A DNA stretch of 64,000 nt, from IMG/VR virus record IMGVR_UViG_3300021440_000013, positions 1 through 64,000 of that record; one strand, given 5' to 3'. A program made the position numbers and the translations under genes. Each line of letters opens with the position of its first letter. Positions within the stretch are counted from its first letter, which is position 1. The notes under the pieces were generated by a model. The model did no database searches and was not told the origin of the DNA. It was given only the letters and a program-made list of their open reading frames with translations. Below are positions 1 to 64,000 of this stretch, in pieces.

Positions 1-20
1 TTTTTTTTTTTGCATAGGAA

Positions 21-58
21 AGAGGAGACGGGGCTAAAACCCCGTCTCTCTTGTTTTT
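21..58. terminator. Intrinsic terminator-like hairpin
   Basis: GAGACGGGG-CTAAAA-CCCCGTCTC inverted repeat next to the stop of 57..872(-). Confidence 0.7.
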
Positions 59-872
59 ATAAACCTGGGTCTATTTGGAGTTTGAGAATATCCTCATAGA
101 CTAAGCGATCGTTCATGTTGCCGATTGCCATCCATTCTTCTTTCAGGTAATCCTGATACATCTGTTCCGCGTCACTTAACCCATCGATGTACGATTTCAC
201 AGAACCCAACTCCTGACCTCCTTCAATATAACCTCGGTCAAGTTTGATCAAGAGCTCATTGTAGATGAAGCTCTTGACCGCTAACTCACACAACTTGGCA
301 AAAGCATGCGCATTTCGGATATTGATGTTAGTGAGACGCTCTTCGTGCGTAACGACACAGCGGGCTTGAACGACGCTCGCTGTGATGAGGTGGTTTCGGA
401 TCATGATGGTGTAAGGACCCACCACGATGCCTTCCGCGTTTGATACGATCGGGATGTTGCTTCTCGAGTCCATCGCGCGATGCGCTGCGCTCGTGACGTC
501 GTTGATGGCAGCTGGCGTCGACGGGCTGGTGCCGGGCATATAGCTATTGCAAACGCTGTTATACGCCATGTAGTTGACAGACAAAACCGAGAGGATCGTT
601 CTGAAGTTGATTCGCTGAGGCGGAATCTCAAAGATGTAGTTATACTTATCAAGCATCTTTGGAGTTAGATCCTTCAGATCGACAATGATCGTCTCACCCC
701 CGCAGATGTTCGTATCGACGATCACCCTGGCGTTAATGGTTTTGCGCCGGATCTGTTCATCGAGACTGATCGGTGCTGCATGAGGATTATAGGTGCCGTG
801 GTAGGCAAGCCTCAGGACCTCATAGGGGATCCTGAACTTAATTTCATCGATCGCTTTTGAAATGATATCCAT
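57..872 (-). CDS. Conserved phiKZ-like hypothetical protein (core gene near chimallin)
   Basis: 271-aa ORF, coding-like composition; sits in the chimallin neighbourhood. Confidence 0.6.
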   Translation of the reverse strand: MDIISKAIDEIKFRIPYEVLRLAYHGTYNPHAAPISLDEQIRRKTINARVIVDTNICGGETIIVDLKDLTPKMLDKYNYIFEIPPQRINFRTILSVLSVNYMAYNSVCNSYMPGTSPSTPAAINDVTSAAHRAMDSRSNIPIVSNAEGIVVGPYTIMIRNHLITASVVQARCVVTHEERLTNINIRNAHAFAKLCELAVKSFIYNELLIKLDRGYIEGGQELGSVKSYIDGLSDAEQMYQDYLKEEWMAIGNMNDRLVYEDILKLQIDPGL

Positions 873-886
873 GGTTTGAAATACCT

Positions 887-1966
887 CTAAAGGTCGGGTT
901 GTACATGACGCGTGAAGAAATTCACTTCGTCAAAGAGTTCGATGGGGAGCCGCTGCTTAAAAACGTTGTCCGATCTAAAGCGTTTGAGTTCGATCTTAAG
1001 TTGACCGATCGCTGCTTGGTTAAAATGGCGACCTCGCTCACCCGCCACATCCCATAAAAACATCATGGTTTTGATTCGAGCGATATAAAGCGCCCACCAG
1101 ACTTGAACCGTTTCAGCGATATCAGGCATCCTAAAAGGCTTGTCGCTAAAAATACGTGGAATCTGATTTAGGATCACCCCGTACTCTGTCTGTGCGTTAG
1201 AGATGCGTTTAAGCACCTCTGTGAGGACTTTATCCAAGTTGAGCGTATAATCGCTCACTTGGAAAGGATGGCGTTTAACACTATCACCCATAGGCGCGCC
1301 ATAATACAAATTCATCAAACGATTCACCAGCACGATGTCGGTCTGACTCTTCAACATATTTGGGATGACATAACGTGCCACAAACTGACCAACGCTTGCG
1401 ATGGGATGACTGGGGTTTAACAATGCTCGATTCTTTTGATCAAAATAAAAAGCACGATACTGCACCATCAGTTTCGGAATATCGATCTCAATGAAAGCAT
1501 AACCGTGCTCTGTGTTGTGAGGATGTCCGCTTGGAAGCATGTATTTCATGTTGGATACCGGATGGTCAAGCACCCGCACCGCTTCCACATTCCGCCAGTC
1601 TTTCACGATCTCACGCGGATCACTGTCGTCCGTGATCCCAAAGATGATCTCTTTGGATCCATGGTAGAACACCCCATCAAACCATTTGCCGCGACTCACC
1701 GAGGATGTGAGTTCAAAAAGTGTCGCTACCTGTAGGGCTCTGAGTGAAGCGACATCGTAATATTGTTCAAGTGGATACCCGAGTGGTACACTAACAGTGT
1801 TGATGAGTCTGACAAGGAGATGGTCATTCTTCACAGAGAATGCACCATCTCGGTAGTAATCAATAACACGGGTGACATCCTCGACAGTTCGCGCTTCAAC
1901 GTTATTAAAGCCCGCTGGTACGATGTAACTTCCGTATGCCTTAGTTTGGTTAAATAGACCGTACAT
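887..1966 (-). CDS. Conserved phiKZ-like hypothetical protein (possibly gp52-like), divergent from chmA
   Basis: ORF track gives 887..1990; the ATG at 1966 (MYGLFNQ) is the likelier start; divergent position next to chimallin. Confidence 0.55.
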   Translation of the reverse strand: MYGLFNQTKAYGSYIVPAGFNNVEARTVEDVTRVIDYYRDGAFSVKNDHLLVRLINTVSVPLGYPLEQYYDVASLRALQVATLFELTSSVSRGKWFDGVFYHGSKEIIFGITDDSDPREIVKDWRNVEAVRVLDHPVSNMKYMLPSGHPHNTEHGYAFIEIDIPKLMVQYRAFYFDQKNRALLNPSHPIASVGQFVARYVIPNMLKSQTDIVLVNRLMNLYYGAPMGDSVKRHPFQVSDYTLNLDKVLTEVLKRISNAQTEYGVILNQIPRIFSDKPFRMPDIAETVQVWWALYIARIKTMMFLWDVAGERGRHFNQAAIGQLKIELKRFRSDNVFKQRLPIELFDEVNFFTRHVQPDL

Positions 1967-2116
1967 AGATCGAAGCCCTTTAAAAGTCACTAGATCTGGT
2001 CAAGATAAAAGTAAGGTAAAAAAAGTTTCTCAAATATACATATAAGTTGGAACCTAATTACCTTGCGTTTATAGACGCATGGGACGTAACGTTCTATGTG
2101 CGTAAATATGGCAATC

Positions 2117-2160
2117 ATCCTGTTTCTAAAAAAAGATTGGCCATGTACATATTACTTGAC
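2117..2160 (+). promoter_or_regulatory. Putative early (virion RNAP) promoter of chmA
   Basis: ATCCTGTTTCTAAA...CCATGTACATATTACTTGAC; resembles the phiKZ early TATATTAC motif and recurs at 35221 and 37923. Confidence 0.6.
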
Positions 2161-2269
2161 ACCTGATGTTATAAGTGTCGCTAGCGATCCTTGAGCCATA
2201 GTTCCGTGGTTTAAGATAAACGATAATGAGGTTGTGCACAAACCTCAAACTTTTTAAATGGAGTAACAT

Positions 2270-4126
2270 ATGGCCACCAACTTCATCAACCCGAATGCCA
2301 ACCAAACCGCCGAAGGTGCTGAAAAGCAACCCGCTCAGCGCACCTGGTCTTTCCACAGCTCCAACCTCCTAGGTTCGCCCGTGGCAGCCGGCGTGGGTGG
2401 TGAGTATCTCCAGAAGTTCCGCCAGACGCTGGCTGAGATCTATAAAGAGATCGTCCCTGGCGTTGAAGTTCAGATGCTGACCCTGAACCGGCAGAACACC
2501 CCGGCACTGCGTTTCTCCGCGATCATCATCGCGTGCCGTATCCCCGAAGTCAGTGTGAACCACGTCGCGTTTCATACGCTGATTCTGGAGGCTACCGGTG
2601 AGCGCCTCCAGCCGGTGATGCGTAACATCGATAACCAGCAAGTCCGGGTAAACCTGGTGACGCCCGACGCGTTCGACGAGGTCCTGCGTAAGATCGCCTA
2701 CGACGCAGTCTCTGAAACGTACCCTGGCGCACCGGTGGTTGTGGCTGAAGGTATGGTGGTTCCGGCTTCCATCGTCCCGAGCAACAAAGATACGATCGAG
2801 AACATCGCCCGTAACGCCGCGATGGCGTGCTTCTCGGAGCTCTCGGTACAGACCAACAACTTTGGTCAACTGAACCTGGCTTACATGGAAAAAGATGTTC
2901 GATTCACCATCGACGTCTCTTTCGGTAACCATCAGGTGACCGATTTCACCGGTATGCCCCAGCGTGCTTCGGTGCTGATTGGCTTTAACAGCCAAAAGAA
3001 GATCGCGGGTCAACAAGGCTGGGGTGTCGAAACGATCAACATCCCGGATTCGGTGTCGCGTATTTGCGAACTGGGCGGTTTCCTTAACCCGATCTGGGCA
3101 CCGGTGGCTCAACAGAACGCCTATGGCCTGGGTTACGGTAACTACATGCAGCCGCAGCAAATCCAACCCACGCAAAAGTTCGCGGCGGAGTTCGTGATTA
3201 CCAGCGTGCGCAGCGACCATGCAACGAGCCCGGCTGCCGTTCTGCTGGCGCTCTCGTCATTCCTCTCCATCGTTGACAACGACACTTGGATCCAAGGTTT
3301 CTTGCCGCGTGGTGGCCAGCGTGATCGCAACCAGATCGATATCACGGATATCGGTGCCCTCAACATCACGGCCAATTTGGCTAACGAAAAGGACCAAGGT
3401 GATTTCGGTACGCCGATCGACACGGCTCCGATGCGCAGTGACCTGCGTGAAGCCAACAAGTATCTGGTCTCGCTGTTCCAGCCGGGTGTAGTGGTGTCGA
3501 TGGACTGCCCGGAAGTGGGTCCGTCTTCGTGGTACATGACGCCCTTCGCGCTGGCTTCGATGGGGATCGGTGACAATGCTGACCGTATCTACAACGCCGC
3601 GATGGAGCTGACCAACGGTAACTTCGGTAAATACTTCGATCGTAAGACCCGGATGTTCAGCAACAGCCAACGTGTTCCGCTGGGTTATTACACCGTCGGT
3701 GATAAGCAGTTCGATATCCGCAGTATCGATTACGTGGCCATCTGCAATCAGTTCCGCAATAACCCGCAGATGATCCATGAGTACAGCAACACCTTCGTGC
3801 CGCGTCAAGGTGTCTCCCCGGCGCGTAACCTCGCGATCCGTGAAGGCATCATTATGCAGGCTCTCAACGAGCAGGCAGTCATCACCGGCTATGCTTCTCG
3901 TGTGACCTTCAGTCGTGAATTTGTTGAAGCGCTCTCGATGGCCATGTCAGATTGCAAGCTTCCCGTGACCGTCAACACCCCGCTCAATGCAGACCAACTG
4001 CGCTCGGGCGTGGCTGCGCCTGACTTCATCAGTGGTTCTCTGGCCCGTGGCACCCATACCTTCAACAGCGGTTATGGTGGTCAGCGTGTTCAGACCAACT
4101 ACACGGGCAATGCGTTCCGTCGTTAA
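2270..4126 (+). CDS. chmA: Chimallin (phage nuclear shell protein)
   Basis: 618 aa; segments align by eye with recalled 201phi2-1 gp105 (VITSVR..WIQGFLP..DIGAL; LGYY..D.R.ID; TGYASRVTFSREFVEAL); SD GGAG, strong codon bias, downstream terminator. Confidence 0.9.
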   Translation: MATNFINPNANQTAEGAEKQPAQRTWSFHSSNLLGSPVAAGVGGEYLQKFRQTLAEIYKEIVPGVEVQMLTLNRQNTPALRFSAIIIACRIPEVSVNHVAFHTLILEATGERLQPVMRNIDNQQVRVNLVTPDAFDEVLRKIAYDAVSETYPGAPVVVAEGMVVPASIVPSNKDTIENIARNAAMACFSELSVQTNNFGQLNLAYMEKDVRFTIDVSFGNHQVTDFTGMPQRASVLIGFNSQKKIAGQQGWGVETINIPDSVSRICELGGFLNPIWAPVAQQNAYGLGYGNYMQPQQIQPTQKFAAEFVITSVRSDHATSPAAVLLALSSFLSIVDNDTWIQGFLPRGGQRDRNQIDITDIGALNITANLANEKDQGDFGTPIDTAPMRSDLREANKYLVSLFQPGVVVSMDCPEVGPSSWYMTPFALASMGIGDNADRIYNAAMELTNGNFGKYFDRKTRMFSNSQRVPLGYYTVGDKQFDIRSIDYVAICNQFRNNPQMIHEYSNTFVPRQGVSPARNLAIREGIIMQALNEQAVITGYASRVTFSREFVEALSMAMSDCKLPVTVNTPLNADQLRSGVAAPDFISGSLARGTHTFNSGYGGQRVQTNYTGNAFRR

Positions 4127-4148
4127 TCGCAAGCGGTAAGCCTTAAAC

Positions 4149-4190
4149 TAGGTGGAGGGGTCAAACCCTCCACCTATTCTTTTTTCTTTT
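4149..4190 (+). terminator. Intrinsic terminator after chmA
   Basis: TAGGTGGAGGG-GTCAAA-CCCTCCACCTA followed by a T tract. Confidence 0.85.
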
Positions 4191-5004
4191 GAAGGTATTT
4201 AAAGTGGATATAAAGGAACTTGAAAAGCTCGTCAAAAGGATCACAAAGCCCGCCTGGATCCAAGAGACATTTAAAACCACCGACCAAGACGGTAAACTCA
4301 CCGTTTATTTAAAAAGCCCAGAACATATCCCTAAAAGCACCACAGTTAAGAATCTGTTTTCCTCATTCAGGAAAACAGAAGATCCTTTTCCGAGGATCGC
4401 GTGCTTTTGTATCACCGCCATGGTTGAGGAAAAAAAGCAAACGGTCTTTATTAGCTACTTTAGAGTCGCGCTAGGGACAGGTACCGCGACCTATCAGTTG
4501 CGTTCAATCTGGGTAGCGGAACCCAATCACCGCTTTATTAATTTGACGCACTTTAAAGACGGTGATGTGATCATCACTGTGGCAACATTGTCGAGTCAGT
4601 CGCCGCTCGGTTACATTCAGGCTAAGCTTGATCAGGAGGGCGCCTACACGGATTCCTTATACACCCCTGAGTCCATGGTCAGCTCTGAAAAAGAATCGCT
4701 CCTAGAGGCTGCTAAACCACTTAGTTTCGGTGAATCTTTACTCGCCCTAGAAGAGTACACCCTGGAAGAGCTTGAAATCCTAGAAGCCCGCATCCAATGT
4801 CTTCGGAAAAAGAAAGAAGTGCAGAATTTGGCCAACGAGCTCCTGAATGCACTTAACAAAATCGACAACGAACCACTTAAGTACATCGCCAAGATGATCC
4901 CTGAGGGGTTGAAGATGGTCGACATCGGTGAAGCACCTTCTGTAATCGATACACAACTTAACGCTATTCGGCGGCTTATTGCCACTTTCAAAGAGCTATT
5001 TTAA
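4189..5004 (+). CDS. Hypothetical protein
   Basis: 271-aa ORF with TTG start, C-terminal coiled-coil-like segment. Confidence 0.55.
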   Translation: MKVFKVDIKELEKLVKRITKPAWIQETFKTTDQDGKLTVYLKSPEHIPKSTTVKNLFSSFRKTEDPFPRIACFCITAMVEEKKQTVFISYFRVALGTGTATYQLRSIWVAEPNHRFINLTHFKDGDVIITVATLSSQSPLGYIQAKLDQEGAYTDSLYTPESMVSSEKESLLEAAKPLSFGESLLALEEYTLEELEILEARIQCLRKKKEVQNLANELLNALNKIDNEPLKYIAKMIPEGLKMVDIGEAPSVIDTQLNAIRRLIATFKELF

Positions 5005-5013
5005 ACGTTGATG

Positions 5014-5046
5014 CGTTAAGAGAGGGGTTTGGCCCCTCTCTTAACG
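5014..5046. terminator. Bidirectional terminator hairpin
   Basis: CGTTAAGAGAGGGG-TTTGG-CCCCTCTCTTAACG between convergent genes. Confidence 0.8.
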
Positions 5047-5060
5047 GTTAGTATCTACAC

Positions 5061-6590
5061 TTAGAACAGACTGTCAGAGCCGCCTTGATAACCACTGCCT
5101 CCACGCGGAATTTTACGAAGCGGGCGATAGTTCTCTATATGGAGGTTACTCGGGATCGGCATCTTAGAGGGCGGGAAGGGCAAGAAGAAAGAGCGCGCTG
5201 ATCCTTCAACCGGTGTCGGGAAGCGGTGCTTATCGAGTACGACATGAAGGTAATCACCATTCTCTGTCTCGACCTTGTGGATGAGTAGGCCGATGTCGTA
5301 GATCCGATCAAGACCTTTGGTCTTCTCGAAGTAGCCACCCCCTTTAATGGTATTGAGGAATTGCTCATGCGGCACCCCTTGCAAGAGCCGTTTAGCATCG
5401 GTCGAGAGTTGATGCGGAGTGATGAAAAGAATGTTATTGGCTGCTGAGAACGCCCGGATGCGTGAAAGCATATCCATGACATCGTCACCCATGCTACCCT
5501 GGTTGCAGCCCGTAGTCGGAAGCTTCGAGAGATAATCCACCTCCAAGACTTCGATTGAATAACCCATCGATTCAAGCTCAACCACGCGGTTGATCAATGA
5601 TTGATAGGTCCAACTGGTGGGATTCACCTCATCCATCAGGATGTGGTAGCCATTGACCTGTAGGCACTGCTTAACATAGGAGATCATTTCGTCGACCGTT
5701 ACTTTCTTAACGTCGACGAAAATACCCGTTTCCTGGTATTTAAAGAGCTGATACAAAAACTGTGCGTTATTACGGAGCGGATCTTCGAAGGTCACCCGGT
5801 AGAGCAGCGGCTTTTTCTTCGGATCTTTGGTTTTGGGTTTGTTGAAAAGTGCGATGTGGGCAAACAGGGACAAAGCGAAGCCGGTCTTGTAGTTGTGTTG
5901 AAGTGCGCCAATGACCACGGTGTCACCTGGACGAGGACCCCCCTGAAGCGCTTGGTTGAGTTCTTTCCAACCCGTCGTAAACGCCAAGCCTTCTGAGTTC
6001 GACGCTGCCACCGTGTTGAAGATTTCTCGCATGGAGGTGTCGTCACCGATATCGAGACTGCTGGTGATAGCGGGGTCTTTGGCTACGGCTTTACTTGAAG
6101 TCACTTCGAGCTCCAGGATAATGTTACGAATGTACTCACCCATGTCAGAAATGGTGTGGCGTTTAAAGTTGATGTCGGCGTGTGCCCGCGCAACGATCTC
6201 GGCTAAGCGCAGCTCTCTAAAGTAGTTGAGAAGCGTTTTTCGAAGCGTGGTGATGGTGCGTTTAAGGGTGGGTGGATTCAGTTCACCTTCGAGACCTTGA
6301 GAGATCGCTGTGTAGAGATTGAGATCTCCGTTAGTGATAATCCGAATCTGTTGAAGCAGCTCGAGTAGATCGTACTCGTGACCGATTCGGTTATTACCCA
6401 TCTCGAGCGCAAGCTTACGAAGCTCAAGCGATGTGTCACGACGGGTCGGGATACCGATCACTTTGTCGTTGATCTTGACTTTCTCAAGAATAGTTTTCAC
6501 GAGACCGGAGCTATTCTCGGTCGCGTTTTCAAGTTGCGACTCACGGAACAAAAGCGTGATGCATTTAGAGAGTAGGAGATTGACTTCCAT
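5061..6590 (-). CDS. dnaB: DnaB-like replicative helicase (phiKZ gp118-like)
   Basis: TTGWKELNQAL..GDTVVIGALQHNYKTGF variant Walker A, VDYL Walker B, HQLS, KHR arginine finger. Confidence 0.88.
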   Translation of the reverse strand: MEVNLLLSKCITLLFRESQLENATENSSGLVKTILEKVKINDKVIGIPTRRDTSLELRKLALEMGNNRIGHEYDLLELLQQIRIITNGDLNLYTAISQGLEGELNPPTLKRTITTLRKTLLNYFRELRLAEIVARAHADINFKRHTISDMGEYIRNIILELEVTSSKAVAKDPAITSSLDIGDDTSMREIFNTVAASNSEGLAFTTGWKELNQALQGGPRPGDTVVIGALQHNYKTGFALSLFAHIALFNKPKTKDPKKKPLLYRVTFEDPLRNNAQFLYQLFKYQETGIFVDVKKVTVDEMISYVKQCLQVNGYHILMDEVNPTSWTYQSLINRVVELESMGYSIEVLEVDYLSKLPTTGCNQGSMGDDVMDMLSRIRAFSAANNILFITPHQLSTDAKRLLQGVPHEQFLNTIKGGGYFEKTKGLDRIYDIGLLIHKVETENGDYLHVVLDKHRFPTPVEGSARSFFLPFPPSKMPIPSNLHIENYRPLRKIPRGGSGYQGGSDSLF

Positions 6591-6735
6591 GGTTTAATGA
6601 GTCCGTTTGGCTGTTATTCAAGTTATACGTGGGTCAGGATCGTGGTCTAAAAGATTTAGAGTCATACGAATTTTAAATTCCTTCTCGTTAGGCATCGGTC
6701 ATAAATCTCTTCTCTTTAGTAAAGGATATCGAGAC

Positions 6736-7389
6736 ATGTACTTCGAAACCACTGCGGATACTTCCGTACTCAATTACACACATCCGAGTTATTTTGTGAT
6801 ACCCGGTTGGATCTTTGACGCTTTTACGCGTCGCTTCAGTCTTTCTGAGATCCACGAATATGGGAAGCTGCGTCAAGTAGCCTCCATTCAAGATGTCGCA
6901 CAACTCGAGATCTATGTGACCGCCCTCTTTAATAAAGGCGGTCTGGGAGATATAGATTGCTATGAATTGTCTTCTTTGATCTTTGGGTCTCATTCACGCA
7001 TCGATAACGTGGATCTGCCTAAGGTGACTGAGGAAGAACGCATCGAAATCCAGTCAACACTTAAACTGCTTCTTAAATCTGAGGCAGCGCGTCACGAAGC
7101 CCTTAACAGGCTTCGTAATGTGGAGCGAGGTGAAGAAGGTTGTCTTATCGCCAGCTTAGGTTTTCCTCAATCCAGTGAGAGTGCTGATCAAGTCCCTTAC
7201 CGTATCATTACGCGTGAGGATTGCTTGTATATCATTGTGGAGGAAGGCTTTCTCTCGCATTTTGAGGGTAAAGCCGCGCGGCTTGCCTTCCTTACCCAGG
7301 TCTTGAAAGCGGCTTATGCGATTTACCCGCTGGAAGTAGTGAATCGCAGTGTGTGGTACTCCCACTATGTTCAAGCGCTTCGGCCTTGA
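6736..7389 (+). CDS. Hypothetical protein upstream of capsid gene (gp119-like position)
   Basis: ATG 6736 with AAGGA SD within ORF 6607..7389; lies between helicase and MCP. Confidence 0.6.
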   Translation: MYFETTADTSVLNYTHPSYFVIPGWIFDAFTRRFSLSEIHEYGKLRQVASIQDVAQLEIYVTALFNKGGLGDIDCYELSSLIFGSHSRIDNVDLPKVTEEERIEIQSTLKLLLKSEAARHEALNRLRNVERGEEGCLIASLGFPQSSESADQVPYRIITREDCLYIIVEEGFLSHFEGKAARLAFLTQVLKAAYAIYPLEVVNRSVWYSHYVQALRP

Positions 7390-7435
7390 AACTCGTTTTA
7401 AACTTTGCAAAGTTCAACACAAGAGGTAATTCCCT

Positions 7436-9607
7436 ATGAGTATCAAATCCAACTCCCTTCGGGGCGGCCAAGTTCATTCGAGCTCCCAAGATGCTCGTTT
7501 CCTGGGTGAACTGAACGCCGCACTGCTTGACAGCGCTCCGGTTCCGGGCAACATCAGCCGTCGCCTCTTCGCTACCGAAGCGATCAGCGAAACCGACATG
7601 ATCCAGATCGACAGCGCCGCTTCGAACCTGGAAGCCACCCTGCGCTCTGTTTCTGGCAAGCTCAACCTGAATATCGCCGGCAATTCCATCTGGGTGGCCG
7701 AACAAGCTGCTGTTCAAGGTGGTCTTCTGGCCAGCGATCCGGCCGCTTTTGCTGGCCGTTCTTCCGACTTCCCGCAGCACAGCACCGCTGACAAGTTCGT
7801 GATCGGTGCTTCCGGTGATCCCGGCTATGTGGGCAAGCGCTCCACCGTCTTCGCAACCGAAGCGTTTGACAACCGTGAAACGCGTAACGCCGTACTGTAC
7901 ACGATGGCGTACAACTACTCGGTGGCGCGTCAAGATGAATTCGGCGAAACCGTGTGGCCGACCCTGACTCTGCCGGCTGACCAAGTGGGTTTTGGCATCG
8001 TCGTGAACCGTCTGACCATCCATCGTGGTGTGACCCATACCGTGGACGGTAAGATCGTTGACTTCAACAAGAAGGATCTGATGCGCGCTGAAGCGGATCA
8101 CACCATCCTGCTGAAAGACAAAACCCGCATCTACCCGGTGGTGCGTCCGGCAGCGATCAATAAGTTCGTTGATGCGGCCCTGATCGCCCCTTACGCCTAC
8201 GACAACGAAGGCGTTGTGATCAACACCGCTCCGTACCGTGTAGGTGAAGAAATCGGCATCGTCGGTATCTCCCAGACCGACGCTCAGCTTGATGCTGGCT
8301 CGGCCAACCAGACCGACACCGTGGATCCGGCCATCTCGCTGGAAAACCTCTACGTCAAGATCGGTAATGATATCATCACCTTCCCGGTCTACAGCCAGCC
8401 GACGGCAAACTTCACCTACGCACCCCAGGGTCTGGACAAGCTGCGTGTGCTGAACTTCCGCAGCAAGGCCGTCTCGATCTCCAACAAGACCAAGCAGTTC
8501 AACGGCGCCGCACTGGTGGCTCTGGCTGACGTTGTGACCAACAACTACACCGTTGTGGTTGAACTGGTTGCTACCGGCGAAGCCAACACCGAGTTCGGTT
8601 CGGTCGTGGTCTATGGTAACAAGGTTGCCATCGTCAAGGTGCAGGATGCTGACGGCAAGCTCATCGCTGACAGCAACCCCGTGGTCCAAGATGTGCGTGC
8701 CGCTTTCTCTGGCGCTCAGATCATCGGCTATGACCTGCGTGCTTACAAGACCAACATCAACATGCGTGAGCGTGGTGATTTCATCGATCGCACCCACTTC
8801 ACCCAGCTGTATGAAGTGCCCCTGCTCTCCCCGATCACGGCTCAGCGTCCGCAGAACACCGACGGCCAACTGGACGCTGGAGACTTCGAAGCCCTGGTTA
8901 CCGCCACCCGTTTCCGTCTGAAGAACGATGCCGTTACCGCAATCTTCGAATGCTCCAAGCGTCTGCAAGAGCATATCGAAGGGGGTTCGGCAGGTGAAGA
9001 AATTCCGGCAGCCATCGGTGCCGCACGTTACCATGTTCGCCCGACCTTCTACGCACCGGCGCCGTACGACGTCACCGCCATCGTTCAGAGCCTGAACAGC
9101 TCCGATCTGGCCTCCGATCTTCAGTCCGCTATCGTGAACATCGTGCGTGACCTGGCTTTCCGCATGTACGTACATTCGGAATATCAGGCTGCTGCTTCCG
9201 CACTGGGTCAAGTCGGTAACCCGACGGTGACGATCGCAACCGATCCGATCCTGCATCGTTACCTGATGATCAATGGCGATCTGCGCACCCTGACCGAAAA
9301 GTTCAGTGTTCGCATCGTCTCGACCCTGGACCGCCGTTTCACCGGCAAGATGTTCATCACCTTCGGTGTGTTCGACGAGAACCGTAACCAAGCGCCGAAC
9401 CTGCTCAACTGGGGCAACCTGGTGTATGCGCCGGAAGTCGTGATGACCGCCTCGGTGCCACGTGGTGAATCGCTGTCGCGCGAAACCATCGTGCAGCCGC
9501 GCTACAAGTTCGTCAACCATCTGCCGATCGCCGCCATGCTCTCGTTCGTGAACGTGCCGGATCTGTTCGCTGACGGTCAAGCGTTCATCACCACCGTTAA
9601 GCCGTAA
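7436..9607 (+). CDS. Major capsid protein (phiKZ gp120-like)
   Basis: 723 aa; ATE maturation sites (FATEAF), ARQDEFGET, N.RERG, LNWGN..PE and VQPRY motifs; SD GAGG; extreme codon bias. Confidence 0.9.
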   Translation: MSIKSNSLRGGQVHSSSQDARFLGELNAALLDSAPVPGNISRRLFATEAISETDMIQIDSAASNLEATLRSVSGKLNLNIAGNSIWVAEQAAVQGGLLASDPAAFAGRSSDFPQHSTADKFVIGASGDPGYVGKRSTVFATEAFDNRETRNAVLYTMAYNYSVARQDEFGETVWPTLTLPADQVGFGIVVNRLTIHRGVTHTVDGKIVDFNKKDLMRAEADHTILLKDKTRIYPVVRPAAINKFVDAALIAPYAYDNEGVVINTAPYRVGEEIGIVGISQTDAQLDAGSANQTDTVDPAISLENLYVKIGNDIITFPVYSQPTANFTYAPQGLDKLRVLNFRSKAVSISNKTKQFNGAALVALADVVTNNYTVVVELVATGEANTEFGSVVVYGNKVAIVKVQDADGKLIADSNPVVQDVRAAFSGAQIIGYDLRAYKTNINMRERGDFIDRTHFTQLYEVPLLSPITAQRPQNTDGQLDAGDFEALVTATRFRLKNDAVTAIFECSKRLQEHIEGGSAGEEIPAAIGAARYHVRPTFYAPAPYDVTAIVQSLNSSDLASDLQSAIVNIVRDLAFRMYVHSEYQAAASALGQVGNPTVTIATDPILHRYLMINGDLRTLTEKFSVRIVSTLDRRFTGKMFITFGVFDENRNQAPNLLNWGNLVYAPEVVMTASVPRGESLSRETIVQPRYKFVNHLPIAAMLSFVNVPDLFADGQAFITTVKP

Positions 9608-9640
9608 CCAAGTAACACCGCCACACGACGTGTCAAACCA

Positions 9641-9674
9641 CACCACCCAGTCCGTAAAGGCTGGGTGGTGTTTT
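9641..9674 (+). terminator. Intrinsic terminator after MCP
   Basis: CACCACCCAG-loop-CTGGGTGGTG TTTT. Confidence 0.85.
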
Positions 9675-9724
9675 AATCACTTCTTAAGATCGAATGACAC
9701 GGCCCCTTAGGTAGGAGAAAGAAA

Positions 9725-11401
9725 ATGCCCAGTGTTAGTACCACGCTTCCCGATATTGAACAATCGGTTGCTCGACCCATTATCTTCACTGTCGTCAACC
9801 AAATCTTTGATATCACGGGTCTTTCTAAAGACACCGAAGTGATTTATGCGGGTGTCAGAAACGTGGTGCGTGCACCTGGCACCACGATCGATGACGAAGG
9901 TGATAAGGATGCTAAATTTCAGGCAAGCAGGATGACCTTTGTCGAGGTGGATGAAACGTATAATCCCGCAGCGATGCAGGAGATCCATACGCATTCTTTC
10001 GAACACATCCCTGTTTTTGAAGATAACGCACTTTGTTTTTCACTACGTCCCATTTACACCCCGTCTGATGTTGAGATTAAAATTCGGTATCGCTCAAACA
10101 GCGAGACCGAAGTGAAGCGTTGGCAAGCCGAGATGTTTCTTAAGAGCAGTCGTGGCCAAGACGTTAATCTTCACACGGTCGAATATAGCTACCCAATCCC
10201 ATATGGCTTTTTAATGCTGGTTGAGGATGTGTGGAAACTACGCGAAGCGGTATCGCCTTATGGGCAAAGCTTTAAAGAGTACATGCTCACGCACAGTACG
10301 GATCGCCTGACGGTGCTTTCTAATCAAGCGGGTGAGTATGGACACCTTGTGGTCAAAGAGAAACAAACCCGGATTCAGGGGTTCTTTGATTTTGTTGCTG
10401 TACCTGAAAAACCTTCGCGGGACGAAGAGACCGGAACATGGGAAATCAACTTCGTCTATAGGTTTAACTACCAGCGCCCCGATGCGGTATTTATACATTA
10501 CCCGATCAGTGTGCATAACCAACTTATCCCCGAGCGGTATGTGGAACACATCGGAAGTGAGCCAGATCCGTTCTTTCAAAATCCGACCTATTCAAAGAGC
10601 TATGCGGCTTTAAATTATTTTGAAGCTGACACGATCGCGATGCAGGTGCGTGCTCCACATCCAATCATCAAGATCCCAAGCTATGATGATTTTAAGTTTG
10701 GTAACACCGCCCCTGGTACGGCCAGTGTGATTTCGGCACTGTGTTTTATCGAGGAGGATAAAAAGACACTCCTCGATTTAAACTATCTGGATGAGTTTAT
10801 CATTGATTCGGATATCATGACCTTTCTTAAAGGTGAATATCCCTACATGACAAAGCTCTATCATTCAGTTTTTCACATCGCGCTTTACTGCGGTGAATAC
10901 CCAATGGTCGATACCAGTATTGAAGTCACGCCCGACCTGGTTGTGAAAGCAACGCGTGAACTTGACCCACGCAAGGTCTATCACTTGCGGATTTCGATGA
11001 TGGTCGAAATCCAGATGTTGGTGAAAAGTGCACTGGATCGTTTGGCACTCTACCCTAGGGCGTTTACGAAGGTCATTTCAGCCATCAATGACCTTTTAAG
11101 AATCAATCCTGATTTTAATCACCTGGCCAATAAAAACCATATTGAGCCGTGGGAATTGACGAGCGTTTATAGAATCCTCACAGGAGGGCTTAGAACGAAC
11201 GCTATGGGACTTTCGACCTCTTTGGTAAGCTATGAGGTAGATAGCTTAAATAAATGGCCACACGGGCTTAAAAACGATTTTCTCTCCGATATCGATCAAC
11301 GCACGGTCAGAGAGTATCTGAGGCAAAAACGACGAGGTCAATTGACGGTGATGTTTGCAGGGATCATTGTGCATAAACTTCCATTGAGTAAAGTGGCATA
11401 A
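9725..11401 (+). CDS. Virion structural protein (phiKZ-like, possibly gp101-like)
   Basis: 558 aa, SD AGGAG; N-terminus (SVARPII..V) resembles conserved jumbo-phage virion proteins. Confidence 0.55.
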   Translation: MPSVSTTLPDIEQSVARPIIFTVVNQIFDITGLSKDTEVIYAGVRNVVRAPGTTIDDEGDKDAKFQASRMTFVEVDETYNPAAMQEIHTHSFEHIPVFEDNALCFSLRPIYTPSDVEIKIRYRSNSETEVKRWQAEMFLKSSRGQDVNLHTVEYSYPIPYGFLMLVEDVWKLREAVSPYGQSFKEYMLTHSTDRLTVLSNQAGEYGHLVVKEKQTRIQGFFDFVAVPEKPSRDEETGTWEINFVYRFNYQRPDAVFIHYPISVHNQLIPERYVEHIGSEPDPFFQNPTYSKSYAALNYFEADTIAMQVRAPHPIIKIPSYDDFKFGNTAPGTASVISALCFIEEDKKTLLDLNYLDEFIIDSDIMTFLKGEYPYMTKLYHSVFHIALYCGEYPMVDTSIEVTPDLVVKATRELDPRKVYHLRISMMVEIQMLVKSALDRLALYPRAFTKVISAINDLLRINPDFNHLANKNHIEPWELTSVYRILTGGLRTNAMGLSTSLVSYEVDSLNKWPHGLKNDFLSDIDQRTVREYLRQKRRGQLTVMFAGIIVHKLPLSKVA

Positions 11402-11403
11402 GT

Positions 11404-11434
11404 TGACGAGGAGGGCACTAAGCCCTCCTCGTCA
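11404..11434. terminator. Bidirectional terminator hairpin
   Basis: TGACGAGGAGGGC-ACTAA-GCCCTCCTCGTCA between convergent genes. Confidence 0.8.
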
Positions 11435-11435
11435 G

Positions 11436-11912
11436 TCACGACCCTTTTAAAGAGTCTTTTAACACCTGCTCAGCATTTTCTACCGCCTTCACTTTTCTCT
11501 CATGGACCGTGTCAGTTATTTCACGAAGCATCTTTGTCATATAACACGGCAGATTCAAGAATTCCGTCAGGTTCAACCCCCAGATCTCCTTGTAATTCTT
11601 CTCAGCGTAGTTAATCAAAGAATCATACAGCATTCCACCCTCAGTAAAGTTCTCCGAAGGATGCATCGCTACGCTCGCTAGCGGTCTAGCATCAGAAGGC
11701 TCACGTGGACTCAGGTGGTCGTATATCCCATAGCGTGTTTCATATTGATCGTACATGACGATCTTACTATCCACGCGGTTAAGGGCAGGTAGATTTTCAA
11801 GGGCATGCTCAATCAGATCTCTCGGATCTCGATCTAACCCAAAGGTCAGATCGAGAATAGAGCGCTTTACCGATTGTCGGCTCGTCCAAGACGCTGAGCG
11901 ACTAGGGCGAAA
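11436..11912 (-). CDS. Probable -1 frameshift extension (gpGT/E'-like tail chaperone C-terminal part)
   Basis: Frame is open from ~11960 to the stop at 11436; annotated GTG 11774 has no SD; IWGLNLTEFLNLP motif. Confidence 0.65.
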   Translation of the reverse strand, partial: FRPSRSASWTSRQSVKRSILDLTFGLDRDPRDLIEHALENLPALNRVDSKIVMYDQYETRYGIYDHLSPREPSDARPLASVAMHPSENFTEGGMLYDSLINYAEKNYKEIWGLNLTEFLNLPCYMTKMLREITDTVHERKVKAVENAEQVLKDSLKGS

Positions 11913-13495
11913 AAAACCTGAAGGATATCGATAGGAATAATCGAAGCGTGCCTCGGGTACTCATCCGAGGGCGCTTGAGGTTTTCCACACACCGGGCAAT
12001 CAAAGGACGGCACACCGATAACAGCGAGTGTCGATTCATTAATGTACTTGATCGTCTCATCCGTAAAGGCTTCACGAATAGAGTCGGTCGCTGAGAGAAC
12101 GCTTAGGACGTTCTCAATGGTTTCTCGGTCAGTGATGAGTTTGATTGAAGCCTCATCACCGCCTTCTTCGTTAAACTGACCGTATTCAATTGAATCCACC
12201 CAGTGAATGTATTGCCGAAGACTGGTGGCTTTACTGACACGGTTGATTTCGTTGTTACGATCTTCAACCGAGGCGTTCATTTCAAGCGCAGCGCTGATAC
12301 TCTCAACGATGCCTCCGATCCAGCGGTGGCCTTGTTCGATGTACTCGGTTATCGTTGGCGTTTTGAGTGTAAACGCCAACTCATGTTTAGTGCCCTTATT
12401 GACCGTGATGCGTCTTTTCTGTGAAAGCTTGAGCTCGTCTTTGTAACGCTTGATCGAATCAAGACTTTTTGAATTGGCAGACATACCCGTCATGTGGGTC
12501 TTTTGCCAATCGGTCAGTGCGGATTCATCGACCCATTGAAGCTTGGTGATGTTGAGGGTTTCTTCAACCACATGGGTGCACTTAGTCGGGTCAACTACGC
12601 AGCCGGTCGAGTAATGAAAACCGCTTGGGTAGTTGGCAGAGAGAAAACCCCAGATAAAGCTGTAGATGTCCTGCGGCGCTACCCAGTTTTTAAGTTCAGA
12701 GAGCGGAAGCTCCTCAGAGCGCACGCTGGTGTTATACACATGGCGCAAGGCGAACTCGAAAACCCGATCGAGCGTGTAAACGATGTTGTTAGATAACGCC
12801 AAGCCGTAGCTGTAGCGACCCATCTTGATCTTGTCTGATGCGATTGCGCGGTTGAGCTCCAGAAGCTCAACCTCCGTAGCGGGCTTAAAGGTTACCCAGA
12901 TACCACTGTTCCAAAGCGGGGTTCTAAAGAGACCCCCCACACCAAGGTGAGAGACGATCTGCAAAAGTGCAGCTTCGCCTTCGATCTCTCTGGTACCCGC
13001 TTCTTTTTTAAAGCTGGGTGCGATACCCCGAAGCTTAGTGCCGTTGTGTTCAACCTGCTGTTTAAAGCTGGCGCCAACCTGCGTAAGACGTGAATTATAG
13101 AAGTTGCCTTCGGGCAAAAAACGCAGGCTCTCATGCATCACGTAAAGCCACTTGCGCTGATTCTTACTGACGACATTATCGACGTTAGGCTGGTTGTTAA
13201 GCCTCGCTTCGATTTCATCCGCCGCTGCCGGAGGAATCATCACCATGTCGGGCGTGCCTTTTTCACGCGCCGAGCTCGTCGGGTAGTCCTGTAGCGCATT
13301 TTCAACGCGATTAAAGCTCTGTAAAGGAACTTCGGGTTTTGTTTCCTGAGACGAGGTTTCTTCAGTGGAAACCTCGTTAGCAGAAACCGGCTCCTTAACC
13401 TCAGGCTCCGCGCCCTTGGCTTCCAGATCACTTACGATCGGCTCACCCGCCTCAACTTCAGGCTCAGTGGACGCACCGTTATTTTCATTACTCAT
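11867..13495 (-). CDS. Conserved phiKZ-like protein (gp77-like position); probable tail/baseplate assembly chaperone (gpG-like)
   Basis: 542 aa, acidic N-terminus, CPVCG near the C-terminus, LQVFF encoded by a slippery T run. Confidence 0.6.
   Translation of the reverse strand: MSNENNGASTEPEVEAGEPIVSDLEAKGAEPEVKEPVSANEVSTEETSSQETKPEVPLQSFNRVENALQDYPTSSAREKGTPDMVMIPPAAADEIEARLNNQPNVDNVVSKNQRKWLYVMHESLRFLPEGNFYNSRLTQVGASFKQQVEHNGTKLRGIAPSFKKEAGTREIEGEAALLQIVSHLGVGGLFRTPLWNSGIWVTFKPATEVELLELNRAIASDKIKMGRYSYGLALSNNIVYTLDRVFEFALRHVYNTSVRSEELPLSELKNWVAPQDIYSFIWGFLSANYPSGFHYSTGCVVDPTKCTHVVEETLNITKLQWVDESALTDWQKTHMTGMSANSKSLDSIKRYKDELKLSQKRRITVNKGTKHELAFTLKTPTITEYIEQGHRWIGGIVESISAALEMNASVEDRNNEINRVSKATSLRQYIHWVDSIEYGQFNEEGGDEASIKLITDRETIENVLSVLSATDSIREAFTDETIKYINESTLAVIGVPSFDCPVCGKPQAPSDEYPRHASIIPIDILQVFFALVAQRLGRADNR
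11909..11915 (-). promoter_or_regulatory. -1 programmed frameshift slippery heptamer T TTT TTC
   Basis: Minus strand CAG GTT TTT TTC GCC; the -1 frame continues into the 11436 ORF; hairpin 6 nt downstream. Confidence 0.7.
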
Positions 13496-14030
13496 CTTGC
13501 TTTTCCTTCACATCGATAACTTCAGCGTTTTCTTTATCAAGTTTTGCTTGAGCGCGATCCTTAGCTTCAAGCGCAAACTCAGTAAAGGTGATCAGGGTGT
13601 GCTGCATGGTTCCGTTTAGGTGTGCGCTAAACTGTTGATAGTTTTCAAAAAGATTAATGCACAGTGATAGCTCATCATTACTCCTGACGATCCCGTGTTT
13701 GGTGTTGTGTTGATTACGGATCTTGATAAAATCATCCGTAAACTTATTAAGATCACGATTAACGGCTTCAACCGCGATGTTAAACTCACGCACATGCGTG
13801 CAGCCATAGTGACGCACAAGCTGCGCGGTTTCATGTACTTCAGAAGCAATCGTGCTAATCTGATTAGCGATCGCTTCTGAGATTTCGTTGAGCTCTTCCC
13901 ACGTTTGCTGGGCGACTTTACTCACATCGCCTTGCGTGATTAAGGATTTTGCATGAACACTTGGATACGCCGCCGCTACCAACGTAGCGCCCACGCTGGG
14001 CATAATCATCTTAAGCGTGTTTTTTTTCAT
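13488..14030 (-). CDS. Hypothetical helical protein
   Basis: 180-aa ORF overlapping the start of the next gene. Confidence 0.65.
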   Translation of the reverse strand: MKKNTLKMIMPSVGATLVAAAYPSVHAKSLITQGDVSKVAQQTWEELNEISEAIANQISTIASEVHETAQLVRHYGCTHVREFNIAVEAVNRDLNKFTDDFIKIRNQHNTKHGIVRSNDELSLCINLFENYQQFSAHLNGTMQHTLITFTEFALEAKDRAQAKLDKENAEVIDVKEKQDE

Positions 14031-14202
14031 GATCTTTAGTTTCCAATTGGTTTAAGTGCGTTGATGAGGGTATCTTGTGACTTTTTGGATCAAGTTAATC
14101 CAAACCTAATACTTGGGTGCGGCGCGAGTTCTTTCGCTCATAAACATTGGTTTAACGTGTTATATTTTTACTCAATCTTTCTTTGAAGGGCGTGTTCTCA
14201 CT

Positions 14203-15090
14203 ATGGACCAAAACACCCAAGAACTCATCGATACCTACATCGATGAGAATTTCAGCAGTGAGCTACAAAAAGACTTAAACGATCTACTGGCCCTCTGTGA
14301 TGCGTTTGAATACAGTGCGCTTTATCGTGAATTCCCCGATGTGATCTATGACGTTGAGGCGGAGGACAAAGATCAGACACGTCTTAAAGTGCTCTCGCTT
14401 TTTATCGAAGCGAGTGATGCGCTTTTTTCTGCACACCAAATCAAAGTCGTTGATTTCGCTACGCTCAGCGAACGAAATCAGATCCTCTCTGTGCTCCATG
14501 TTTTGCAGTCAATCGAAGATCCAACACCTGTCTTACGTATCCTCGAATCTTCTTTTTCTGAGGAAGAGCAGTTTGGTAAGATCATTGAGAGTTACTCCAC
14601 ACTCGACTTAGCAAGGGTGCTCACAGTGGTTGAATCGATCGACCCATCGACACTCAAACTCTTACAGAAGCTTCTCTATCAAAAAGAAGAGCTGATAGAG
14701 GAGGTTGGGACACTCACAGAAGAAGTTAAAGCCCGGCTTGTGAGTAATTTGAAAGATTTCTTTCATGTTCATGGGGACGACAATATTGCTTTTGAGATGA
14801 TCCAGAACGGCATCACGATTGGTTTTCCACTCAGGCTTTATTACCCGTATGTGGGTGAACATCTGGTGCTTGAAAGCGATGAGGCCACCGCCAAGAATCT
14901 ACTCTCATTCTTTTTCATGTCGTACGATACCTTTAATGACCCTCTGAAAGTGTATTACGCACACAGCGAGAGTCTCTTAGGTGGGAAGGGACATAACCGA
15001 ATCCAGAAGGTTGAGCAGCTTTTGATGAAGCTGCTCAGTGATTTACGGAGTTATCAGAAAGCTAAAGATGACGCAGCGCGTCTAGGCTAA
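14203..15090 (+). CDS. Conserved hypothetical protein (gp79-like position)
   Basis: Likely ATG 14203 (MDQNTQ) within ORF 14113..15090; directly precedes the RNAP subunit. Confidence 0.6.
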   Translation: MDQNTQELIDTYIDENFSSELQKDLNDLLALCDAFEYSALYREFPDVIYDVEAEDKDQTRLKVLSLFIEASDALFSAHQIKVVDFATLSERNQILSVLHVLQSIEDPTPVLRILESSFSEEEQFGKIIESYSTLDLARVLTVVESIDPSTLKLLQKLLYQKEELIEEVGTLTEEVKARLVSNLKDFFHVHGDDNIAFEMIQNGITIGFPLRLYYPYVGEHLVLESDEATAKNLLSFFFMSYDTFNDPLKVYYAHSESLLGGKGHNRIQKVEQLLMKLLSDLRSYQKAKDDAARLG

Positions 15091-15104
15091 GAGGTCACTG
15101 AAAA

Positions 15105-16415
15105 ATGAAACTGATCGACTATCTTCTCTTTGCGATTCAAGAGAAGTGTTATAAAAAGAAAGCCTGGGTGATAAGCGTCTTTTCAATTACCCAAGAGAGC
15201 GATGAACAAAAGAAAAACACCTATCCCGGCAAGCTAATACGTGAGCCGTTTGGTTTCTTTACCGTCACCAAAGAGAATGAGAAAGTTCAGATCGAGACGA
15301 AGAATCCTTTGACCGAACCGCTTTTGACGATCAAAGAGCGTCTGACAATCACCAAGGCCTGGATCGGTTCGTTACGGGAAGACAGTTTAGAGACGAGTAT
15401 TGGCACCCTCTTGGTCAACCTCATCTGCCTTTACGAAGCATTTGGGGATAAGTTCCCGTATAAGGCGGGAACTTTTAGCCCTAAGGATCTTGAAAAAGAG
15501 ATCGTTAAAAAACTCCAAGACACGCCTAAGCCTGGCGCGGCTCGTGAAGAAGGGGTGTATTATGTCGACGAATATCTAAAGTTCTGTGAAGGTATTCTTT
15601 TTCTAGAGAGCTTTACACAGATCTTTACGCACTCCATCACTCGCCAAGGTCTTCTTCCGGCGCCTGGGCGTAAAGCTTTTCGTGAGGAGTTGGTTAAGAA
15701 GTATGGCGACACCCTGCGCGACCCGGTCACGATGGCTAAGTTTGAAGCTGAACTATCGGCTTTTGATAAAGCGTACTTAAAGAGCGATCCTGCCTATGGT
15801 AAATTCATGTCTGGCAAGGTGGCTAAGAGCCGCATGAAGGCCTACATGACCCAGGGCGGTGAATCGAATAGCTTTATCCAGGCCATGGAGGTTACGCCCA
15901 TCGTCCAGCCACTGGAGGAGGGTTTCCCGATCGATAAAGAAGGCTTCACGGCCGTATCTAACACGATCCGTTATGGTTCTTTTTCACGAGGCTCAGAGAC
16001 CGTGAACGGCGGCGTCACCGCTAAAGCACTGATGCGTGCCGCAGACAACTGGAAGATCACCGAAGGCGACTGTGGAACAACCCTGGGTATCCGGCGTCTT
16101 TATCGAGAAAATGAAATCGAACACCTCGTCGGGCGCTATGTTATTCAAAACGGAAAGAGCGTTGTCATCGAGACGATGGATCAGGCACGCGCCTTTATCA
16201 ACCAGAAAATTGTTCTGAGAAGCCCACAATACTGTAGGAGAAGTGGCACACAAACCTGTGAGGTCTGTGCCGGGCTTGCACTTGCTAAGTACCCCACTGG
16301 CCTGCCGATCCCTCTTATGGAGGTCTCCGGCGGCATCCTAACCGACAGTCTTAAGTTGATGCACAACACAACGCTCGTAACCGAAGTCGTGCATCTGCCC
16401 AGTGTAATCACCTAA
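15105..16415 (+). CDS. rpoC: Virion RNA polymerase beta-prime C-terminal-part subunit (phiKZ gp80-like)
   Basis: ITEGDCGT..LRSPQYC..TCEVCAG beta-prime Zn-binding motif; LKLMH trigger-loop-like end. Confidence 0.85.
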   Translation: MKLIDYLLFAIQEKCYKKKAWVISVFSITQESDEQKKNTYPGKLIREPFGFFTVTKENEKVQIETKNPLTEPLLTIKERLTITKAWIGSLREDSLETSIGTLLVNLICLYEAFGDKFPYKAGTFSPKDLEKEIVKKLQDTPKPGAAREEGVYYVDEYLKFCEGILFLESFTQIFTHSITRQGLLPAPGRKAFREELVKKYGDTLRDPVTMAKFEAELSAFDKAYLKSDPAYGKFMSGKVAKSRMKAYMTQGGESNSFIQAMEVTPIVQPLEEGFPIDKEGFTAVSNTIRYGSFSRGSETVNGGVTAKALMRAADNWKITEGDCGTTLGIRRLYRENEIEHLVGRYVIQNGKSVVIETMDQARAFINQKIVLRSPQYCRRSGTQTCEVCAGLALAKYPTGLPIPLMEVSGGILTDSLKLMHNTTLVTEVVHLPSVIT

Positions 16416-16432
16416 GAAAGAGATAGACAGCT

Positions 16433-17182
16433 ATGAACAACGGGACGACTTTCCCAAACTTCTCTGGTCAAGACGAACGTCCCAGTGCTGGGGGCGGTGA
16501 GCAGCGGTCTTGGAGTGGCAATGGCGCTAACACGCCTCGCAACAATGAACAAAGACAGTGGGGTGGTGAGAAAAAGGCTTGGGGTGGTGGAGGCGGTGGT
16601 AACCGCACTTTCCAACGCGCACCTGAGACCGACATGACGCTCTACAAACCCTACGCCGTTGTTTCTAACAACGATACGCCCCAACCGATCCTGGATCGTT
16701 TTATCGAGATCGCTAAGCGTCTTGACGCACTCGGTTACACTGCGCGTGTCGGGGGAAATAACAGTGGCGTGGATCAGCTGGTCGAGGACACCGTGTCTAA
16801 GAAGGAGGTGATTCTTCCTTGGCGTGGTTTTAACGACAAAGAGTCAAAACTGACCTTTACGCTTGAGCGCGCCAAAGCGGTAGCCAAGCAGTTTCATCCG
16901 GTTTACGAGTCGATGAGCGATGGCGTTAAGATGTTTCTTGCGCGTAACGCACGTCTCGTGATGGGTGACAAAATGGTCAACCCCGCCCTCTTTGTTTTGT
17001 GCTGGACTGAAGATGGTGTGGAGACATATCGTGAACGCAACAGCAGGTCTGGCAATGCTGGCCATCCGATCGCTATCGCTTCTGCGGCAGGTATCCAAGT
17101 CTTCAACTTGGGTAAACCTGGCGCCTATGAGCGACTGAACATGTATCTGGAAGAGCGCCGCAACGAGCAGCCTGTACTTTAA
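16433..17182 (+). CDS. DprA/Smf-like (SLOG family) nucleotide-binding protein
   Basis: GYTARVGG..GVD, ILPWRGFN, ARNARLVMG, VLCWT.DG, IQVFNL motifs. Confidence 0.7.
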   Translation: MNNGTTFPNFSGQDERPSAGGGEQRSWSGNGANTPRNNEQRQWGGEKKAWGGGGGGNRTFQRAPETDMTLYKPYAVVSNNDTPQPILDRFIEIAKRLDALGYTARVGGNNSGVDQLVEDTVSKKEVILPWRGFNDKESKLTFTLERAKAVAKQFHPVYESMSDGVKMFLARNARLVMGDKMVNPALFVLCWTEDGVETYRERNSRSGNAGHPIAIASAAGIQVFNLGKPGAYERLNMYLEERRNEQPVL

Positions 17183-17195
17183 TAGGTCTTTTAAA

Positions 17196-17978
17196 ATGGC
17201 TAAACGTAACCGAGGACGAGTAATGAACACCCAAGAAGCAGCCCAATCCGAACAAACTGAATTTCCTTCTACCGAAGGTGAAGTGAACACTGACACCGCT
17301 GTGCAAGACGGCGCGCTCGAGGCTACGGAAGCCGCGCAGGAAAGTGGTGCGAAAGAGCCCGCTATCCCGGCACCGGAACCGGAAGTAAAGCAGCCTGAAG
17401 TCAGTGTGGTCGAAACGGTAAAAGAAACCGTTGTGCTCACGCCTGAACCTGTGGTGGATACCGAAGCGCTTGCACCCGAAAAGAGCGTTCAGCTGACCGA
17501 TGAAGAAGCCTACATCGAGAAGATTCGTACCGAAGGAACGGTTGAGCAAAAGCGCATTCTTGCGGCCGTGGAGAGCTTTTCAGAAAAGCTGAATCCGCGT
17601 CGCCCTGCAACCGACGCAATCATCAACGAAGCCCAGCAAGAGTTCCTTGGCCATCTTCAGTGGGCACTCAACAAAGACTACGAAGTCTTTCGTCAGGTCT
17701 GGAACGTGATCTTGGTGTATTTTGCTATCCATCACGGCAAACCCACCCAGGCCAACTACAGCGCGATCTCTGAGTACAGCACCAATCGCTCCCTCCATTC
17801 GTGGAGTAAGGGTGAAGAGAAGTGTGACGCTTACAGAAACCTGCTGACGTTGATTCGCATGACGCGCCATTCAGCGACCCGCAAACATGACGTGAAGGCC
17901 GTCTCCTTGGAAAAGATCGCTCCGAACGTCGTAGCCCAAAAGCAGCTGGAAAACCTGCAAAAGTTCTACCAGTCGTAA
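17196..17978 (+). CDS. Hypothetical protein with acidic low-complexity N-terminus
   Basis: 260-aa ORF with coding codon bias. Confidence 0.65.
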   Translation: MAKRNRGRVMNTQEAAQSEQTEFPSTEGEVNTDTAVQDGALEATEAAQESGAKEPAIPAPEPEVKQPEVSVVETVKETVVLTPEPVVDTEALAPEKSVQLTDEEAYIEKIRTEGTVEQKRILAAVESFSEKLNPRRPATDAIINEAQQEFLGHLQWALNKDYEVFRQVWNVILVYFAIHHGKPTQANYSAISEYSTNRSLHSWSKGEEKCDAYRNLLTLIRMTRHSATRKHDVKAVSLEKIAPNVVAQKQLENLQKFYQS

Positions 17979-17989
17979 TCACCACTAAC

Positions 17990-18022
17990 GAGATGAGAGA
18001 GGGTTTAGCCCTCTCTCATCTC
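17990..18022. terminator. Terminator-like hairpin
   Basis: GAGATGAGAGAGGG-TTTAG-CCCTCTCTCATCTC. Confidence 0.75.
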
Positions 18023-18059
18023 AAGTCAGTAAATTCTTTTTAACCTCTGAGATAGTCTG

Positions 18060-18260
18060 GTGGAATGAATCTACTCGGCTAACACTCACTAGCTGAAACA
18101 CTGTGTTAGTTTTCTTACTAGAACGCTAGCACAGGAGCATGAGTATTTTTTCATACGTAAGAAAACAATGCTGCACGTGTCAGCGGCACGTGCAGCAACC
18201 TCCCTAGGGTCTACATCATTAGGGAGTGTAAACTTTTTTACCCTTTACGAAAAGAAGTTT
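18060..18260 (+). ncRNA. Candidate structured RNA upstream of tnpB (omega-RNA-like or regulatory leader)
   Basis: Stems CTAACAC/GTGTTAG, GTTTTCTTAC/GTAAGAAAAC, TGCTGCACGTG/CACGTGCAGCA, CTCCCTA/TAGGGAG. Confidence 0.45.
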
Positions 18261-18263
18261 GGT

Positions 18264-19424
18264 ATGGCTAAACCATCTAATCGTATTATCAGAGGTTTTA
18301 AGTATTGTATCCATCCCTCGGAGGAACAAAAGGTAGAGTTAAATTCTATTTTAGAAGACTGCCGACGCATTAGAAACAAAGTCAGCAAAGTCATGCATAC
18401 GTTAATTCCCAGAAATCAAAACTGGGAAGACGTCTTTAAGCTAGAAGATGCACTTAAAGTTGCCCAAGGAATTAAAACCCAGTTCTTTAAAACAACAAGA
18501 GCACCCGCACGTTCACTCACAACAGCCATCGAAATACTTTACCAGCTTCATAAGAAAGCGATTAAGTTGCGTGTTAAGCCGCCAGGCTACAAACACGAAG
18601 AAAGTCACTTGGCGGTTCACTACCCACACGAACTCTATAAGCTCTGTGGCGATCATCTTACACTCTCAGGTATAACGGGCGATATTCGTATAAACCTAAG
18701 CAGACCTATGCCAGATGGTAAAGTTCATAGAGTCGTGGTGAGTCGCGATATCTCTGGAAGGTACTTCATTTCGTTTACGATCTGTTTTGTTAAACAGATC
18801 GAACATGGTGATAAGACCATCGGTCTAGATCTCGGTGTCGATGACCTTGTCACGACGTCTGAAGGGGTTCGCTTCGAAGCTAAACTCAAGGCAACGGATG
18901 TTCAGCTTAAGTTGAACTGGTATTTCGATCTTCTTAGACGCAAGACAGTGATGTCTAGGTCTTGGAAAGCGCTAAAAGAAAAGATCCGCAAATACAAAAC
19001 ATGGGTGATGAATACTCGGATCGAACAGTTCTATGAGATCGCCACTGCTGTTGTAAAATCAGCATCAGCGATTTCGATGGAAAGGCTTAACATCACCAAA
19101 CTTTTGACTCAGCCGCGTCGGGCTTTTCAGATTTCACACTCTGGCTGGAATGATTTGAAACGAATATTGGTTGCTAAAGCCGAAGAAGCACAGATCGTGA
19201 TTGGATTTGTAGGGCAGTATTACCCAAGCACTAAGACGTGTTCACGTTGTGGCTATGTTTTGCCAAAATCACTTCCTCTCACAATTCGTTCATGGCAGTG
19301 TCTTGAGTGCTCTTCAATCCATGATCGCGATGTTAACGCCGCGATAAATATTCGAGACTGTCTTTCGAGCTGGATAAAACGAGGCGTGTATAAAACCCAA
19401 CATAAAGTTGTTCTCTTAAACTAA
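18264..19424 (+). CDS. tnpB: TnpB-family (IS200/IS605) RNA-guided RuvC endonuclease
   Basis: N-terminal FKYCIHPSEEQ HTH, GLDLG (RuvC-I D), SMERLNI (RuvC-II E), STKTCSRCG..WQCLEC Zn ribbon, DRDVNAAINI (RuvC-III D); ATG 18264 likelier than 18168. Confidence 0.92.
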   Translation: MAKPSNRIIRGFKYCIHPSEEQKVELNSILEDCRRIRNKVSKVMHTLIPRNQNWEDVFKLEDALKVAQGIKTQFFKTTRAPARSLTTAIEILYQLHKKAIKLRVKPPGYKHEESHLAVHYPHELYKLCGDHLTLSGITGDIRINLSRPMPDGKVHRVVVSRDISGRYFISFTICFVKQIEHGDKTIGLDLGVDDLVTTSEGVRFEAKLKATDVQLKLNWYFDLLRRKTVMSRSWKALKEKIRKYKTWVMNTRIEQFYEIATAVVKSASAISMERLNITKLLTQPRRAFQISHSGWNDLKRILVAKAEEAQIVIGFVGQYYPSTKTCSRCGYVLPKSLPLTIRSWQCLECSSIHDRDVNAAINIRDCLSSWIKRGVYKTQHKVVLLN

Positions 19425-19455
19425 CGATCCATAGGCTTTGAGGCCTATGGATCGT
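19424..19455. terminator. Hairpin immediately after the tnpB stop
   Basis: ACGATCCATAGGC-TTTGAG-GCCTATGGATCGT, perfect 13-bp stem; no T tract. Confidence 0.5.
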
Positions 19456-19842
19456 CGTGTCTGTACAAATGCTATTCAACGTCAGCTTGAAGAATTAACC
19501 GCAATTGTCAAACAAAAGTTTGACAGCATGAGCGCTTTGCAACAGCTGTATTTCAAGGGAATTCACAGTCGTGTCGACTTGATTCGGGCATGCCCGATCG
19601 AGAAGATGAGCCACCTTCTCGAGGAATTAAACCTCGTCGACCAATTTATTAAGGTCGTCGAGCAGGCTTTTAAAGATATTGAAAGACCCGCCCGTGAACA
19701 CAGATCTGCTGGCCGCCCTGATGTGACTTGGCATCAGGAGCAAAATCAGTTTCACCGCCAGCAATGGCAAATGCTGCATCAAGAAACTGTGAACCAGTTT
19801 CAACATCAGCAACACATGCAGCAGCAGCAGCATTTTTACTAA
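19447..19842 (+). CDS. Hypothetical protein with Q/H-rich C-terminus
   Basis: ORF 19438..19842, ATG at 19447; followed by hairpin 19848..19878. Confidence 0.55.
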   Translation: MDRRVCTNAIQRQLEELTAIVKQKFDSMSALQQLYFKGIHSRVDLIRACPIEKMSHLLEELNLVDQFIKVVEQAFKDIERPAREHRSAGRPDVTWHQEQNQFHRQQWQMLHQETVNQFQHQQHMQQQQHFY

Positions 19843-19894
19843 ACCCTACGAGGGGTGTGTATTTGGCACACCCCTCGTCTATGGAGTATACCAG

Positions 19895-20023
19895 ATGTCA
19901 TTGATTGAACAACAATTGAAGGCCAACAGCGCTAAGCTCGCCACGGCCTTTAGTGAGTATAAAAGCTTCTGCGCCACTGAGCAGCAGAAGCTGGCTGCCC
20001 TTAAGCTTATGCTCACCAAGTAA
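19895..20023 (+). CDS. Small helical protein (42 aa), not in ORF track
   Basis: GGAG SD; MSLIEQQLKANSAKLATAFSEYKSFCATEQQKLAALKLMLTK*. Confidence 0.55.
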   Translation: MSLIEQQLKANSAKLATAFSEYKSFCATEQQKLAALKLMLTK

Positions 20024-20100
20024 GGAGCACGTCATGAAAGTCCAAACGACAGGACCAGGCGGGTGTTTATACACCCCCTGGTTTTCTTTTTTGTTTAAAA

Positions 20101-20137
20101 AGAAAAAAGGACTGACTCCCAACAAAGGGAGTCAGTC
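20101..20137 (-). terminator. Intrinsic terminator (minus strand)
   Basis: GACTGACTCCC-TTTGTT-GGGAGTCAGTC then CTTTTTT on the minus strand. Confidence 0.8.
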
Positions 20138-20251
20138 TTAAAGAACGGAGAGCTCAATACAACCAGGCGTTAGCACGTCCCACACCCTCGAGGGAAGGGT
20201 GCTCACAGATTGTCCAGACCCGCGAAATGCTTTCACCACAAGATAAATGTT

Positions 20252-21991
20252 TCAAAGATCGTCAAAGTAACCCAGTGCGGCCTGTGGCGGCGGCAATCCA
20301 TGCATCACCGACACATACTCAAGTGCATTCACATGCCCCTGCATGAGGTTAATATTCTGACACCGAAACTGAACTTCATCCACACCAACGATATCGACGA
20401 TCTCTTTGACGGTCGTTTCACGAGACACATTACCGACCGCTGTACAGCTTGGATAGGCTGACACAGCATCAGAGTCATAGACAAAACACCGGATCAGGCT
20501 GTGAAGTCTAGGGTTTTCAAGAATACACTGTCGACCCAGCACAGACATATGTGCAGGAAGTGTTACAATCCATCCCCGTAAAGACATGATTTCTGTCTTT
20601 TCAACATAGCGCTCTTCGTCCCCTGTGTTTTCTTCATCCTCGTCTTCAACGATTTCATCATCTGCCTCTTCGACAATCTTAGCGCGTGGAGGAATCGTGC
20701 CGATCACTTTTCCTCTTTCTAGGAGGAAAAAGTGATAGCTATCAGCAAACCGCTTAGTCTGCTTATCGAAGAACATAAAGTCAGACACATCTGAGTTCAC
20801 CGGAACGGAGGATTGAAGATCGTTGTTTTTCTCTTCTAACTCCACCATCCCGATACAGTCAAACATGTTGTAGACAATGTATTCAAAAGGATACTTTGAC
20901 TGCATGAGCTCATGCCACTCTAGCTCAACATACCCTTCAGCTTCTTGAAAGTTAAGTTTTCTTAACCCGAGTTCATCATTGAGGATACTGTCAAGTTTGT
21001 ATTCAGGGCGTTCCTGTTCACCTTGTCGAACAAATCGAAACGCACACATCGCATCGATTACGTAAAAACCCGATGGACAGATAAGGGTGTGCCACTGCTC
21101 CGATGGGTTCTTGGGTTTGACCTGTCCGGATGCGGTGATCTTCTTGGTTGAGCCTTTCTTATACCGTGAAAAGCGAAACTCAGTGGGTAGTTTTGGATCA
21201 CTGAAGACCTCTTTGGGGTCAACGCCATATTTTTCAAGCGTCTCAATGATACGCGGTATGTCGAAGTCGATGTTCCAGATGGCTAAGAAATCCGGAACCA
21301 ACTCATGTGCTTTAGCAAAGACCCCTTTAATCAGATCGACCGGTGTCGCGCACTCCGTAAAGACGATCTCATAGTGATGCTTGTCGATGTAGGTCTGAAG
21401 GTATTTTTTAACGGCTTGATCAAGCTGGTGTGTTGGGTTACTGTACCCAGCGATAAAGCTCGTAAGGCAAAAGGTGTAAATCGTCTTACCAAAGATCAGC
21501 GTGGCGAGAATAGGGTCATTGGTGCCGTGGAGCACGTCCGTCTCGATGTCAAAGAAACTCACCGTGAAGGGCGAAACAAGATCAGGAAACTTCTTTCTAT
21601 ATTCGTATTTGATAATTGAACTACTGGAGACATCAGAGCCGTAAAGATAGGGTGACTCAGCGAGCTGCTGAAGCTCAGCAGTGGACCACGCCTCATCGAG
21701 CGCCTTAGCCACACTACGACGCAGGTTCGATTGAGTGCATTCAAAACGAAGGAGTTTATCGACGACTTCGTATTCTTTTTTTTGCTGGTGATTACGGTAG
21801 GGTTTTTTAGTGACCCAGAAGGGACGCTTAAAGTCAAAAATATACCGGATGTTAGGTTTAACCGTTCCGTCATCGTAATGGATGACTTCTTTGATGAGGT
21901 GAAGGTCTTGTCTATCGGCTTGGCGTGTCGGGATATGGACAACAAACCGACACTCCCGACCAACTTCTTTTTTAACTTCTTCTAGAGCCAT
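20252..21991 (-). CDS. Split family-B DNA polymerase, exonuclease + motif A subunit (phiKZ gp82-like)
   Basis: ExoI FFDIETD, ExoII WNIDFD, ExoIII YNMFD, pol motif A DAVSAYPS; no motif B or C. Confidence 0.85.
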   Translation of the reverse strand: MALEEVKKEVGRECRFVVHIPTRQADRQDLHLIKEVIHYDDGTVKPNIRYIFDFKRPFWVTKKPYRNHQQKKEYEVVDKLLRFECTQSNLRRSVAKALDEAWSTAELQQLAESPYLYGSDVSSSSIIKYEYRKKFPDLVSPFTVSFFDIETDVLHGTNDPILATLIFGKTIYTFCLTSFIAGYSNPTHQLDQAVKKYLQTYIDKHHYEIVFTECATPVDLIKGVFAKAHELVPDFLAIWNIDFDIPRIIETLEKYGVDPKEVFSDPKLPTEFRFSRYKKGSTKKITASGQVKPKNPSEQWHTLICPSGFYVIDAMCAFRFVRQGEQERPEYKLDSILNDELGLRKLNFQEAEGYVELEWHELMQSKYPFEYIVYNMFDCIGMVELEEKNNDLQSSVPVNSDVSDFMFFDKQTKRFADSYHFFLLERGKVIGTIPPRAKIVEEADDEIVEDEDEENTGDEERYVEKTEIMSLRGWIVTLPAHMSVLGRQCILENPRLHSLIRCFVYDSDAVSAYPSCTAVGNVSRETTVKEIVDIVGVDEVQFRCQNINLMQGHVNALEYVSVMHGLPPPQAALGYFDDL

Positions 21992-22093
21992 TTTTGGTAT
22001 CCTAAGATTGTGTGGTTAATCCGGGAGGAGTCACCTCATCTTGGATCGGTAAAGGTTTTTGATTGGATCAATCGGAATAAGGATATTTCTACT

Positions 22094-23416
22094 ATGGAAC
22101 TTACGCTTAAGCGGCCAACGCGACTGATGGCGCTGGAAACGATCACGGTGCAAGACGATGGCTTTGGTGAACGCCTTGAGTCACTGATGCGCCTTCTTTG
22201 TGAAGATATTAACCACAACGTCATCACACGCCCTTCGGATACGATCGATCACCCGGTACTGAAGAAACTCGAGTCAGAGATCTTCTCACGCCTGGGTATC
22301 AAGGCCAAGATCATCACAACGAGCCATGCGGCAGCGGTCATCCCGTTTTACGCTAATAAAAACCACGTCTTCCTGAATGAATATATTCGAGGTGACTTTA
22401 ACATCCGTGAGCAGCAAAAGCTCTTGAAGAATATGCAGGGTAAGCGCGGTACGGTGGATTTGGATAAAGCCAAAGTCACCGGGATCTTCAGTGAATACGT
22501 CCATCCGGTTTATTTGAATTTCTTCTTTCTCGTTAAGACGATGGGGATGAGTGCGGCGCAGATCGCCGCCGTCACGCTTCACGAACTGGGACACGCTTTT
22601 TACGCATGCTATTACGCTAACCGTACCGATGAGACCAATCAAGTTTTAGCCAGTATCGCTAAAAACATCATGGGGACCGAAACCGGCGAAGTAGAGTATA
22701 TCTACCGCGAGCTTGAAAAGATCAACCCGAGCGTCACTAAGGGTGAGATCGATAAGATGCTCAATGGACCTCGGGTGGTGGCCGGCGCAACATGGTTTAA
22801 GATCGTGGTAGGAATTGTGCGTAGTCAGTTTGTGGATGACACGTATAACCAGACTGCCTTTGAGCAAAGAGCCGATAATTTTGCCGCACGCTTTGGCTAC
22901 GGCAAAGAAATCGTTTTAGCGCTCGATAAGCTTTATCAGTTTGCACCAGAGAAAAACAGCTCAATGCGTTTGTTTGTGCAGATGGTCTCCGCCACTACGT
23001 TTATTGTGGGCTGCCTTTTGATTTTCTCACTGATTGCGACGGCATCGGTTGGGGTGGCGCTTTTCTTTGCGGTGATGAAGTTTATTATGCTGCAAACCCA
23101 CCGTGAAGACATGAAAGATCACACGTACGACAATTTGAAGATGCGCTACCTTCGCATCCGCCAAGACGTCATCGACCAACTCAAGGATAAGGAGCTCGAC
23201 AAGACCCAGGTCAAGGAGATGATCGATGTGATCACTGAGCTCGATTATTCGATCAAGACCACCTCCACGGTTAAGGTTTTGCCTGAGTACGTCGCCAACT
23301 TTCTTTTCTCGGGTGCACGCCAAGCCGAGAAATCCATCACTGATCAGCAGCTGATGGAAGAGCTCGCTTCAAACGAGCTCTTTGTTCAAGCAGCACAATT
23401 CCGAGTCGAACACTAA
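22094..23416 (+). CDS. Virion protein with zincin HEXXH motif (gp84-like position)
   Basis: LHELGH...FEQRADNFA; hydrophobic helices near the C-terminus; ALE site near the N-terminus; ATG 22094 with AAGGA SD. Confidence 0.65.
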   Translation: MELTLKRPTRLMALETITVQDDGFGERLESLMRLLCEDINHNVITRPSDTIDHPVLKKLESEIFSRLGIKAKIITTSHAAAVIPFYANKNHVFLNEYIRGDFNIREQQKLLKNMQGKRGTVDLDKAKVTGIFSEYVHPVYLNFFFLVKTMGMSAAQIAAVTLHELGHAFYACYYANRTDETNQVLASIAKNIMGTETGEVEYIYRELEKINPSVTKGEIDKMLNGPRVVAGATWFKIVVGIVRSQFVDDTYNQTAFEQRADNFAARFGYGKEIVLALDKLYQFAPEKNSSMRLFVQMVSATTFIVGCLLIFSLIATASVGVALFFAVMKFIMLQTHREDMKDHTYDNLKMRYLRIRQDVIDQLKDKELDKTQVKEMIDVITELDYSIKTTSTVKVLPEYVANFLFSGARQAEKSITDQQLMEELASNELFVQAAQFRVEH

Positions 23417-23446
23417 ACACCCCACACTTTTTAAGGAGACTCTCTA

Positions 23447-23980
23447 ATGAGCGCCAATCTGTACTACCTGGCTAAACATAGCCGTCAAACGATCGATTTT
23501 CTGAATAGCATCGCGAATTCTGGATGTAATCGGTCCAAGTCTTTTGAAGTGGCGGTTGCTTATTCGCTCGCCTCAAAGCTCGCTCTTCCGACCGATAAAG
23601 TCGATGATATCACGATGTATTTCCGCATTCAACACGAAGCGGCTATCCTTGGCCGACTGAATCACTTGAACGAAATTCTTCCCTTTAACACCAAAGCCGC
23701 TAAAGAAGCCGCGAAGGCTTTTTATAACCTTCGTGTTTATCAGGCCAATCCGGCCGAGATTCCGCTTGCGTTCATTAAAGGCCAAGAGCTTAAGGATTTC
23801 TTCGGGATCAATCATTGCCTGCCGGCCGAGGTCATCGAGACGATTGAAAACGAAGGCGGTAAGATCACCAATCTTCTAAATGGTGTCGCTCAGTTCTATA
23901 AGGAAATCCAGGAGAAACGCGTGAAGGATGTCCAGTCCTACATTAGCCAGCGATCCGAAGATGTCTACACCGCAAACTAA
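23447..23980 (+). CDS. Putative virion/head protein
   Basis: 177 aa, AAGGAG SD, inside the structural cluster. Confidence 0.6.
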   Translation: MSANLYYLAKHSRQTIDFLNSIANSGCNRSKSFEVAVAYSLASKLALPTDKVDDITMYFRIQHEAAILGRLNHLNEILPFNTKAAKEAAKAFYNLRVYQANPAEIPLAFIKGQELKDFFGINHCLPAEVIETIENEGGKITNLLNGVAQFYKEIQEKRVKDVQSYISQRSEDVYTAN

Positions 23981-23992
23981 GAGGAGCTCACC

Positions 23993-25099
23993 ATGAGCCT
24001 CAATGACGAAGCGGTTGAAGATCTTGACGTCGATGTGGTTAAGGAGCCCGGTGAAGAGCCGGGTGAAAACCCAGCGCAGAGTACGATCGAAGTGATCGTG
24101 TCGCCTAACAGCACGGGTGAGACATCGGAAGAGCGTGCCGCCATCAGTGATCTGGATGAAAACCACGTGCTTCTTCAGACCGTCGAGAAGGGCGTTACAC
24201 GCGTCCACGACATGGAAGATGTCGTGACCACGGTTCTTTCTGAAGAATCGATCTCACGTACGACTGCGCGTACGCTGGCGGCCTGCTTTGAAGACTTTGC
24301 CGAAGCGGTCGCTAAGCCGATCGAGTTTACCGAAAGACCTACCGCCACGAATCTGAAAGTGACGCAGGCTTTCATTAAAACGCGCTATACCGAAGAAAAA
24401 GAAAAGCTGGTCGATAGTTTTTCTAAATACCTTCACTCGACACTGGGTTCGATCAAGTGTGTTGTCGGTGAAATCGAAAACAAGCTACTGCCCGAAGCGC
24501 ACGTTACGCTAGAGGCGCTGCGTGTTCAGGCACTGGCGGATCTAGCCAGTGTTCCGCTATCCAAAGCGTTTTATCTTTACAACAAAGAAAAAACACTGAC
24601 GGACTTGCGTGCTCGTCCGATCGATTACACGGTTGAGAAGGAGGATTTTCCTGATGTGGATTTATCGATCTTTCCTTCAAATGCGTTGACACGCGCCCTT
24701 CACACGGAGGTTTCGAACCCCATCATTCGAAACCTCTTGCGCCTAAGTGAACTTCAACTCAATGACCCTCGGCGTCTTGTCAGGATGTTTAGAACCGAAG
24801 GCGAATACCAGGTGCTGACCTACCAGAAGCTCCTTGGCGTATATGCAAGCGGCGGCTTTTTGACGGTGTTCACTAAAGTAGGTGAGTTTTACAAAGGCGA
24901 AGCTCAGCGTGTGCTCGGCCTCCTTGAGAAAGATTTTTCTGAGGGACAGACCTACACGTTTGAAGAGGTTCAGGAAGCCATTGAGCCTTTGTCGGATTTC
25001 GTTAATGAGATCGCGCTTTTTCATAACGTTCTTCTGAGCACCAGGACGTTCTTTATGCTCTCCGGTGAACTCTTGTCACACTACCGTAAACTTCTGTAA
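23993..25099 (+). CDS. Putative internal head protein
   Basis: 368 aa, GAGGAG SD, acidic N-terminus, SEESI site. Confidence 0.6.
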   Translation: MSLNDEAVEDLDVDVVKEPGEEPGENPAQSTIEVIVSPNSTGETSEERAAISDLDENHVLLQTVEKGVTRVHDMEDVVTTVLSEESISRTTARTLAACFEDFAEAVAKPIEFTERPTATNLKVTQAFIKTRYTEEKEKLVDSFSKYLHSTLGSIKCVVGEIENKLLPEAHVTLEALRVQALADLASVPLSKAFYLYNKEKTLTDLRARPIDYTVEKEDFPDVDLSIFPSNALTRALHTEVSNPIIRNLLRLSELQLNDPRRLVRMFRTEGEYQVLTYQKLLGVYASGGFLTVFTKVGEFYKGEAQRVLGLLEKDFSEGQTYTFEEVQEAIEPLSDFVNEIALFHNVLLSTRTFFMLSGELLSHYRKLL

Positions 25100-25103
25100 A
25101 ACT

Positions 25104-25135
25104 TTAGAGAGGAGGGTTTAGACCCTCCTCTCTAA
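25104..25135. terminator. Bidirectional terminator hairpin
   Basis: TTAGAGAGGAGGG-TTTAGA-CCCTCCTCTCTAA. Confidence 0.8.
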
Positions 25136-25143
25136 GTATGACT

Positions 25144-28068
25144 TTAATCCATCTTATTCCACTCGAAAACAACCGCGTCACTAACGAGCGTCGTCTTATC
25201 GGGCTGCACCACCAGTTCTTTTTTGATACACAGTTTCGTATTGGGATTCACCAGACGCACCACCTGGTAATTCGAACCCCCTCCCAGACCACTGAGACGC
25301 ACCGAACTGACAGAGTCAGCATAATAGACACGGAGATAATCTTCAATCTCCGATACGTTTACTCGATTCTGACCGATGTAGGTGTTAAGGATCTCGATGG
25401 TCGATCGTTCAAGCTTTTCTCGTACCGCAAGATTTTCGTAGATAGCTTTAGGTACGTAGAGCGAAACAGTAAGGACTTGCTCGGCGTCTAAATAATCCTC
25501 GGCATCGTTCGGCGTATAAACACGTACCAGACCCAGCGTCGTCTTAGGGTAAAAGTAAATCCGTGTCTGCTCTAAAAGTTCTTCAGAGATTGCGCCAAGA
25601 CCATCCACGATCCAGTCTGTCAGGATCGATTCAATTTCTTTTCGATAACTCACGGTTGCTGTATCGGTTGCAAAGAAGTAGCGCGCATCCACAACAAGCA
25701 GGTCACACTCACGCCCCGTCTTAAGATCAACGTCATAGACAGGTTCGCCCGACTCATCTAAGAGTACGTCTCCGGCCCGGTACTTATAGACCGGGTTTCC
25801 ATTCGTATCAAGAACCGGTTCTCCTACCCGGTGTAGGTACTGGTAGACGATCTCACCGTTTTCGATCGTAAAGGCACTTCCTGTAACGGGATCGGCATTA
25901 AAAACAACCTCTTCGTAAAGGAGTGGAACATCAACCTGATGGGTTCGGTAGATGCGGTCTGTTTTAAAAGACCGCGAGCGCGACCACAAGTTTTTAAGCG
26001 CATCACCAAAATGAAGGGTGAGCTTTTCAAGACTGTTGCCAACATGTCCCGGTGTAAGAAGAAACTTACCCAGAAGCAGGTCAGTTGCATCGTACGTAAA
26101 GTTTTCAGTCAGTGAGTTCGTGTGATGGATCAGGTTAAACTCAGTGGTTAGATCCACCCACGCTGTATAGTCCGTGATGCCTTGAACTTGACTGTTGGTG
26201 ATAGCAAGAAGATGTTCACTATTTAGATCGTGGTTCGTTTCGATCTTAAAGCTAAAGGTGCGCTCACCGTCCGAGCCTTTGGTTTCGAGTACGCCATTGA
26301 TGTATGCGTAGGTTGATTCACCCATGGGGTTAAACGCAAGCTGAACACCGATCTGTCCATTATCCAAGTTCTGATAATAGTTACCGCTCTTCGTTGTGAT
26401 CTTGAGAATAAAGCCGTCACTGACCTTTGTGATGCTGTACGCACCCGTGTTTACAAAGAGCTGAAGTGTTTGGTTTTGCCTAACGAAATTAAGGTCTTTC
26501 GCATAGGGCTGATCGAGCGCATAGGAGCGAATCTCAAACTCATCCCCACTTGCATCGAACACCGTGTAAAAGGGCGTGTAAAGATAGCTACCGCTATTAA
26601 CAGCGTCCACCATGGCGGTTTGATTAAGCGCGTAGAGCTGATTAATCTCAGCGCTGTCCATGAGGCTTAATTTTCCATTCACGCTCTTAAAGAGAGATTT
26701 AGAGAGAATGGTGGCCCTTGCACCATTACCAACAACGCTGCTCTTAGCCACGAGCTCTTCTAAGGAGCTCGTGAAGGTCACGATACCGATGTTTGCCGGC
26801 GTGATCAGTTTGCTGTTTTTTGGTGTGGGGAGTTCACGTGTTGCTTGAAAGACACGATTTGTCACCACGTCAATATTTTTAACGATCTGAAAGCCGTTGT
26901 TTTCGACACTGGCTTCTTGTTGGAAGTTCGTGATCGGAAGCACCTGAGGTCCAACGGAGTTATAAATAACACGTTCACGCAATGTTTCAAAGTCGATCGC
27001 GCTTTTACCACCAGTGACTACATCGAGACTATAGCAGTAGTATGAAACCCCGGCCATGGCGTTGGTGTAGTTAGAAAGATCGCGCTCCTCATCGATCGCT
27101 TTGAGTTCAACTACAAAAGCATCTTGACGATAGTTCTGGAGGTTAAGTGATAGTTCACCCTTTGTGGTATAGAGGTCTACACGAAGCTGACCACTGATCA
27201 ACCCACTGGTGATATACACAGCAGGGATTTCCACCAACACCGTGTCTTCCAGCACTTTTAGAAGCGCCGTGGGCTTGGTGATATCGAAAACCTGCTCGCT
27301 GTGTGTGGTGAGGATCTCAACCCATTCTTTAGCCGTGTTTTCATTTTGATAGAAAACACGTGCGTGAAAGAAGTCGTCAGTGTAGACGATAGACTTCTTA
27401 AAGTTGTACGTTTTCTCAATAACGAAGTAGCTTGTTGAGATCGCGGTTTGAAGCGCAGGGATGGTAAAGAAGATCCATTCATCGCCATTGGCAGCGCGCC
27501 GTGAGGTCGGTTCGATGATGGTATTTTTAAGGCTGCTCACCGGGTTACTGATACTCGGATCATAGCTAATTTGCACAACACCGTTGCTATAGCGACGGAT
27601 CACGATGGGGTAGAGTGTGGTAAAGGTCACTCCATCGACCGTGATGGTGGAGTCCCGTGGAAACTCCACCTTGTAGGTTTTTTCAACCGTGTCGTAAACC
27701 ATCTGACTGATGAGATCACTGACTTGAATTGAAAAGGTAAAGTTACCCGTCGCCGGAGAAGCAAAGCGGTTTAGGTAATCTTCGTCGCTCATGTGGTAGT
27801 AGAGCTCTTCGATCGTCACGGCCAATGACGGATACTGTTTACGTAAAAGCGCAGCGTTTTCTTGAATGCAGTTCGAAGCCAGTACCGCGGCCATCTCAAG
27901 AATGAGCACCGCAGGGTTAGTGGCATCAACCAAAAGCGCTTTGTTGTTGGTGATTTCTTCAATGGTTTCAATTTCCGTTTTGATCAACATCGTCGGATCA
28001 AAACGAGCTTCATTAAAGCGTTCACGCACGCTTGAGATCGCGGTGGGAGTATAGTTTGTGAGGTCCAT
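25144..28068 (-). CDS. Baseplate wedge-like virion structural protein (gp87-like)
   Basis: 974 aa; DATNPAVLILE..YPSLA..LY.HMSD..FASPA; GG..IDFETLRERVI resembles baseplate J/gp6 motifs. Confidence 0.7.
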   Translation of the reverse strand: MDLTNYTPTAISSVRERFNEARFDPTMLIKTEIETIEEITNNKALLVDATNPAVLILEMAAVLASNCIQENAALLRKQYPSLAVTIEELYYHMSDEDYLNRFASPATGNFTFSIQVSDLISQMVYDTVEKTYKVEFPRDSTITVDGVTFTTLYPIVIRRYSNGVVQISYDPSISNPVSSLKNTIIEPTSRRAANGDEWIFFTIPALQTAISTSYFVIEKTYNFKKSIVYTDDFFHARVFYQNENTAKEWVEILTTHSEQVFDITKPTALLKVLEDTVLVEIPAVYITSGLISGQLRVDLYTTKGELSLNLQNYRQDAFVVELKAIDEERDLSNYTNAMAGVSYYCYSLDVVTGGKSAIDFETLRERVIYNSVGPQVLPITNFQQEASVENNGFQIVKNIDVVTNRVFQATRELPTPKNSKLITPANIGIVTFTSSLEELVAKSSVVGNGARATILSKSLFKSVNGKLSLMDSAEINQLYALNQTAMVDAVNSGSYLYTPFYTVFDASGDEFEIRSYALDQPYAKDLNFVRQNQTLQLFVNTGAYSITKVSDGFILKITTKSGNYYQNLDNGQIGVQLAFNPMGESTYAYINGVLETKGSDGERTFSFKIETNHDLNSEHLLAITNSQVQGITDYTAWVDLTTEFNLIHHTNSLTENFTYDATDLLLGKFLLTPGHVGNSLEKLTLHFGDALKNLWSRSRSFKTDRIYRTHQVDVPLLYEEVVFNADPVTGSAFTIENGEIVYQYLHRVGEPVLDTNGNPVYKYRAGDVLLDESGEPVYDVDLKTGRECDLLVVDARYFFATDTATVSYRKEIESILTDWIVDGLGAISEELLEQTRIYFYPKTTLGLVRVYTPNDAEDYLDAEQVLTVSLYVPKAIYENLAVREKLERSTIEILNTYIGQNRVNVSEIEDYLRVYYADSVSSVRLSGLGGGSNYQVVRLVNPNTKLCIKKELVVQPDKTTLVSDAVVFEWNKMD

Positions 28069-28073
28069 GGTCT

Positions 28074-29162
28074 TTAATCACCGGTCATGTCGTTATAGGT
28101 GGGATCGTCAGAGATCGAATTCAGGTAATTGCCCGCAACCTTATTATAGGTGTTTAGAAACACCCACCATTCGAGCTCGGTCGTGTCGGGGTTAATTCGA
28201 GGGTAACCGTAGTTATTAAAAGCCTGAATCAGACTGTGTGGGACCTTGATCATGCTGCCACCCCGAAGCTGATCGTGCATGCTCGGGTTAAAGATCACCA
28301 CAGTTTCGTTAAACTCTTTAACTAGGATGTCGTCAAAATAGTCGACCCCCATGCATTTAAAACGCATGGAGATCTCTTGGTTCGCGTCAACGTAGGGTTT
28401 GTCACCCGGAACGTTAAAGGCTTCACCCACCGGCACGCCTGTCGGAAACGCCGCATTACACGCAGTAATCTTTGTAACATACCGGCGCTGGTAATCGAGC
28501 ACCAAGCGATAGATGCGAGTGTTGTAATCGATCTCGTTCTCGGTGATCATATCGAGATACGGAACAAGCTTACCTTCAAAAACCATCGATGCATAAAAAA
28601 CCCAGACATAGAACAGATAAAGAACCGGGTCGCCGCGTGTGTTTCTAAAATTAGCCGTGAGATCGAAGACTTCTTTATTAACGACCCGGCCATCGACCAT
28701 GGCGTAGCCCTCATTATAGAGCCCTGGCGTCGAGGTGAAGGTGGGGACAGAGATATCGGGCCAACCACTGATGCTTGTGAGGTTGTTCGTGAGGATGGGG
28801 ATAAAGGCGTTCATGTTGTCCACGATGGGACAGCTGATCGAAGGGATCGATCCGTTCTGATAATGCACCCCAGCGATCAAGCGTGGATCCAGCATAGTGC
28901 GGATATAGCTTTGGATGCTCACGGGGTTATCTGAGAGTAGCGCGGACATCTGGCGCACATTTCTTAGGTTATCTTTTTGCATGTTGAGCTGAGGCCTTAC
29001 AAAAAAGGTCAAGCCCGGCATATCGCGGTTCATGGGCACCATGCCCTGAACCTGACGATGATTGATTCCTCTTAGGTTATTTAAAATCGCTCGATCTAGG
29101 GAGCCTGAGGGCATCGCAGAGAACAGCTCATCGATTGTTCGTGTGGTGATACTGTCAGCCAT
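28074..29162 (-). CDS. Virion structural protein (gp88-like; tube-initiator/baseplate type)
   Basis: GLTFFVRPQLN..DYNTRIYRLVLD motifs; ATG 29162 likely. Confidence 0.65.
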   Translation of the reverse strand: MADSITTRTIDELFSAMPSGSLDRAILNNLRGINHRQVQGMVPMNRDMPGLTFFVRPQLNMQKDNLRNVRQMSALLSDNPVSIQSYIRTMLDPRLIAGVHYQNGSIPSISCPIVDNMNAFIPILTNNLTSISGWPDISVPTFTSTPGLYNEGYAMVDGRVVNKEVFDLTANFRNTRGDPVLYLFYVWVFYASMVFEGKLVPYLDMITENEIDYNTRIYRLVLDYQRRYVTKITACNAAFPTGVPVGEAFNVPGDKPYVDANQEISMRFKCMGVDYFDDILVKEFNETVVIFNPSMHDQLRGGSMIKVPHSLIQAFNNYGYPRINPDTTELEWWVFLNTYNKVAGNYLNSISDDPTYNDMTGD

Positions 29163-29330
29163 CTTGCTTAAATCCTTCGCTAAAAACAAAAAGCATTTTA
29201 TTCAAAAGGACGGCATGCCAAATATAGTGACCTAGAAAGCGGCTGTAGTGGAGGGTCTTGTCCCTACCCACGCTTTATCCGGCTAATACCGTTTTTATTT
29301 CCTTATCAAAATCCTCGGAGGCACTCCACC

Positions 29331-30455
29331 ATGGCCGTAGACATTCTTCAGACCGCGAACGCCACTCTGACCGCAGTGAGTAAAGCGATCGATTACGTTA
29401 AGAACAACATCGTTGGACACGTTCATGACAGTTCCCTCACCGAGGTGACTAAGCTCACGCGTGCGGAGCCTCTTACGATCATCTCACAAGATTGTTCGAA
29501 CCTAGAGTATCTTCCTGACGTTTTGAATGTGGTGGCAAGCATCTACTCGGGTTACTTTTTGCAAGCGGTAGCGATGCTGACGACGGTGAATAACATCGAA
29601 GTCGTGCGCATCTTGGATCGCCTTAACCCAGACCGTGATTCAACAGGTTTTTTGCTTCAAGGCCGAATGACGACGGAGTCGATCGGTCTACAGATGAAGG
29701 ATAACTATAAATACAGCTTGCCAACCAAGAGCGTGCTTGCTATGGAAGCTGCCCTTCAAGATGACCGGGGCTTTGATACTTCGAACTCGAAGAATATTTA
29801 CGAGACCTCTAACCTGGCTGTTGGTAAGCTGATCAACGTAGGCATCACGGTTAAAGATAACGAGGGATCAAGCCAGATCGTGAACGTGCCGGTCTCTGTT
29901 CGTCTCTCGCCCGCGATTCTCAATGAAGAGACGCTGACACACATCTTTACGCACCGTAAGCTTGACACGGGCTTTGTAGAGCGTTATCACTCATGGCGAT
30001 CGGGCAGGATCTCCCTGATTAAGGATATGATCTTCTGTCAAGATCTTATCTCGGCTTATCGGCGTGCCGCCATTAAGGATAAGTCCGGTACGCTTAATGA
30101 GATCGTGCGTCGTGTTAACAACGCACGTGCCTATGGCCTTCTGACCCAGAACCCGTCGCTCGCCGTAGCAAGCAATATCTATATCCTGTCGAAAGATTCG
30201 GCACAGGCCATCGAAGCTAAGGTGGGGCAGCGTTTTAACAACCAGAAGGGTCGTGAAAAGCTTCTCGAGGACACCTACGCCATGATCGTCTGCATCATCG
30301 ATCCAGAATGGGAGCAGGCCACGGTGTATTTTAACGGCATCGCTTACCCTTCGACGATTTCACTGCGTGCCATTAAGAGCGGTAGCAAGAACAAGGGACC
30401 TGACGTGGGCGATATCATGCGCTCGCTGCTTGAAGGTCGCGCCCCCACGTTTTAA
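29331..30455 (+). CDS. Inner-body head protein (gp89-like)
   Basis: SSLTEVTKLTRAEP, NLAVGKLI, GRISLIKDMIFCQDLI motifs; GGAGG SD; AME site. Confidence 0.7.
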   Translation: MAVDILQTANATLTAVSKAIDYVKNNIVGHVHDSSLTEVTKLTRAEPLTIISQDCSNLEYLPDVLNVVASIYSGYFLQAVAMLTTVNNIEVVRILDRLNPDRDSTGFLLQGRMTTESIGLQMKDNYKYSLPTKSVLAMEAALQDDRGFDTSNSKNIYETSNLAVGKLINVGITVKDNEGSSQIVNVPVSVRLSPAILNEETLTHIFTHRKLDTGFVERYHSWRSGRISLIKDMIFCQDLISAYRRAAIKDKSGTLNEIVRRVNNARAYGLLTQNPSLAVASNIYILSKDSAQAIEAKVGQRFNNQKGREKLLEDTYAMIVCIIDPEWEQATVYFNGIAYPSTISLRAIKSGSKNKGPDVGDIMRSLLEGRAPTF

Positions 30456-30473
30456 TCTCCCTGGAGTCCACAA

Positions 30474-31388
30474 ATGAATATCCTTAATTTCACCAAGAAG
30501 CTCCTCCCACGCATTGAGCGCCACACGGTCTTGGAAGATCTACGCACGACAGAAAAAGAGTGCGTCAATATCGCCATACCAACCTGGAGCGCAGCGGCCG
30601 ATCACTTCAAGATGCTCGGCTTAAAGTCCGATCGCCTTGAAGACATGTCGTTTAACTTCTATCGCAACTTCAACCTGAATAAGGCTTCGAAGGGCGTTAA
30701 CTTCGTTCAAGATATCGCGCGGCGTCTCGAAAACTTTCACAACAACGTGGTGTTTTTGCAATCAGTGATCGATAAGTATCTGGAAAAAGATATCATCGCT
30801 GAAGGCTTGACGATCCGTTCGGCTTTTGTGCTGCGCTCGGGCTCGAACATGTCGTTTGTGTCCCGCTACGTGCTTAACCTGCTTAACTACATTTACACGG
30901 TTGAGGCGGAAGCGGTGGATGTGAAACTGGATGCCTCGCTTCAGATCTCTCCGGCCGAGATGCGTTACGTCGAACAAAACTTTGTTCGTTTTGTCAAGCT
31001 CTTTAGTGACTACTCGATCGATCCGAAGGTCTATAAAGCCCGTGTGGGTGAAAAGCCTGACGTCTTTTTGGCTTCAAACAACGGGCAAGCTGTGTCGGGG
31101 TTTTTTGCAGGCTCGACCGTGGACTCACTGGACCAAGTCGGCCTGGCAGGTTTCGTGGGTAATCCGATTTATCGTATTCGCTTGGTGGTGGCTAAATGGC
31201 AGAATGATCGCTATGAGTCCGCTAAGGCTAAGAAGCAGCAGCTTGAGCTGCGTCTGACTTACCTGAAGAGCCACGAAGAACACACAGAAGACCCCAGTAT
31301 CGGTCGCGAGATTGAACGGCTTCAGTCGCGCATCGAGGGCTTCGATAAGTATCTGCGTGAAGTTGAAGAATCCATCGCCGAGGAATAA
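30474..31388 (+). CDS. Inner-body head protein (gp90-like)
   Basis: GNPIYRIRL..WQ..RYE motif, C-terminal coiled coil; gene order. Confidence 0.65.
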   Translation: MNILNFTKKLLPRIERHTVLEDLRTTEKECVNIAIPTWSAAADHFKMLGLKSDRLEDMSFNFYRNFNLNKASKGVNFVQDIARRLENFHNNVVFLQSVIDKYLEKDIIAEGLTIRSAFVLRSGSNMSFVSRYVLNLLNYIYTVEAEAVDVKLDASLQISPAEMRYVEQNFVRFVKLFSDYSIDPKVYKARVGEKPDVFLASNNGQAVSGFFAGSTVDSLDQVGLAGFVGNPIYRIRLVVAKWQNDRYESAKAKKQQLELRLTYLKSHEEHTEDPSIGREIERLQSRIEGFDKYLREVEESIAEE

Positions 31389-31391
31389 GTC

Positions 31392-32000
31392 ATGACACGT
31401 GTTTTTGTGCTGCAATCTGGTTTTGTGACCACCGTGGCCGATAAGCTCGTGCGTAGTGCCGACAAGGACATCAGCTTCAGGGATAGTCTTTTTGTGCTAG
31501 ATTACCGTGTCACCGACACGAGTAATTATTACGACGAAGAAGTCGAGCAGCTCTTTCAGCAATTCAGGCGTGATAACTCGGTTCTGGAAAAGTTCGAGTT
31601 CCGAGAAGGCGTCTTACGCACGGTGTATCGTCTTTTTAAAAGCGAAACCATCGTGCCGTGGCTTCGACTCCAGATGGAGCAGCGCACGGTTGGATATCTG
31701 CATAAGCGTTTTTTGCGTGATGTGCTGGAAAATATCCTTAGCGGTAAAGCTCGGGAAATGGAGAACTACCAATACTACCGCTTGCTTTTGGCAAGCGAGA
31801 TTTCTCGAAACGCTCCACATAAGCCGGACGATACTGACGCGCTTTTAAAAGTCTTCATTGACAGCGAACACTCGAATTTGATCTCCGACATTCTTTGTAG
31901 CTGGACACGCAACATGCGTGGAGTCGCAGATGTGATCGGCGTTCTACACGTGCTTTTTGGTCCACGGCACGGCCCGGTGAGTGTTGCCTCTGGAGCATAG
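31392..32000 (+). CDS. Hypothetical virion-cluster protein
   Basis: 202 aa, GAGGA SD. Confidence 0.6.
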   Translation: MTRVFVLQSGFVTTVADKLVRSADKDISFRDSLFVLDYRVTDTSNYYDEEVEQLFQQFRRDNSVLEKFEFREGVLRTVYRLFKSETIVPWLRLQMEQRTVGYLHKRFLRDVLENILSGKAREMENYQYYRLLLASEISRNAPHKPDDTDALLKVFIDSEHSNLISDILCSWTRNMRGVADVIGVLHVLFGPRHGPVSVASGA

Positions 32001-32004
32001 CGCC

Positions 32005-33621
32005 ATGACGATCTACGCGATTGAAGAGCTTCAAGGCTTTGATGGGCTTGAGATCGAGGAGTTGGTCAATAAGGAGCAAGAAACCGCTAAAACCGGTGAG
32101 TATGCAGAACTTAAAGACTACGTTGACGGTGTCGTCGAGGCGCAGCAAGAAAGTGACGACACGTCAGACTCAGGTGAAAGTGATCAAGGTGAAACGGGCG
32201 AGCAAACCGATACTGATAGTGGCGCTGATCCATCTAGTGGCAACGACGCTGATGGCGATGAGTCGACCGGTGAGTCTTCTGACGATGGTTCCTCCGATTC
32301 CGACGACGGCGCTTCTACCAAGGAGGATCAGTCAAAAGGAGCAGGTGAGGATCAAAAAAACGATCCTGAGAGCAAAAAAGACAGTAAAGAGAACACGGAT
32401 GCCGAGGACGAAGAAGACGGTGCGCTAACTGAGAAAGACGGTAAGCGCACTACTGTGGCGGCTGAAAGCTTACGCGAAGAGTATTACGATCGACTGATCC
32501 TTGAAAGTATTGACGGCCAGGACGTCAAAGACGTACTTCATAGCGGGGTTAGGTTGTTGGGCTCGGCTGCCGTCGTAGTGGGGCAGTTCGGCCTTGAGAC
32601 ACTTGGACGTCTTGCAGCGATCCTGCGTGATCTAGGGATCCAATACTCACCAGTGGTCATCAAAGCGATCAAGATGGGTGCGATCTACCTTTTTACCAAA
32701 TCGGTCACATCGCTCTTCAAGCTCATCGTGGGGGTCTCTGACTGGGGTAGACGCTATTATCGAAACATCGATAAACGTCAAAAAGAGATCCGTGATCTTC
32801 GTGCTGCGCTTGAGAAGCTTAAGACCTTGGAGGAAAAACCCAGCCTCGAGGGTAAACGTTTCGTACAAAGCGATGTTCTTTCATGGCTCACCACCAAGTC
32901 TGGCGTGAGTCCTATGAAGTCGGCTGACGTGCTATCCCGTTTTTTTAAAACGGCAGTCACTGAAATCGACCGCGCCATGCAGTACGATGTGGGTTTGGTT
33001 AAAAAGCTGATCGAACTCTCAGAAACCGGAGTTCGTGGTGAACTCATCGGCTACCTGAAGGTCCAGCCTTTTTCCGGAGCGTTTCTTAAGCGCAACGTCA
33101 AGGGCTATGTGAAGGATCCTGAGCTCGTGGAGAGCTTCGTTTATCGCGAAGCTCTCCCAGATTCGGTTCTCTTTGTGGCGACGCTGCCACGTAGTGATCT
33201 GAAGGATATGGAGGTGATCGGACACGCCTACACGGCGGCAGGGATCTTTTTAGCCGTCGACGATCAGTCTAGACCTTCGGCTGACGGTATAGATTATATG
33301 GACATTGAGGCATTGATAAAATACCTAGATGTTCTGGAGGGACTTTGCGAGACCGCCAAAACCCATAAGGCGTTCTTTGCACGCGTCGTTAAAGACGCCG
33401 AAGCGCTCAAGTTCGGTTATAAGCACTACTATCAAAAAATGGTTGAAAGTAAAGAGCAAGCGACAGTTAGATCGTCCTTGGTCGAATACGTCTACCATAA
33501 GCAAAGCTTCACCACCAAGGTGTATGCGCCCGCTGCGATGGATGTGCACGATTACATAACCGCCTATCTGTTGAGAGCGCTTCGTTTTGCTAAAGATAAC
33601 GTAAAAGCGTTGTCGCCGTAA
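32005..33621 (+). CDS. Internal head protein with long acidic propeptide (gp92-like)
   Basis: ATG 32005 with GGAG SD; D/E/S/G-rich stretch; AIE and AAE sites. Confidence 0.6.
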   Translation: MTIYAIEELQGFDGLEIEELVNKEQETAKTGEYAELKDYVDGVVEAQQESDDTSDSGESDQGETGEQTDTDSGADPSSGNDADGDESTGESSDDGSSDSDDGASTKEDQSKGAGEDQKNDPESKKDSKENTDAEDEEDGALTEKDGKRTTVAAESLREEYYDRLILESIDGQDVKDVLHSGVRLLGSAAVVVGQFGLETLGRLAAILRDLGIQYSPVVIKAIKMGAIYLFTKSVTSLFKLIVGVSDWGRRYYRNIDKRQKEIRDLRAALEKLKTLEEKPSLEGKRFVQSDVLSWLTTKSGVSPMKSADVLSRFFKTAVTEIDRAMQYDVGLVKKLIELSETGVRGELIGYLKVQPFSGAFLKRNVKGYVKDPELVESFVYREALPDSVLFVATLPRSDLKDMEVIGHAYTAAGIFLAVDDQSRPSADGIDYMDIEALIKYLDVLEGLCETAKTHKAFFARVVKDAEALKFGYKHYYQKMVESKEQATVRSSLVEYVYHKQSFTTKVYAPAAMDVHDYITAYLLRALRFAKDNVKALSP

Positions 33622-33770
33622 AGATATACCGGTTACACGTGGCTCGGTGTAACCGGTTTAGCCATCTTACGTCTGTTAAGGTGGTGGCCCACCTGTTAAA
33701 GGTGGGCCAAAACCCCTAGAGCCTCCAAACGTTTGGAACAAACCTTTTTTCGAAAAACAGGAGTATCACT

Positions 33771-35138
33771 ATGCGTTACAATTCTGGCCTGATCGCTTCC
33801 ATGGAAGAAATCGACAACGACCCGATCACCAATGATGTCGAAGCCGCTGAAGTCGCTGCGACCGTTGCTGACGAGTCCGCTGAAATCCAAACCGAAGGTG
33901 ACGAAATCGGTACTTCCGTCACCGAGATCGAAGATGCTGTCCAAGGTGGCGAAGAACTCGAAGCCATCGGTGAAGTAGCCGTCGACGCCGTCGAATCCGG
34001 CGAAGGTCTCTCCGAAGATGCCGCCGAAGTGGCCTCGATCGCTATCGAATCGATCCGTAACCGCCTGGGCTTCCGTGCCGATACCCGTCTGGTGCCGGCA
34101 ACCGAATCCTTCGGTAACAGCAACACCCGCCTGATGTCGACCCGCCTGGTTGTTGAAGGCGTGATGGACTCCATCAAGAAGATCTGGGCAGCCATCAAAG
34201 CCGCCGTGCTGCGCGTGTGGGATAAGATCAAGTCCTTCACGGCCAAGCTCTTTAACAGCGCCACCATGCTGGGCAAGCATGTCGAAAGTCTGCGTGCCCG
34301 TGCGCGCGATCTGCCTTCGAACGCCAAGCTGAAGGAGAAGAAGATCTCCACCGGTATCGCCGGTCAGATCAATGACGGCAAGACCGCCAACATGGCTTCG
34401 TTGAAAAAGATCTCTGAAAACACCCTGGCTCTGGTTGGTGTTGCCGGCGATATGTCCGAAGCTCAAAAGACCGTCTCGGCCGAAGCTCAAACGCTGGCTT
34501 CCGGGGAAATCAACCAGGCTTCCGTTAAGAAGTTCCTGGCTGCCCAATCTGCTGCAAGCTCCAAGATCCTGGCCGCTCTGTCCAAGATCAATGTCTCCAA
34601 TGAGCTGGCTGCTCAGGCTTCTACTCGTGGTCCGAAAGCAGCCAAGGGTTCCAAGACCATCACCAAGGCCTTTGGTCCGTTCGTGGGTAACACCCTCCTG
34701 GTCGTGGATGAAAACGAAAGTGAATTCCTGGGCACCAAGGTTTCACGTATCACTCTGTCCTTCCAAGCCCCGAAGGGTAAAGCTGCCGACAAGGTCGATG
34801 CACTGAATCCCGGTGAAATCCAAGAAATCCTGGGCATCGCCAACAAGATGGCTCTGGTGCTGCAAGACTTCAAGAAAGTCCAAGGCAACTACGACACCAT
34901 CACCAAAGCCACCACTAAGCTGGCTGACACCGTGATGTCGAACAGCCAGAAGATCCTGGATAAGACCGGTTCTGATTCCGAGACCCGTCAAGGTCTGCAA
35001 GAACTGAAGACCGAAGTCAATGCCGGTATCGCCGCCATGAACGCTTTTGGTAGCCGCGCCCCGGCACTGGTGTTCCAGCTGGTGAAAGCCATGGCTGACT
35101 ACGCTTCGATCAGTATGCGTAACCTGGAAGCCGCCTAA
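33771..35138 (+). CDS. Abundant internal head protein (phiKZ gp93-family-like)
   Basis: Acidic propeptide, SME/AIE/ATESF sites, EG...IKKIWAAIKAAV amphipathic motif, strong codon bias. Confidence 0.75.
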   Translation: MRYNSGLIASMEEIDNDPITNDVEAAEVAATVADESAEIQTEGDEIGTSVTEIEDAVQGGEELEAIGEVAVDAVESGEGLSEDAAEVASIAIESIRNRLGFRADTRLVPATESFGNSNTRLMSTRLVVEGVMDSIKKIWAAIKAAVLRVWDKIKSFTAKLFNSATMLGKHVESLRARARDLPSNAKLKEKKISTGIAGQINDGKTANMASLKKISENTLALVGVAGDMSEAQKTVSAEAQTLASGEINQASVKKFLAAQSAASSKILAALSKINVSNELAAQASTRGPKAAKGSKTITKAFGPFVGNTLLVVDENESEFLGTKVSRITLSFQAPKGKAADKVDALNPGEIQEILGIANKMALVLQDFKKVQGNYDTITKATTKLADTVMSNSQKILDKTGSDSETRQGLQELKTEVNAGIAAMNAFGSRAPALVFQLVKAMADYASISMRNLEAA

Positions 35139-35180
35139 TCGGCCGGTGGTATTTAATCTTCTCTCTATGAGTAGATAACT

Positions 35181-35213
35181 CTAGCTGGAGGGCGTGAGCC
35201 CTCCAGCTAGTTT
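35181..35213 (+). terminator. Terminator hairpin
   Basis: CTAGCTGGAGGG-CGTGAG-CCCTCCAGCTAG TTT. Confidence 0.75.
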
Positions 35214-35220
35214 GATCACA

Positions 35221-35263
35221 ATCCTGTTCCTAAGAAAACTCAAACATATATATCCTACTTGAC
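35221..35263 (+). promoter_or_regulatory. Putative early promoter
   Basis: ATCCTGTTCCTAAG...CATATATATCCTACTTGAC matches the motif before chmA. Confidence 0.5.
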
Positions 35264-35321
35264 CGATACTTACACAAGTATCACTTTTCTGTAGTAAAAC
35301 CTGATCAAGGAGAAACAGATC

Positions 35322-36290
35322 ATGTCCGCATCCATCCTGAGTACCGCCCTTTCCGGTGTCAAGCTCTTTAACCTTTTCGATGAGGTTAAAGTAAAGAAAG
35401 CCGCCAAGGGACCCACGGTGCCTGTTGTTGAAAGTCTGACGAACTCGGCGGTTGACTTCGCGACGCAATTCAACATCGGCATTAACCCCTACACGGGAGT
35501 AAACCGCAACCTGCCTTTCTGGAAGGCAGGAGGCTACTCCAGTATGGCAGAGAAAGTTCTGGATCATGACCGGTTTTGTCTTGAAAAAGACATTCGTGAC
35601 ATGGTAAGTGAGCTCTCCGAGCTGGAGAGTGATTTCGTCGCCGCCAAGCGAAAAGAAGCAATTTCGCTTGAAAAGAAAATAGGTGAGCTGAAACTGAAGC
35701 TGGCCAAAAAGGTCTTGAAGTTGGAAAGCGTTGTAAAGAAGTTGGTGAAAGAATACGGTTTCCAGAGCTGGTATGGCGATTTGTTTTCTTATCCCACCGA
35801 TGCTCAGGGCACTGACGTCGCCGCCGTGCCCCAAGCCACAACCAGCCCGAAGGCAGAGAACGTCGCTCCTGAAACGGTGGCCACTCCGGCTCCGGTACTC
35901 CTGTCCGGCGAGGAACTTGCCAAGCGTTTTATGGAAGAACTCCTCAATACGGCGTTTTTGGCTGAACTCGCCAAGAAGCAGCCAGGCGAAGCAGAGCTGG
36001 CTGACCACATCCGGCACCGCGGTGAAGCTGTCATCCTTGGCTTGAAGGACCAAACTGACCCCGACGACTTTAAAGTTTTCTACGAAGCATTTAAAGAAAA
36101 CTACTCTTCTTCCGAGGAGCCGGAGCTGAAGGTGATCGAACCTGCCATCGTTGAGGTGGTCATGGAGGATGGCGAGCCTCGGAGCTTGGAGGAGCTGGTG
36201 AAAGCCGCCGGACCCAGCAGCGCCACGCTCATGGCTGAGAAGTTGGCCAAAGCCGCGAAGGCGGTCCAAAAGGCTAAGCGGAGGAAATAA
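35322..36290 (+). CDS. Hypothetical early protein
   Basis: 322 aa, AAGGAG SD, coiled coil, terminator at 36306..36346. Confidence 0.7.
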   Translation: MSASILSTALSGVKLFNLFDEVKVKKAAKGPTVPVVESLTNSAVDFATQFNIGINPYTGVNRNLPFWKAGGYSSMAEKVLDHDRFCLEKDIRDMVSELSELESDFVAAKRKEAISLEKKIGELKLKLAKKVLKLESVVKKLVKEYGFQSWYGDLFSYPTDAQGTDVAAVPQATTSPKAENVAPETVATPAPVLLSGEELAKRFMEELLNTAFLAELAKKQPGEAELADHIRHRGEAVILGLKDQTDPDDFKVFYEAFKENYSSSEEPELKVIEPAIVEVVMEDGEPRSLEELVKAAGPSSATLMAEKLAKAAKAVQKAKRRK

Positions 36291-36383
36291 GCCTTAATGG
36301 AAAGCGCTGGGGAGAGTAAAAACTCCCCAGCATTCTCTATTTTTTTGGTAGTTTAAAACTACCCTTTAAAAAGGAGACAAATC

Positions 36384-36809
36384 ATGGCTGCCGTGATTGG
36401 ACCCAATCATTACGTGACTGGGCAGGTACTACGTTGTCCGTATGGTCAGGCGTGTGATAAACATGAAGAACGCCTCGCTGAAGTGCGTGTGGTAGGTGAA
36501 ACAGATAGCTCTGGAAGCGAACTGGTCGATATGTGCCAGGAATGTTTTCAAGATTACCTGCGCGATAAAAGGGACGCGCAAGACGAGTTGGTGCGTTGTC
36601 AGCTGTGCGGTTCATTGACAGACACGTGCAAAGCGTGGAAAGACCCCGAAGAAGGCTGGGGTGGTCCGCAGTATCAAGCCTGTCAAACATGTCGACACCA
36701 GCGAGAAGAGGCGTTTGCTGAGTCGCTCATCGATGAGGCTGAGGATAACAGCGACGAAGTCGACTATGATGAACTCGTTTTTGGTGTTGAACTTGAAGAC
36801 GACGATTGA
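36384..36809 (+). CDS. Cys-rich zinc-finger-like protein
   Basis: CDKH, CQEC, CQLC, CQTC pairs; AAGGAG SD; acidic tail; terminator at 36815..36855. Confidence 0.7.
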   Translation: MAAVIGPNHYVTGQVLRCPYGQACDKHEERLAEVRVVGETDSSGSELVDMCQECFQDYLRDKRDAQDELVRCQLCGSLTDTCKAWKDPEEGWGGPQYQACQTCRHQREEAFAESLIDEAEDNSDEVDYDELVFGVELEDDD

Positions 36810-36900
36810 TAGCCAGGTGGGGTGGGTTTTGGCCCACCCCACCTTTTTCTTTTTTATCTCTTTCTATGGTGTGACCAGTCTTTTATGGATAGAGTGTAAA

Positions 36901-37398
36901 ATGGAAAGTCCGTATGTGTGTAAAATAAGAGAGCTTTTAAAGAACGTCACCTTGGTTCTGATGGGGGACCTGGATAAGATTTGTGACCACGAGATTCTGC
37001 GATCGATTAAGACGATCATCGATGAAATACCTTCCGATTCAATTGACTGGGGAGAGGTCGTGCCAATTCGAATTAACCTCACCAAAGTCAACTTTACTTT
37101 GGCGCATTATGCCGCACTGTCTGGGAGCCTTCCTAAGGGCTTTATAGCGTGGTCGATCAGTGCGCTGATAGGTAACCGCAGTGTGAGTGTAGCGGAGATT
37201 GCAGCGCGTTTTAATAGCCTTCCTGAGGATTTTAAAGACTGGCATCTCGCTGATGAAAAAGGATGGTCGGTTGCGCACGTCTACGCATCACTTCGACCCA
37301 TGCCAGAAAGTTTTACCCAGTGGGACTTATCCACTGTAAACGATGTGACGGTGCGTGATATCGCGCAGTATGTAAACTCGACAGGCTACCCTCAATAA
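36901..37398 (+). CDS. Hypothetical protein with ankyrin-like repeats
   Basis: Repeated W.L.D..G.(T/S)(L/V)AH.AA units; ATG 36901. Confidence 0.5.
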   Translation: MESPYVCKIRELLKNVTLVLMGDLDKICDHEILRSIKTIIDEIPSDSIDWGEVVPIRINLTKVNFTLAHYAALSGSLPKGFIAWSISALIGNRSVSVAEIAARFNSLPEDFKDWHLADEKGWSVAHVYASLRPMPESFTQWDLSTVNDVTVRDIAQYVNSTGYPQ

Positions 37399-37416
37399 AA
37401 GAAAGGTTTTTTAAAA

Positions 37417-37875
37417 ATGCAAGAAACCGTACTCGACATCGAAGACGCTGTGATTGTGAATGAGACTTCGCGTGAAGCGGTCGCTAAGAAACCGACGCTG
37501 GTCGTGAAGATTGATCGACATTCACCCTTTACCCCTTTGCCGTTTGTCTTTCTGGGTATGGGGGATGTGAATAAGCGCTACCATGCGTGGCTTAACCAAA
37601 AGGTTAAAGACACGCTAAACGATCTGGGTCACGAGACCAATAAAGAAGGCAAGCTGCGTAAGCGCTATATGGAGGCGGTTAACTTCATGCGCACGCTGGT
37701 CTTTTTGGCTGACAGTCTTACGAGCCATGAAGGGTTTGAGATCGTCTACACGGGTGTTCCGCTGCCCAAGAAGATCGAGTTCACGCCGGCGGTGCGTCAG
37801 GTGGTAGAGGACAGCAAAGAGCTGTTCTTGGCGTTGAAGGGGTATTATGCACCTGAAGTTAAACAGGCTGGATAA
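37417..37875 (+). CDS. Hypothetical protein
   Basis: 152-aa ORF followed by hairpin 37896..37927. Confidence 0.65.
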   Translation: MQETVLDIEDAVIVNETSREAVAKKPTLVVKIDRHSPFTPLPFVFLGMGDVNKRYHAWLNQKVKDTLNDLGHETNKEGKLRKRYMEAVNFMRTLVFLADSLTSHEGFEIVYTGVPLPKKIEFTPAVRQVVEDSKELFLALKGYYAPEVKQAG

Positions 37876-37922
37876 ATAAAGTCTTAACAGAGATCGGGAT
37901 ACAGGGGCTTTACGGCCCCTGT

Positions 37923-37966
37923 ATCCCTGTTTGTAAATCGTTTTAGACCATGTACATCTTACGTGA
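37923..37966 (+). promoter_or_regulatory. Putative early promoter
   Basis: ATCCCTGTTTGTAAA...CCATGTACATCTTACGTGA, upstream of the nvRNAP operon. Confidence 0.6.
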
Positions 37967-38004
37967 ATCTTTACCCCTACTCTTTTTTACGAGGTGTTTT
38001 TATC

Positions 38005-39444
38005 ATGGAAACGACTCAGCAAAACAAACCCAAGAAATCACGCCGTCCTGTCCCGGTCCCTCCTCGGTTCGTGGAGATGGACTCCACGCCTTCGAAGCAA
38101 AGCACGTTCGGGCAGTTTGAAAGAACGATGGTGATACACAACTTCACCAACCATCTTCTCTACATCCGTGACTCACGCGACTTTGTGTCGGTCGTTGAGC
38201 CCGAGAGCACAGTCAGACCGCGCCATACGAATATCGGTGGACACATTTCAGTTACTGAGACCTACACGATCCGTGGGGTAGATGCGGCTCGCCTTAACGC
38301 GATGCTTGTCGATCAGCATGTCTTAACGTCAACCATCAATCCTAACGTCGCAACAGCGTTTAAAAACTGTTACGACGAAAAGATCAAGGATGCGCAGGAT
38401 CGCTACGGCAGTCAACTTGATCCGAGAAGGATCAAGAACATGGTGGTCTCTTTCTCGCTGATTTGCACCTACACGCTTGAAAACCTCCGCATCAACCAAG
38501 TCATTCACTGTAAAGACGCGGGTGTGGTGATAGGTCTTAATGAGGAAGCTCTTGGTCACGTCTATCCGAACTCTGAGTTTTTGATTCAGACCAAGGATTT
38601 TACCGATGGGAAGTTTTACCGCGACGAAGTGTATAGCTCACTTCGTCTGGTCGACAATCACAATGAGATCGGCGATCAATACATCTGGCTTTTGAATGGT
38701 GTGCGCCACATTCCTGCGGTAAAGGACAGCTCGGTGGAGTCAGGGCTTTACGTGGTGGCGCCGCGTGCATGCACTGGTGAGATCGTGCATAGCGCAACGC
38801 GTTATTCGTTCGCTGACGCGCAGCGCTTGTTCCATATTCGCAGTACACAAAAAGAAGCCGTCGAGGCAGGTAACCCTCAGGTGTCTGAAGAAGTCGCTGT
38901 TAAGACCATTGAGAAAGAGACTAAGCTTCTTTCTGCCCAGGGTAAAAAGGAAGAGGCAGAGCACTCCACGCTCAAGAACCTCATTCAGAGTCTTCTGGCC
39001 TCCAAGGGCCTTGAAGACAGTCTTAATAAGTCTAAGGAAGAAAAGCGCCTTTCAGAAGAAAAGGCGCGCTTAGAAAGCGAAGAACGCGAGCGTAAAGCAA
39101 GCTACGAAAAACGTCGTATGGAGATGGAAGAAGCCGAGCGTCAACGTAAGGCTGAGTTTGAAGACAGTGAGCGTCGGCGCCGGCTTGAACTTGAAGAGTT
39201 CGAGCGTCAGCGTAAAACCCAAGCTGAAGATCTTGAACGCCGTATCAAACTGGAGTTTGAACAGCGTAAAGTGGAGCTTGACCGAATCTCGCAACTTAAC
39301 AAGATGAATACGGAGAAACGACTTAACCGGAACAAGGAGCGTTCCGAGAAGACCAAGATTCTTGGTGACATTATGAAAGCGGCGCCGGCGATATTCTTGG
39401 GTGCCTTGGGGTTATTCGCGATCTTTAAAACGCGAAGCGCCTAA
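38005..39444 (+). CDS. Coiled-coil protein with C-terminal hydrophobic anchor (gp122-like position)
   Basis: GAGGTG SD at ATG 38005; E/R/K-rich repeats; APAIFLGALGLFAIF tail. Confidence 0.65.
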   Translation: METTQQNKPKKSRRPVPVPPRFVEMDSTPSKQSTFGQFERTMVIHNFTNHLLYIRDSRDFVSVVEPESTVRPRHTNIGGHISVTETYTIRGVDAARLNAMLVDQHVLTSTINPNVATAFKNCYDEKIKDAQDRYGSQLDPRRIKNMVVSFSLICTYTLENLRINQVIHCKDAGVVIGLNEEALGHVYPNSEFLIQTKDFTDGKFYRDEVYSSLRLVDNHNEIGDQYIWLLNGVRHIPAVKDSSVESGLYVVAPRACTGEIVHSATRYSFADAQRLFHIRSTQKEAVEAGNPQVSEEVAVKTIEKETKLLSAQGKKEEAEHSTLKNLIQSLLASKGLEDSLNKSKEEKRLSEEKARLESEERERKASYEKRRMEMEEAERQRKAEFEDSERRRRLELEEFERQRKTQAEDLERRIKLEFEQRKVELDRISQLNKMNTEKRLNRNKERSEKTKILGDIMKAAPAIFLGALGLFAIFKTRSA

Positions 39445-39530
39445 CACTAAACCTTAAGGAGAACTTTTTTCTGGTAAAGACCAGATCCCCTGGTCTCTAA
39501 TAATCGGAGATTGAAAAACACTTAACCGCT

Positions 39531-41189
39531 TTGAATAATAAGAAGGGAAACATCTTGAATCACCTTTTTTCAAGAATGACCAAACGCTATACCCCGCCGA
39601 TGAATCGAGAGATCATGGAAGGGATGGCGATCAGCTCGATGCGCTTCTTAGAAGAGTATTTAGATGCGCAGATTCGTTCGGTCTGCGATGGTCTCCCGGA
39701 TTGTGTTAAGTATTTAAGTTACGAGCGCTGTACACCCGAAGAGGAATTTCAAGAAATCACCAAAGTCCGGAATAACCGTAGAAGCTTTGATCTGGCTAAG
39801 TCCAGTGTTTATTTGGTCAAGTATCACTTTGAGTTCACTGACCAAATGGACCATGTGCATCAGATCACGCGCTACATCTTTTTGCCCTTCGTTAATAACA
39901 CGGGCATTATGCACATCGGCGGGACCCAATATCACATTGTCCCTGTGCTGTCAGACAAAGTCTTTACCCCCGGACGTGACAGTATCTTTGTGCGCCTTAT
40001 GCAGGACCGTAACAACATGTTTCGGATCTATCACACGCTACATATTGATGGAAAGCGTGAATCCAGATACGTGGTGTGGGCGCTTATCTATCGTGGAGAA
40101 AATAAGGATGCGAGAATCACTCGCACCACCAATGCAAAAACGACCCTGTCTCACTACCTCTTCGGTAAGTATGGTTTTTCAGAAACCTTTAGACGCTATG
40201 CAGGCAGTGTGCCTGTCGTAGGTGGTGATGAAATCAACCACGAAACCTATCCGGCGAGTGACTGGATCATTTGTGAGTCAACCGGTGTTAAACCCCTTAC
40301 ATGCACAGATAAGCTTTACCAAAAGAGCCCGATTCGCTTAGCTGTGAAAAGAACGCAGTGGAACGCGTCGATGGAAACGCTGGTTGTAGGTTTTTACTAC
40401 ATCATCGATCACTTCCCGACACGCTTTCAACCGATCGTAAAACACCTCGACATGAGCAGTGAATGGAAGATCATGATTGGCTTCATTCGCTTTAGTGCCC
40501 AGTATGGTGAGGATAAACTCCATCGAGAAATCGTAGAACACTATGAGACCGTCGATGGCTACCTTGACACGGTGGCTAAAAATAAACTCGGAGAAGAAGG
40601 GATCGCACTAGAGAACTACTACGACTTATTACACTACATTCAAGTCAACTTCGGGAACATGGTCAAAGAGAACGAAACCAACGGTCTCTCGGTCTATGGA
40701 AAAACACTTGAAGTCCTGTACTATCTTCTTTATGACATTCTGTATGGTTTTACGATGGTGAAGTTTCGCCTTTGTAAGATTGTGAGTCGTAAAAAGATGC
40801 TTACGCTTAAAGATGTGACGGAGAACTTCCATCGCCGGGTGCGCATGGGCACCGTCTTTAGGCTCTCTTCGAACAAGATCATTACTGAGGCGGTCAGTTA
40901 CGGCGGCGATAACATTTACCCAAAAATCACAGCGATCATCGCGGAGCAAGAAAATCGCGCTGGCGCTAATCGAGGAACTTCTGATCGTGTCGTAGTGGGT
41001 CCGCAACATCGGATCGATTTGTCGATGGTCACGGTCGGCAGTGTACTTAACCTTCCTAAGAGCAATCCTACCCCGCTTGCTCGCATTAACCCTTGGGTAA
41101 CACTTGACCCTAAGACAGGCACGGTCATACCTAACCCCAAGTTCGAGAAACTTCTCGAAGAGAATTACCCGCTCTTTAAACTCTCGTAG
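39531..41189 (+). CDS. rpoB: Non-virion RNA polymerase beta N-terminal subunit (phiKZ gp123-like)
   Basis: IFLPFV..GIMHIGGTQYHIVPVLSDKV beta N-terminal motif; GSVLNLPKSNP...INPW. Confidence 0.8.
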   Translation: MNNKKGNILNHLFSRMTKRYTPPMNREIMEGMAISSMRFLEEYLDAQIRSVCDGLPDCVKYLSYERCTPEEEFQEITKVRNNRRSFDLAKSSVYLVKYHFEFTDQMDHVHQITRYIFLPFVNNTGIMHIGGTQYHIVPVLSDKVFTPGRDSIFVRLMQDRNNMFRIYHTLHIDGKRESRYVVWALIYRGENKDARITRTTNAKTTLSHYLFGKYGFSETFRRYAGSVPVVGGDEINHETYPASDWIICESTGVKPLTCTDKLYQKSPIRLAVKRTQWNASMETLVVGFYYIIDHFPTRFQPIVKHLDMSSEWKIMIGFIRFSAQYGEDKLHREIVEHYETVDGYLDTVAKNKLGEEGIALENYYDLLHYIQVNFGNMVKENETNGLSVYGKTLEVLYYLLYDILYGFTMVKFRLCKIVSRKKMLTLKDVTENFHRRVRMGTVFRLSSNKIITEAVSYGGDNIYPKITAIIAEQENRAGANRGTSDRVVVGPQHRIDLSMVTVGSVLNLPKSNPTPLARINPWVTLDPKTGTVIPNPKFEKLLEENYPLFKLS

Positions 41190-41249
41190 TGTCAGTAGCA
41201 GCTAACGCAGCGCGGCTGCACCCATTAAAAACCATCGGAGTCATGAACC

Positions 41250-43052
41250 ATGTCGATCTTCCCCATAGCCTCTCAGTACACACAAGCGGCGCCACCGTTT
41301 GTCCCGAACATACAAGTTTTCCCTCAGTATAGCCAGTTGGTCATCCCGGCGTGCTCGTTGGTGGCCAATCTTGCTGAGCAAGCAGCGCAGATGACCCAAG
41401 TGCGCGCGTGGATGCTGCAGATTCTCTCGAGCAACGCATGGCAAAATCAAGACTACGCCACAGCGGTTAAGTTTGCCATCGATTACCACATGCACCGAGT
41501 GCTCTCAGGCAAAAGTAGCTTTGGTGATTCTCTCACCAACGACGCCGGTATCGCCCTGACCCTCTACACGAGCTTTGTGGTCTGTACGACCACGGGGTTA
41601 CTCGACAGCGTTGATCCTAATCAACGCCAGCATCTGCAGTCGAACTCAGCACTTTATGTAAGCTTGGTGCAGGAGATCCAAGGGCTTTATCAGAACCAAA
41701 ACACACCTATTGGCCAACAGTCTTTTCAGCGCCCTGGGTTCTGGCAGGGCGCGGTACAACAAAGAGGGGGTGCGTTTGGTCAAGCGCATGTCAACCCGTC
41801 GGCATCTCAAACCTATATGGGGCGAAACACCACGGTACCAACATCTGTTCCGCGTCAAGGGGTTGTGCGTAATGTAACGGGTGAAGCGGCTGTCACAAAG
41901 GCCACTCCTAAGAGAACGCGTGGAAACAACTATGGTGCCGTGATCATCAACCCCATCAAAGAGATGGAAATGATCGACACGTCTCCTCTTGCGCCGGTGT
42001 TCGCTGAGGATGATAAAGTCTTTGATATCTCAGACGACGGTCCGGATTATAGCCGGACCGAAGAGCATGACCCCGTTTCTAGTGGGAAGAAAAACATCAA
42101 TCTCATCGACGCATATCTCGGAGAAAGCGGCATCATGGATCGTGAACTACATAGTCTGCCGTATTTTGGTGAGCACTACGAGACCCTCAAGCCCGTTGGG
42201 CGTGATGTTTTTGAAGCGATCGTCAACGCTGAAGAAGCTGAGGCAGAAAAAGAAGAGATCACTGTAAACGACGTCTGGTTTGTCGAGGCAACGCTCTCTG
42301 AGCTTTTGAATGTGGCATGGGTAAAAGCGCTGGGTAGCCCTCCTGGTCAAACACCGGTCCAACACTTTCACGGCTTCGTGGTCACGCCGGTGATTGGTCG
42401 AGCCAACCTGAAAGCCTATTTCGAGAAGATCCGGCCGGTGGTGACATTTGCCGACTTTTCGATTCAGTCCAAAGCATACATCAAGGCTGTTTCTGAAAGG
42501 ACAGATGGCGCGCGTGAACTGAAAGACACACTGGCCGCCATCGCACAGGTTGATCGCGTCTTGACAAAGATGCTGAATCACTTTTTGCTCGAAGTGATCC
42601 CGGTGCCGGTGTTTTCGATCGACAGCGCGATCCAAGACGGCTCTGAGGTTGTTAAAAACCTGAACGCAAGCGAAGCCAGTGGTTACCTCAACACCTTTAT
42701 GCGTTATCAACGTGCGGTGTTTGAGACGTTCTTCAAACACACCCGTCTTGAAAACGACAGTTTCTCTGGCGTAGTGGAGTACGAGCACGATGAAAGCGTC
42801 TTCATTGATCAGATCGCGGAGTCGTACTCGATCCTTTATATGGATGGTTCTCCTGGGGAGTTTAAGCTGTTGGAACACGACAGCCAGCTCGATATCACAT
42901 TGCATCAACTGATGCGCCGACTTGTGGAGGCAACCAGCGTGCTGGATAATAAAAAAATCATGGCAACGCGTCACATCTTGCTGTTTAGCGACGGCAGCCA
43001 TTACGACATGGTGAAGAAAGCGGATGGCAATCACCAACTGAAGCGGATGTGA
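41250..43052 (+). CDS. Hypothetical protein downstream of nvRNAP beta
   Basis: 600-aa ORF with low-complexity Q/G linker. Confidence 0.65.
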   Translation: MSIFPIASQYTQAAPPFVPNIQVFPQYSQLVIPACSLVANLAEQAAQMTQVRAWMLQILSSNAWQNQDYATAVKFAIDYHMHRVLSGKSSFGDSLTNDAGIALTLYTSFVVCTTTGLLDSVDPNQRQHLQSNSALYVSLVQEIQGLYQNQNTPIGQQSFQRPGFWQGAVQQRGGAFGQAHVNPSASQTYMGRNTTVPTSVPRQGVVRNVTGEAAVTKATPKRTRGNNYGAVIINPIKEMEMIDTSPLAPVFAEDDKVFDISDDGPDYSRTEEHDPVSSGKKNINLIDAYLGESGIMDRELHSLPYFGEHYETLKPVGRDVFEAIVNAEEAEAEKEEITVNDVWFVEATLSELLNVAWVKALGSPPGQTPVQHFHGFVVTPVIGRANLKAYFEKIRPVVTFADFSIQSKAYIKAVSERTDGARELKDTLAAIAQVDRVLTKMLNHFLLEVIPVPVFSIDSAIQDGSEVVKNLNASEASGYLNTFMRYQRAVFETFFKHTRLENDSFSGVVEYEHDESVFIDQIAESYSILYMDGSPGEFKLLEHDSQLDITLHQLMRRLVEATSVLDNKKIMATRHILLFSDGSHYDMVKKADGNHQLKRM

Positions 43053-43685
43053 ATGATGAGTTCAGAACTGGAATGCCATCGTTTCCGTTCTGAACTGAGT
43101 TCCGTACAAGAAGAGAGCGTCAAGTGTTACCTGAGTCGAACGACGCTCCTTTGGAACTACATTGTTCAGGCGATGACGCAAGACGCGCGTGAGTTTGTTA
43201 AAGAGCCGGCATCGGAGGCTTCGGATGTTGTGTTTTTCACTAAGCTCATGGCGCATTTTGACTTGATCACCACGGGAGATATCGGTAAGGTCGAAAACAA
43301 ATGGAAGAAGTTTGTTTCTCAGTTACGTGAACTTCCTCAGTCGGTGCTTATCCACCGACTGAAGGATCTGGTTTGGGCGTATGAGACCGCTAAGAAACAC
43401 TACAGCTCAGACATCAAGAACCCGACACGTCTTCCTAAGAATAAAACGGTCAATAGCAGTCAGTCCGTTCGTTTCAGTCCGACGCACTTTACGATCAATG
43501 GTGACATGGTAACGATCGAGGCGCCCTTTAAATTTGAGATCATGCTTTCGGGTTTGAATGAAAAGCGGGATCCCGACAAGCTCTATACCTTCTCGATTAC
43601 CCGACGTCAGGTCAGTTTTGAAGAAGATATGGGACCTGCGCCAAAGAGCACCTCGTACGTGTTTACATTGAAAGAGATTGAATAA
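43053..43685 (+). CDS. Hypothetical protein
   Basis: 210-aa ORF abutting the previous gene. Confidence 0.6.
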   Translation: MMSSELECHRFRSELSSVQEESVKCYLSRTTLLWNYIVQAMTQDAREFVKEPASEASDVVFFTKLMAHFDLITTGDIGKVENKWKKFVSQLRELPQSVLIHRLKDLVWAYETAKKHYSSDIKNPTRLPKNKTVNSSQSVRFSPTHFTINGDMVTIEAPFKFEIMLSGLNEKRDPDKLYTFSITRRQVSFEEDMGPAPKSTSYVFTLKEIE

Positions 43686-43695
43686 GTGACATCGG

Positions 43696-43736
43696 ATAAG
43701 AGAGGGGCTAAAACCCCCTCTCTTATTTTCTTTTTT
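43696..43736. terminator. Bidirectional terminator
   Basis: ATAAGAGAGGGG-loop-CCCCTCTCTTAT followed by a T tract. Confidence 0.85.
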
Positions 43737-43744
43737 ACCTTTAT

Positions 43745-46594
43745 TTAACCAAAGGGGCTGTTATTTGACATTTCATCAGAAGGCGATTCCGTTGAACCTT
43801 CCTCTTTAGCTTCAGCGCCTTGAGGCGCAGCTTCTCCCGCACCGAGTTCTTCATCAGCGCTCTCAAAGGGATTACCACCCCCCATCTCGTCGGATCCCTC
43901 TTCGCCCCCAAACGCGCCACCGTCAGAAAACTCTTCTGAACCCCCTTCTTCACCGGAATCCGAACCACCTGAACTTCCGCCTCCGCTGGGCTCAGCACCG
44001 ATGGCTGCAAGATCCTTATCCGACGCAGCTTTAGCAGCCTGCATCTTCTTTAGGAAGCCTGCGATATTGAGCATCACATTCTTGTTGTAAGAAGTGACGG
44101 TGGTGAGAAGATCCGCCATGGGCTTACCGTCCTCGGCGATGTCGGTAATATCGAACGCTTCAGGCGTGTAGTTATTCTCCGCCATCCACTTACGCATGAG
44201 CGCTGCTTTCCACGCCGTTTTGATGGTATCGGCATACTGGCTTGACTGACCCGCCAGATCGCTCGGCAACACATCGGCACTAAAGATGTACTGGAGCGAT
44301 TTATCCAGCGCCTCTTCATACTGCTCAAGCGCGGCTTTTTGCGAAGCGTTACGGGTACTCTCAGGCTTAGGTAGATCCACCTCTAACGAGTCGATAAAGA
44401 CCTCCAGCACGTAGCCAATAAAACCATTTGGATTAGCTGCCAAGAATTCACGCTCTTCGTCTCCTAGGACACTTTCAATCTCGCCCTTATTTTCAAGGAT
44501 GATCTTCATAAGCCCCTTCAGGATTTCTTGGTCATGCTTGATGAGCTTTTGAACAAAGTCGGTCAAATCCTTCGAGAAGGTGTTTGAGAGCGACGTGATC
44601 CGTCGCGCAAAGAGGATACTGTTTTGCTCGATGGTCGTAGCGAACTCGGCTTTGGCTGCTGAGTCAACCGTTTCAGGTGAAAGACCCAGATGCATATATT
44701 GCTGATAGCGCAGCATCTCATCGAGGTCATCATCTGGCATGGTATGCTGGATGTTCTTTGACTCAAAATTAAACGAGGTCGTAGGCAAGCCTGGGTGGTT
44801 CTCAAAGGCAAATTCAATACCCGCTCTCTGAATCCAGTCGGTCAGATCGACCACGCGGTTAAGCCCGTGTGGGAAATACTGCTGCCGAGCTTTGGCAACC
44901 AAGTGCTTTGCCATCTCGATGGTCTTAACGGGATCACGGTCTCGTTCATCGAGTTTGATCGTTGCTAAGGTTGTCGTTATAGACGACTTAACCTTAGCCA
45001 TGACTTTAGAGAAAAGCACCATCGCGCGAAGGCTGGTGATGTTCGACAAATCGTCGAGGTAGGATTTACCGACACCGTTACGATGAAAGTTAAACGCGAA
45101 GTAGGTGACGTAATCCGCCGGAATATAGATCAAGCGAGTGTATTGACCTGAGAGCGTTCTAGCGAGCATGACGCGATAGATCTCGTTATTACGTCCAATG
45201 GTGAGCTTGCGGCTGTAGACGCCCTTAGAGAGCCTCTCAAGTAGGTCAGCTTCGATGATATTGGCGTAGAGTTCAGAGATATGGTCGATCACGGGCACGA
45301 AGCTGTCGCTGCCTAGATTTCTTTTTGCTTTCTCGGTCAAGAGGCTGGCTGTCGTGGTGTTGGAGCGATCCGATTGAAGGATCGATGACAGACCCCCTCC
45401 GGAGTCATACCCGACCGAGTCCACCGTGACAGGGTTGCCATCCACATCCGACGGAATAAAGTAACCGATGTGTTCTGACGGATTACCGGGAACATGTACA
45501 GGGATGGCCGCCTCAGAAGGAATGGTCATCACTAGAGGACGCCCCACGCTCTTACGCTTAAGGTTAAGGGGTGTCGGAATGCGTACAAAGGGTTTATAGT
45601 CAGCTTTGCCTGACTTATAGACCATACTGCCAATCTCACCGGGTGTGGCTTTACCTTCTTTTTTCTTTTCTCGGAATTCGTAATACGACTCCATGGCCAA
45701 AGCGCCAATCTCACTGAGCGCCGAGGGCGTGAGCCTTTCAATTTGCTGACGAGTGGCCTTTTCAATTAGGCGAGGTAGCTTAAGCGCATGGTAATTATCA
45801 GAGACCTCAATACTCGTTGATAAAAGCTCTTTAAACTTATCGAACTCAACAACCTCGCTCTTGTGTGTAAAGCCGATATGAAGCGCGCCATTATAGGTCT
45901 CTTTAGCGGCACTGCTAAACATCGATTCAAGCGCAAACTTAGCTTTGGATTGGGTGTCGTTGGTGTCACCCAGGAAGCCCAGGTTACGTAACACAAAACG
46001 ATCTTGTCGTTGACTAAAGATATCGGACGAATAGATCGATTCGGTTGAAATGACCTTTGCGGAATTAATGAGTTCGTCGACAGCGGATTCAGGGAGCGTA
46101 AGCCGTACGTGAGAGCCTGTTTTAAAAAGCGCGTCTCTTAAAATGGTCTGTAGGTCATCCTTAAGCTTATATTGCCCATCGACTTCAGCGTGAACATATT
46201 CAACTAACTTCGCTGTAACCTGAGAAGGAAGAACCGACGTAGCGGTTCGGTAGATAAGCTCGTGGCCGACCATATCCTTTGGTGACAGGACCGAGCTGAC
46301 TACAATCTGAACGGCCAGTTCAATGTCGGGAAAGAGTTTGAAGATATTTTCATTATCCTCGACCCTCGACATGACGACTTTCGAGATCTGCTCGATCCCA
46401 GTGCTGATCATCCCGACTTCAGCGTTTTCATCCGTGAGACGAAATGTTCCGCGGTCTCTACCCGGTTTAACGAGCTTACTGATCAGTGCGGCTTGATCGA
46501 GATTTTTGAGGATGGCGCTGGCAGGTTGTGTGGAGCCCGCTTTATTGGCGATCCCTCGAAGTTCAGCGATTACACTCTCATCGGTCTTTGGCAT
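43745..46594 (-). CDS. Portal protein (phiKZ gp129-like)
   Basis: LFPDIELAVQIVVSSVLSPKD, P.EA.IPVHVPG.P..HIGYF, YFAF..NGVGKS, LGLSPETVD motifs; ATG 46594 likely. Confidence 0.8.
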   Translation of the reverse strand: MPKTDESVIAELRGIANKAGSTQPASAILKNLDQAALISKLVKPGRDRGTFRLTDENAEVGMISTGIEQISKVVMSRVEDNENIFKLFPDIELAVQIVVSSVLSPKDMVGHELIYRTATSVLPSQVTAKLVEYVHAEVDGQYKLKDDLQTILRDALFKTGSHVRLTLPESAVDELINSAKVISTESIYSSDIFSQRQDRFVLRNLGFLGDTNDTQSKAKFALESMFSSAAKETYNGALHIGFTHKSEVVEFDKFKELLSTSIEVSDNYHALKLPRLIEKATRQQIERLTPSALSEIGALAMESYYEFREKKKEGKATPGEIGSMVYKSGKADYKPFVRIPTPLNLKRKSVGRPLVMTIPSEAAIPVHVPGNPSEHIGYFIPSDVDGNPVTVDSVGYDSGGGLSSILQSDRSNTTTASLLTEKAKRNLGSDSFVPVIDHISELYANIIEADLLERLSKGVYSRKLTIGRNNEIYRVMLARTLSGQYTRLIYIPADYVTYFAFNFHRNGVGKSYLDDLSNITSLRAMVLFSKVMAKVKSSITTTLATIKLDERDRDPVKTIEMAKHLVAKARQQYFPHGLNRVVDLTDWIQRAGIEFAFENHPGLPTTSFNFESKNIQHTMPDDDLDEMLRYQQYMHLGLSPETVDSAAKAEFATTIEQNSILFARRITSLSNTFSKDLTDFVQKLIKHDQEILKGLMKIILENKGEIESVLGDEEREFLAANPNGFIGYVLEVFIDSLEVDLPKPESTRNASQKAALEQYEEALDKSLQYIFSADVLPSDLAGQSSQYADTIKTAWKAALMRKWMAENNYTPEAFDITDIAEDGKPMADLLTTVTSYNKNVMLNIAGFLKKMQAAKAASDKDLAAIGAEPSGGGSSGGSDSGEEGGSEEFSDGGAFGGEEGSDEMGGGNPFESADEELGAGEAAPQGAEAKEEGSTESPSDEMSNNSPFG

Positions 46595-46644
46595 AGGAGT
46601 TCTTTCAAATGGAAAGTATTCAAAACGGCTACCTAGGTGCATAC

Positions 46645-48810
46645 ATGGAGAACAACTTACTCCTTGTGCGCACGATGGTAGTCAAACTAAAAGAAGCAGC
46701 GAGTCTTTTTAATGAAGCTGTAGTCACGCGATATGGCATGGATGCCGTAAATACACTCTACCCTAAAACGTGGAAGTATTACATGAACATTGCGGGGCTC
46801 TATCACCCCACTGACACCATGATGGTCGTACCGTCAATGGATACCTTGGAATTGATAGAATTTACAAAAGAAAACCTCGAGATCCATACCGCAACAAAGA
46901 AGGCGTATCAATTTGGTTCACGGCAATACTATTCCCTTGTCACGCAGTATCCGGAGCAGGAGTTTTTGATTAACGGGGTTCTTAACCCGGTTGACATGGA
47001 TCTGGCGATAAAAAGCGAGAACGGCACGATCCTAGGGTATCCTCGAGGTCTCGTCGAAGATAACGAGACCTCGTTGATCAGTGAACTCGAAGGGTTTATA
47101 AAGAGTCAGATTCATCGCTGGTTCAATACTCAGTTCATCATGTCGGACAATTTGTTTTGCAGCGTGTTCTTTACGTCGCTGCATGCGTTTGTTTTACCCA
47201 AGCTGTTAAATTTACGTTTAAAGCGCTGTAAGACCAACGAAGTGCATAGCTTTCATGTACGGATGTACTTGGCAAGCCACTTTGGTTTAGACCGATATCT
47301 GCCCTATCTCACGCAAAAACAAGCCCTTTGGCTATATCGAAATATCCGCTATATTGAACGCAACCCCGGTAAAGCCAAGACGCTCTTTAAACTGATCCAA
47401 GAAATCCTAACGCGGCGTGGAGTTCCGATCGGTGAATACTCGGTCAGGCATCTCGATGCGTTTAATGACGATTACACGCCTAAACAGATCGCACGGATCA
47501 AACTCATCAATAACGATCAAAATACCCTCTCAAGCGACACCCATTCGGTTGAGGCACTTTTTGATAAAGAGCTTAACAAAGCTTCTGGTAACACCGATTA
47601 TCTTGATGCGTTTCGTGAACGCGATCTTGAGAGACTAAGAACTTCGAGCTCAGCGATCACACAGACCAAGGTGCTTCACTCATCGATGGTGGATTACGGC
47701 GGATCGATTCCTGAGCCTTTTGAAATGATCGCGCTGCGTGAATGGTGTCATCTTTCAATGTCGGGGCACTACGAGGTCTCGGTCTCTTTTAAGGATCCCA
47801 AGACCTCAGAGACCCATACGCTCTTTGCCAAAGATGCATTTGCCTACATGCAGTATCTTGCGTTAAATGCGGCGGGATTGACGTTGGAGGTATTTCCCGA
47901 TTACCTTAACATGCAGCAGCGGCGCCATCCAAAACCCACTGTTAGCGAACTGCTTTCTTTGGTTGATTTTAAGAAGCGTGATCTTTTTAAAGTCGCACAG
48001 CGCTTAATCAGTGGCCAGCCTAGTATAGAGGCGTTTTACTCGGTGACAGCCTTTAGAAACTATGTCGAGACCCTCACCGATGAGGCGTACTACCACTGGC
48101 TACTGATCTCTTCAATCGAAGATCATTTTGAGCGTGCGTTAGTTGAAAATATGGTGCGTCGTCTTTATGAGGATGAGCGCATTACGTTTACGTTAAAAAC
48201 CCTTAACGTGGATGAGTGGTTAGCGTCGCTCAATCTACCCCAATACGACAGAACATCGGCCGACGCTGAGAGTCTAGTCCAGTTAATCTTTGAGGCATCA
48301 ACGGGGTACTCGGTCGATTCAGCACGAATGCTTAAGAATATTCAGCGCTCACTGATTGATCTAATGACGGAGCTCTCAAGTTATACGGTTCAATTTACGC
48401 GCGAGATTAATGAAGACCGCATTATTAATGTGGCGTGGCCCGCTGTGCGCTTTGGCAACCAGAGCGCACAACAATCCGATTTTCGCTATGTTGACAACGG
48501 TGTCATTTCTACTTCATCGAGTGGATCTCTGTCATCAAGTTGTCAGATCGGCATCGATACCAGCACCTTACTTGAAACCAAGCCTTCAAATACACGACTC
48601 AGTACCGTCGTGCAAATTGACCCAGCGAGCTCACACGTCTCAAGCATGCGTTTGATTGAGGGTGTCGATCTGGTTGGACCCCCCATCGAAATGCGTATCA
48701 CCTATCCTGGGCAAGACATGGCGTTGGAGATAAAGACACAACTTCCAGGCTATACGACATTTGATCGTCTGCCTGAGTCCGCCCGTTCTCAGTTAAAATC
48801 CATCTACTAA
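46645..48810 (+). CDS. Virion structural protein (gp128-like, baseplate-related)
   Basis: WKYYMNIAGLYH..D, RLKRCKTNEVHSFH..YLASH, QALWLYRNIRYI motifs. Confidence 0.7.
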   Translation: MENNLLLVRTMVVKLKEAASLFNEAVVTRYGMDAVNTLYPKTWKYYMNIAGLYHPTDTMMVVPSMDTLELIEFTKENLEIHTATKKAYQFGSRQYYSLVTQYPEQEFLINGVLNPVDMDLAIKSENGTILGYPRGLVEDNETSLISELEGFIKSQIHRWFNTQFIMSDNLFCSVFFTSLHAFVLPKLLNLRLKRCKTNEVHSFHVRMYLASHFGLDRYLPYLTQKQALWLYRNIRYIERNPGKAKTLFKLIQEILTRRGVPIGEYSVRHLDAFNDDYTPKQIARIKLINNDQNTLSSDTHSVEALFDKELNKASGNTDYLDAFRERDLERLRTSSSAITQTKVLHSSMVDYGGSIPEPFEMIALREWCHLSMSGHYEVSVSFKDPKTSETHTLFAKDAFAYMQYLALNAAGLTLEVFPDYLNMQQRRHPKPTVSELLSLVDFKKRDLFKVAQRLISGQPSIEAFYSVTAFRNYVETLTDEAYYHWLLISSIEDHFERALVENMVRRLYEDERITFTLKTLNVDEWLASLNLPQYDRTSADAESLVQLIFEASTGYSVDSARMLKNIQRSLIDLMTELSSYTVQFTREINEDRIINVAWPAVRFGNQSAQQSDFRYVDNGVISTSSSGSLSSSCQIGIDTSTLLETKPSNTRLSTVVQIDPASSHVSSMRLIEGVDLVGPPIEMRITYPGQDMALEIKTQLPGYTTFDRLPESARSQLKSIY

Positions 48811-48821
48811 GGAGTGCTATC

Positions 48822-49679
48822 TTGAGTAATACCAACGTTGTTCGTACCGCCATCGCTTCATTGATGCAAACCGGTCAGTATATTGGCACCAGTGTTCCGA
48901 AGCTCCCTAACTCCACACTCAACCAGAAGCTCGACATCCATCAAGATATCGAGCTGGCTGCGGGTGATGTACCGAGTGTGCGTTATCTGGCCATCGGGAA
49001 CGGCGGCCATGGTTTTATTGTAGGTGCCAACGGTCATGTGAAATGGAAGGCCGTTCATCATAAGGCCCGTCATACCGCGTTGTACAACCAACTGCCTTTT
49101 GTACTGCGGCGCCTAGATGAGGATCTCTCACCGACCGAGCGTTTGCGGTATCGTCTACGTCGTATTGAAACCCACAATGGTGTTCAGTACGCCGCTTATT
49201 ATCTGCGTGTACTCGATATCAGTACGACCGATGTGCTCGCTGAGCTTCGTCACGTGGAAGACGGTGTTACCACGTCGACCCCCTGGACGCCGACACTCGA
49301 GGATCTGAACCCCATGCCGCCGACTCTGGTAGCGGGTGAAGCGGTTACGACCACCGGGGATTATATCGCCTCAACCGCTAAGATCCCTTTCTTGATGTCG
49401 GCTGACGATGTTGCGGAGTTTGTCAATGCCGTCAAGATTATTGAAGGCGACGATGGCTATGCGGTTATTAGTGAGGTGGCCACGGTCTCGGGTGTCGATC
49501 GCTCCGTAGTTGGTAATATTGGTGGTGCAAACCAAGCTTACACCGATGTAATCTACGCCCAAGTTACTTCGTTTATCTCTACGGCCTGGGTGATGGAATA
49601 CCAGACCGACGGCGTCGCCTTGACCATCGACGTGGGTAACGTCGAGGCACTTCTCGATGTGTCCGTAGCAGGTATCTAA
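48822..49679 (+). CDS. Virion structural protein (gp139-like)
   Basis: NSTLNQKL, YLAIGNGGH, LYNQLPFVLR..DL...R..YRLR motifs; AAGGAG SD with TTG start. Confidence 0.7.
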   Translation: MSNTNVVRTAIASLMQTGQYIGTSVPKLPNSTLNQKLDIHQDIELAAGDVPSVRYLAIGNGGHGFIVGANGHVKWKAVHHKARHTALYNQLPFVLRRLDEDLSPTERLRYRLRRIETHNGVQYAAYYLRVLDISTTDVLAELRHVEDGVTTSTPWTPTLEDLNPMPPTLVAGEAVTTTGDYIASTAKIPFLMSADDVAEFVNAVKIIEGDDGYAVISEVATVSGVDRSVVGNIGGANQAYTDVIYAQVTSFISTAWVMEYQTDGVALTIDVGNVEALLDVSVAGI

Positions 49680-49710
49680 AAAGACTAGACTATCCATCCG
49701 TCTAAAAACG

Positions 49711-50307
49711 GTGGATAGTCTTCTTTACACGACTATGTTTACGCTACCCAGTCATCAAAAAGCAATGACCCTTTTGGCGATCGATCCGGGTTTAAATAAC
49801 ACGGGTGTCGCTGTTTTTAAGCTCAACCTAGATCCCTTTGAGATTGTGTCGATCAATGCGCTCACGCTTCAAGCACAGCGTTTGATTGATACGAGCGGGC
49901 TGGATGATGAAGACTACGCGGAGCGGGCACATAAACGTTACAGCATGGCGCATGCTTTAAAGTCAATTATCGTTCGAGAAAACCCATCAGCCATTGCGTG
50001 TGAGAGTCCTTTTTTCGATCGAAGAAAACCATCGAGCTTCGCGGTGTTGACAGAAGTGCTCATCACCTATTACGACACGGCGGTTAAGGTAAACCCAGCG
50101 GTCCGTTTCTCCTACGTGGAACCCCTCCTAGTTAAAAAGATTTTAGGCGTGGCAGGTCAAAAAGGCAAGGAGCCCGTTCGAGAATCTATGGAAAAACAAG
50201 ATTTTCTAAGTAAGTTAACGCAGCGTCTAGACGATCTGGATGAACACGCGGTTGACGCCATCGGGGTAGGGATCACGTACATTAAAGTTAAGAGCGGTCT
50301 GGTATGA
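49711..50307 (+). CDS. ruvC: RuvC-like Holliday junction resolvase
   Basis: LAIDPGLNNTG, IACESPF, VKK..G..G.K, DEHAVDAIGVG catalytic motifs. Confidence 0.85.
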   Translation: MDSLLYTTMFTLPSHQKAMTLLAIDPGLNNTGVAVFKLNLDPFEIVSINALTLQAQRLIDTSGLDDEDYAERAHKRYSMAHALKSIIVRENPSAIACESPFFDRRKPSSFAVLTEVLITYYDTAVKVNPAVRFSYVEPLLVKKILGVAGQKGKEPVRESMEKQDFLSKLTQRLDDLDEHAVDAIGVGITYIKVKSGLV

Positions 50308-50399
50308 AAGAGTTGGCTTTTCTTTTGGGCGTTATCGCCGCCGCGGGCACTTTTCTCTATTGGTTTGTAGAAAGTGGAACGATCAAGTATCTTAATTAA
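50304..50399 (+). CDS. Small single-TM peptide (31 aa), not in ORF track
   Basis: ATGA overlap with the ruvC stop; MKELAFLLGVIAAAGTFLYWFVESGTIKYLN*. Confidence 0.55.
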   Translation: MKELAFLLGVIAAAGTFLYWFVESGTIKYLN

Positions 50400-50413
50400 A
50401 GAAAGGGATTAAC

Positions 50414-50884
50414 GTGTTATTTAAAGCAAGTGGTCCGGTGTCGACATCGGGATATATCATCGTTTTTTTACTGATAGCGTTAGCTGGGATGTATGGCTAC
50501 CAGCATTACACCGTAGAGTTAGCGAACTCAAAAGTCACTGAGACCAAAGCGGTTTCACAAGTTGATCTGATCCTGAGGCGTGCACGCGAGGCTGAAAGTA
50601 AACTCGAGACGGCTGAGGATGCGAACACCAACCTTAAGGGTGTCATTGAACTTCGTGATAAACTTGACGAAGTTAAGAGAGAGACGACACAGCTTCAAAA
50701 GATCGAAGTCAAAAAGACTACTGCTCACACCGAAGCCCTTAAAAAGACGCTGCCGATCGTTTCAAAAACAACCTTATCCATAGCAGAAGCGGATAAGGCA
50801 TCACTGATGCGCATTAACGCCATCTGGGATGCATACTGCTATCCAACTCAACCCGGTGTAAACTGTACGGAACAAGAACAATGA
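50414..50884 (+). CDS. i-spanin (Rz-like)
   Basis: N-terminal TM, coiled coil, C-terminal IWDAYC..C; overlaps a lipoprotein gene. Confidence 0.75.
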   Translation: MLFKASGPVSTSGYIIVFLLIALAGMYGYQHYTVELANSKVTETKAVSQVDLILRRAREAESKLETAEDANTNLKGVIELRDKLDEVKRETTQLQKIEVKKTTAHTEALKKTLPIVSKTTLSIAEADKASLMRINAIWDAYCYPTQPGVNCTEQEQ

Positions 50885-51228
50885 AAACACTTCTTTTGAT
50901 CAGTTTGGTTTTTCTTCTGTCCGCTTGCGCAACGGTCGAACCCCCTAAAGTGTTTATTCAAAAAGAGATCCAGCTTTTTGAACCCAACCCGAGTTTCTTG
51001 GAGCCGTGTATTAAGCCCAAACCGCCCGCGGTTGACACCTTCATGATGGCTTCTGTAAAAGAACGTGAAGACCTTTTAGCGCGTTTAATCCTTGATCAGT
51101 ATAAGTCAATCACTCTGTGTAATATACAGCTCTCGAGTCAGCGTGACCAGCTCCAAAAAGAAAGAGATCTCGTGAAGAAACATAACGAAGACGAAGCGCT
51201 TCGCATGCGAGCCTATAAAGAAAGGTAA
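50881..51228 (+). CDS. o-spanin (Rz1-like lipoprotein)
   Basis: Signal peptide with LSAC lipobox, Pro-rich segment, C..CN motif. Confidence 0.8.
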   Translation: MKTLLLISLVFLLSACATVEPPKVFIQKEIQLFEPNPSFLEPCIKPKPPAVDTFMMASVKEREDLLARLILDQYKSITLCNIQLSSQRDQLQKERDLVKKHNEDEALRMRAYKER

Positions 51229-51234
51229 ACCATT

Positions 51235-51873
51235 GTGGCTACGAACGAAACTGAACTGTGTTTTTACGCAAAGGTAACGCGCCCAGAAGGTTATAAAGAA
51301 GCCGCCGATATCGAAGAGCACGAGCAATGGGAATTTAAACCCCTTGTCAAGGTAGATGGTTCGTCGCGCGGTAAGATGCGTGTGCGTAAGACCACGCGTA
51401 ATGGCGCCAGTAAGTTTGAACAGACCATCAAGCTGCCTTCGGGTGAGGGTGGGGCTGCTACTGGGATGACGGAGTTTAACACCGTCATCGATGAAGAAGT
51501 CTTTGAGGCTTGGAAAAAAGCTTTTGGTGAAAAAGGCTACATCAAGACGCGTTATACATTCATCTCAAAGAACGTGGAGCTCGACTACGATGGACGAACA
51601 ATCAAGCTGCCGGAGATTAAATACGAGATCGATGCCTTTTATAATCAAAAGGGACAGCGTGGTAAATGGGTCAAGATCGATATTGAGATCGATCACTTAC
51701 TCGATTATCTCGACGACCAACACCCCGATCTAGGAAAGTTTGGCCTCTCGGTTAAACTCTCGAGTCTGCCACTGGGTCTTGAGGACGCGATCTCAGCCGT
51801 TACGAAGAATGCTGAAGAGTGTTCAGCGATCTCTACGTTCTGGGACACCTTTGCTCACAAGGAGATTTCGTGA
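51235..51873 (+). CDS. CYTH-domain (triphosphate tunnel / class IV adenylate cyclase-like) protein
   Basis: ExE N-terminus (ETEL), MRVRK, QTIK, EFN, KTRY, YEID, IDIE motifs. Confidence 0.7.
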   Translation: MATNETELCFYAKVTRPEGYKEAADIEEHEQWEFKPLVKVDGSSRGKMRVRKTTRNGASKFEQTIKLPSGEGGAATGMTEFNTVIDEEVFEAWKKAFGEKGYIKTRYTFISKNVELDYDGRTIKLPEIKYEIDAFYNQKGQRGKWVKIDIEIDHLLDYLDDQHPDLGKFGLSVKLSSLPLGLEDAISAVTKNAEECSAISTFWDTFAHKEIS

Positions 51874-52340
51874 GTGAGAAACTGGATCGTAGGAGAACTC
51901 ACCGTTTAACGATCACGCAGGTCTTAGATGAGATGCAGCAGATCGCCGACACGGACTTTCAGGGTGATCTACCCGACAATGCACTGAGTGTATTTAATAC
52001 ACTGAGTGAAGATGATCGAAAAACCTTTTTACGAAGGTCGCTTGAACTACATTGGAAGAACCAGATCGAACTTGCAAAGAACGGCATGCAGGATGTGGTC
52101 GTTGAACACGAAGTGGTGATCGATCCAGTCTCTGTCGAGAAAGAGCGTAAGTCGATCGAAGAGGTTGAAGTCGAAGAGCAGCTTCGACTCAAGACTTGGA
52201 TGAGTAAGGTGACCTTCACACTGGGGCTAGTGGTCTTTGGTGCGATCATTCTGATCACATACTTCTATGGAGGGTCTTCGGCTAACATCACCGATATCCT
52301 TAAGCGTTTGAATGGTGTTGCGGATCTTTTACTTAAATGA
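51870..52340 (+). CDS. Membrane protein with single C-terminal TM
   Basis: GTG 51870 with AAGGAG SD; FTLGLVVFGAIILITYFY. Confidence 0.6.
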   Translation: MSEKLDRRRTHRLTITQVLDEMQQIADTDFQGDLPDNALSVFNTLSEDDRKTFLRRSLELHWKNQIELAKNGMQDVVVEHEVVIDPVSVEKERKSIEEVEVEEQLRLKTWMSKVTFTLGLVVFGAIILITYFYGGSSANITDILKRLNGVADLLLK

Positions 52341-52341
52341 C

Positions 52342-52373
52342 ACGAGGAGAGGGCTCTAAGGCCCTCTCCTCGT
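52342..52373. terminator. Bidirectional terminator hairpin
   Basis: ACGAGGAGAGGGC-TCTAAG-GCCCTCTCCTCGT. Confidence 0.8.
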
Positions 52374-52375
52374 CT

Positions 52376-54301
52376 TTAAATGTGAATTACTAAACTTCCT
52401 GCCTCATCACCGCCATTCTGTGTAAGATAAGCGATAAAGCCCATTGTGCCATCATAACTCAAATAGAGACGGTAGCCAAAGTAGCTGTTTGGGTAGGTCG
52501 CGGGTGGCGTGAACTTGTTCGAGAAATTGAACGCCGTTCCATCGAAAGTATAGACATAAACTTCACCTGAGTTGACATACGGGGTTTGTTTAAGATTAGC
52601 GACGAGCATCTTATTACCCTTAAACTCAACCCGCCCACCAAACTTATCGTTTGACGCCAGATCGTTCGGAACGATCTTCTGTACCTGAGTCCACGTAGTG
52701 CCACTGCGTTTAAAAACATAGATCGCGCCATTAGGCGTATTAGCCGTGGGGTAACACCCTGTGACAACGATGTTTCCGTCACTAGAAAGACCTCCGCTGC
52801 GGGCGCTAAGCATTTTTGAAGTCTCGGAATCAGAGGCTACGAGCTTAGCTTGCTCACTCCATGTTGAACCCGTTCGGGTGTAAATGTAAATGCATCCCGC
52901 GTCTATAAAACCGGAGATATCTGCACCGTGCGCTCCAGCGGCTAGAGTATTTCCATCGCTTGAAAGCGAGAGAAGCTGCCACGCCATATCCTGCCATTGG
53001 TCTGTCTGGGACGGGGAGACTTTAGATTGGAGCGTCCATGTGTTGGAAACGAGGGCGTAGATATACACCGCCCCCTTACCAGCGTCAGCATATGCAGCAC
53101 CTATAGCTATTGTGGTGCTGTCTCGAGAAATTACGGCGGTTGAGCCGTAATGTGCATCGGGCAATAGGTCAGACGGAGTGAGTTTCTGGACAAATAACCA
53201 CACATCCCCTGTACGAGAATAAATGTAAGCGGAACCTTTGTTGATAGCAGTGCCTGTCCAAGCCGGCGCGCAGATAACAGCCAGCGTTCCTTCCGGGTTC
53301 ATTGCCACCCAAAGACCAAACATTTCAGAGGTCAGTGGAACAGGTGCTTTAATGTACTGCTTGTTAGTGTAAACGCCGTTGACGCGTTTATAAAAATAGA
53401 CCGCACCACTATCTAAAGCAGTGTTATCGTCGTTATACGCACCGATAAGGATGTAGTCTTTGTCGTCACTTACAGCAAAGCTGTTGCCAAAACGACTATC
53501 TGGGTAATAGTTCTGCGCAACAAGGCGTTGAATCTCAGTGTTAATCAAACCGTCGTTCCCGGTGGTAAAAGCCACCGGGGTACTCCACGCACTCACCAGA
53601 CCACTTTGGCTCCGGTAGCGGCAACGTACAAAATGTTGGGTTAATTCTTTTATATAGGTAGGCGCCCATTGCGTTAAATCGTTCGAGTTGTAGACACTTT
53701 CAAGGAGTTGATTAAACTCCGTGTTTAAACTAAGCTGCCAGTCACTTCCACTATGTACCGCGTTAGTTTGATCGAGGTTAAAAGTTGACGCAACGATTAA
53801 TACCTTTGAGAAAGAAATCGTGTCACCATTTAAAGGTGACTCAATAACAGGGGTTTCAATCTCAGGCAGAATGATCTGAATGGGATAAGTGCGGCCGTTG
53901 ATGATGATCGCACCGGGTCCTGGTGTCGAGTTTGCCGTGAAGGTGATGACATCCACCTCTCGACTGAGCACTCCGCCTAGACCGATCGCTGTGTAGATCG
54001 CTGAGGTGTCGTAATTGGTGATCGTGTACTGGACGGTTTTGGTCGTGATGACTTGATCTGGTCCAAAGAGGCTCGGAATACTTGGGTCAGAGATCTCAGG
54101 TGGGAAGATATCGCGGGGTAAGAAACCCTGTGCATCGCGCGCAACCGCGCCATTCGGTTTATTAAGGTCTTCCGAACCCAAAAGACGAAGTTTAGCACGC
54201 GCACCCTTAGCGCTAACGCTCCCGGTGCCGCCCTGTTCGATAGGAAGCGCCTCGAGATCACTAAGTTCAGGTCCAAACAAAAAACGGGTCTTAATATCCA
54301 T
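52376..54301 (-). CDS. Tail fibre/receptor-binding protein: GGTG fibre motif + Fn3-like + FG-GAP beta-propeller
   Basis: PIEQGGTG..ARAKL; DWQLS..HFVRCRY..SAWS..FTT; ~7 FG..VA.S.DG..GA..GAVYIY repeats. Confidence 0.75.
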   Translation of the reverse strand: MDIKTRFLFGPELSDLEALPIEQGGTGSVSAKGARAKLRLLGSEDLNKPNGAVARDAQGFLPRDIFPPEISDPSIPSLFGPDQVITTKTVQYTITNYDTSAIYTAIGLGGVLSREVDVITFTANSTPGPGAIIINGRTYPIQIILPEIETPVIESPLNGDTISFSKVLIVASTFNLDQTNAVHSGSDWQLSLNTEFNQLLESVYNSNDLTQWAPTYIKELTQHFVRCRYRSQSGLVSAWSTPVAFTTGNDGLINTEIQRLVAQNYYPDSRFGNSFAVSDDKDYILIGAYNDDNTALDSGAVYFYKRVNGVYTNKQYIKAPVPLTSEMFGLWVAMNPEGTLAVICAPAWTGTAINKGSAYIYSRTGDVWLFVQKLTPSDLLPDAHYGSTAVISRDSTTIAIGAAYADAGKGAVYIYALVSNTWTLQSKVSPSQTDQWQDMAWQLLSLSSDGNTLAAGAHGADISGFIDAGCIYIYTRTGSTWSEQAKLVASDSETSKMLSARSGGLSSDGNIVVTGCYPTANTPNGAIYVFKRSGTTWTQVQKIVPNDLASNDKFGGRVEFKGNKMLVANLKQTPYVNSGEVYVYTFDGTAFNFSNKFTPPATYPNSYFGYRLYLSYDGTMGFIAYLTQNGGDEAGSLVIHI

Positions 54302-54315
54302 GGTTGAATTACTCC

Positions 54316-55548
54316 TTAAGAATACGCACCCAGCTCAAGGAGAACACCTTGGCTATAGTGATAAGGCTGTTGACAATACATCTGGTCGGTGATGTTTTCA
54401 AGGGTATCGCGGGCTTGAAGGGTATGGACGTAGTTCCGATAGTAGCTATCGACCACTGTCACCGACCACACCCCGTCTTCTTTGACTTTCCAATACTCTG
54501 CAAGTCGACCATGACCAACGATAAGTGGATAGGTCGGATCCTGATAGGTACTAAAGATACCTGGAGACTGTATTTGACGAATGCTGATTTTATTAGAAAA
54601 GAGGTTGGGTGTGTCGATAACGACCAAGAAACTCTGTGAAAGCGTCAAGTACCGCTTAAGGACTGCGTCACTATAGACTTCATCGAGATTAATGAGTCTG
54701 TCACTAAGCTCACTCTGGGTGAGCTTAAGTGGACTCAAGTCGATATATTGACGTGCCTCAAAGAGTCGTTCGAGGTAGGGGAGTTGGTTGATATCGAGCT
54801 CAAAGCTTTTATCGCCCGTCTGATAAAAGATGTTCTCTTGCGGCAAAACCATCACGCCGGCTAAGACCAAGATGACGGATTTATGCGTAAGATCCTCTTC
54901 AACAGAGAAGAGGATCTTATCTTTCAGATGCATGTTAGGGCGTGAGGTGATCTTTTCAGGATCAAGCTTAACTTTTGTAACGGCACCGATGTCTAAGAAG
55001 CTCGTTAAACCAAAGTGATTGTGGTTGCAGATTCGGCTACTGACACCCCCGTCGACGATGTAAGCAACTTGGCCATCCGTGTCGGTCATGTGGTAAAAAC
55101 CATTGACCGACACCAGCGCATGACTATGGATCAGTGAGAGGTCCGTGTCAAACTGAGGGCGCGTCAAAACGATGTCGGGTAGTTCTTCACGCGGATAGTT
55201 TTCAGGTGTCACAAAGCCGCGCTTAGCTAAATGTGTCTGATAGCAGGCCCGGTGCATATCGCCATACTTAACGTAGCTTACCTTTTGATCAGGTAAGCTT
55301 GCAAGCGTATCGAGTGTTCGGTTCCCTAAGACTTGAAGTAAGACATTCAGGGTGTTGCCATACGTGGCGTATTCGTCTCGAAGCTGCTCCATATTGACAA
55401 AAACATCTTCGCCAGAAAGATTCAACGTAAGGATGATTCTTCTATAATTCAAAAACAAATTGATCACCAACTCATTTCCGAGACTGGGCGAAACCCATTG
55501 ACTCGCACTTTGGTTGGGTAGTGCGTGCGCTCTAACGAGGCTGTACAT
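54316..55548 (-). CDS. Virion structural protein (gp130-like)
   Basis: ALVSVNGFYH, YLTLSQSFLVVID motifs; inside the fibre cluster. Confidence 0.6.
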   Translation of the reverse strand: MYSLVRAHALPNQSASQWVSPSLGNELVINLFLNYRRIILTLNLSGEDVFVNMEQLRDEYATYGNTLNVLLQVLGNRTLDTLASLPDQKVSYVKYGDMHRACYQTHLAKRGFVTPENYPREELPDIVLTRPQFDTDLSLIHSHALVSVNGFYHMTDTDGQVAYIVDGGVSSRICNHNHFGLTSFLDIGAVTKVKLDPEKITSRPNMHLKDKILFSVEEDLTHKSVILVLAGVMVLPQENIFYQTGDKSFELDINQLPYLERLFEARQYIDLSPLKLTQSELSDRLINLDEVYSDAVLKRYLTLSQSFLVVIDTPNLFSNKISIRQIQSPGIFSTYQDPTYPLIVGHGRLAEYWKVKEDGVWSVTVVDSYYRNYVHTLQARDTLENITDQMYCQQPYHYSQGVLLELGAYS

Positions 55549-55664
55549 ACCGATTCCTTTTTAACAAGCTTGTTTATGAGGGTGAGAAGCCGCTATCTTG
55601 TGACAATGAAAGCTTATTAATATGCTTTCTCTTTGATTAAAACGCCTTCTAAAGGAGAATCTCG

Positions 55665-56396
55665 GTGAGTAGTGTTACCTATCCGTTTGATTCATCGGGG
55701 GTAGCCCCTGAGAATCTCGTGGCAAACGAGCTCCATACGGTAACTGCGATCAACGCCGTCCCGTACCGCATCCTCATCCCTATCTTTGCACCATTTTATC
55801 TCCACAATCTCAAGCTGGAGCACGTCGACTTGACAGGTGTTGTAAAACCCCTGGATGAAGGCGTGGATTTTTATCCTTCGCTTCCTTATATGGCGGCGAC
55901 GCGATCGATCGGTCAGTATCTGTATGGCGGTCTTGTCTTTAACAACGATTTGATGAATGGCACGATCCGCGTTACCTATCAGACGCTGGGGGGTGAGTGG
56001 TGCGCCGATGTAGACTACGTTCACGGCCAGCTCCTTGAAAGTATCTACAACTCGCGTGTCGTCTGGTGGGATCAAATCACCGATAAACAGGGCGTCTTTC
56101 CGCCGATTGAACACAGTCATGATGTAGGGAGTTTTTATGGTCACACGGAGCTTCTGCTGCGCTTAGAAGCGATCCGTGAAGCGATCATGACCGCACCTGC
56201 TTCGGCGCCGGCATCGTATCTTGCACATCTTCTGGATAGCCAAAACCCACACCAGACCAATAAAGCCCAGGTCGGTTTGGGTAACGTACCCAACCTGGCG
56301 CTTGCAACCGACGCTGACGTAGCAAATGCGCTTTTTGAAGACAAGTTTATCACCTTGCGTCAAGTGCTTTTGCTCATGGGTAGAACGCCTCAGTAA
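55665..56396 (+). CDS. Tail fibre anchor-type protein
   Basis: YPFDSSG..NL..E.H, P.FAPFY, YQTLGG, NPHQTNKAQVGLGNV fibre repeat. Confidence 0.7.
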   Translation: MSSVTYPFDSSGVAPENLVANELHTVTAINAVPYRILIPIFAPFYLHNLKLEHVDLTGVVKPLDEGVDFYPSLPYMAATRSIGQYLYGGLVFNNDLMNGTIRVTYQTLGGEWCADVDYVHGQLLESIYNSRVVWWDQITDKQGVFPPIEHSHDVGSFYGHTELLLRLEAIREAIMTAPASAPASYLAHLLDSQNPHQTNKAQVGLGNVPNLALATDADVANALFEDKFITLRQVLLLMGRTPQ

Positions 56397-56453
56397 TACA
56401 AAATCCATTCTCATCTTTTTAAAACTTCTTCAAAGATACCGGAGTATACAAAC

Positions 56454-56762
56454 ATGAGCGGTCTTAAGAACAAACTGATTTCCGATGGCACTGTCCAGCT
56501 TCTGGGTACGGTAAGCGACAGCGTCCTGTTTTCCCTGACGACGATCCGGGCCGTGAACCCAACCGCCACGGTTAAAGAGATCACGATCTGGGTCTCTACG
56601 TCACCGACGCCAAGCGACGTTGATTTGGTTGAAGCACCGACGAGCCTTACGCCCAAGGGCCGGTACGAGCAGAACAACCTGCAACTCTCTCCGGGTGAAA
56701 AAGTCTTTGTGTTTGCCCCGGCAGGCGTGGTCTTTCGCATGGAAACCGTCGACGAAGCTTAA
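56454..56762 (+). CDS. Small beta-rich virion protein
   Basis: 102 aa, GGAG SD. Confidence 0.6.
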   Translation: MSGLKNKLISDGTVQLLGTVSDSVLFSLTTIRAVNPTATVKEITIWVSTSPTPSDVDLVEAPTSLTPKGRYEQNNLQLSPGEKVFVFAPAGVVFRMETVDEA

Positions 56763-56794
56763 CTCTTCTCGTTTACGCTTTGGAGGATTAAGCT

Positions 56795-57757
56795 ATGCCG
56801 AGACAGTTGCAGCAAGCGGATCCCTTTATCACTAACTTCACCGATGTCGCCTCCGTTGACAAAGGCGGTACGGGAAGTACCAGTGTGGAGGGTGCCGTAC
56901 AAAACCTCGGTGGGGTCTCACGCGATCTTTTGGGAGTGCCAAACGGTATCCTTCAGACCGACGAACGTGGATTTATCCCTACCGCGGTTCTAAGAGAAGC
57001 GGGCTTTACGATCGGCTACGCGCTTGAAGGACCCGAGTCTCTTACTCACGGTAATGTCAGTGTTTTTCGCATCACTAACTTTAACAGCTTAGCGAAACCC
57101 GTGGTCTCTGTTGACCATGGTTCGGTGAGTGTGGTGGGTGAAGAGATCTTTATCACCGCGCCTCTTTTTGGCGACGCGGTAGTTTTAACCGTTAATGACC
57201 GGCGGATCACCCTTCCGATTTATCAGGATGGGCCCATCCCGCCTAAGATCGTTTATCCGGAAGCGGGTCTAAAGATCCGTAAACGCTCTACGATCGTGTG
57301 TCGTGCGTTTCACAGTGAACCTGAAGCATACAGTGCATGGACGCCTATCGATGCAGTAGGCGGGCTCTATGCCCCTGTGCCGAGCTTGGCAAGCGGTATC
57401 GAAGTGCTGGGTAAACGAGGTCAAGCGGGTGCGGCCTATGTCCGCACTCAGGTAGGCACACACCAGCTCGGTGAGTCGATCACTCGGCGCCGTATCTTTA
57501 AGACACAGGACTCGGAGTTCTATTTCTTTAAGTCAGGTAGTGGTGAGATGCGTTACCGCTGGATCTACCCGATCGCTGAACATGTTTCGACCGATTGGGA
57601 AGTGGCGACCGACAGCGCATTTAGTCAAATCGTTTTTAGTCGCTACTACGATACAGAAAACCTGACCACCTGTGAAGTGAATCTACCGGAAGGGGCTTAC
57701 TTTGTGAGAACGCGCTTTAATGGGCGGCTTGCAGGGGGTACTCCGATTCAAAGTTAG
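56795..57757 (+). CDS. Tail fibre adaptor (GGTG motif + C-terminally incomplete Fn3-like domain)
   Basis: VDKGGTG..GAVQNLG; paralogous to the N-half of 52376..54301 but ends after YFVRTRFNG. Confidence 0.7.
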   Translation: MPRQLQQADPFITNFTDVASVDKGGTGSTSVEGAVQNLGGVSRDLLGVPNGILQTDERGFIPTAVLREAGFTIGYALEGPESLTHGNVSVFRITNFNSLAKPVVSVDHGSVSVVGEEIFITAPLFGDAVVLTVNDRRITLPIYQDGPIPPKIVYPEAGLKIRKRSTIVCRAFHSEPEAYSAWTPIDAVGGLYAPVPSLASGIEVLGKRGQAGAAYVRTQVGTHQLGESITRRRIFKTQDSEFYFFKSGSGEMRYRWIYPIAEHVSTDWEVATDSAFSQIVFSRYYDTENLTTCEVNLPEGAYFVRTRFNGRLAGGTPIQS

Positions 57758-57775
57758 TGGAGTGTTAACAGATGC

Positions 57776-57810
57776 GAGTGACGGGCTTAACGGCCCGTCA
57801 CTCTTCTTTA
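57776..57810 (+). terminator. Terminator hairpin
   Basis: GAGTGACGGGC-TTAACG-GCCCGTCACTC TTCTTT. Confidence 0.75.
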
Positions 57811-57878
57811 ATGTTTAAAATAGGCTTGGGCAAATGGTGTGGTTGGGCGTATAAAACGCTTATTAAGAGATAAGGACA

Positions 57879-59768
57879 GTGGTGATGAAGACAATCGGTG
57901 TTGTGAAGACGGTGGGTTTTCCGAGTAACTTGGGTGCTGGTAAACTTGCTTTGGTTAAAGAAGACGGCCACCTGAACCTGGAATATAAAGGCACTCAGGA
58001 CACTAAGAGCATGCGGGCGAGAAGATCGATTCGTCTTAAAGGAGACGTCTCGATCCCACGAAGCTATCCTGGCCACCCCTACACCTATCAGTATTTGGTC
58101 GAGAACTACGACAGCTTTACCGAGTACAGCGGCTCTACAACGGCCGGCTCAATCGATGTGTCAGGTGAAGGCGTTAACCTTACTACACCGACGACGGGTG
58201 ATAGGCTCTATATCACGATCAATGGTGAAGTCTCACGCGTGATGCTTAGGCAAGCGGTGATTGGAAAACCCATCATCACCTACCCGTTAAACAACGGTGT
58301 CAATGCCCCTTTGGCGTTGGATGTGCTTTTGTCTGGCTATTTTCCGGAAGTTCCTTCTGAGCCCTTCGAGCTTGTTGAGTGGGTGATTGCGTCCGATATA
58401 AATTTCACACAAAACGTAAAGACTTATTCGAAGTCAAGCGCTACCCCACTTTTAAATCTTTCTATCTTTGGTCTATTCAGTAATACACTCCATTATCTTA
58501 GAGTAAGATTTAAAGGAATGCTCTCGGGTTATTCTGAATGGTCGGATACAGTGAGTTTCACTACGGTCTTTTCAGAGATTGTTGGTGTTGAGCAAACAAA
58601 ATTAATCGCAAACGATGGTATAGCCACCGATAACCTAGGTCGTTTTGTGGCGTTAAGTGGTGATGGTAACACCGCCGCATGTGCTGCACCCTACCGAGAT
58701 GATGTTGTAGCAAACTCTGGAGCAATCTACATTTATGTCCGGAATGGTGCTTCTTGGACTTTTCAAACAAAACTTTTAGTAAGTGATCCTACCGTAACTC
58801 TCACTGTGGGGTATAATCTAAAACTCTCTTACGACGGAAACACGCTTGCGATAGGTTCTCCCTTCTCTACTAATAACGGAGCAGGAAGTGGTGCATTCTA
58901 TATCTTTACAAGGAACGGCACGACTTGGAGTCAAGAAGCCAAAGTGTTTCCGGTCGACGGAGTCGCAAACGCTAATTTTGGCTATGCGTTGTCTTTAAGT
59001 CCGGATGGCAATACACTAGCAGTTGGGGCACGAACAGACGACGATTTAGGCACCAACTCAGGGAGTGTTTATCTTTATCTACGGTCAGGTAACACCTGGA
59101 GTAAACAGGCTAAACTGATCGCTGATGATGGCTCGAGTGGCCACGTATATGGTTGTTCTGTTGCTTTAAGTGGGGATGGCAGTACATTGGCAGTAGGGAG
59201 TCCTATTTCTAATGGTATCGTAAATGGATCAGGCTCTGTCTATATTTACATTTTAAGTGGATCGACGTGGATAAAACAGAGTAAACTCATTGCCAATGAT
59301 GGTGTAAACGGCGACAACTTTGGTTATGTAGTCTCACTTAGCGCAGATGGTTCAACCGTACTGATTGGTGCTCCGATTAAAACAACAAGTGGTTCTAATG
59401 GAGGGGGCGCATATATTTTCAAACGCGCAGGGATAAGTTGGTCCCAGCAATCCCATATATTACCCTTGGATAATGCAGCTGGTGATAAATTCGGCTATAC
59501 GGTTTCTCTTTCATATAACGGGCAACTGGCAGCGATTGGGGCGCCCTATAATAACAGCAAAGGAATAAACAGTGGATCCGTCTACATCTACACAGTGGTC
59601 AATACTGTATGGGATCAAAAGCTTAAACTTTCAGCCAGTGATGGCATTGCTGATGATAACTTCGGTATCTCAGTAAGCCTTAATCGAGATGGAAATCAAC
59701 TACTAATCGGATCATGGTATAGTGACCCTAAAGGCTCTAGTAGCGGAGCTGCATATATCTTCATCTAA
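57879..59768 (+). CDS. Tail fibre/receptor-binding protein: Fn3-like + FG-GAP beta-propeller
   Basis: HYLRVRFKG..SEWSDTVSFTT then ~7 repeats KLIA.DG...DNFG..VALS.DG.TLAVGA...SGSVYIY. Confidence 0.78.
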   Translation: MVMKTIGVVKTVGFPSNLGAGKLALVKEDGHLNLEYKGTQDTKSMRARRSIRLKGDVSIPRSYPGHPYTYQYLVENYDSFTEYSGSTTAGSIDVSGEGVNLTTPTTGDRLYITINGEVSRVMLRQAVIGKPIITYPLNNGVNAPLALDVLLSGYFPEVPSEPFELVEWVIASDINFTQNVKTYSKSSATPLLNLSIFGLFSNTLHYLRVRFKGMLSGYSEWSDTVSFTTVFSEIVGVEQTKLIANDGIATDNLGRFVALSGDGNTAACAAPYRDDVVANSGAIYIYVRNGASWTFQTKLLVSDPTVTLTVGYNLKLSYDGNTLAIGSPFSTNNGAGSGAFYIFTRNGTTWSQEAKVFPVDGVANANFGYALSLSPDGNTLAVGARTDDDLGTNSGSVYLYLRSGNTWSKQAKLIADDGSSGHVYGCSVALSGDGSTLAVGSPISNGIVNGSGSVYIYILSGSTWIKQSKLIANDGVNGDNFGYVVSLSADGSTVLIGAPIKTTSGSNGGGAYIFKRAGISWSQQSHILPLDNAAGDKFGYTVSLSYNGQLAAIGAPYNNSKGINSGSVYIYTVVNTVWDQKLKLSASDGIADDNFGISVSLNRDGNQLLIGSWYSDPKGSSSGAAYIFI

Positions 59769-59869
59769 AAGACCTAGGTCTGTTAGATGATGTGGTAAAA
59801 GGAATGATTGAGTTTTTAAAGAGGTGAGTTTAAAGACTCACCTCTATCACTTAACAAGGAGTGAGCAGT

Positions 59870-62800
59870 ATGTCGACATTGGTTGCAAGTGAATGGAGCG
59901 ATGCCGTTGAGTTTACGGTGCGTCCTTTGGGTGAAGGCTATTCAGAAGTGGCAAAGCTGATTCCGATCGAAGGCCAGTCTGACAGTAAATTTGGTCGAGG
60001 TTTGGCTGTCGATGGTGAGGGTGAGTTTATGCTCGCTCCGCTAATGCATTACAACACGCCGTATGTTAAGGCGGGTCGGGTAGATGTCTATCAGCGTTTA
60101 AACAACGTCTGGAAGCGTGTTACGACGATCCAGTCGCCTACGCCTGCGCTTAATGAAGGCTTTGGAGTCCACGCAGCGCTGTCCCGCGACGGCCTGACGG
60201 CCTATATCGGCGCAGAAGGCAATGCGGTAAAGGGATCTAACACGGGCTGCCTTTACATTTTTACCCGACCGACGAAGACGTCTAATAACTGGGTGTATCA
60301 GACGGTGCTTTATCCGGATGACCCCCAGATCAACGGCTACTTTGGAACCTCTGTTGCGGTTTCAAGCGATCAGAAGACCCTTGCGGTCGGTAAAGTCGAA
60401 GACCCGCGATACATAAACGCTGGTATTACTTCTGGTGCGATCTACATCTTTAAAAAAGGCACTGATGGTCTTTGGTATCAAAACCAAAAACTGGTGAGCA
60501 GTGATCTTGGCGGTACGGCACGTCTGGGTCGCGCCATAGCGCTCTCGGGCAATGGTAAAGAGTTGGTTTCCGTAGCGCCCCGCGTATATACCGAAATAAA
60601 CAACCCCTATAATAACACCATCTATCACTTTAGCTTGGTGGGGCCTGTTTACATCCAGACAGCTGTTACGCACTTTCCTGATTCCAAGGACGGTGTGGTT
60701 AATGGCGGTGGCGTGTGTCTTAATGAAGACGGCACGATTATGGCGGCGAGTAACAACTACGACGCCGCGCGTGGTGTGGCTTATACGGGCGACGTCTATA
60801 TCTTCGAGAAGACCGCTTTTTCAGTTTGGACACCCAAACAAAAAATCATCCCGAGAACGGATGCGGCACTCTTCGGAACTGACGTTGCTCTAACCAGCGA
60901 TGGCTCCATCTTGATGGTGGGTGCACGTCTTGACGATACGGCGTCGACCGACTCGGGTGCGATCTATTTTTATGACCGCATCAACGACGGTTTTCAATAT
61001 CAGCAATCTTTGCTACCAAAGACCCCCACTGCTGAAGACCGCTTTGGTCGCGCTATTGCGCTAAACAGCACCGGTGACATGATGATCGTTGGTGCTTTCT
61101 GTGACGACGATGACACGGACCCTACGACGTATCCTGGACTGGGTTCGGCTTACGTCTTTATTCGAAATGGCTCAACCTGGACACAAGTACAAAAGATCAT
61201 CCCTAGTGCCAAGACCGCTTGGGCGTGGTTTGGTATCGATGTGGCTGTAAGTCAGGACGGCGCGATCGCTGTGATCGGTTGTCCGGGTGAGTTGAGCGGT
61301 GGCGTCTCTAAAGGTGGTTTTTACTACTACAAGAATGTGAATGGCTCCTGGGTAGAGACCGCTAAGGTATTTTCGCCCGACGGTGTTTCTGGAGATCAGT
61401 TTGCTACATCTGTTACGCTTGACGCATCTGGAAGCTACCTTATTGTCGGTTGCGCGAAAGATGACACCGCTGCTTTAAACGGTGGTTCAATCTACATTTA
61501 CACACGCTCAGGTGACACCTGGACATTCCAACAAAAGATTACCAGCCCCGAATCCGAAGCTGAAGGTTACTTCGGCTATCGCACAGCGGTTAATGGCGAT
61601 GCTACCGCCATGGCGGTAGGCTGCTATTCTAAGGATGTTAGTGGGCTCACTGACTCAGGCGCCGTTTATTACTACACGCGTTCTGGATCAGCCTGGACAT
61701 ATCGTACGCGCATTACTTCACCACGCTCAGCTGCTGGCGCTGGGTTTGGGCTTGGTTTGGCAATGACGCAAGACGGCAACACGCTCTACGTGGGTGCCTT
61801 TAACGACCTGAATAAGGGTGCAGTATTTATCTTTAACCGTAATGGCTATGTCTGGAACTACGATCGTGAGCTGACTGATCCGCTCCCCATGAGCCTGGCC
61901 CGATTTGGTATTGGACTCGCACTCTCTGGCGATGGTTCGATTCTTGCTGTGGGTGCTGATAATGCTTCGGAAACCCTGCTTCGCGCAGGACGCGTTAACG
62001 TCTATATCAAACCCTCTACCTTCGAGCAGAAGCTTCTCACCGAGCCGTTCATTGAACGCTCTAAGTTCTATGCAGATGACACCAGTGCAGGAGACTATTT
62101 TGGTGTCTCCTGCACCTTAAACGCAGAAGGCGACTACGCGATCGTGGGTGCCTGCTATGACGCAGATAAGGGCACTAACGCAGGTGCCTGCTACGCGTTC
62201 AAGCGCGTAGGGCACAACTGGGTTCAGAAAGCCAAGTTTTATGGCCTAAATACTAAAGAAGGCGATCTTTTTGGCGTCGCGGTTTCGATGAACTCGGATG
62301 CGAACTTCTTGGTTGTTGGTGCACCGGTAGGTAGTACGGAGGGTCGAGTTAATAGCGGCGCGATCTATCTGTTTGATCGTGAAGGTGAGACGTGGCGTCA
62401 ACGTGGCTTGCCTTGGGCACATAGTGAAGCCATCGCTAACAACGGCCGGATCTTTGCTCGGTCGGTGGCCGTTAGTGATGATGGTGTTCACCTTCTTATT
62501 GCCGCCTCTGCGGCTGATCAGGCTCCTGGTGGTCCGGCGTCAGGACTGGTTTACTATGTAACCTATGACGGTTCTGATTTTACTGAGCGTCAGAAGTTCT
62601 GGAGTAGCACCGCAACGCAGAGTGACTACTTTGGCCATGGTCTTTCCATGAGCAAAGATGGTTTGATCGCAATCGTCGGTGCGCCTTATGATGATAATGG
62701 TGTCTTGACCGACGACGGCTCAGCCTTTGTCTTTACTCGGAGTGGTTACACTTGGACCCAGGAACAAAAACTGATTGCGCCTGAGGCAGCTTCAGGTATG

Positions 62801-64000
62801 ACGAGTCTTTGGACTTCCGCGATATCGGGAGACGGCAGCATCATTCTTCTCTCCAGTAATAACAGCGCTGGAATGGGTGCGTTTTATCTTTACAAGCGTG
62901 TTCTGAGTACCTACACGCTGGTTAAGAAACTTTACAGCAAGGATGGCCAGGCGGGAGACGCGCTTAGTTTTAGCTTGGCGCTAAACTACGACGGTGCGGT
63001 AGCGCTCTCTGGCGCGGTGGGTGACGACGATCGGGGTTCTTCCGCTGGCGCAGTCTACACATTTGGGACTGGTGATATCGTCGGAGAAGGGTATCGCCTT
63101 TGCAACACGATCTATTGCCCTGAAGATCAGCGTAGCGTGGGCGATAATTTTGCCGCTGGCGTTGCGCTCTCTGGCGACGGCAACTATGCATTAATCGGTC
63201 GAACCTTTGGCAATGCTAAAAACGGCGATTTCTTCGCATTTGAAAGAAGTGGGGTCGACTGGATCAGCAAAGGTAGTTTCACCGCAAACGATCTTTCTAA
63301 CACCGATTTGTTCGGACTGCAGATTTCAATGAGTTTAGACGCTCAGCATGCGGTCATATCGGCGCAAATGCAGAGTGCTTCATCTCAGCCTGAAGTAGGT
63401 TCAATTTACTACTTCACCCGCAGTGGCGACACCTGGATCCAACAACAAAAGATCGTTTGCCCGGATGTAGAAGCCTACGCTAACTTTGGTGCTGGCTTGG
63501 CAATCTCTGGAGACTCTCTTCACCTTTTAGTTGGTGCTGAAAATAAAGACGTTGGAGGAAACACCGTGGCGGGTAAAGTTTACTACTTTACCCGAAGTGG
63601 AAACACCTGGACACTTGCAAGCAGTTTTACTCAACCCACTGGGCCTGTCGAACCGTGGCGTTTTGGCGGCGGTATTGCGCTTAACTACACGGGTGATTAC
63701 GCCATGGTGGGTGGGGTCTTCACATCGCTAACGGGATACGCTTCCGGCGCAGTGAATGTCCTTAACCGCAGTGGAAACACCTGGACCGGAACAGGACTGA
63801 TTGAAAGCCCTGAAAAGAACAGTGAGTCAACTGCGTTTGGTATTGGTATTGCGATAAGCCGCGATCTTAAGATCGCACTCATCGGCGCTTCGATTGCAGA
63901 TGGACTTTATCGTGACGAAGGTGCGGTTTACCTCTATGAGCGTAACGCCATCACCTATAAGTGGGACTTCGTACGCAAAATCGCACGGCCATTCAGGAAT
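59870..64000 (+). CDS. Giant multi-propeller FG-GAP repeat protein (>1370 aa, 3'-truncated by the window)
   Basis: AAGGAG SD, ATG 59870 MSTLVASEWSDAVEFTV; no in-frame ORF ending inside the window is listed, and the same frame still reads as repeats at the end (YLYERN..WDFVRKI). Confidence 0.8.
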   Translation, partial: MSTLVASEWSDAVEFTVRPLGEGYSEVAKLIPIEGQSDSKFGRGLAVDGEGEFMLAPLMHYNTPYVKAGRVDVYQRLNNVWKRVTTIQSPTPALNEGFGVHAALSRDGLTAYIGAEGNAVKGSNTGCLYIFTRPTKTSNNWVYQTVLYPDDPQINGYFGTSVAVSSDQKTLAVGKVEDPRYINAGITSGAIYIFKKGTDGLWYQNQKLVSSDLGGTARLGRAIALSGNGKELVSVAPRVYTEINNPYNNTIYHFSLVGPVYIQTAVTHFPDSKDGVVNGGGVCLNEDGTIMAASNNYDAARGVAYTGDVYIFEKTAFSVWTPKQKIIPRTDAALFGTDVALTSDGSILMVGARLDDTASTDSGAIYFYDRINDGFQYQQSLLPKTPTAEDRFGRAIALNSTGDMMIVGAFCDDDDTDPTTYPGLGSAYVFIRNGSTWTQVQKIIPSAKTAWAWFGIDVAVSQDGAIAVIGCPGELSGGVSKGGFYYYKNVNGSWVETAKVFSPDGVSGDQFATSVTLDASGSYLIVGCAKDDTAALNGGSIYIYTRSGDTWTFQQKITSPESEAEGYFGYRTAVNGDATAMAVGCYSKDVSGLTDSGAVYYYTRSGSAWTYRTRITSPRSAAGAGFGLGLAMTQDGNTLYVGAFNDLNKGAVFIFNRNGYVWNYDRELTDPLPMSLARFGIGLALSGDGSILAVGADNASETLLRAGRVNVYIKPSTFEQKLLTEPFIERSKFYADDTSAGDYFGVSCTLNAEGDYAIVGACYDADKGTNAGACYAFKRVGHNWVQKAKFYGLNTKEGDLFGVAVSMNSDANFLVVGAPVGSTEGRVNSGAIYLFDREGETWRQRGLPWAHSEAIANNGRIFARSVAVSDDGVHLLIAASAADQAPGGPASGLVYYVTYDGSDFTERQKFWSSTATQSDYFGHGLSMSKDGLIAIVGAPYDDNGVLTDDGSAFVFTRSGYTWTQEQKLIAPEAASGMTSLWTSAISGDGSIILLSSNNSAGMGAFYLYKRVLSTYTLVKKLYSKDGQAGDALSFSLALNYDGAVALSGAVGDDDRGSSAGAVYTFGTGDIVGEGYRLCNTIYCPEDQRSVGDNFAAGVALSGDGNYALIGRTFGNAKNGDFFAFERSGVDWISKGSFTANDLSNTDLFGLQISMSLDAQHAVISAQMQSASSQPEVGSIYYFTRSGDTWIQQQKIVCPDVEAYANFGAGLAISGDSLHLLVGAENKDVGGNTVAGKVYYFTRSGNTWTLASSFTQPTGPVEPWRFGGGIALNYTGDYAMVGGVFTSLTGYASGAVNVLNRSGNTWTGTGLIESPEKNSESTAFGIGIAISRDLKIALIGASIADGLYRDEGAVYLYERNAITYKWDFVRKIARPFRN

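What the first reader, a model, noticed from the sequence alone, without database searches (positions are those of the whole stretch)
11436..13495. Programmed -1 frameshift producing a gpG/gpGT-type tail-chaperone pair in a jumbo phage
Seen: near its end the 542-aa gene reads CAG GTT TTT TTC GCC (heptamer T TTT TTC, 11915-11909). The -1 frame is open from ~11960 into the downstream 112-aa ORF, whose GTG lacks an SD. A plausible stimulatory hairpin (GTCG.CT..CGTC-TTG-GACG.AG.CGAC) starts 6 nt after the site. The extension contains IWGLNLTEFLNLP, resembling the W/G..s.E...LP motif of P2 gpE' and related GT extensions. Known: long-tailed phages make G/GT chaperones by -1 frameshifting. Inference: two conserved phiKZ-like hypotheticals are one recoded, unusually large chaperone of ~685 aa (LQVFF-RPSRSASW...), with no tape-measure gene next to it in this window.
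Basis: partly seen in the sequence, partly recalled or inferred. Interest (0 to 1): 0.85.

Follow-up and report, generated by a model that had tools for sequence, protein, structure and literature searches.

The report
Conserved -1 frameshift in jumbo phages
A core gene of the nucleus-forming jumbo phages (phiKZ gp77 family) ends with a run of U's at which the reading frame almost certainly slips back one base, adding about 157 extra amino acids; this is conserved in every relative examined but is not annotated in any of the ten public genome records whose annotation I inspected.

Summary
The 542-aa gene (11867-13495, minus strand) contains T_TTT_TTC at 11915-11909, and the -1 frame is open from there to the stop of the downstream ORF (11436).

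One T7 run is not unusual in this window (18 found, 20.5 expected). The comparison with relatives is decisive:
- In all 63 related loci with a complete 3' end, plus phiKZ, Asesino and Bacillus phage AgentSmith, the downstream ORF lies in the -1 frame and overlaps the same Phe-Phe site.
- The site is kept U-rich against codon usage (P about 1e-10 to 1e-12).
- 28 of 52 distinct loci have no ATG/GTG/TTG anywhere before the extension's only invariant residue.

Programmed -1 recoding giving about 529+157 = 686 aa is therefore strongly supported.

Two parts of the finding are not supported. The proposed hairpin is no better than shuffled sequence, and the claimed resemblance to P2 E' is not significant.

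The protein is not a member of the lambda G/GT or P2 E/E+E' families. It has a different size, a different genomic position, and no profile or fold match. Predicted-structure matches and two weak Pfam hits point instead to T4 gp26/gp51 baseplate-hub assembly chaperones. That link is unproven.

Verdict: a real, apparently undescribed recoding event in chimallivirus core gene cg18; function inferred only.

The parts
11867..13495 (-). Zero-frame gene, 542 aa (short product). Homologue of phiKZ gp077, PhiPA3 gp074, RAY gp267 and chimallivirus core gene cg18. Residues 1-80 are predicted disordered; the rest is a confident alpha/beta fold.
   Evidence: ORF list; phrog_4585 E 8.8e-109; tblastn hits in 228 phage records; PhiPA3 annotation notes; cg18 table; AF2 pLDDT 80.9, pTM 0.80.
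11909..11915 (-). Slippery heptamer T_TTT_TTC (U_UUU_UUC) on the conserved Phe528-Phe529 codons, in the X_XXY_YYZ phase.
   Evidence: Sequence. The same position in 51 distinct homologous tails reads T_TTT_TTT 20, T_TTT_TTC 14, T_TTT_TTG 1, A_TTT_TTT 6, G_TTT_TTT 5, G_TTT_TTC 4, C_GTT_TTT 1. Codon-usage tests give P = 5e-10 and 2e-12.
11436..11909 (-). -1 frame extension: 157 codons (RPSRSASW...KGS) plus the TGA stop. Joined to residues 1-529 it gives the long product of about 686 aa. Predicted mostly helical, with a long C-terminal helix.
   Evidence: Translation; phrog_12109 E 3.5e-25 with the match starting at residue 18, 28 codons upstream of the GTG; alignments; AF2 pLDDT 78.
11867..11908 (-). 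Dual-coded overlap: the last 13 sense codons plus stop of the short form, read in the -1 frame as the first residues of the extension.
   Evidence: Direct reading. The overlap is 8-21 codons in relatives.
11436..11774 (-). The '112-aa ORF' as an ORF finder sees it (first canonical start is GTG). It is only the 3' two-thirds of the extension and is not an independent gene.
   Evidence: The family's invariant Phe (residue 23 of the extension) lies upstream of this GTG.
11987..11998 (-). CxxC (Cys500, Cys503). Together with Cys299 and Cys306 (12578-12601) these are the four conserved cysteines, a probable zinc site of the body.
   Evidence: The four Cys are nearly invariant or invariant in alignments A4 and A7. 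There are weak YgiT-type zinc-finger hits. Zinc binding is inferred.
13488..14030 (-). Upstream co-oriented 180-aa gene, positional equivalent of phiKZ gp078. It overlaps the start of the big gene by 8 nt and is a probable operon partner.
   Evidence: synteny gp078-gp077-gp076.4 in phiKZ, PhiPA3, Noxifer, RAY, Asesino and AgentSmith. Homology itself was not tested.
11404..11434 (.). Perfect 13-bp inverted repeat with a 5-nt loop, immediately after the extension's stop and between convergent genes. Probable end of the transcription unit.
   Evidence: No T tail, so it was not called by the terminator scan. Function is inferred.

Best explanation
This is a programmed -1 ribosomal frameshift near the 3' end of a conserved chimallivirus gene (phiKZ gp77 family, cg18).

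Most ribosomes read CAG GTT TTT TTC GCC... in frame and stop 13 codons later, giving the 542-aa short form. A fraction slip back one base while tRNA-Phe occupies UUU (P site) and UUC (A site); both can re-pair with UUU in the -1 frame. Those ribosomes continue with CGC CCU AGU... for 157 more codons, giving a long form of about 686 aa that shares residues 1-529.

The phage would thereby make two versions of one protein in a ratio set by slip efficiency: a body alone, and a body carrying a helical C-terminal module. The downstream 'gene' has no initiation signal of its own and is expressed only this way.

Shown: the anatomy, its conservation, nucleotide-level selection on the slip site, and the absence of start codons.

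Inferred:
- that the shift is ribosomal rather than made by RNA polymerase;
- its efficiency, probably modest since no stimulator is conserved;
- the function. My best guess is a non-virion assembly factor for the T4-like baseplate hub or tail, with the extension binding a second partner, in the logic of lambda G/GT.
For: 1. Frame and overlap. In all 63 loci with a complete 3' end, the -1 frame is open from at least 43 nt before the big gene's stop to 410-512 nt after it, while the +1 frame closes quickly. The same holds in phiKZ itself, Asesino and Bacillus phage AgentSmith. If frames drifted freely among 28 lineages sharing under 50% identity, the chance would be about (1/3)^27 = 1e-13.

2. 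Slip site. The first Phe codon is TTT in 27 of 28 representatives against 11.3 expected from each gene's own codon usage (P = 2e-12). The wobble base of the preceding codon is T in 22 of 28 against 8.3 expected (P = 5e-10), whatever the amino acid (V/L/I/T/A/S). This holds even at 62% GC, where CTT is 2% of Leu codons and TTT 6% of Phe codons.

3. No independent start. The only invariant residue of the extension (Phe, 52 of 52) lies 20-43 codons after the slip. In 28 of 52 distinct loci (18 of 27 representatives) there is no ATG/GTG/TTG from the upstream -1-frame stop to that Phe, and only 3 loci have a start codon with an SD-like motif. In phiKZ the first start is 85 codons in. In L012 and L015 it is 100-101 codons in.

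4. Homology to phrog_12109 begins 28 codons upstream of the window's GTG.

5. No in-frame fusion appears among the best 150 of 1759 clusters at 50% identity, as expected if both forms are needed.

6. Motif competence. H_HH.U_UU.Y heptamers are among the most efficient in E. coli, and the U_UU.C and U_UU.U tetramers rank second and third (PMC4066793). P2 E/E+E' uses T_TTT_TTG.

7. Negative control. T4 gp26 has no extension and encodes its terminal Phe-Phe as TTC TTT.
Against: - There is no direct product evidence: no junction peptide, no reporter assay.
- No conserved downstream structure. I saw no SD-like element upstream in the 20-nt flanks printed; this was by eye, not a test. No Rfam frameshift element matches. 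Efficiency may therefore be low.
- 16 of 51 distinct sites are not perfect X_XXY_YYZ heptamers (A_TTT_TTT, G_TTT_TTT, G_TTT_TTC, C_GTT_TTT). They retain only the one-tRNA U_UUY tetramer.
- One clade (Psa21-like) has a conserved ATG 18 codons after the slip, and several loci have TTG or GTG before the invariant Phe, so separate initiation may coexist there.
- A U-run is also what transcriptional slippage needs.
- The functional assignment rests on weak evidence: hhalign against a gp26/gp51 profile gives probability 1-1.5%, a local gp26 HMM gives no hit, and only 2 of 125 members touch PF12322.
Confidence: 0.72

Rival explanations
1. Transcriptional slippage. The RNA polymerase (the phage's own multisubunit enzyme or the host's) stutters on the T-run and adds one extra U to a fraction of mRNAs. 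Those mRNAs then encode the same long form of about 686 aa without any ribosomal event.
For: The conserved element is a homopolymer run of 7-8 in 35 of 51 distinct sites. The selected wobble T lengthens the run. No ribosomal stimulator is conserved. UUUUUUU is under-represented in E. coli genes in all three frames, which Sharma et al. suggest may be due to transcriptional slippage or a high rate of indel mutation (PMC4066793).
Against: Runs are only 5-6 T in 16 of 51 distinct sites (G_TTT_TTC, G/A_TTT_TTT, C_GTT_TTT), which from my own knowledge is short for polymerase slippage. In 18 of 51 the second Phe codon is TTC, which shortens the run but keeps a proper ribosomal heptamer or tetramer. 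The run never extends into the following codon, which always starts with A or G. The arrangement persists across hosts, Gram-negative and Bacillus.
Confidence: 0.15
2. Two separate genes. The small protein is initiated on its own, at a non-canonical codon (ATT, CTG and similar) or by coupling or re-initiation after the big gene's stop. The common -1 phase would be a relic of a tight operon junction.
For: Public records annotate two CDSs. Some clades do have ATG or TTG candidates 17-21 codons after the slip (Psa21-like ATG; a TTG shared by Noxifer, PhiPA3 and 201phi2-1-like loci).
Against: 28 of 52 loci have no canonical start before the invariant Phe, and only 3 have an SD-like motif. This model gives no reason to hold T_TTT_TTY against codon bias. 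The distance from the big gene's stop to the conserved part varies, and no stop-start overlap motif is conserved. Annotated starts are inconsistent between records, truncating the conserved region or overlapping the big gene by 136 nt.
Confidence: 0.08
3. Artefact or decay. A one-base homopolymer sequencing error, or a recent frameshift mutation, split one 686-aa gene in this metagenome-assembled contig.
For: The window comes from a metagenomic viral contig (L004 = IMGVR_UViG_3300021440_000013), and the break is at a T7 run, the classic place for indel errors.
Against: The same break in the same frame is found in every one of more than 60 independently sequenced genomes, including isolates phiKZ, PhiPA3, 201phi2-1, RAY, Noxifer, Asesino and AgentSmith. 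No unbroken version exists among the best 150 representative proteins.
Confidence: 0.01

Closest known systems
Lambda gpG/gpGT and P2 gpE/gpE+E' tail assembly chaperones (conserved -1 frameshift of long-tailed phages)
   Same: A -1 slip near the 3' end of a phage gene yields a short form and a C-terminally extended form sharing the N-terminal body. The slip site is U-rich, and P2 uses T_TTT_TTG. No strong stimulator is evident here. The gene is not marked as a virion protein in the phiKZ record, whereas its neighbours gp79-gp97 are.
   Different: The body is 529 aa, against about 140 aa (G) and 91 aa (E). The gene is not placed between tube and tape-measure genes; it sits among RNA-polymerase, helicase and head genes. 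There is no sequence, profile or fold similarity. It has a four-cysteine motif.
T4 gp26 / gp51 baseplate hub assembly chaperones (Pfam PF12322 T4_baseplate)
   Same: The AF2 model of the big protein matches BFVD models annotated 'baseplate hub assembly protein, T4-like', 'baseplate hub subunit' and 'baseplate protein' (E 1e-4 to 1e-2, probability at least 0.99, TM 0.42-0.51 on the target). Two family members hit PF12322 (E 5.2e-5 and 1.1e-3). gp26 has four nearly invariant to invariant cysteines, and so does the big protein; gp26 also ends CPECGK...EFFELL. The AgentSmith homologue is annotated this way. The chimallivirus hub is T4-like (bioRxiv 10.64898/2026.04.21.720040).
   Different: The big protein is two to three times larger. 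Profile-profile comparison is not significant and aligns a different register. A gp26 HMM finds nothing. The window protein itself does not hit PF12322. T4 gp26 has no slippery site and no -1 extension. T4 instead makes a second product (gp26') annotated within the same frame.
Bacterial dnaX tau/gamma and IS3-family orfA/orfAB (-1 PRF setting a fixed ratio of two proteins)
   Same: An X_XXY_YYZ heptamer; two products with a common N-terminus from one mRNA. IS elements include U_UU.U_UU.C users (PMC4066793).
   Different: From my own knowledge, those cassettes have defined stimulators (an upstream SD-like element and a downstream hairpin or pseudoknot). None is conserved here. In dnaX the shift truncates rather than extends.

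Membership tests
Programmed -1 ribosomal frameshift cassette | Slippery heptamer X_XXY_YYZ in the zero-frame phase | tested here: met
   T_TTT_TTC at 11915-11909 in phase. 35 of 51 distinct homologous sites are T_TTT_TTN; all 51 keep at least the U_UUN tetramer.
Programmed -1 ribosomal frameshift cassette | Overlapping -1 ORF, open from the site, encoding a conserved polypeptide with no start of its own | tested here: met
   63 of 63 loci, plus phiKZ, Asesino and AgentSmith. No start codon before the invariant Phe in 28 of 52 distinct loci.
Programmed -1 ribosomal frameshift cassette | Nucleotide-level (synonymous-site) conservation of the slip site across diverged homologues | tested here: met
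   Observed 22 and 27 of 28 against expected 8.3 and 11.3; P = 5e-10 and 2e-12.
Programmed -1 ribosomal frameshift cassette | Stimulatory element (downstream hairpin or pseudoknot, or upstream SD-like sequence) | tested here: not met
   Window z = +0.92. Mean z = -0.42 over 52 sites, with 4 below -2. No Rfam element. This feature is not obligatory for phage G/GT-type sites.
Programmed -1 ribosomal frameshift cassette | Trans-frame protein actually made | not testable with these tools
   Needs mass spectrometry, western blot or a reporter. Literature searches found no report.
Lambda G/GT and P2 E/E+E' tail assembly chaperones | Sequence or profile membership in a TAC family (Pfam TAC, Phage_tail_T or GpE families) | tested here: not met
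   No Pfam hit for either piece, nor for 38 extension homologues. hhalign probability is at most 0.5% against lambda G, lambda T, P2 E and P2 E'.
Lambda G/GT and P2 E/E+E' tail assembly chaperones | Gene position between the major tail/tube gene and the tape-measure gene | tested here: not met
   Neighbours are the major head protein, a 558-aa unknown, a gp78-like gene, a gp79-like gene and the virion RNAP beta subunit. The same non-tail context is seen in phiKZ, PhiPA3 and Noxifer.
Lambda G/GT and P2 E/E+E' tail assembly chaperones | Small short form (about 90-150 aa) with an extension of similar size | tested here: not met
   Short form 542 aa, extension 157 aa; compare G at 140 aa, T at 144 aa and E at 91 aa.
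Lambda G/GT and P2 E/E+E' tail assembly chaperones | -1 frameshift near the 3' end producing a C-terminal extension; both forms required | tested here: met
   Anatomy met. No in-frame fusion in the top 150 representatives. The requirement for both forms is inferred, not shown.
Lambda G/GT and P2 E/E+E' tail assembly chaperones | Binds tape-measure protein (body) and tube protein (extension); absent from virions | not testable with these tools
   The only indirect evidence is that the phiKZ record marks gp79-gp97 as structural but not gp77, gp78 or gp76.4.
T4 gp26/gp51 hub assembly chaperones (PF12322) | Match to PF12322 above the gathering score | tested here: not met
   The window protein gives no hit at E up to 0.1. 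1 of 35 members hits at E 5.2e-5 and 1 of 90 at E 1.1e-3. T4 gp26 and gp51 score 216 and 178 bits.
T4 gp26/gp51 hub assembly chaperones (PF12322) | Shared fold | tested here: inconclusive
   Foldseek against BFVD gives E 1e-4 to 1e-2, probability at least 0.99 and TM 0.42-0.51 to proteins so annotated. Those are predicted models with automatic names, and the PDB search returned no significant match (best E 0.88). hhalign is not significant.

The most novel reading that the evidence does not exclude
The gp77/cg18 family is the long-missing counterpart of the G/GT tail assembly chaperone for phages with T4-type baseplate hubs. It would be a giant, zinc-binding relative of T4 gp26/gp51 whose conserved -1 frameshift sets the stoichiometry of a hub or tape-measure chaperone across about 1,700 protein clusters of jumbo phages. 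That would make the 'conserved frameshift in tail assembly genes' rule extend, through an unrelated protein, to a family where I found no such frameshift reported. It would also give a first function to a chimallivirus core gene.
Probability: 0.3. Interest if true: 0.85.

Novelty: new variant of a known kind. Interest (0 to 1): 0.72.

Why it matters
1. Annotation. In phiKZ, PhiPA3, RAY, Noxifer, Asesino, AgentSmith and the other records I inspected, the downstream ORF is truncated, given arbitrary starts, or left as an unannotated gap. In all of them the real product is most likely a fusion of about 680-850 aa that no proteomics database contains, so it could not have been detected.

2. Chimallivirus biology. 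cg18 is one of the 72 core genes and is listed as 'hypothetical protein'; 53 of the 72 have no known function. Knowing that it makes two nested products, and that it resembles hub assembly factors, gives a concrete, testable handle.

3. Recoding. This is a clean natural series of U_UUU_UUY sites without an obvious stimulator. It works across Gram-negative and Bacillus hosts and across 28-62% GC, which makes it useful for studying stimulator-independent slippage and for training frameshift predictors.

4. Tail assembly. If the chaperone analogy holds, it links the T4 gp26/gp51 puzzle to the G/GT paradigm.

Tried and rejected
- Near-identity DNA search in the phage collection: no match, so no close sequenced relative.
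- Downstream hairpin as stimulator: rejected.
- Rfam scan of the site: only a sub-threshold, irrelevant traJ_5 hit near the terminal inverted repeat.
- Sigma-70 promoter and intrinsic terminator scans: at background level.
- PDB sequence search with both family profiles: nothing.
- Foldseek against the PDB for both models: nothing below E 0.8. The villin-headpiece-like hits for the extension are not significant.
- hhalign of the extension against the T4 gp26/gp51 profile: negative.
- NCBIfam: only weak zinc-finger hits.
- The 686-687-aa structural neighbours (phiEaH2, 'Baseplate protein') looked like possible in-frame fusions. However, phrog_8054 and the Asesino locus show that the extra length is N-terminal and that the -1 ORF is still separate.
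- My own impression that the C-terminus of T4 gp26 (CPECGK...EFFELL) is collinear with CPVCGK...VFFAL was not upheld by hhalign, which chose another register. I keep it only as a lead.
- Literature searches (phiKZ + frameshift; gp77; Chimalliviridae core genome; jumbo phage + frameshift + chaperone; PHIKZ077 and variants; 201phi2-1 gp136) found no description of this recoding. The 'gp77' and 'gp136' hits referred to other phages' numbering.
They were rebuilt without those rows.
Full report
**What is in the window.** On the minus strand a 542-aa ORF (11867-13495) ends ...CAG GTT TTT TTC GCC CTA...TAA. The heptamer T_TTT_TTC lies at 11915-11909, in the X_XXY_YYZ phase. The -1 frame is open from 11960, through the TAA at 11869-11867, to a TGA at 11438-11436. 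An ORF finder reports only the last 112 codons of that frame, because the first ATG/GTG/TTG is a GTG at 11774. No purine-rich SD precedes it. A slip on Phe528-Phe529 would give 529 + 157 = 686 aa.

**Is it more than chance?** Within this one sequence, no. T7 runs occur 18 times in the window against 20.5 expected. The 59 nt after the site fold no better than shuffles: -11.9 kcal/mol, z = +0.92, and 168 of 200 shuffles fold at least as well. The case rests entirely on comparison with relatives.

**Identity and context.**
- The big protein belongs to phrog_4585, and the -1 piece to phrog_12109.
- The phrog_12109 match starts at residue 18 of the -1 piece, which is 28 codons upstream of the GTG.
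- tblastn finds the big protein in 228 phage records, all jumbo phages.
- Annotation notes identify it as phiKZ gp077 / PhiPA3 gp074 / 201phi2-1 gp136. It is core gene cg18 of Chimalliviridae, listed as 'hypothetical protein'.
- The window is a chimallivirus. It carries chimallin (2270-4126), a DnaB-like helicase, the major head protein (7436-9607), the virion RNA polymerase beta subunit (15105-16415) and a DNA polymerase.
- The contig is IMGVR_UViG_3300021440_000013, 216,876 bp.
- No tail tube or tape-measure gene is adjacent.

**Comparative test of the frameshift.** I fetched 61 loci from IMG/VR and annotated regions of pEa_SNUABM_54, Noxifer, PhiPA3, phiKZ, Asesino, AgentSmith, phiHQ and RAY.

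Frame and overlap:
- In all 63 loci with a complete 3' end, the -1 frame is open from at least 43 nt before the big gene's stop to 410-512 nt beyond it. The +1 frame closes quickly.
- The same holds in phiKZ, Asesino and Bacillus phage AgentSmith.

The slip site:
- The opening always spans one site, the conserved Phe-Phe.
- Among 51 distinct 3' ends the site reads T_TTT_TTT (20), T_TTT_TTC (14), T_TTT_TTG (1), A_TTT_TTT (6), G_TTT_TTT (5), G_TTT_TTC (4) and C_GTT_TTT (1).
- I took 28 representatives sharing under 50% identity, so synonymous sites are saturated.
- The first Phe codon is TTT in 27, against 11.3 expected from each gene's own usage (P = 2e-12).
- The wobble of the preceding codon is T in 22, against 8.3 expected (P = 5e-10). 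This holds whichever amino acid it encodes, and even at 62% GC, where CTT is 2% of Leu codons and TTT 6% of Phe codons.

The extension:
- It is 150-179 aa and conserved, with motifs GHV..FG, YGI.NH, PL..VA.HP.E and F.ELP.
- Its only invariant residue, a Phe present in 52 of 52, lies 20-43 codons after the slip.
- In 28 of 52 distinct loci (18 of 27 representatives) there is no ATG/GTG/TTG anywhere from the upstream -1-frame stop to that Phe. These include this window, pEa_SNUABM_54 and the phiKZ type.
- Only three loci have a start codon with an SD-like motif.
- In phiKZ the first start is 85 codons in. That is the annotated gp076.4, and 218 nt upstream of it are unannotated.
- In L012 and L015 the first start is 100-101 codons in.

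A profile search of 1.84 billion representative proteins found 1759 clusters. The best 150 all end at the end of the profile, so none is an in-frame fusion. This fits a need for both forms.

**Mechanism.**
- U_UUU_UUY lets both tRNA-Phe re-pair perfectly in the -1 frame.
- In E. coli, H_HH.U_UU.Y heptamers are among the most efficient. The tetramers U_UU.C and U_UU.U rank second and third after A_AA.G (PMC4066793).
- P2 E/E+E' slips on T_TTT_TTG.
- The imperfect variants (16 of 51) keep the one-tRNA tetramer.
- No downstream structure is conserved: mean z = -0.42 over 52 sites, with 4 below -2. No Rfam element matches. I therefore expect modest efficiency, as in G/GT. This is an inference.
- Transcriptional slippage on the same run would give the same protein and cannot be excluded from sequence. 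It is disfavoured by three things: the 5-6-nt runs in a third of lineages, the frequent TTC, and the fact that the run never extends into the next codon.
- Sequencing error is excluded by recurrence in more than 60 genomes.
- T4 gp26 has no extension and writes its terminal Phe-Phe as TTC TTT, a useful contrast.

**What the protein is.**
- AF2 with a 35-sequence alignment gives a confident model of the body: pLDDT 80.9, pTM 0.80, residues 1-80 disordered.
- The extension model is helical, with a long C-terminal helix (pLDDT 78).
- Neither model matches anything in the PDB.
- Against BFVD, after its jumbo-phage orthologues, the body matches models annotated 'Baseplate protein', 'Baseplate hub assembly protein, bacteriophage T4-like' and 'Putative baseplate hub subunit'. 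These have E 1e-4 to 1e-2, probability at least 0.99 and TM 0.42-0.51 on the target.
- Tail assembly chaperones appear in that list only at E above 1.
- T4 gp26 and gp51 both belong to Pfam PF12322 and are hub assembly chaperones (PMC3004832; NCBI name).
- One of 35 and one of 90 family members touch PF12322, at E 5.2e-5 and 1.1e-3.
- AgentSmith's homologue carries that annotation.
- gp26 has four nearly invariant to invariant cysteines, as does the big protein.
- Against the link: hhalign of the family against a gp26/gp51 profile is not significant (probability 1-1.5%). A gp26 HMM finds nothing. The window protein itself does not hit PF12322.
- I rate homology to gp26/gp51 at about even odds.
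- The phiKZ record flags gp79-gp97 as structural but not gp76.4, gp77 or gp78. That fits a non-virion assembly factor but proves nothing.

**Comparison with G/GT.**
- The logic is the same: a 3'-proximal -1 slip, nested products, a U-rich site and no strong stimulator.
- Membership fails every testable criterion: family profiles, gene position and size.
- The motif resemblance to P2 E' is 8 columns at E 0.12.
- So it works like G/GT in expression logic but is not a G/GT protein. Whether it chaperones tail or hub assembly is a hypothesis.

**Novelty.**
- None of the ten public records whose annotation I inspected annotates slippage here. Their downstream CDSs are truncated or arbitrarily started, or overlap by 136 nt.
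- Eight full-text searches found no report.
- The library lacks many subscription papers, so prior description cannot be excluded.
- I file it as a new variant of a known kind: canonical -1 recoding in a previously unrecognised, very large and widespread gene family.

**Verdict.**
- Recoding at the U-run, ribosomal or transcriptional: about 0.87.
- Ribosomal specifically: 0.72.
- G/GT family membership: rejected.
- Hub or tail assembly role: plausible, about 0.3-0.5.
- Interest: 0.72.

Noticed in passing
window 11404-11434: Perfect 13-bp inverted repeat (TGACGAGGAGGGC / GCCCTCCTCGTCA, 5-nt loop). It lies between the convergent 558-aa gene (ends 11401) and the extension ORF (stop 11436-11438). 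It has no T tail, so the terminator scan missed it. It may mark a bidirectional transcript end for the phage's own polymerases.
   Followed up: partly
window 18168-19424 (+): A 418-aa ORF matching transposase families (phrog_506, E 1.5e-59) sits inside the chimallivirus genome, between a DprA-like gene and the DNA polymerase. It may be a mobile element in a jumbo phage.
   Followed up: no
L066 (phiKZ NC_004629) 5686-5903; L072 (RAY) 2301-2436; L001 4035-4228; L069 3914-4128: Public annotations treat the extension inconsistently. phiKZ leaves a 218-nt gap before gp076.4. RAY gp266 is given a start 136 nt inside gp267. pEa_SNUABM_54 and AgentSmith annotate only the last 75-77 codons.
   Followed up: yes
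L067 (T4) 3803-4429 (-): T4 gp26 ends ...IKCPECGKTHAHVIRGLKEFFELL*, which by eye resembles the end of the big protein (...FDCPVCGKPQ...ILQVFFAL...). hhalign instead aligns gp26's C-terminus with the first cysteine pair (residues 299-321). T4 gp26 and gp51 are paralogues, both PF12322.
   Followed up: partly
L044, L047, L049, L052, L054, L063 (Psa21-like clade): This clade has the weaker site A_TTT_TTT together with a conserved ATG 18 codons after the slip. This suggests that some lineages may supplement or replace slippage with independent initiation.
   Followed up: partly
window 13488-13495 and 14020-14027: The gp78-like gene overlaps the start of the big gene by 8 nt, so translation may be coupled. 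It begins ATG AAA AAA AAT, an A8 run on the coding strand.
   Followed up: no
window 1-11: The window starts with a run of 11 T's. Window position 1 maps about 4.5 kb inside the parent contig (window 11870 corresponds to contig position about 16,369), so this is not a contig end.
   Followed up: no

Follow-up and report, generated by a model that had tools for sequence, protein, structure and literature searches.

Four of the five tnpB genes of a phiKZ-like jumbo phage are directly preceded by a conserved, structured unit, and we put at about even the chances that this unit is an omegaRNA-like scaffold, a putative partner RNA of TnpB that has been relocated 5' of a vertically inherited phage gene. 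The window analysed is 64,000 nucleotides long and makes up the first 64 kb of a 216,876 bp virus genome with direct terminal repeats (IMG/VR record IMGVR_UViG_3300021440_000013). Positions are those of the window unless the genome or a contig is named, and Table 1 collects them. A sequence-only reading of the window had placed a multi-stem RNA upstream of one tnpB and had pointed out that a scaffold at the 5' side of the gene would be atypical.

The genome has a phiKZ-like jumbo phage neighbourhood, with a split RNA polymerase beta subunit, a DprA-like protein and a T4-like DNA polymerase that is at most 42% identical to that of any deposited phage. Its five tnpB paralogues (T1-T5) all lie on the plus strand, three of the five within 15 kb, and the RuvC triad is intact in every one. 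T1-T4 are 34-55% identical among themselves, and T5 is 24-29% identical to T1-T4. The T1 product matches Cas12f1-like_TNB (PF07282) at 1.7e-18, PHROG 506 at 1e-59 and, with 28 bits, just below the cut-off, OrfB_IS605 (PF01385); it also matches ISDra2 TnpB at 1.4e-24, in an alignment that runs across the three RuvC motifs (GLDLG, SMERL and HDRDVNAA in T1; GVDVG, GTEHL and HDRDENAA in ISDra2). The catalytic residues D189, E273 and D356 are invariant in T1-T4. Judged by its domains and the RuvC D-E-D triad, the T1 gene is assigned to TnpB, the IS200/IS605 OrfB-type RNA-guided nuclease. Alignment of the paralogues favours ATG 18264 as its start, giving 386 aa; gene callers put the start at an in-frame ATG at 18168 (418 aa), which is the base of hairpin B.

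The 217-kb genome contains no TnpA, neither a Y1 (PF01797) nor a serine recombinase (PF00239), and the tnpB 3' ends hold no counterpart of hairpin B, so that there is no matching hairpin pair at both ends. On these two grounds a TnpA-dependent IS200/IS605 or IS607 transposon was ruled out.

Table 1. Positions of the features discussed, in window coordinates unless the genome or a contig is named.
Feature	Position	Strand	Remarks
Terminator-like hairpin of the upstream 260-aa gene	17990-18003 / 18009-18022	+	inverted repeat; left neighbour of the unit
T-rich motif GTAAATTCTTTTTAACC 5' of the unit	18028-18047	+	read by eye, unscored
Whole unit, ~190-nt multi-helix, S1 to S1	18056-18245	+	fold z, nhmmer, covariance model
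S1 5' strand GGTGGAA	18059-18065	+	partner 18236-18242: 5 Watson-Crick and 2 G.U pairs
S2 hairpin TCGGCTA/TAGCTGA	18075-18081 / 18090-18096	+	
CTAACAC/GTGTTAG stem	18079-18085 / 18103-18109	+	mutually exclusive with S2
Core-model match, T1 unit	18097-18197		5' of tnpB; 22.8 bits, top of the 64-kb window; best outside the unit 15.0
S4-type hairpin (extended in T1), then AGCA motif	18100-18134	+	MFE fold and covariance-model alignment
10-bp stem GTTTTCTTAC/GTAAGAAAAC	18109-18118 / 18157-18166	+	perfect complement
Hairpin B, 11-bp stem TGCTGCACGTG/CACGTGCAGCA	18169-18179 / 18187-18197	+	most conserved helix
S7 hairpin CTCCCTA/TAGGGAG	18200-18206 / 18220-18226	+	
Conserved 3' motif GTAAACTTTTTTACCC	18227-18245	+	includes S1 3' strand (18236-18242)
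Segment between S1 and ATG, 21 nt	18243-18263	+	SD region; guide position if the unit is an omegaRNA
tnpB T1	18264-19424	+	386 aa
T1 stop-codon hairpin	19424-19455	+	probable terminator or 3' end
tnpB T2	genome 85047-86198 (L003:1486-2637)	+	
Core-model match, T2 3' end	L132:139-227 (genome 86142-86230)		overlaps ORF end; 22.2 bits
tnpB T3	genome 94157-95305 (L004:1495-2643)	+	
tnpB T4	genome 80542-81690 (L005:1495-2643)	+	
tnpB T5	genome 212498-213691 (L006:1486-2679)	+	
Core-model matches, three tandem units after T5			3' of tnpB; 17.6-19.6 bits
Core-model match, L130	L130:7194-7276		3', 33 nt past the stop of the P0007 tnpB; 23.6 bits
Promoter-like motif sites	window 2128-2160, 35231-35263; genome 70134, 87057, 101045, 101756, 121236, 187237, 216318		

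A structured unit 5' of T1-T4

Folding, one of the checks proposed with the sequence-only reading, set the region well apart from its shuffles. The MFE of 18040-18270 is -80.6 kcal/mol, against -55.1 +/- 4.5 kcal/mol for dinucleotide shuffles (z -5.6), none of 200 of which was as good, and the unit itself (18056-18245) reaches a z of -6.7 against shuffles. The terminator that had been read at 17990-18022 is indeed an inverted repeat at those positions. The 11-bp stem is present as hairpin B, with compensatory changes among the copies of the unit, and CTCCCTA/TAGGGAG is present at a position where every unit has a hairpin. Two further stems were read correctly as sequence and are less secure as structure: CTAACAC/GTGTTAG exists but competes with TCGGCTA/TAGCTGA, and the 10-bp stem, although a perfect complement, excludes the hairpin at 18100-18134, which both the MFE and the covariance-model alignment prefer. 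ATAGTCTGG, the supposed near-match to a late motif, is present at a single site of the 217-kb genome, and we found no recurrent motif to which it corresponds.

T1 is the most divergent copy of the unit and has competing pairings. Three partners suit its U-run equally well: GGUGGAA of S1, the 3' arm of the 10-bp stem and the SD-proximal AAAAGAAG. Pairing of S1 is energetically free, the unit reaching -70.6 kcal/mol with or without forcing. In the alignment, the 3' arm of the T1 10-bp stem falls on that of hairpin A in the paralogues, and the position of S2 resembles that of a T4b stem, ACGGCTGA/TCAGCCGT (the TCTACGGCTGAC stem), which T4a does not have. By eye, the T-rich motif GTAAATTCTTTTTAACC in front of the unit resembles both the motif at the unit's 3' end (18227-18245) and the last codons of the tnpB ORF of a more distant phage (L130, below).

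Alignment of the regions upstream of the paralogues revealed an element common to T1-T4 and not to T5. An nhmmer profile search of the whole 217-kb genome found the unit at five places, all directly 5' of T1-T4, and nowhere else; T4 carries two tandem units (T4a and T4b) that are 85% identical. The orientation and the spacing to tnpB are the same in every copy. The distance from the unit's end to the start codon is 7-21 nt in T1-T4, T4a preceding instead the leader of the next unit.

The shared parts of the unit are a closing stem (S1), S4, an AGCA motif, hairpins A and B, a variable hairpin and S7. The common form of S1, in most copies, is GGTAAAAA/TTTTTACC; T1 has GGTGGAA/TTTTACC and T2 has ATATAGTAG/CTACTTTAT; equivalent closing stems were found in T2, T3, T4a, T4b, the first T5 unit (T5a) and L130, that of T2 differing in sequence and still complementary, and its single mismatch is a Watson-Crick pair in the related phage R. 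The S4 loop GTTAA[GC]T is conserved in T2-T4 over stems that covary, as from CAG/CTG in T4a to TGG/CCA in T4b. Hairpin A, GGTTTTTC/GAAAAACC, with a U-run as its 5' arm and an A-run as its 3' arm, is kept in T2-T4 and in phage R. Hairpin B follows it directly as CTACACGCGG...CCGCGTGTAG in T2-T4, with compensatory changes in T1, T3 and phage R. The variable hairpin lies before S7, and at the S7 position every unit has a hairpin whose stem sequence is different each time. A T-run ending in TAC closes the units of T1, T3, T4a, T4b, the T4 orthologue in phage R, T5a-c and L130.

The comparison of homologous loci that had been named as a check on the RNA thus found shared helices with compensatory changes across T1-T4 and phage R, on about seven independent copies, so that the statistics are thin. 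The annotated helices contain about ten G.U pairs and essentially no A.C on the plus strand, which fits an RNA read in the direction of tnpB; comparing the MFE of whole units on the plus and minus strands gave a mixed result.

Selection on the unit and the ends of the genes

An exhaustive profile search of 1.8 billion representatives returned one cluster from outside in the T1-T4 clade (P0007), below which scores drop sharply to the T5 orthologue (P0008) and generic TnpBs. Word-based searches with T2 and T3 led to orthologues in phage R, which has a T4-like gene (74% aa identity) and a T2-like gene (78%) at the same loci, among neighbour genes that are 51-85% identical. Since loci and degree of identity both match those of the neighbouring genes, these tnpB genes point to vertical inheritance, and T2 and T4 at least are, on this comparison, fixed, vertically inherited loci. 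The unit is kept 5' of both orthologues. Its 5' location, as described in the sequence-only reading, therefore holds for four paralogues and two phage R orthologues.

Between the two T2 loci the unit is 87.6% identical, the ORF 73.3% and the third codon positions 46.4%. It can be seen from this pair that the unit is under stronger nucleotide selection than the ORF. Of its 29 changed columns, 22 are unpaired and seven fall in five changed pairs, two of them compensatory, three one-sided yet still paired and none broken, a count that leans towards the structure because the structure was fitted to the same two sequences. The model-fitted alignment (A5) contains reverse-strand palindrome matches and was left out of the pair counts.

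The constraint extends beyond the unit into the gene. Identical codons make up a raised 0.68-0.73 of the positions at which the T2 or T4 orthologues agree in amino acid within the first 32 codons, and 0.38-0.50, which is background, within the last 64. Between the orthologues the T2 ORF has no change in its first 29 nt, and these together with the block equivalent to S1-to-ATG contain a single change. The raised sharing indicates nucleotide constraint on the 5' side that runs into the start of the ORF, and the background level of the last 64 codons indicates that no overlapping RNA constrains its 3' end.

Each of T1-T4 ends in a hairpin that abuts or spans the stop codon (for example at L132:189-224 and L134:190-220). 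In phage R the structure of the T2 and T4 stop hairpins is kept, and not their sequence, through compensatory changes (GGGC/GCCC to GAGC/GCTC; GAGATGGG to GAGCTGGG). Contigs from an RNA library end about 20 nt before this hairpin at both T1 and T4, which, together with the conserved structure, fits a terminator. The 3' ends of the ORFs give no sign of an overlapping canonical omegaRNA.

The RNA data are assembled contigs that carry neither strand nor transcript ends, from a library of a kind that probably misses small RNAs, and in them the metatranscriptomic depth is 32.9 over the upstream gene, 11.3 over 17982-19399, 2.7-4.4 downstream and, at the polymerase gene, 20.4; the depth of a DNA run is even, at about 52. 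At the T4 locus, 80173-81672 is covered in the RNA run at 16-20 and the preceding neighbour at about 150. A single contig of similar depth places the unit and the ORF together on one RNA-derived contig. A JGI contig (L129) and the Logan contig of run X2 share a T-rich stretch of 27-28 nt that is joined at 17982 and absent from the genome. The junction lies 8 nt from the hairpin at 17990-18022, and the extension could be an A-rich tail on a minus-strand RNA that ends after the 18022-17990 hairpin.

A recurrent promoter-like motif, TAAA...TATATAT-N2-TACTTGAC, was found at a minimum of ten mostly intergenic sites and is probably the early-promoter consensus of the phage. One copy stands directly after the T2 stop-codon hairpin, where it is conserved in phage R, and the motif is absent from the T1 unit. 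TTTTTAC was rejected as a general promoter, being only about 2.5-fold enriched and mostly inside genes.

The family is rare: in the collections searched it occurs in one phage, one close relative and one distant relative. Searches of the phage collection and IMG/VR by DNA, TnpB or neighbouring proteins gave no close relatives, the 41 matches of a hairpin-B pattern in IMG/VR are all unrelated, and a longer pattern in JGI metagenomes returned only the same genome and unrelated bacterial genes. Rfam gave nothing at gathering score in the window and, at the five loci, matches at chance level at E<=5, TD-2 excepted. A group I intron or IStron was likewise rejected, with no Rfam match at gathering score or at E<=5 and a unit that is intergenic after a terminator and tandemly duplicated. 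Three independent Logan contigs of phage R (L143:1-134, L142 and L144) start at the same base inside hairpin A of the T4-orthologue unit, as is expected if tandem or repeated units break the assembly there too.

Related cores 3' of tnpB

From T2, T3, T4a and T4b only, without T1, we built a covariance model of the S4-A-B core and ran it with filters off. Table 1 shows that it ranks the T1 unit at the top of the window and also finds matches 3' of tnpB in L130, after T5 and at the end of T2. Those in L130 and T5, at 17.6-23.6 bits, are moderate evidence for a related core: reverse-strand matches around true units reach 24-28 bits, a palindromic hairpin and its neighbour earning much of the score. 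The 3' ends of T1, T3 and T4 score 7-9 bits, which is background, and with default filters the model found no match over 534 kb of 65 IMG/VR tnpB loci.

L130 comes from a more distant phiKZ-like phage, in which tnpB and its 3' unit are an insertion relative to the present genome. The L130 unit closes on AAACTTTTTTACCCT, the sequence that also terminates the T1 unit (15 bases are the same in T1 and L130), and its MFE fold closes with GGGTAAA/TTTACCC. Where L130 has tnpB and the 3' unit (L130:5903-7508), the present genome has a 105-nt spacer (genome 97241-97345); conversely, genome 93346-95386, which holds a divergent gene, the T3 unit and tnpB, corresponds to 77 nt at L130:2610-2686.

The T5 array consists of three tandem units of about 212 nt that begin in the last T5 codons (L139:98-741, genome 213697-214340). 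It resembles the T1-T4 units in architecture and looks like an omegaRNA-type array. The start of the unit is kept on the 3' side of an orthologue with 86% identity; in front of that orthologue the flanking sequence is unrelated as far as about 12 nt from the ATG. A related core adjoins tnpB in L130, T5 and L140. In the third T5 unit the 11-mer GCGCAAAGCAC has become GTGTACAACAC at both of its two occurrences, which points to alternative pairings or to gene conversion.

The 3' end of T2 scores 36 bits against Rfam TD-2, a family without known function whose gathering score is 48.7. The first two hairpins of this module are not conserved in the 78%-identical phage R orthologue, so that it is probably a decaying remnant or a chance match.

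Function of the unit and comparison with known systems

Three observations lead to the omegaRNA-like reading: an intact TnpB needs a guide RNA, the 5' unit is the only conserved structured candidate nearby, and the core model finds matches 3' of tnpB in L130 and T5. A fourth is that the predicted S1 would bring the 3' terminus of the scaffold next to its 5' part, as in ISDra2. On this reading the unit (18056-18245) would be made on the plus strand together with tnpB, and S1 would join the 5' A-rich strand to the 3'-terminal UUUUUUAC, closing a junction that holds S4, hairpins A and B, the variable hairpin and S7. TnpB would be expected to bind the unit, with the 16-20 nt after S1 (18243-18262) occupying its guide channel. 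The family would then accompany one clade of catalytically intact tnpB in phiKZ-like jumbo phages.

The guide is where the original proposal of a 5' guide scaffold fits least well. The unit is conserved, structured, linked to tnpB and under stronger constraint than the ORF, but the guide position, 18243-18263, is T1's own SD and start region. The canonical TnpB guide is supplied by read-through into flanking DNA and drives transposon homing. Here the segment after S1 is not a 3' guide copied from flanking DNA, as it is the gene's own SD and start codon, and BLAST of candidate guide segments against the phage genome gave no match beyond chance, so that the suggested search with the 3'-terminal ~20 nt yields, in that genome, no second site. 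An SD and start codon are an odd choice of guide, unlike one that targets DNA. An own-locus guide cannot direct homing into an empty site, and flank-directed homing would not be the function. With such a segment in the guide position, the likeliest uses are autoregulation of tnpB, in which TnpB loading on its own 5' UTR would feed back on translation or processing, or, alternatively, a fixed guide matching its own locus. The most specific form of this proposal is that a clade of intact TnpB in jumbo phages of the nucleus-forming type has a 5' omegaRNA whose guide is its own translation-initiation region, for autoregulation or for cleavage of sibling tnpB alleles in co-infecting phages. We regard this form as unlikely; were it true, an RNA-guided nuclease would be wired unlike either transposon homing or CRISPR.

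The main rival, a serious one, is a cis-regulatory 5' leader that acts on the translation or stability of tnpB, any guide RNA then lying elsewhere or being absent, and we consider it rather unlikely. The alternative partners of the T1 U-run (the 5' strand of S1, the 3' arm of the 10-bp stem and AAAAGAAG) suit a switch, which is what makes a leader the main rival; the unit also ends 7-21 nt before the start codon, constraint runs into the first codons, and unit and ORF share one RNA-derived contig. However, a multi-helix structure of 190-230 nt kept through 34-55% amino acid divergence is large for masking an SD, a leader would not be expected to be duplicated in tandem as T4a and T4b are, and the core also lies 3' of tnpB in L130 and T5, where a leader role is impossible. 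Moreover, the intact nuclease cannot do without a guide RNA, for which the neighbourhood offers no second conserved candidate.

We think it improbable that the unit is a relic or DNA-level feature, either the 3' omegaRNA or right end of a lost upstream element or a single-stranded DNA end for a TnpA acting in trans. IS608-type elements target TTTAC, and the units end in TTTAC, a TTAC-like target motif; they stand in tandem arrays at T4 (two) and T5 (three), the L130 tnpB ORF ends in a sequence resembling the one in front of the T1 unit, and the core model gives the T2 3' end 22.2 bits. This T2 module is, however, not conserved in the orthologue, the genome has no Y1 or serine TnpA and no matching hairpin at the other end, and T2 and T4 are syntenic in both phages, hence not recently mobile. 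The arrangement is moreover found in four old paralogues and a second phage, under purifying selection and with compensatory and G.U changes. An ordinary cluster of terminators and promoters, or an independent phage small RNA without a link to TnpB, is very improbable. Hairpins abound in the intergenic regions of this phage, among them the terminator of the upstream gene at 17990-18022, and several are followed by T-runs, but the family is found nowhere else in 217 kb, its orientation and spacing to tnpB are constant, the recurrent promoter-like motif is absent from the unit, and the best match elsewhere in the window has 15 bits against 22.8 for the unit.

If the omegaRNA-like reading is correct, a guide gene can be uncoupled from the transposon end while the nuclease is retained, and phages have their own use for TnpB, for example regulation or competition between phages. 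The locus offers compact natural pairs of TnpB and RNA, and the scaffold arrays of T4 and T5 bear on the passage from omegaRNA to tracrRNA and CRISPR arrays. Should the unit prove to be no more than a leader, it would still cleanly exemplify a phage 5' UTR structure under strong selection.

A large structured guide RNA encoded upstream of a nuclease gene is known from IscB, whose omegaRNA is the HEARO RNA. The present unit shares that arrangement; unlike it, IscB is a protein of the Cas9 lineage, the guide of HEARO RNA is at its 5' end, and Rfam HEARO has no match in the window or at the five tnpB loci. To our knowledge, all descriptions of TnpB omegaRNAs to date place them at the gene's 3' end, and as far as we know a 5' scaffold that abuts the start codon of an intact, phage-fixed tnpB would be new among them.

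In IStrons a group I intron lies 5' of tnpB (PMC10690162). They resemble the present loci in having a structured RNA 5' of tnpB and a short structured 3' end; the unit differs in being too short for a group I intron, in having no intron match, in lying intergenic after a terminator and in its duplication at T4.

The ISDra2 omegaRNA is the closest point of comparison for the fold: its nucleotides -6 to -2 pair with -102 to -106 in a pseudoknot, which joins the guide-adjacent end to the 5' part of the scaffold (PMC10097598). In the present unit the predicted S1 (18059-18065 with 18236-18242) would do the same. Both are long structured scaffolds co-inherited with an intact TnpB (here all five units, at four loci, and the two phage R loci adjoin tnpB), and the related core 3' of tnpB in L130 and T5 adds to the likeness. 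In contrast to an ISDra2-type omegaRNA, the unit lies 5' of tnpB and not at the ORF 3' end or right end, it is followed by the gene's own SD and start codon and not by flanking DNA, there is neither a TnpA nor a pair of left and right ends, T2 and T4 are not mobile but hold syntenic positions in two phages, and the unit has no sequence or Rfam match.

Altae-Tran et al. 2023 (PMC10691335) described, in nuclease-dead clades, TnpBs that are immobilised, with omegaRNA-like genes standing separately and with omegaRNA arrays. Like these and the TldR repressors, the phage loci combine a non-mobile tnpB with a conserved long non-coding region, would have a guide RNA gene decoupled from transposon ends, and carry whole scaffolds in tandem, twice at T4 and three times at T5. 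Those exapted clades have lost the nuclease and are linked to sigma factors or other partners, whereas the present proteins have an intact D-E-D triad, their host is a jumbo phage and the unit abuts the start codon of tnpB.

Follow-up and report, generated by a model that had tools for sequence, protein, structure and literature searches.

What is a tnpB gene doing between the core genes of a large phage, with no transposase to move it? Cas12 is descended from TnpB, and what TnpB does outside transposons is just starting to be charted. The gene considered here, tnpB-A, lies in the window that we analyzed (64,000 nt, positions 1 to 64,000 of the IMG/VR record IMGVR_UViG_3300021440_000013), and the initial annotation had raised the idea that the phage co-opted it. 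Its open reading frame runs from 18264 to 19424 on the + strand and encodes 386 aa; gene callers prefer an upstream ATG at 18168 (418 aa), but the paralogues all align from 18264. The protein matches Pfam Cas12f1-like_TNB (PF07282; 1.7e-18, 67 bits against a cut-off of 26.3) and, slightly below the 30.5-bit cut-off, OrfB_IS605 (PF01385; 28.2 bits), and phmmer aligns it with the solved ISDra2 TnpB (8BF8/8EXA) at an E-value of 1.4e-24. This alignment places D189 in the GxDxG motif, E273 at the catalytic glutamate and D356 in the DRDxNAA motif, giving the following RuvC triad:

18828-18830, + strand: D189 of TnpB-A
19080-19082, + strand: E273 of TnpB-A
19329-19331, + strand: D356 of TnpB-A

The triad is invariant in 8/8 aligned family members (the five paralogues of this phage and three outside homologues), and a CxxC…CxxC zinc ribbon is formed by C326/C329 and C346/C349; the alignment and the family-wide invariance thus bear out the intact D-E-D triad and zinc ribbon that had been read from the DNA at first. 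Judged by its sequence, TnpB-A is a real and intact RNA-guided TnpB nuclease. It shares family and size with ISDra2 TnpB, from an IS200/IS605 element of Deinococcus, and matches it residue for residue in the RuvC D-E-D triad and zinc ribbon, whereas the nearest cellular TnpBs are about 27-33% identical to it. TldRs, the nuclease-dead, TnpB-derived RNA-guided repressors that have lost the RuvC catalytic residues (PMC10705468), are likewise TnpB relatives outside a transposon, with a fixed guide RNA beside the gene (PMC10705468), but the phage copies all retain these residues, the triad being kept throughout the aligned family. With its RuvC site intact, TnpB is unlikely to act as a TldR-like regulator.

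The entire genome measures 216,876 bp (216.9 kb) and encodes five intact TnpB paralogues, A to E. Upstream of tnpB-A lie a gene for an RNA polymerase beta-like subunit (15105-16415; phrog_2962, 1e-103), a DprA-like gene and a gene of 251 aa, and downstream lies DNA polymerase B (20252-21991, - strand; phrog_3011, 2e-181). The gene had been placed between a virion RNA polymerase and DNA polymerase; the two flanks stand, while the beta-like subunit could belong to the virion or the non-virion enzyme and we leave the virion label aside. The window also encodes, at 2552-3997, a protein homologous to phiKZ gp54, the shell protein chimallin (24% identity, E 2e-8), which moderately supports a phiKZ-like, nucleus-forming jumbo phage, as had been supposed. 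The features around tnpB-A are:

17990..18022, + strand: 14-bp hairpin, terminator of the 251-aa gene, at the left boundary of the sequence that relatives do not share
18023..18044, + strand: degenerate AT-rich motif ahead of the unit, a putative early-type promoter, read by eye against …TATATATTACTTGAC
18045..18197, + strand: structured element of about 150 nt (the 5' unit) of TnpB copies A-D, a candidate guide-RNA scaffold
18169..18197, + strand: strong GC-rich hairpin of 11 bp that closes the unit (helix 3 in the covariance model), present in 6/6 units with a variable loop
18198..18233, + strand: variable segment with a 7-bp hairpin after the unit, a candidate guide or attenuator
18234..18241, + strand: TTTTTTAC, a promoter-like motif 22 nt ahead of the tnpB-A start codon
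19424..19455, + strand: 13-bp terminator-type hairpin abutting the tnpB-A stop codon
19447..19842, + strand: Gln-rich ORF of 131 aa accompanying TnpB-A, its ATG (19447) inside the 3' arm of the stop-codon hairpin
19848..19878, + strand: 12-bp terminator hairpin at the right boundary of the variable cassette, with relatives homologous again from 19872

Is this an insertion sequence? Searches with the Y1 (PF01797) and serine recombinase (PF00239) families found neither in the entire genome, even at E<=1, so that the absence of such transposases, first noted for the vicinity of the gene, extends to the whole phage. Neither inverted nor direct terminal repeats border the tnpB-A locus, in agreement with the earlier statement that recognizable IS ends are lacking, and no LE/RE hairpin pair was found there, the upstream and stop-codon hairpins being unrelated in sequence. 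The junctions with relatives are those of a cassette replacement, not of a TAM-flanked clean insertion, and the genome holds neither TnpA nor near-identical copies, its five TnpBs being 28-55% identical (28-39% between A and the others, 55% between C and D). The initial annotation had named identical copies with IS ends, or empty sites showing a recent insertion, as evidence against co-option, and what we find corresponds to half of this: there are five copies, but they are non-identical and lack IS ends, and the slot in relatives is not a clean empty site.

The copies are instead an old phage lineage. In an exhaustive profile search of 1.84 billion representatives, only the family clusters and P0089, the copy of a second phage (phage 2), score above 370 bits, the next match reaching 241 bits, and a maximum-likelihood tree separates the ten family members from the 20 best outgroups by a branch with 100/99 support. 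Copies A-E and a few jumbo-phage homologues are one phage-confined, monophyletic clade. Its orthologues are under purifying selection (dN/dS 0.08-0.15), as the check proposed in the initial annotation shows for the orthologue pairs of tnpB-E (0.08 against P0088 and 0.145 against P0235); for tnpB-B and its orthologue, dN is 0.13 and dS is saturated. The idea of co-option is therefore upheld as to a phage-confined lineage kept by selection, but not as to a unique fixed gene, there being five diverged paralogues.

A fixed gene at this locus is also contradicted by the relatives. Five related phages have no TnpB in the A slot, yet keep the RNA polymerase beta, DprA and 251-aa genes and DNA polymerase (the contig of a sixth is too short to judge), and different, unrelated small ORFs take the place of the cassette. 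The proposed search for empty sites thus found TnpB-free slots, but not a clean empty site, and no empty-site joints were seen in read data, where the remaining DNA runs contain this phage at low depth, or else nothing but short, weak pieces. Other copies vary too: the C cassette is missing from phage 2 and P0089 from the present phage, with collinear genes around each, while copies E and B are syntenic in phage 2. Homology to one relative, L133, ends at 17981, and L133 has a hairpin of different sequence in the equivalent place; in the same phage, an HNH endonuclease gene is inserted in the DNA polymerase gene neighboring the slot. The 131-aa ORF has no match in Pfam, PHROG or phages and no homologue in L133 or two further relatives (L134 and L136), and is unrelated to the 130-aa ORF that occupies the slot in L133. 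Because related phages lack TnpB there, TnpB-A looks like a mobile accessory cassette rather than a fixed co-opted gene, and the pattern of presence and absence resembles that of a mobile cassette, selfish or competitive, more than that of a domesticated gene with a fixed function.

The most informative feature of the locus, missed in the initial annotation, is the 5' unit. It is structured and under purifying selection. The unit of tnpB-A folds with a z-score of -5.5 and scores 92 bits against a covariance model that, searched over the genome and the relatives' loci, matches only six units, all adjacent to tnpB. Its alignment contains 22 pairs, with 93% of cells paired and compensatory changes at 12, a result equaled by 0/500 shuffles. 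The B unit is identical to that of its orthologue at 122/139 positions (88%), against 40% at four-fold sites, a level of conservation equal to that of non-synonymous sites. The units are repeated in tandem at two loci, D and E, with periods of 232 and 218 nt: D1 and D2 are 92% identical in the scaffold and 40-45% in the flanks, the variable segment after the unit having been replaced (15/33 identical), and E1-E3 are 86-92% identical in the scaffold and 38-83% in the segment that follows. At the 3' end of tnpB, copies A-D show nothing but a terminator hairpin, their structured element being at the 5' end, whereas the sister copies E and P0089 carry a structured RNA region directly 3' of the stop codon, the position of an ISDra2-type ωRNA. 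From ISDra2-type TnpB, copies A-D differ in this upstream element, with promoter-like motifs on both sides and without TnpA, LE or RE, and the phage differs further in its tandem arrays of whole units. The 5' unit has a weak collinear match (23 bits) within the 3' RNA region of P0089. The 3' end of the tnpB-B ORF is no better conserved than the rest and thus gives no sign of a canonical ωRNA overlapping it.

The cassette's boundaries have the look of phage transcription units. The extended motif …TATATATTACTTGAC occurs at no fewer than seven sites (>=7) in the genome and also in the equivalent slot of relatives. TTTTTTAC precedes tnpB C and D as well, follows every D and E unit, and occurs 16 + 7 times in the genome, where chance predicts about 3.6 per strand; we read both motifs as putative promoters. 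A third sequence, CTTCCATAG, was considered as a general promoter too, but with 39 near-matches it is no commoner than in shuffles (48.6) and was rejected; two exact + strand copies stand at TnpB-related junctions. The hairpin after the stop codon is of the terminator type and common to copies A-D: in A its arms (19424-19436 and 19443-19455) are fully complementary around a 6-nt loop, with the next ATG already in the 3' arm, which confirms the hairpin and following gene first reported; in B, C and D analogous hairpins incorporate the stop codon, and in B the pairing is preserved in the orthologue through a compensatory change. One metatranscriptome contig spans 17982-19399 at a depth of 11.3, next to neighbors at 32.9 and 20.4; these are assembled contigs without transcript ends, in which DNA carry-over is possible.

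Taken together, these data lead us to propose, tentatively and at somewhat less than an even chance, that the cassette is a phage-adapted, TnpA-independent TnpB and guide-RNA system whose nuclease, free-standing and RNA-guided, serves homing or competition. TnpB-A would be a working member of a transposase-free TnpB lineage in phiKZ-like, chimallin-encoding freshwater jumbo phages. The unit of inheritance would comprise a promoter-like motif, the structured RNA gene of about 150 nt, a T-rich promoter-like motif, tnpB and the stop-codon terminator hairpin, the RNA element having been relocated upstream of tnpB in A-D and lying downstream in E and P0089. TnpB would load the RNA from the adjacent element and cleave the genome of a related, co-infecting phage without the cassette, into which recombinational repair would then introduce it (non-restorative homing independent of TnpA, or marker exclusion); alternatively, the rival genome may simply be damaged. 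We infer the element's role as guide RNA, the position of the guide, the cut target and homing itself.

There are precedents for such spread. TnpA-independent, TnpB-driven movement between homologous replicons has been termed "transposon non-restorative homing" in a review (PMC13565253), and Seg and Mob of T4 are free-standing homing endonucleases of phages (PMC2330249, PMC2790892). The TnpB cassettes share with both the placement of nuclease genes between conserved core genes, patchy among relatives, which is the genomic signature of intronless homing or marker exclusion; they differ from Seg and Mob in that recognition is proposed to be RNA-guided, not protein-based, and that homing is here a proposal.

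Several observations count against the homing or competition reading. The unrelated ORFs in the relatives' slot mean that plain recombinational cassette exchange would explain the pattern without a nuclease. The search for targets gave no match, which also weighs against it: in the phage itself and in the relatives' loci, matches of 15-16-mers with 1-2 mismatches stayed at chance level (the C segment matches a relative's DNA polymerase gene at 15/16 positions, within the roughly 6-7 matches expected by chance), and the cassette-free slots yielded nothing for C or P0089 and, for A, only the resemblance of its stop-codon hairpin to the terminator of L133 (24/30 identical, with the loop inverted). 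In IMG/VR, 18-mers from the variable segments of A and D2 had no match, and the D-type and E-type unit motifs returned chance palindromes or nothing; the D-type pattern in JGI metagenomes recovered only the present phage (two assemblies) and three unrelated hairpins without TnpB nearby. All TnpB and Cas12 enzymes known to us take the guide at the 3' end of the scaffold, and the scaffold of A-D runs at that end into promoter-like sequence, with a hairpin of its own in A, which speaks against the proposal, as does the equivocal strand assignment of the 5' unit by folding energy (no more than a few G·U pairs favor the + strand). The E and B synteny in phage 2 would fit stable domestication equally, and in a nucleus-forming phage the ribonucleoprotein would have to enter the shell to reach the genome of a rival chimallivirus.

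The alternative that survives best, though we consider it unlikely, is that the 5' unit is not a guide RNA at all, and instead acts in cis as a leader, attenuator or terminator, or is a separate small RNA controlling tnpB, the real guide being elsewhere or absent. A closing GC hairpin followed by a promoter-like motif has the look of a terminator-promoter junction, the segment after the hairpin folds on itself in A, and co-divergence with the gene is equally expected of a cis-regulatory element. To our knowledge, the 5' position is unprecedented for a TnpB guide, which also favors a leader. Yet TnpB needs an ωRNA to be active, and these loci have no further structured region that is conserved; the ordinary conservation of the tnpB-B 3' end, a unit conserved to the level of non-synonymous sites and the weak homology to the sister copy's 3' RNA point the same way, and the duplicated D units with replaced flanks are hard to square with a simple leader. 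The stronger form of the guide-RNA reading, that this clade made its ωRNA a separately transcribed upstream gene and that clade and sister carry tandem units of scaffold plus variable segment, is itself doubtful.

Domestication, the reading closest to the original one, is in our estimate improbable as well. Here TnpB would be an effector with fixed guides against host DNA, plasmids or unrelated phages in the cytoplasm, the phage's own DNA being shielded by chimallin, or would serve gene regulation. The nuclease is intact and under purifying selection, E and B keep their synteny across diverged phages, the arrayed units differ in their variable segments, a chimallin homologue is encoded, and the scan of the phage found no self-target. 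In P0089, the candidate guide and hairpin lie within the inserted DNA rather than in the flank, and so the guide looks hard-wired. Against this, TnpB-A and TnpB-C are absent from close relatives and P0089 from the present phage, which makes at least these three dispensable accessories, and the target scans of the phage, the relatives' loci and IMG/VR yielded no match.

Other known systems match less closely. IS1341-type (tnpB-only) elements resemble the phage cassettes in having tnpB without tnpA and a variable presence among related genomes, but they retain IS ends and are usually present as near-identical copies, whereas the phage copies, which have no ends, are old paralogues in a single clade confined to phages and kept by purifying selection. 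A plain non-autonomous IS1341-type insertion from the host, mobilized in trans by a host TnpA and useless to the phage, is very improbable: TnpB-only elements are common, 392 phage records hold TnpB homologues, and the A cassette is missing from relatives and low in G+C (42.6% against 48.6% for the genome), but it has neither an LE/RE hairpin pair nor terminal repeats, the paralogues are far from identical, the nearest non-phage TnpBs are <=33% identical, the family is monophyletic within phages, its orthologues are under purifying selection, and the cassettes sit in a phage-style promoter and terminator context. An IStron or group I intron was rejected, with no Intron_gpI match at E<=1 in 5/5 loci and a unit of only about 150 nt. 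The sole notable Rfam match at E<=1 in the loci scanned, TD-2 at the tnpB-B 3' end (36 bits, short of 48.7), was set aside as a generic three-hairpin likeness to a Treponema-only motif; no Rfam family, CRISPR repeats included, matched significantly or reached its gathering score in the window. Cas12j/CasΦ is a phage-encoded type V CRISPR-Cas of huge phages, and a search of solved structures with TnpB-A also matched the TranC intermediate (PDB 9JFO); the likeness is that of a compact RuvC nuclease in a large phage, with repeated RNA modules whose differing variable segments resemble a multi-guide capacity. The phage cassettes differ from type V CRISPR-Cas in having no CRISPR array or short repeats: none was found around tnpB-A, and the tandem repeats seen at the D and E loci are exclusively whole 218-232-nt units with promoter-like motifs.

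The family would be a TnpA-independent TnpB lineage kept by selection in lytic, nucleus-forming phages, and it could reveal what RNA-guided nucleases do there, whether they home, exclude markers or attack the DNA of hosts or rivals. The upstream element and the arrays of whole units bear on how a guide-RNA gene became separated from its nuclease gene on the way to CRISPR, and an upstream ωRNA gene, if it is one, would give nucleus-forming jumbo phages a CRISPR-independent route to a multi-guide nuclease for homing or for warfare against rivals or the host. These nucleases of about 385 aa come with ready-made candidate RNA partners, and five diverged versions in one genome would suit tests of orthogonality. 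Should the element turn out to be no more than a leader, and ordinary recombination account for the movement of the cassettes, what would be left is an unusually rich collection of accessory tnpB genes.

The source record is a 216,876-bp IMG/VR sequence with direct terminal repeats, drawn from freshwater metagenome assemblies; the window covers its initial 64 kb. The phage is probably nucleus-forming, to judge from a homologue of phiKZ gp54 (chimallin, the shell protein) at window 2552-3997 (619-aa open frame, 24% identity, E 2e-8), and its DNA polymerase shares 36-42% identity with polymerases from phiKZ-like phages. The gene tnpB-A has the following surroundings (window coordinates):

15105-16415, RNA polymerase beta-like subunit gene, upstream of tnpB-A
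DprA-like gene and 251-aa gene (p251), upstream of tnpB-A
18045-18197, structured unit of A, upstream of tnpB-A
18264-19424, plus strand, tnpB-A, 386-aa translation
19424-19436 and 19443-19455, arms of a 13-bp hairpin
19447-19842, 131-aa Gln-rich ORF, start codon within the hairpin
20252-21991, strand opposite tnpB-A, family-B DNA polymerase gene, downstream

Gene callers begin tnpB-A at an upstream ATG (18168); since all paralogues align from 18264, the start chosen in the initial annotation is the better one. The protein agrees with TnpB by sequence and catalytic architecture. Pfam returns Cas12f1-like_TNB (1.7e-18), with OrfB_IS605 slightly below cut-off, and the top solved-structure match is ISDra2 TnpB (8BF8/8EXA, E 1.4e-24), whose RuvC catalytic motifs align with D189, E273 and D356 and which places the zinc ribbon at C326/C329 plus C346/C349, so that the intact D-E-D triad and Zn ribbon claimed earlier are indeed seen. 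The post-stop hairpin described in the initial annotation is perfect and abuts the stop, and the ATG of the next ORF (19447) falls within it. The reported lack of a transposase and of IS ends also stands, with no Y1 enzyme or serine recombinase across the whole genome, even at E<=1, and no terminal repeats on either side of tnpB-A. Its placement between RNA and DNA polymerase genes holds for a beta-like subunit upstream and a family-B polymerase downstream, the latter on the other strand. Searches of Pfam, PHROGs, GenBank phages and the corresponding slots of relatives gave no homologue of the 131-aa ORF, which may travel with the TnpB-A cassette.

Five diverged copies of tnpB are present in the genome (genome coordinates, amino-acid identity to A):

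18264-19424, plus strand, tnpB-A, reference for identities
80542-81690, plus strand, tnpB-D, 33%
85047-86198, plus strand, tnpB-B, 38-39%
94157-95305, plus strand, tnpB-C, 35%
212498-213691, plus strand, tnpB-E, 28-31%

The C and D proteins are 55% identical to each other, and all five genes are intact and keep the D-E-D triad. B, C and D have S-C-C at the first zinc-ribbon pair and retain the second (CPxC); the first pair is CxxC in A, E and P0089, a copy of a related phage that the studied phage lacks. A five-copy profile search of 1.84 billion representative proteins put only A, D, P0086 (the B orthologue), P0088 (E-like) and P0089 above 370 bits, the next match reaching 241 bits. Cellular TnpBs reach 33% identity at most, and among IMG/VR and GenBank phages no TnpB is closer than about 33%. 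In a maximum-likelihood tree, a 100/99 branch separates ten family members from the 20 best outgroups, with the topology (P0089,(A,((B,P0086),(C,D)))) plus an E group. The members outside the studied phage were located on contigs of related jumbo phages, namely L090 and L132, which come from a single sample (phage 2), and L088 (phage 3), where their flanks are collinear with the studied phage at 35-83% amino-acid identity. E and P0088 share 86% of their amino acids (dN/dS 0.08), and E and P0235, an E-like protein of phage 2, share 70.5% (dN/dS 0.145). For B and P0086 (78%), dN is 0.13 and dS is saturated, with just 40% identity at four-fold degenerate sites. The compared proteins are thus kept by purifying selection across phage lineages. 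TnpB-A has no orthologue for dN/dS, yet it is full-length, carries all catalytic residues and lies within a metatranscriptome contig.

Each of tnpB-A to -D is preceded by a member of one family of non-coding elements, about 150 nt long. The A unit folds far better than shuffled sequences (z = -5.5). An alignment of six units (A, B, the B orthologue, C, and D1 and D2, the tandem units at D) gives a consensus of 22 pairs in three helices with 93% of cells paired, as against 27-47% in slid-alignment controls, and compensatory double changes occur in 12 pairs, including all five of the long-range helix. Not one of 500 shuffles matches the observed values on four of five measures, and 8/500 do so on the fifth. 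A covariance model trained on these six units, run over the full genome and the loci of relatives, recovers exactly them and no orphan copy. The B unit core of the studied phage agrees with its phage 3 counterpart at 122/139 positions (88%), on a par with the 83-90% at first and second codon positions of B; third positions are 46% identical, and the 3' end of the B ORF (67-77% identical) is no better conserved than the remaining ORF. Structure, covariation and conservation together show that the element is functional.

In copies A-D, nothing suggests that a canonical ωRNA overlaps the ORF 3' end; a terminator-type hairpin follows each stop codon, and that of B preserves its pairing in the orthologue through a compensatory change and has an AT-rich promoter motif, likewise conserved, after it. 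The sister lineages show the canonical layout. In P0089, a closed multi-helix structure of about 157 nt comes immediately after the stop, then about 30 nt and a 13-bp GC hairpin, and a conserved scaffold lies 3' of E, as it does directly after the stop in two other phages. The model of the upstream units gives a weak collinear match to the P0089 3' region (23 bits), the best plus-strand score reached across 288 kb by any sequence other than the six training units. We infer that the upstream units of A-D are relocated relatives of a 3' ωRNA. That the element instead serves as a cis-regulatory leader or small RNA and not as a guide, a question independent of the readings weighed below, seems to us somewhat improbable.

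At D and E, whole units are repeated in tandem. D1 and D2 (G000:C1 80065-80525; L004 1018-1478) precede TnpB-D with a period of 232 nt, and E1-E3 (G000:C1 213692-214300; L005 2685-3267) follow TnpB-E with a period of 218 nt. D1 and D2 agree at 114/124 scaffold positions (92%) and 38/41 positions of a promoter-like block, and at 14/35 positions of a leader of about 35 nt and 15/33 of a segment of about 33 nt past the closing hairpin. The E scaffolds are 86-92% identical, and in the 29 nt after them E1 and E3 agree at 24/29, while either agrees with E2 at just 11-12/29. Replaced flanks around a conserved scaffold are what specificity segments would look like, which makes them candidate guides. 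The loops of the long hairpins of E1 and E2 are exact inversions of each other. In L132 and L089, both contigs stop within the first E-type unit, as if the repeat broke assembly.

A T-run plus AC motif ends every unit and also occurs before tnpB-A, -C and -D; TTTTTTAC has 16 + 7 genome copies against about 3.6 expected per strand. An AT-rich motif of about 30 nt, TTTCTAAAA…TATATATTACTTGAC, lies upstream of genes at seven or more sites (window 2146; genome 70127, 86249, 88168, 101749, 116194 and 121229) and in relatives' slots. Both motifs are putative promoters; the AT-rich one agrees with the jumbo-phage early promoters described in PMC7598289 and probably represents the early (virion RNAP) promoter class in this group of phages.

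In run X2, a freshwater metatranscriptome, distinct contigs match different parts of the A region at 100% identity, with widely differing depths: 32.9 for the upstream genes, 11.3 for the unit plus tnpB-A (17982-19399), 2.7-4.4 for the 131-aa ORF and 20.4 for the DNA polymerase. Such unevenness argues for RNA and not carried-over DNA; as assembled contigs, these data carry no transcript ends and do not separate the unit from the mRNA. The contig with the unit begins at 17982, one base past the end of homology to a relative (17981), and is preceded there by 28 unaligned T-rich letters, which may be a population graph branch, an RNA end or an artefact.

Relatives keep the core genes flanking the A slot (DNA polymerase identity 88% in L133, 74% in L134/L135, 68% in L136 and 61% in L176/L177; L174, also 68%, stops too early to score), and tblastn confirmed the order RNAP-beta, DprA, p251, slot, polymerase in L133, L134 and L136. 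Small unrelated ORFs fill their slots (0.8-1.7 kb), which contain neither TnpB nor a homologue of the 131-aa ORF. Nucleotide homology with L133 ends at 17981 and restarts at 19872, so the event was the replacement of a cassette downstream of a conserved promoter position and not a clean IS insertion. The TnpB-A hairpin (19424-19455) matches the terminator after the L133 p251 orthologue (L133 9320-9350) at 24/30 positions, with compensatory differences and an inverted 6-nt loop; this likeness could reflect cassette entry between the p251 stop and the old terminator, template-switch palindrome flipping, or chance. In L133, the closest relative, an insert of about 1.77 kb with a 439-aa ORF (6413-7732; weak HNH_3 match, putative homing endonuclease) splits the DNA polymerase gene at a point matching window ~20567, uninterrupted in the studied phage, and thus suggests a second mobile nuclease system active beside the A slot.

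Elsewhere, phage 2 lacks a block of about 2 kb, made up of the C cassette and a divergent 169-aa ORF, between a dCTP-deaminase-like gene and a phiKZ_IP gene, and P0089 with its RNA region is missing from the studied phage between two collinear genes. E directly follows a divergent DNA polymerase gene with a gap of about 20 nt, no space for a left end, and holds the same position in phage 2; the right-hand neighbour of B is common to phage 3. The family therefore has long-resident and variable copies. The 169-aa ORF (G000:C1 ~93420-93926, minus strand; L003 757-1264) is transcribed away from the C unit, with a minus-strand T-run plus AC motif immediately ahead of its start. CTTCCATAG, not enriched genome-wide, has only two exact plus-strand copies, both directly after terminators: G000:C1 93397, the C cassette left junction, and 97276, a site empty here, where phage 2 has P0089; the right junction of P0089 is flanked by a similar sequence.

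The best-supported reading, which we hold tentatively and at slightly less than even confidence, is a phage-adapted, TnpA-independent TnpB/guide-RNA cassette. The TnpB RNP would cut a co-infecting relative without the cassette, and recombination would then copy the cassette into it, or the rival would simply be damaged. Such behaviour would resemble that of T4-type free-standing homing endonucleases (PMC2330249, PMC2790892), and a recent review calls the process "transposon non-restorative homing" and notes TnpA-independent, TnpB-dependent plasmid spread (PMC13565253). However, searches for a guide-target pair gave none, the segment after the scaffold runs into promoter-like sequence and self-folds in A, ordinary cassette exchange explains the slot comparison equally well, and a chimallin shell would restrict access to rival genomes. 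The initial annotation proposed instead a domesticated TnpB, either a regulator or a weapon aimed at DNA of the host or in the cytoplasm. In favour of this are the synteny of copies E and B and the apparently hard-wired candidate guide of P0089, but the intact active site speaks against a regulatory, TldR-like role (PMC10705468), and we judge domestication unlikely. A passive IS1341 remnant is very improbable. Multiple copies and relatives without tnpB-A, which the initial annotation had tied to IS insertion, do occur, but the copies are old paralogues without IS ends and the relatives' slots do not look like a recent IS1341-type insertion.

TnpB genes are already common in phages, and we found homologues in 392 phage records. 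The cassette described here differs from IS200/IS605 and IS1341 elements (no ends, transposase or near-identical copies), from TldR (the active site is intact), from CRISPR-Cas12 (no array) and from IStrons (no ribozyme). Among the papers searched on TnpB in jumbo phages and on phage homing by TnpB, none gave an account of such a family. What is new is a monophyletic, selection-maintained TnpB family in chimallin-encoding jumbo phages, with five diverged copies per genome. New as well are the structured partner that one clade carries upstream of the gene, apparently transcribed on its own, and the arrays in which whole units recur in tandem with some segments replaced.
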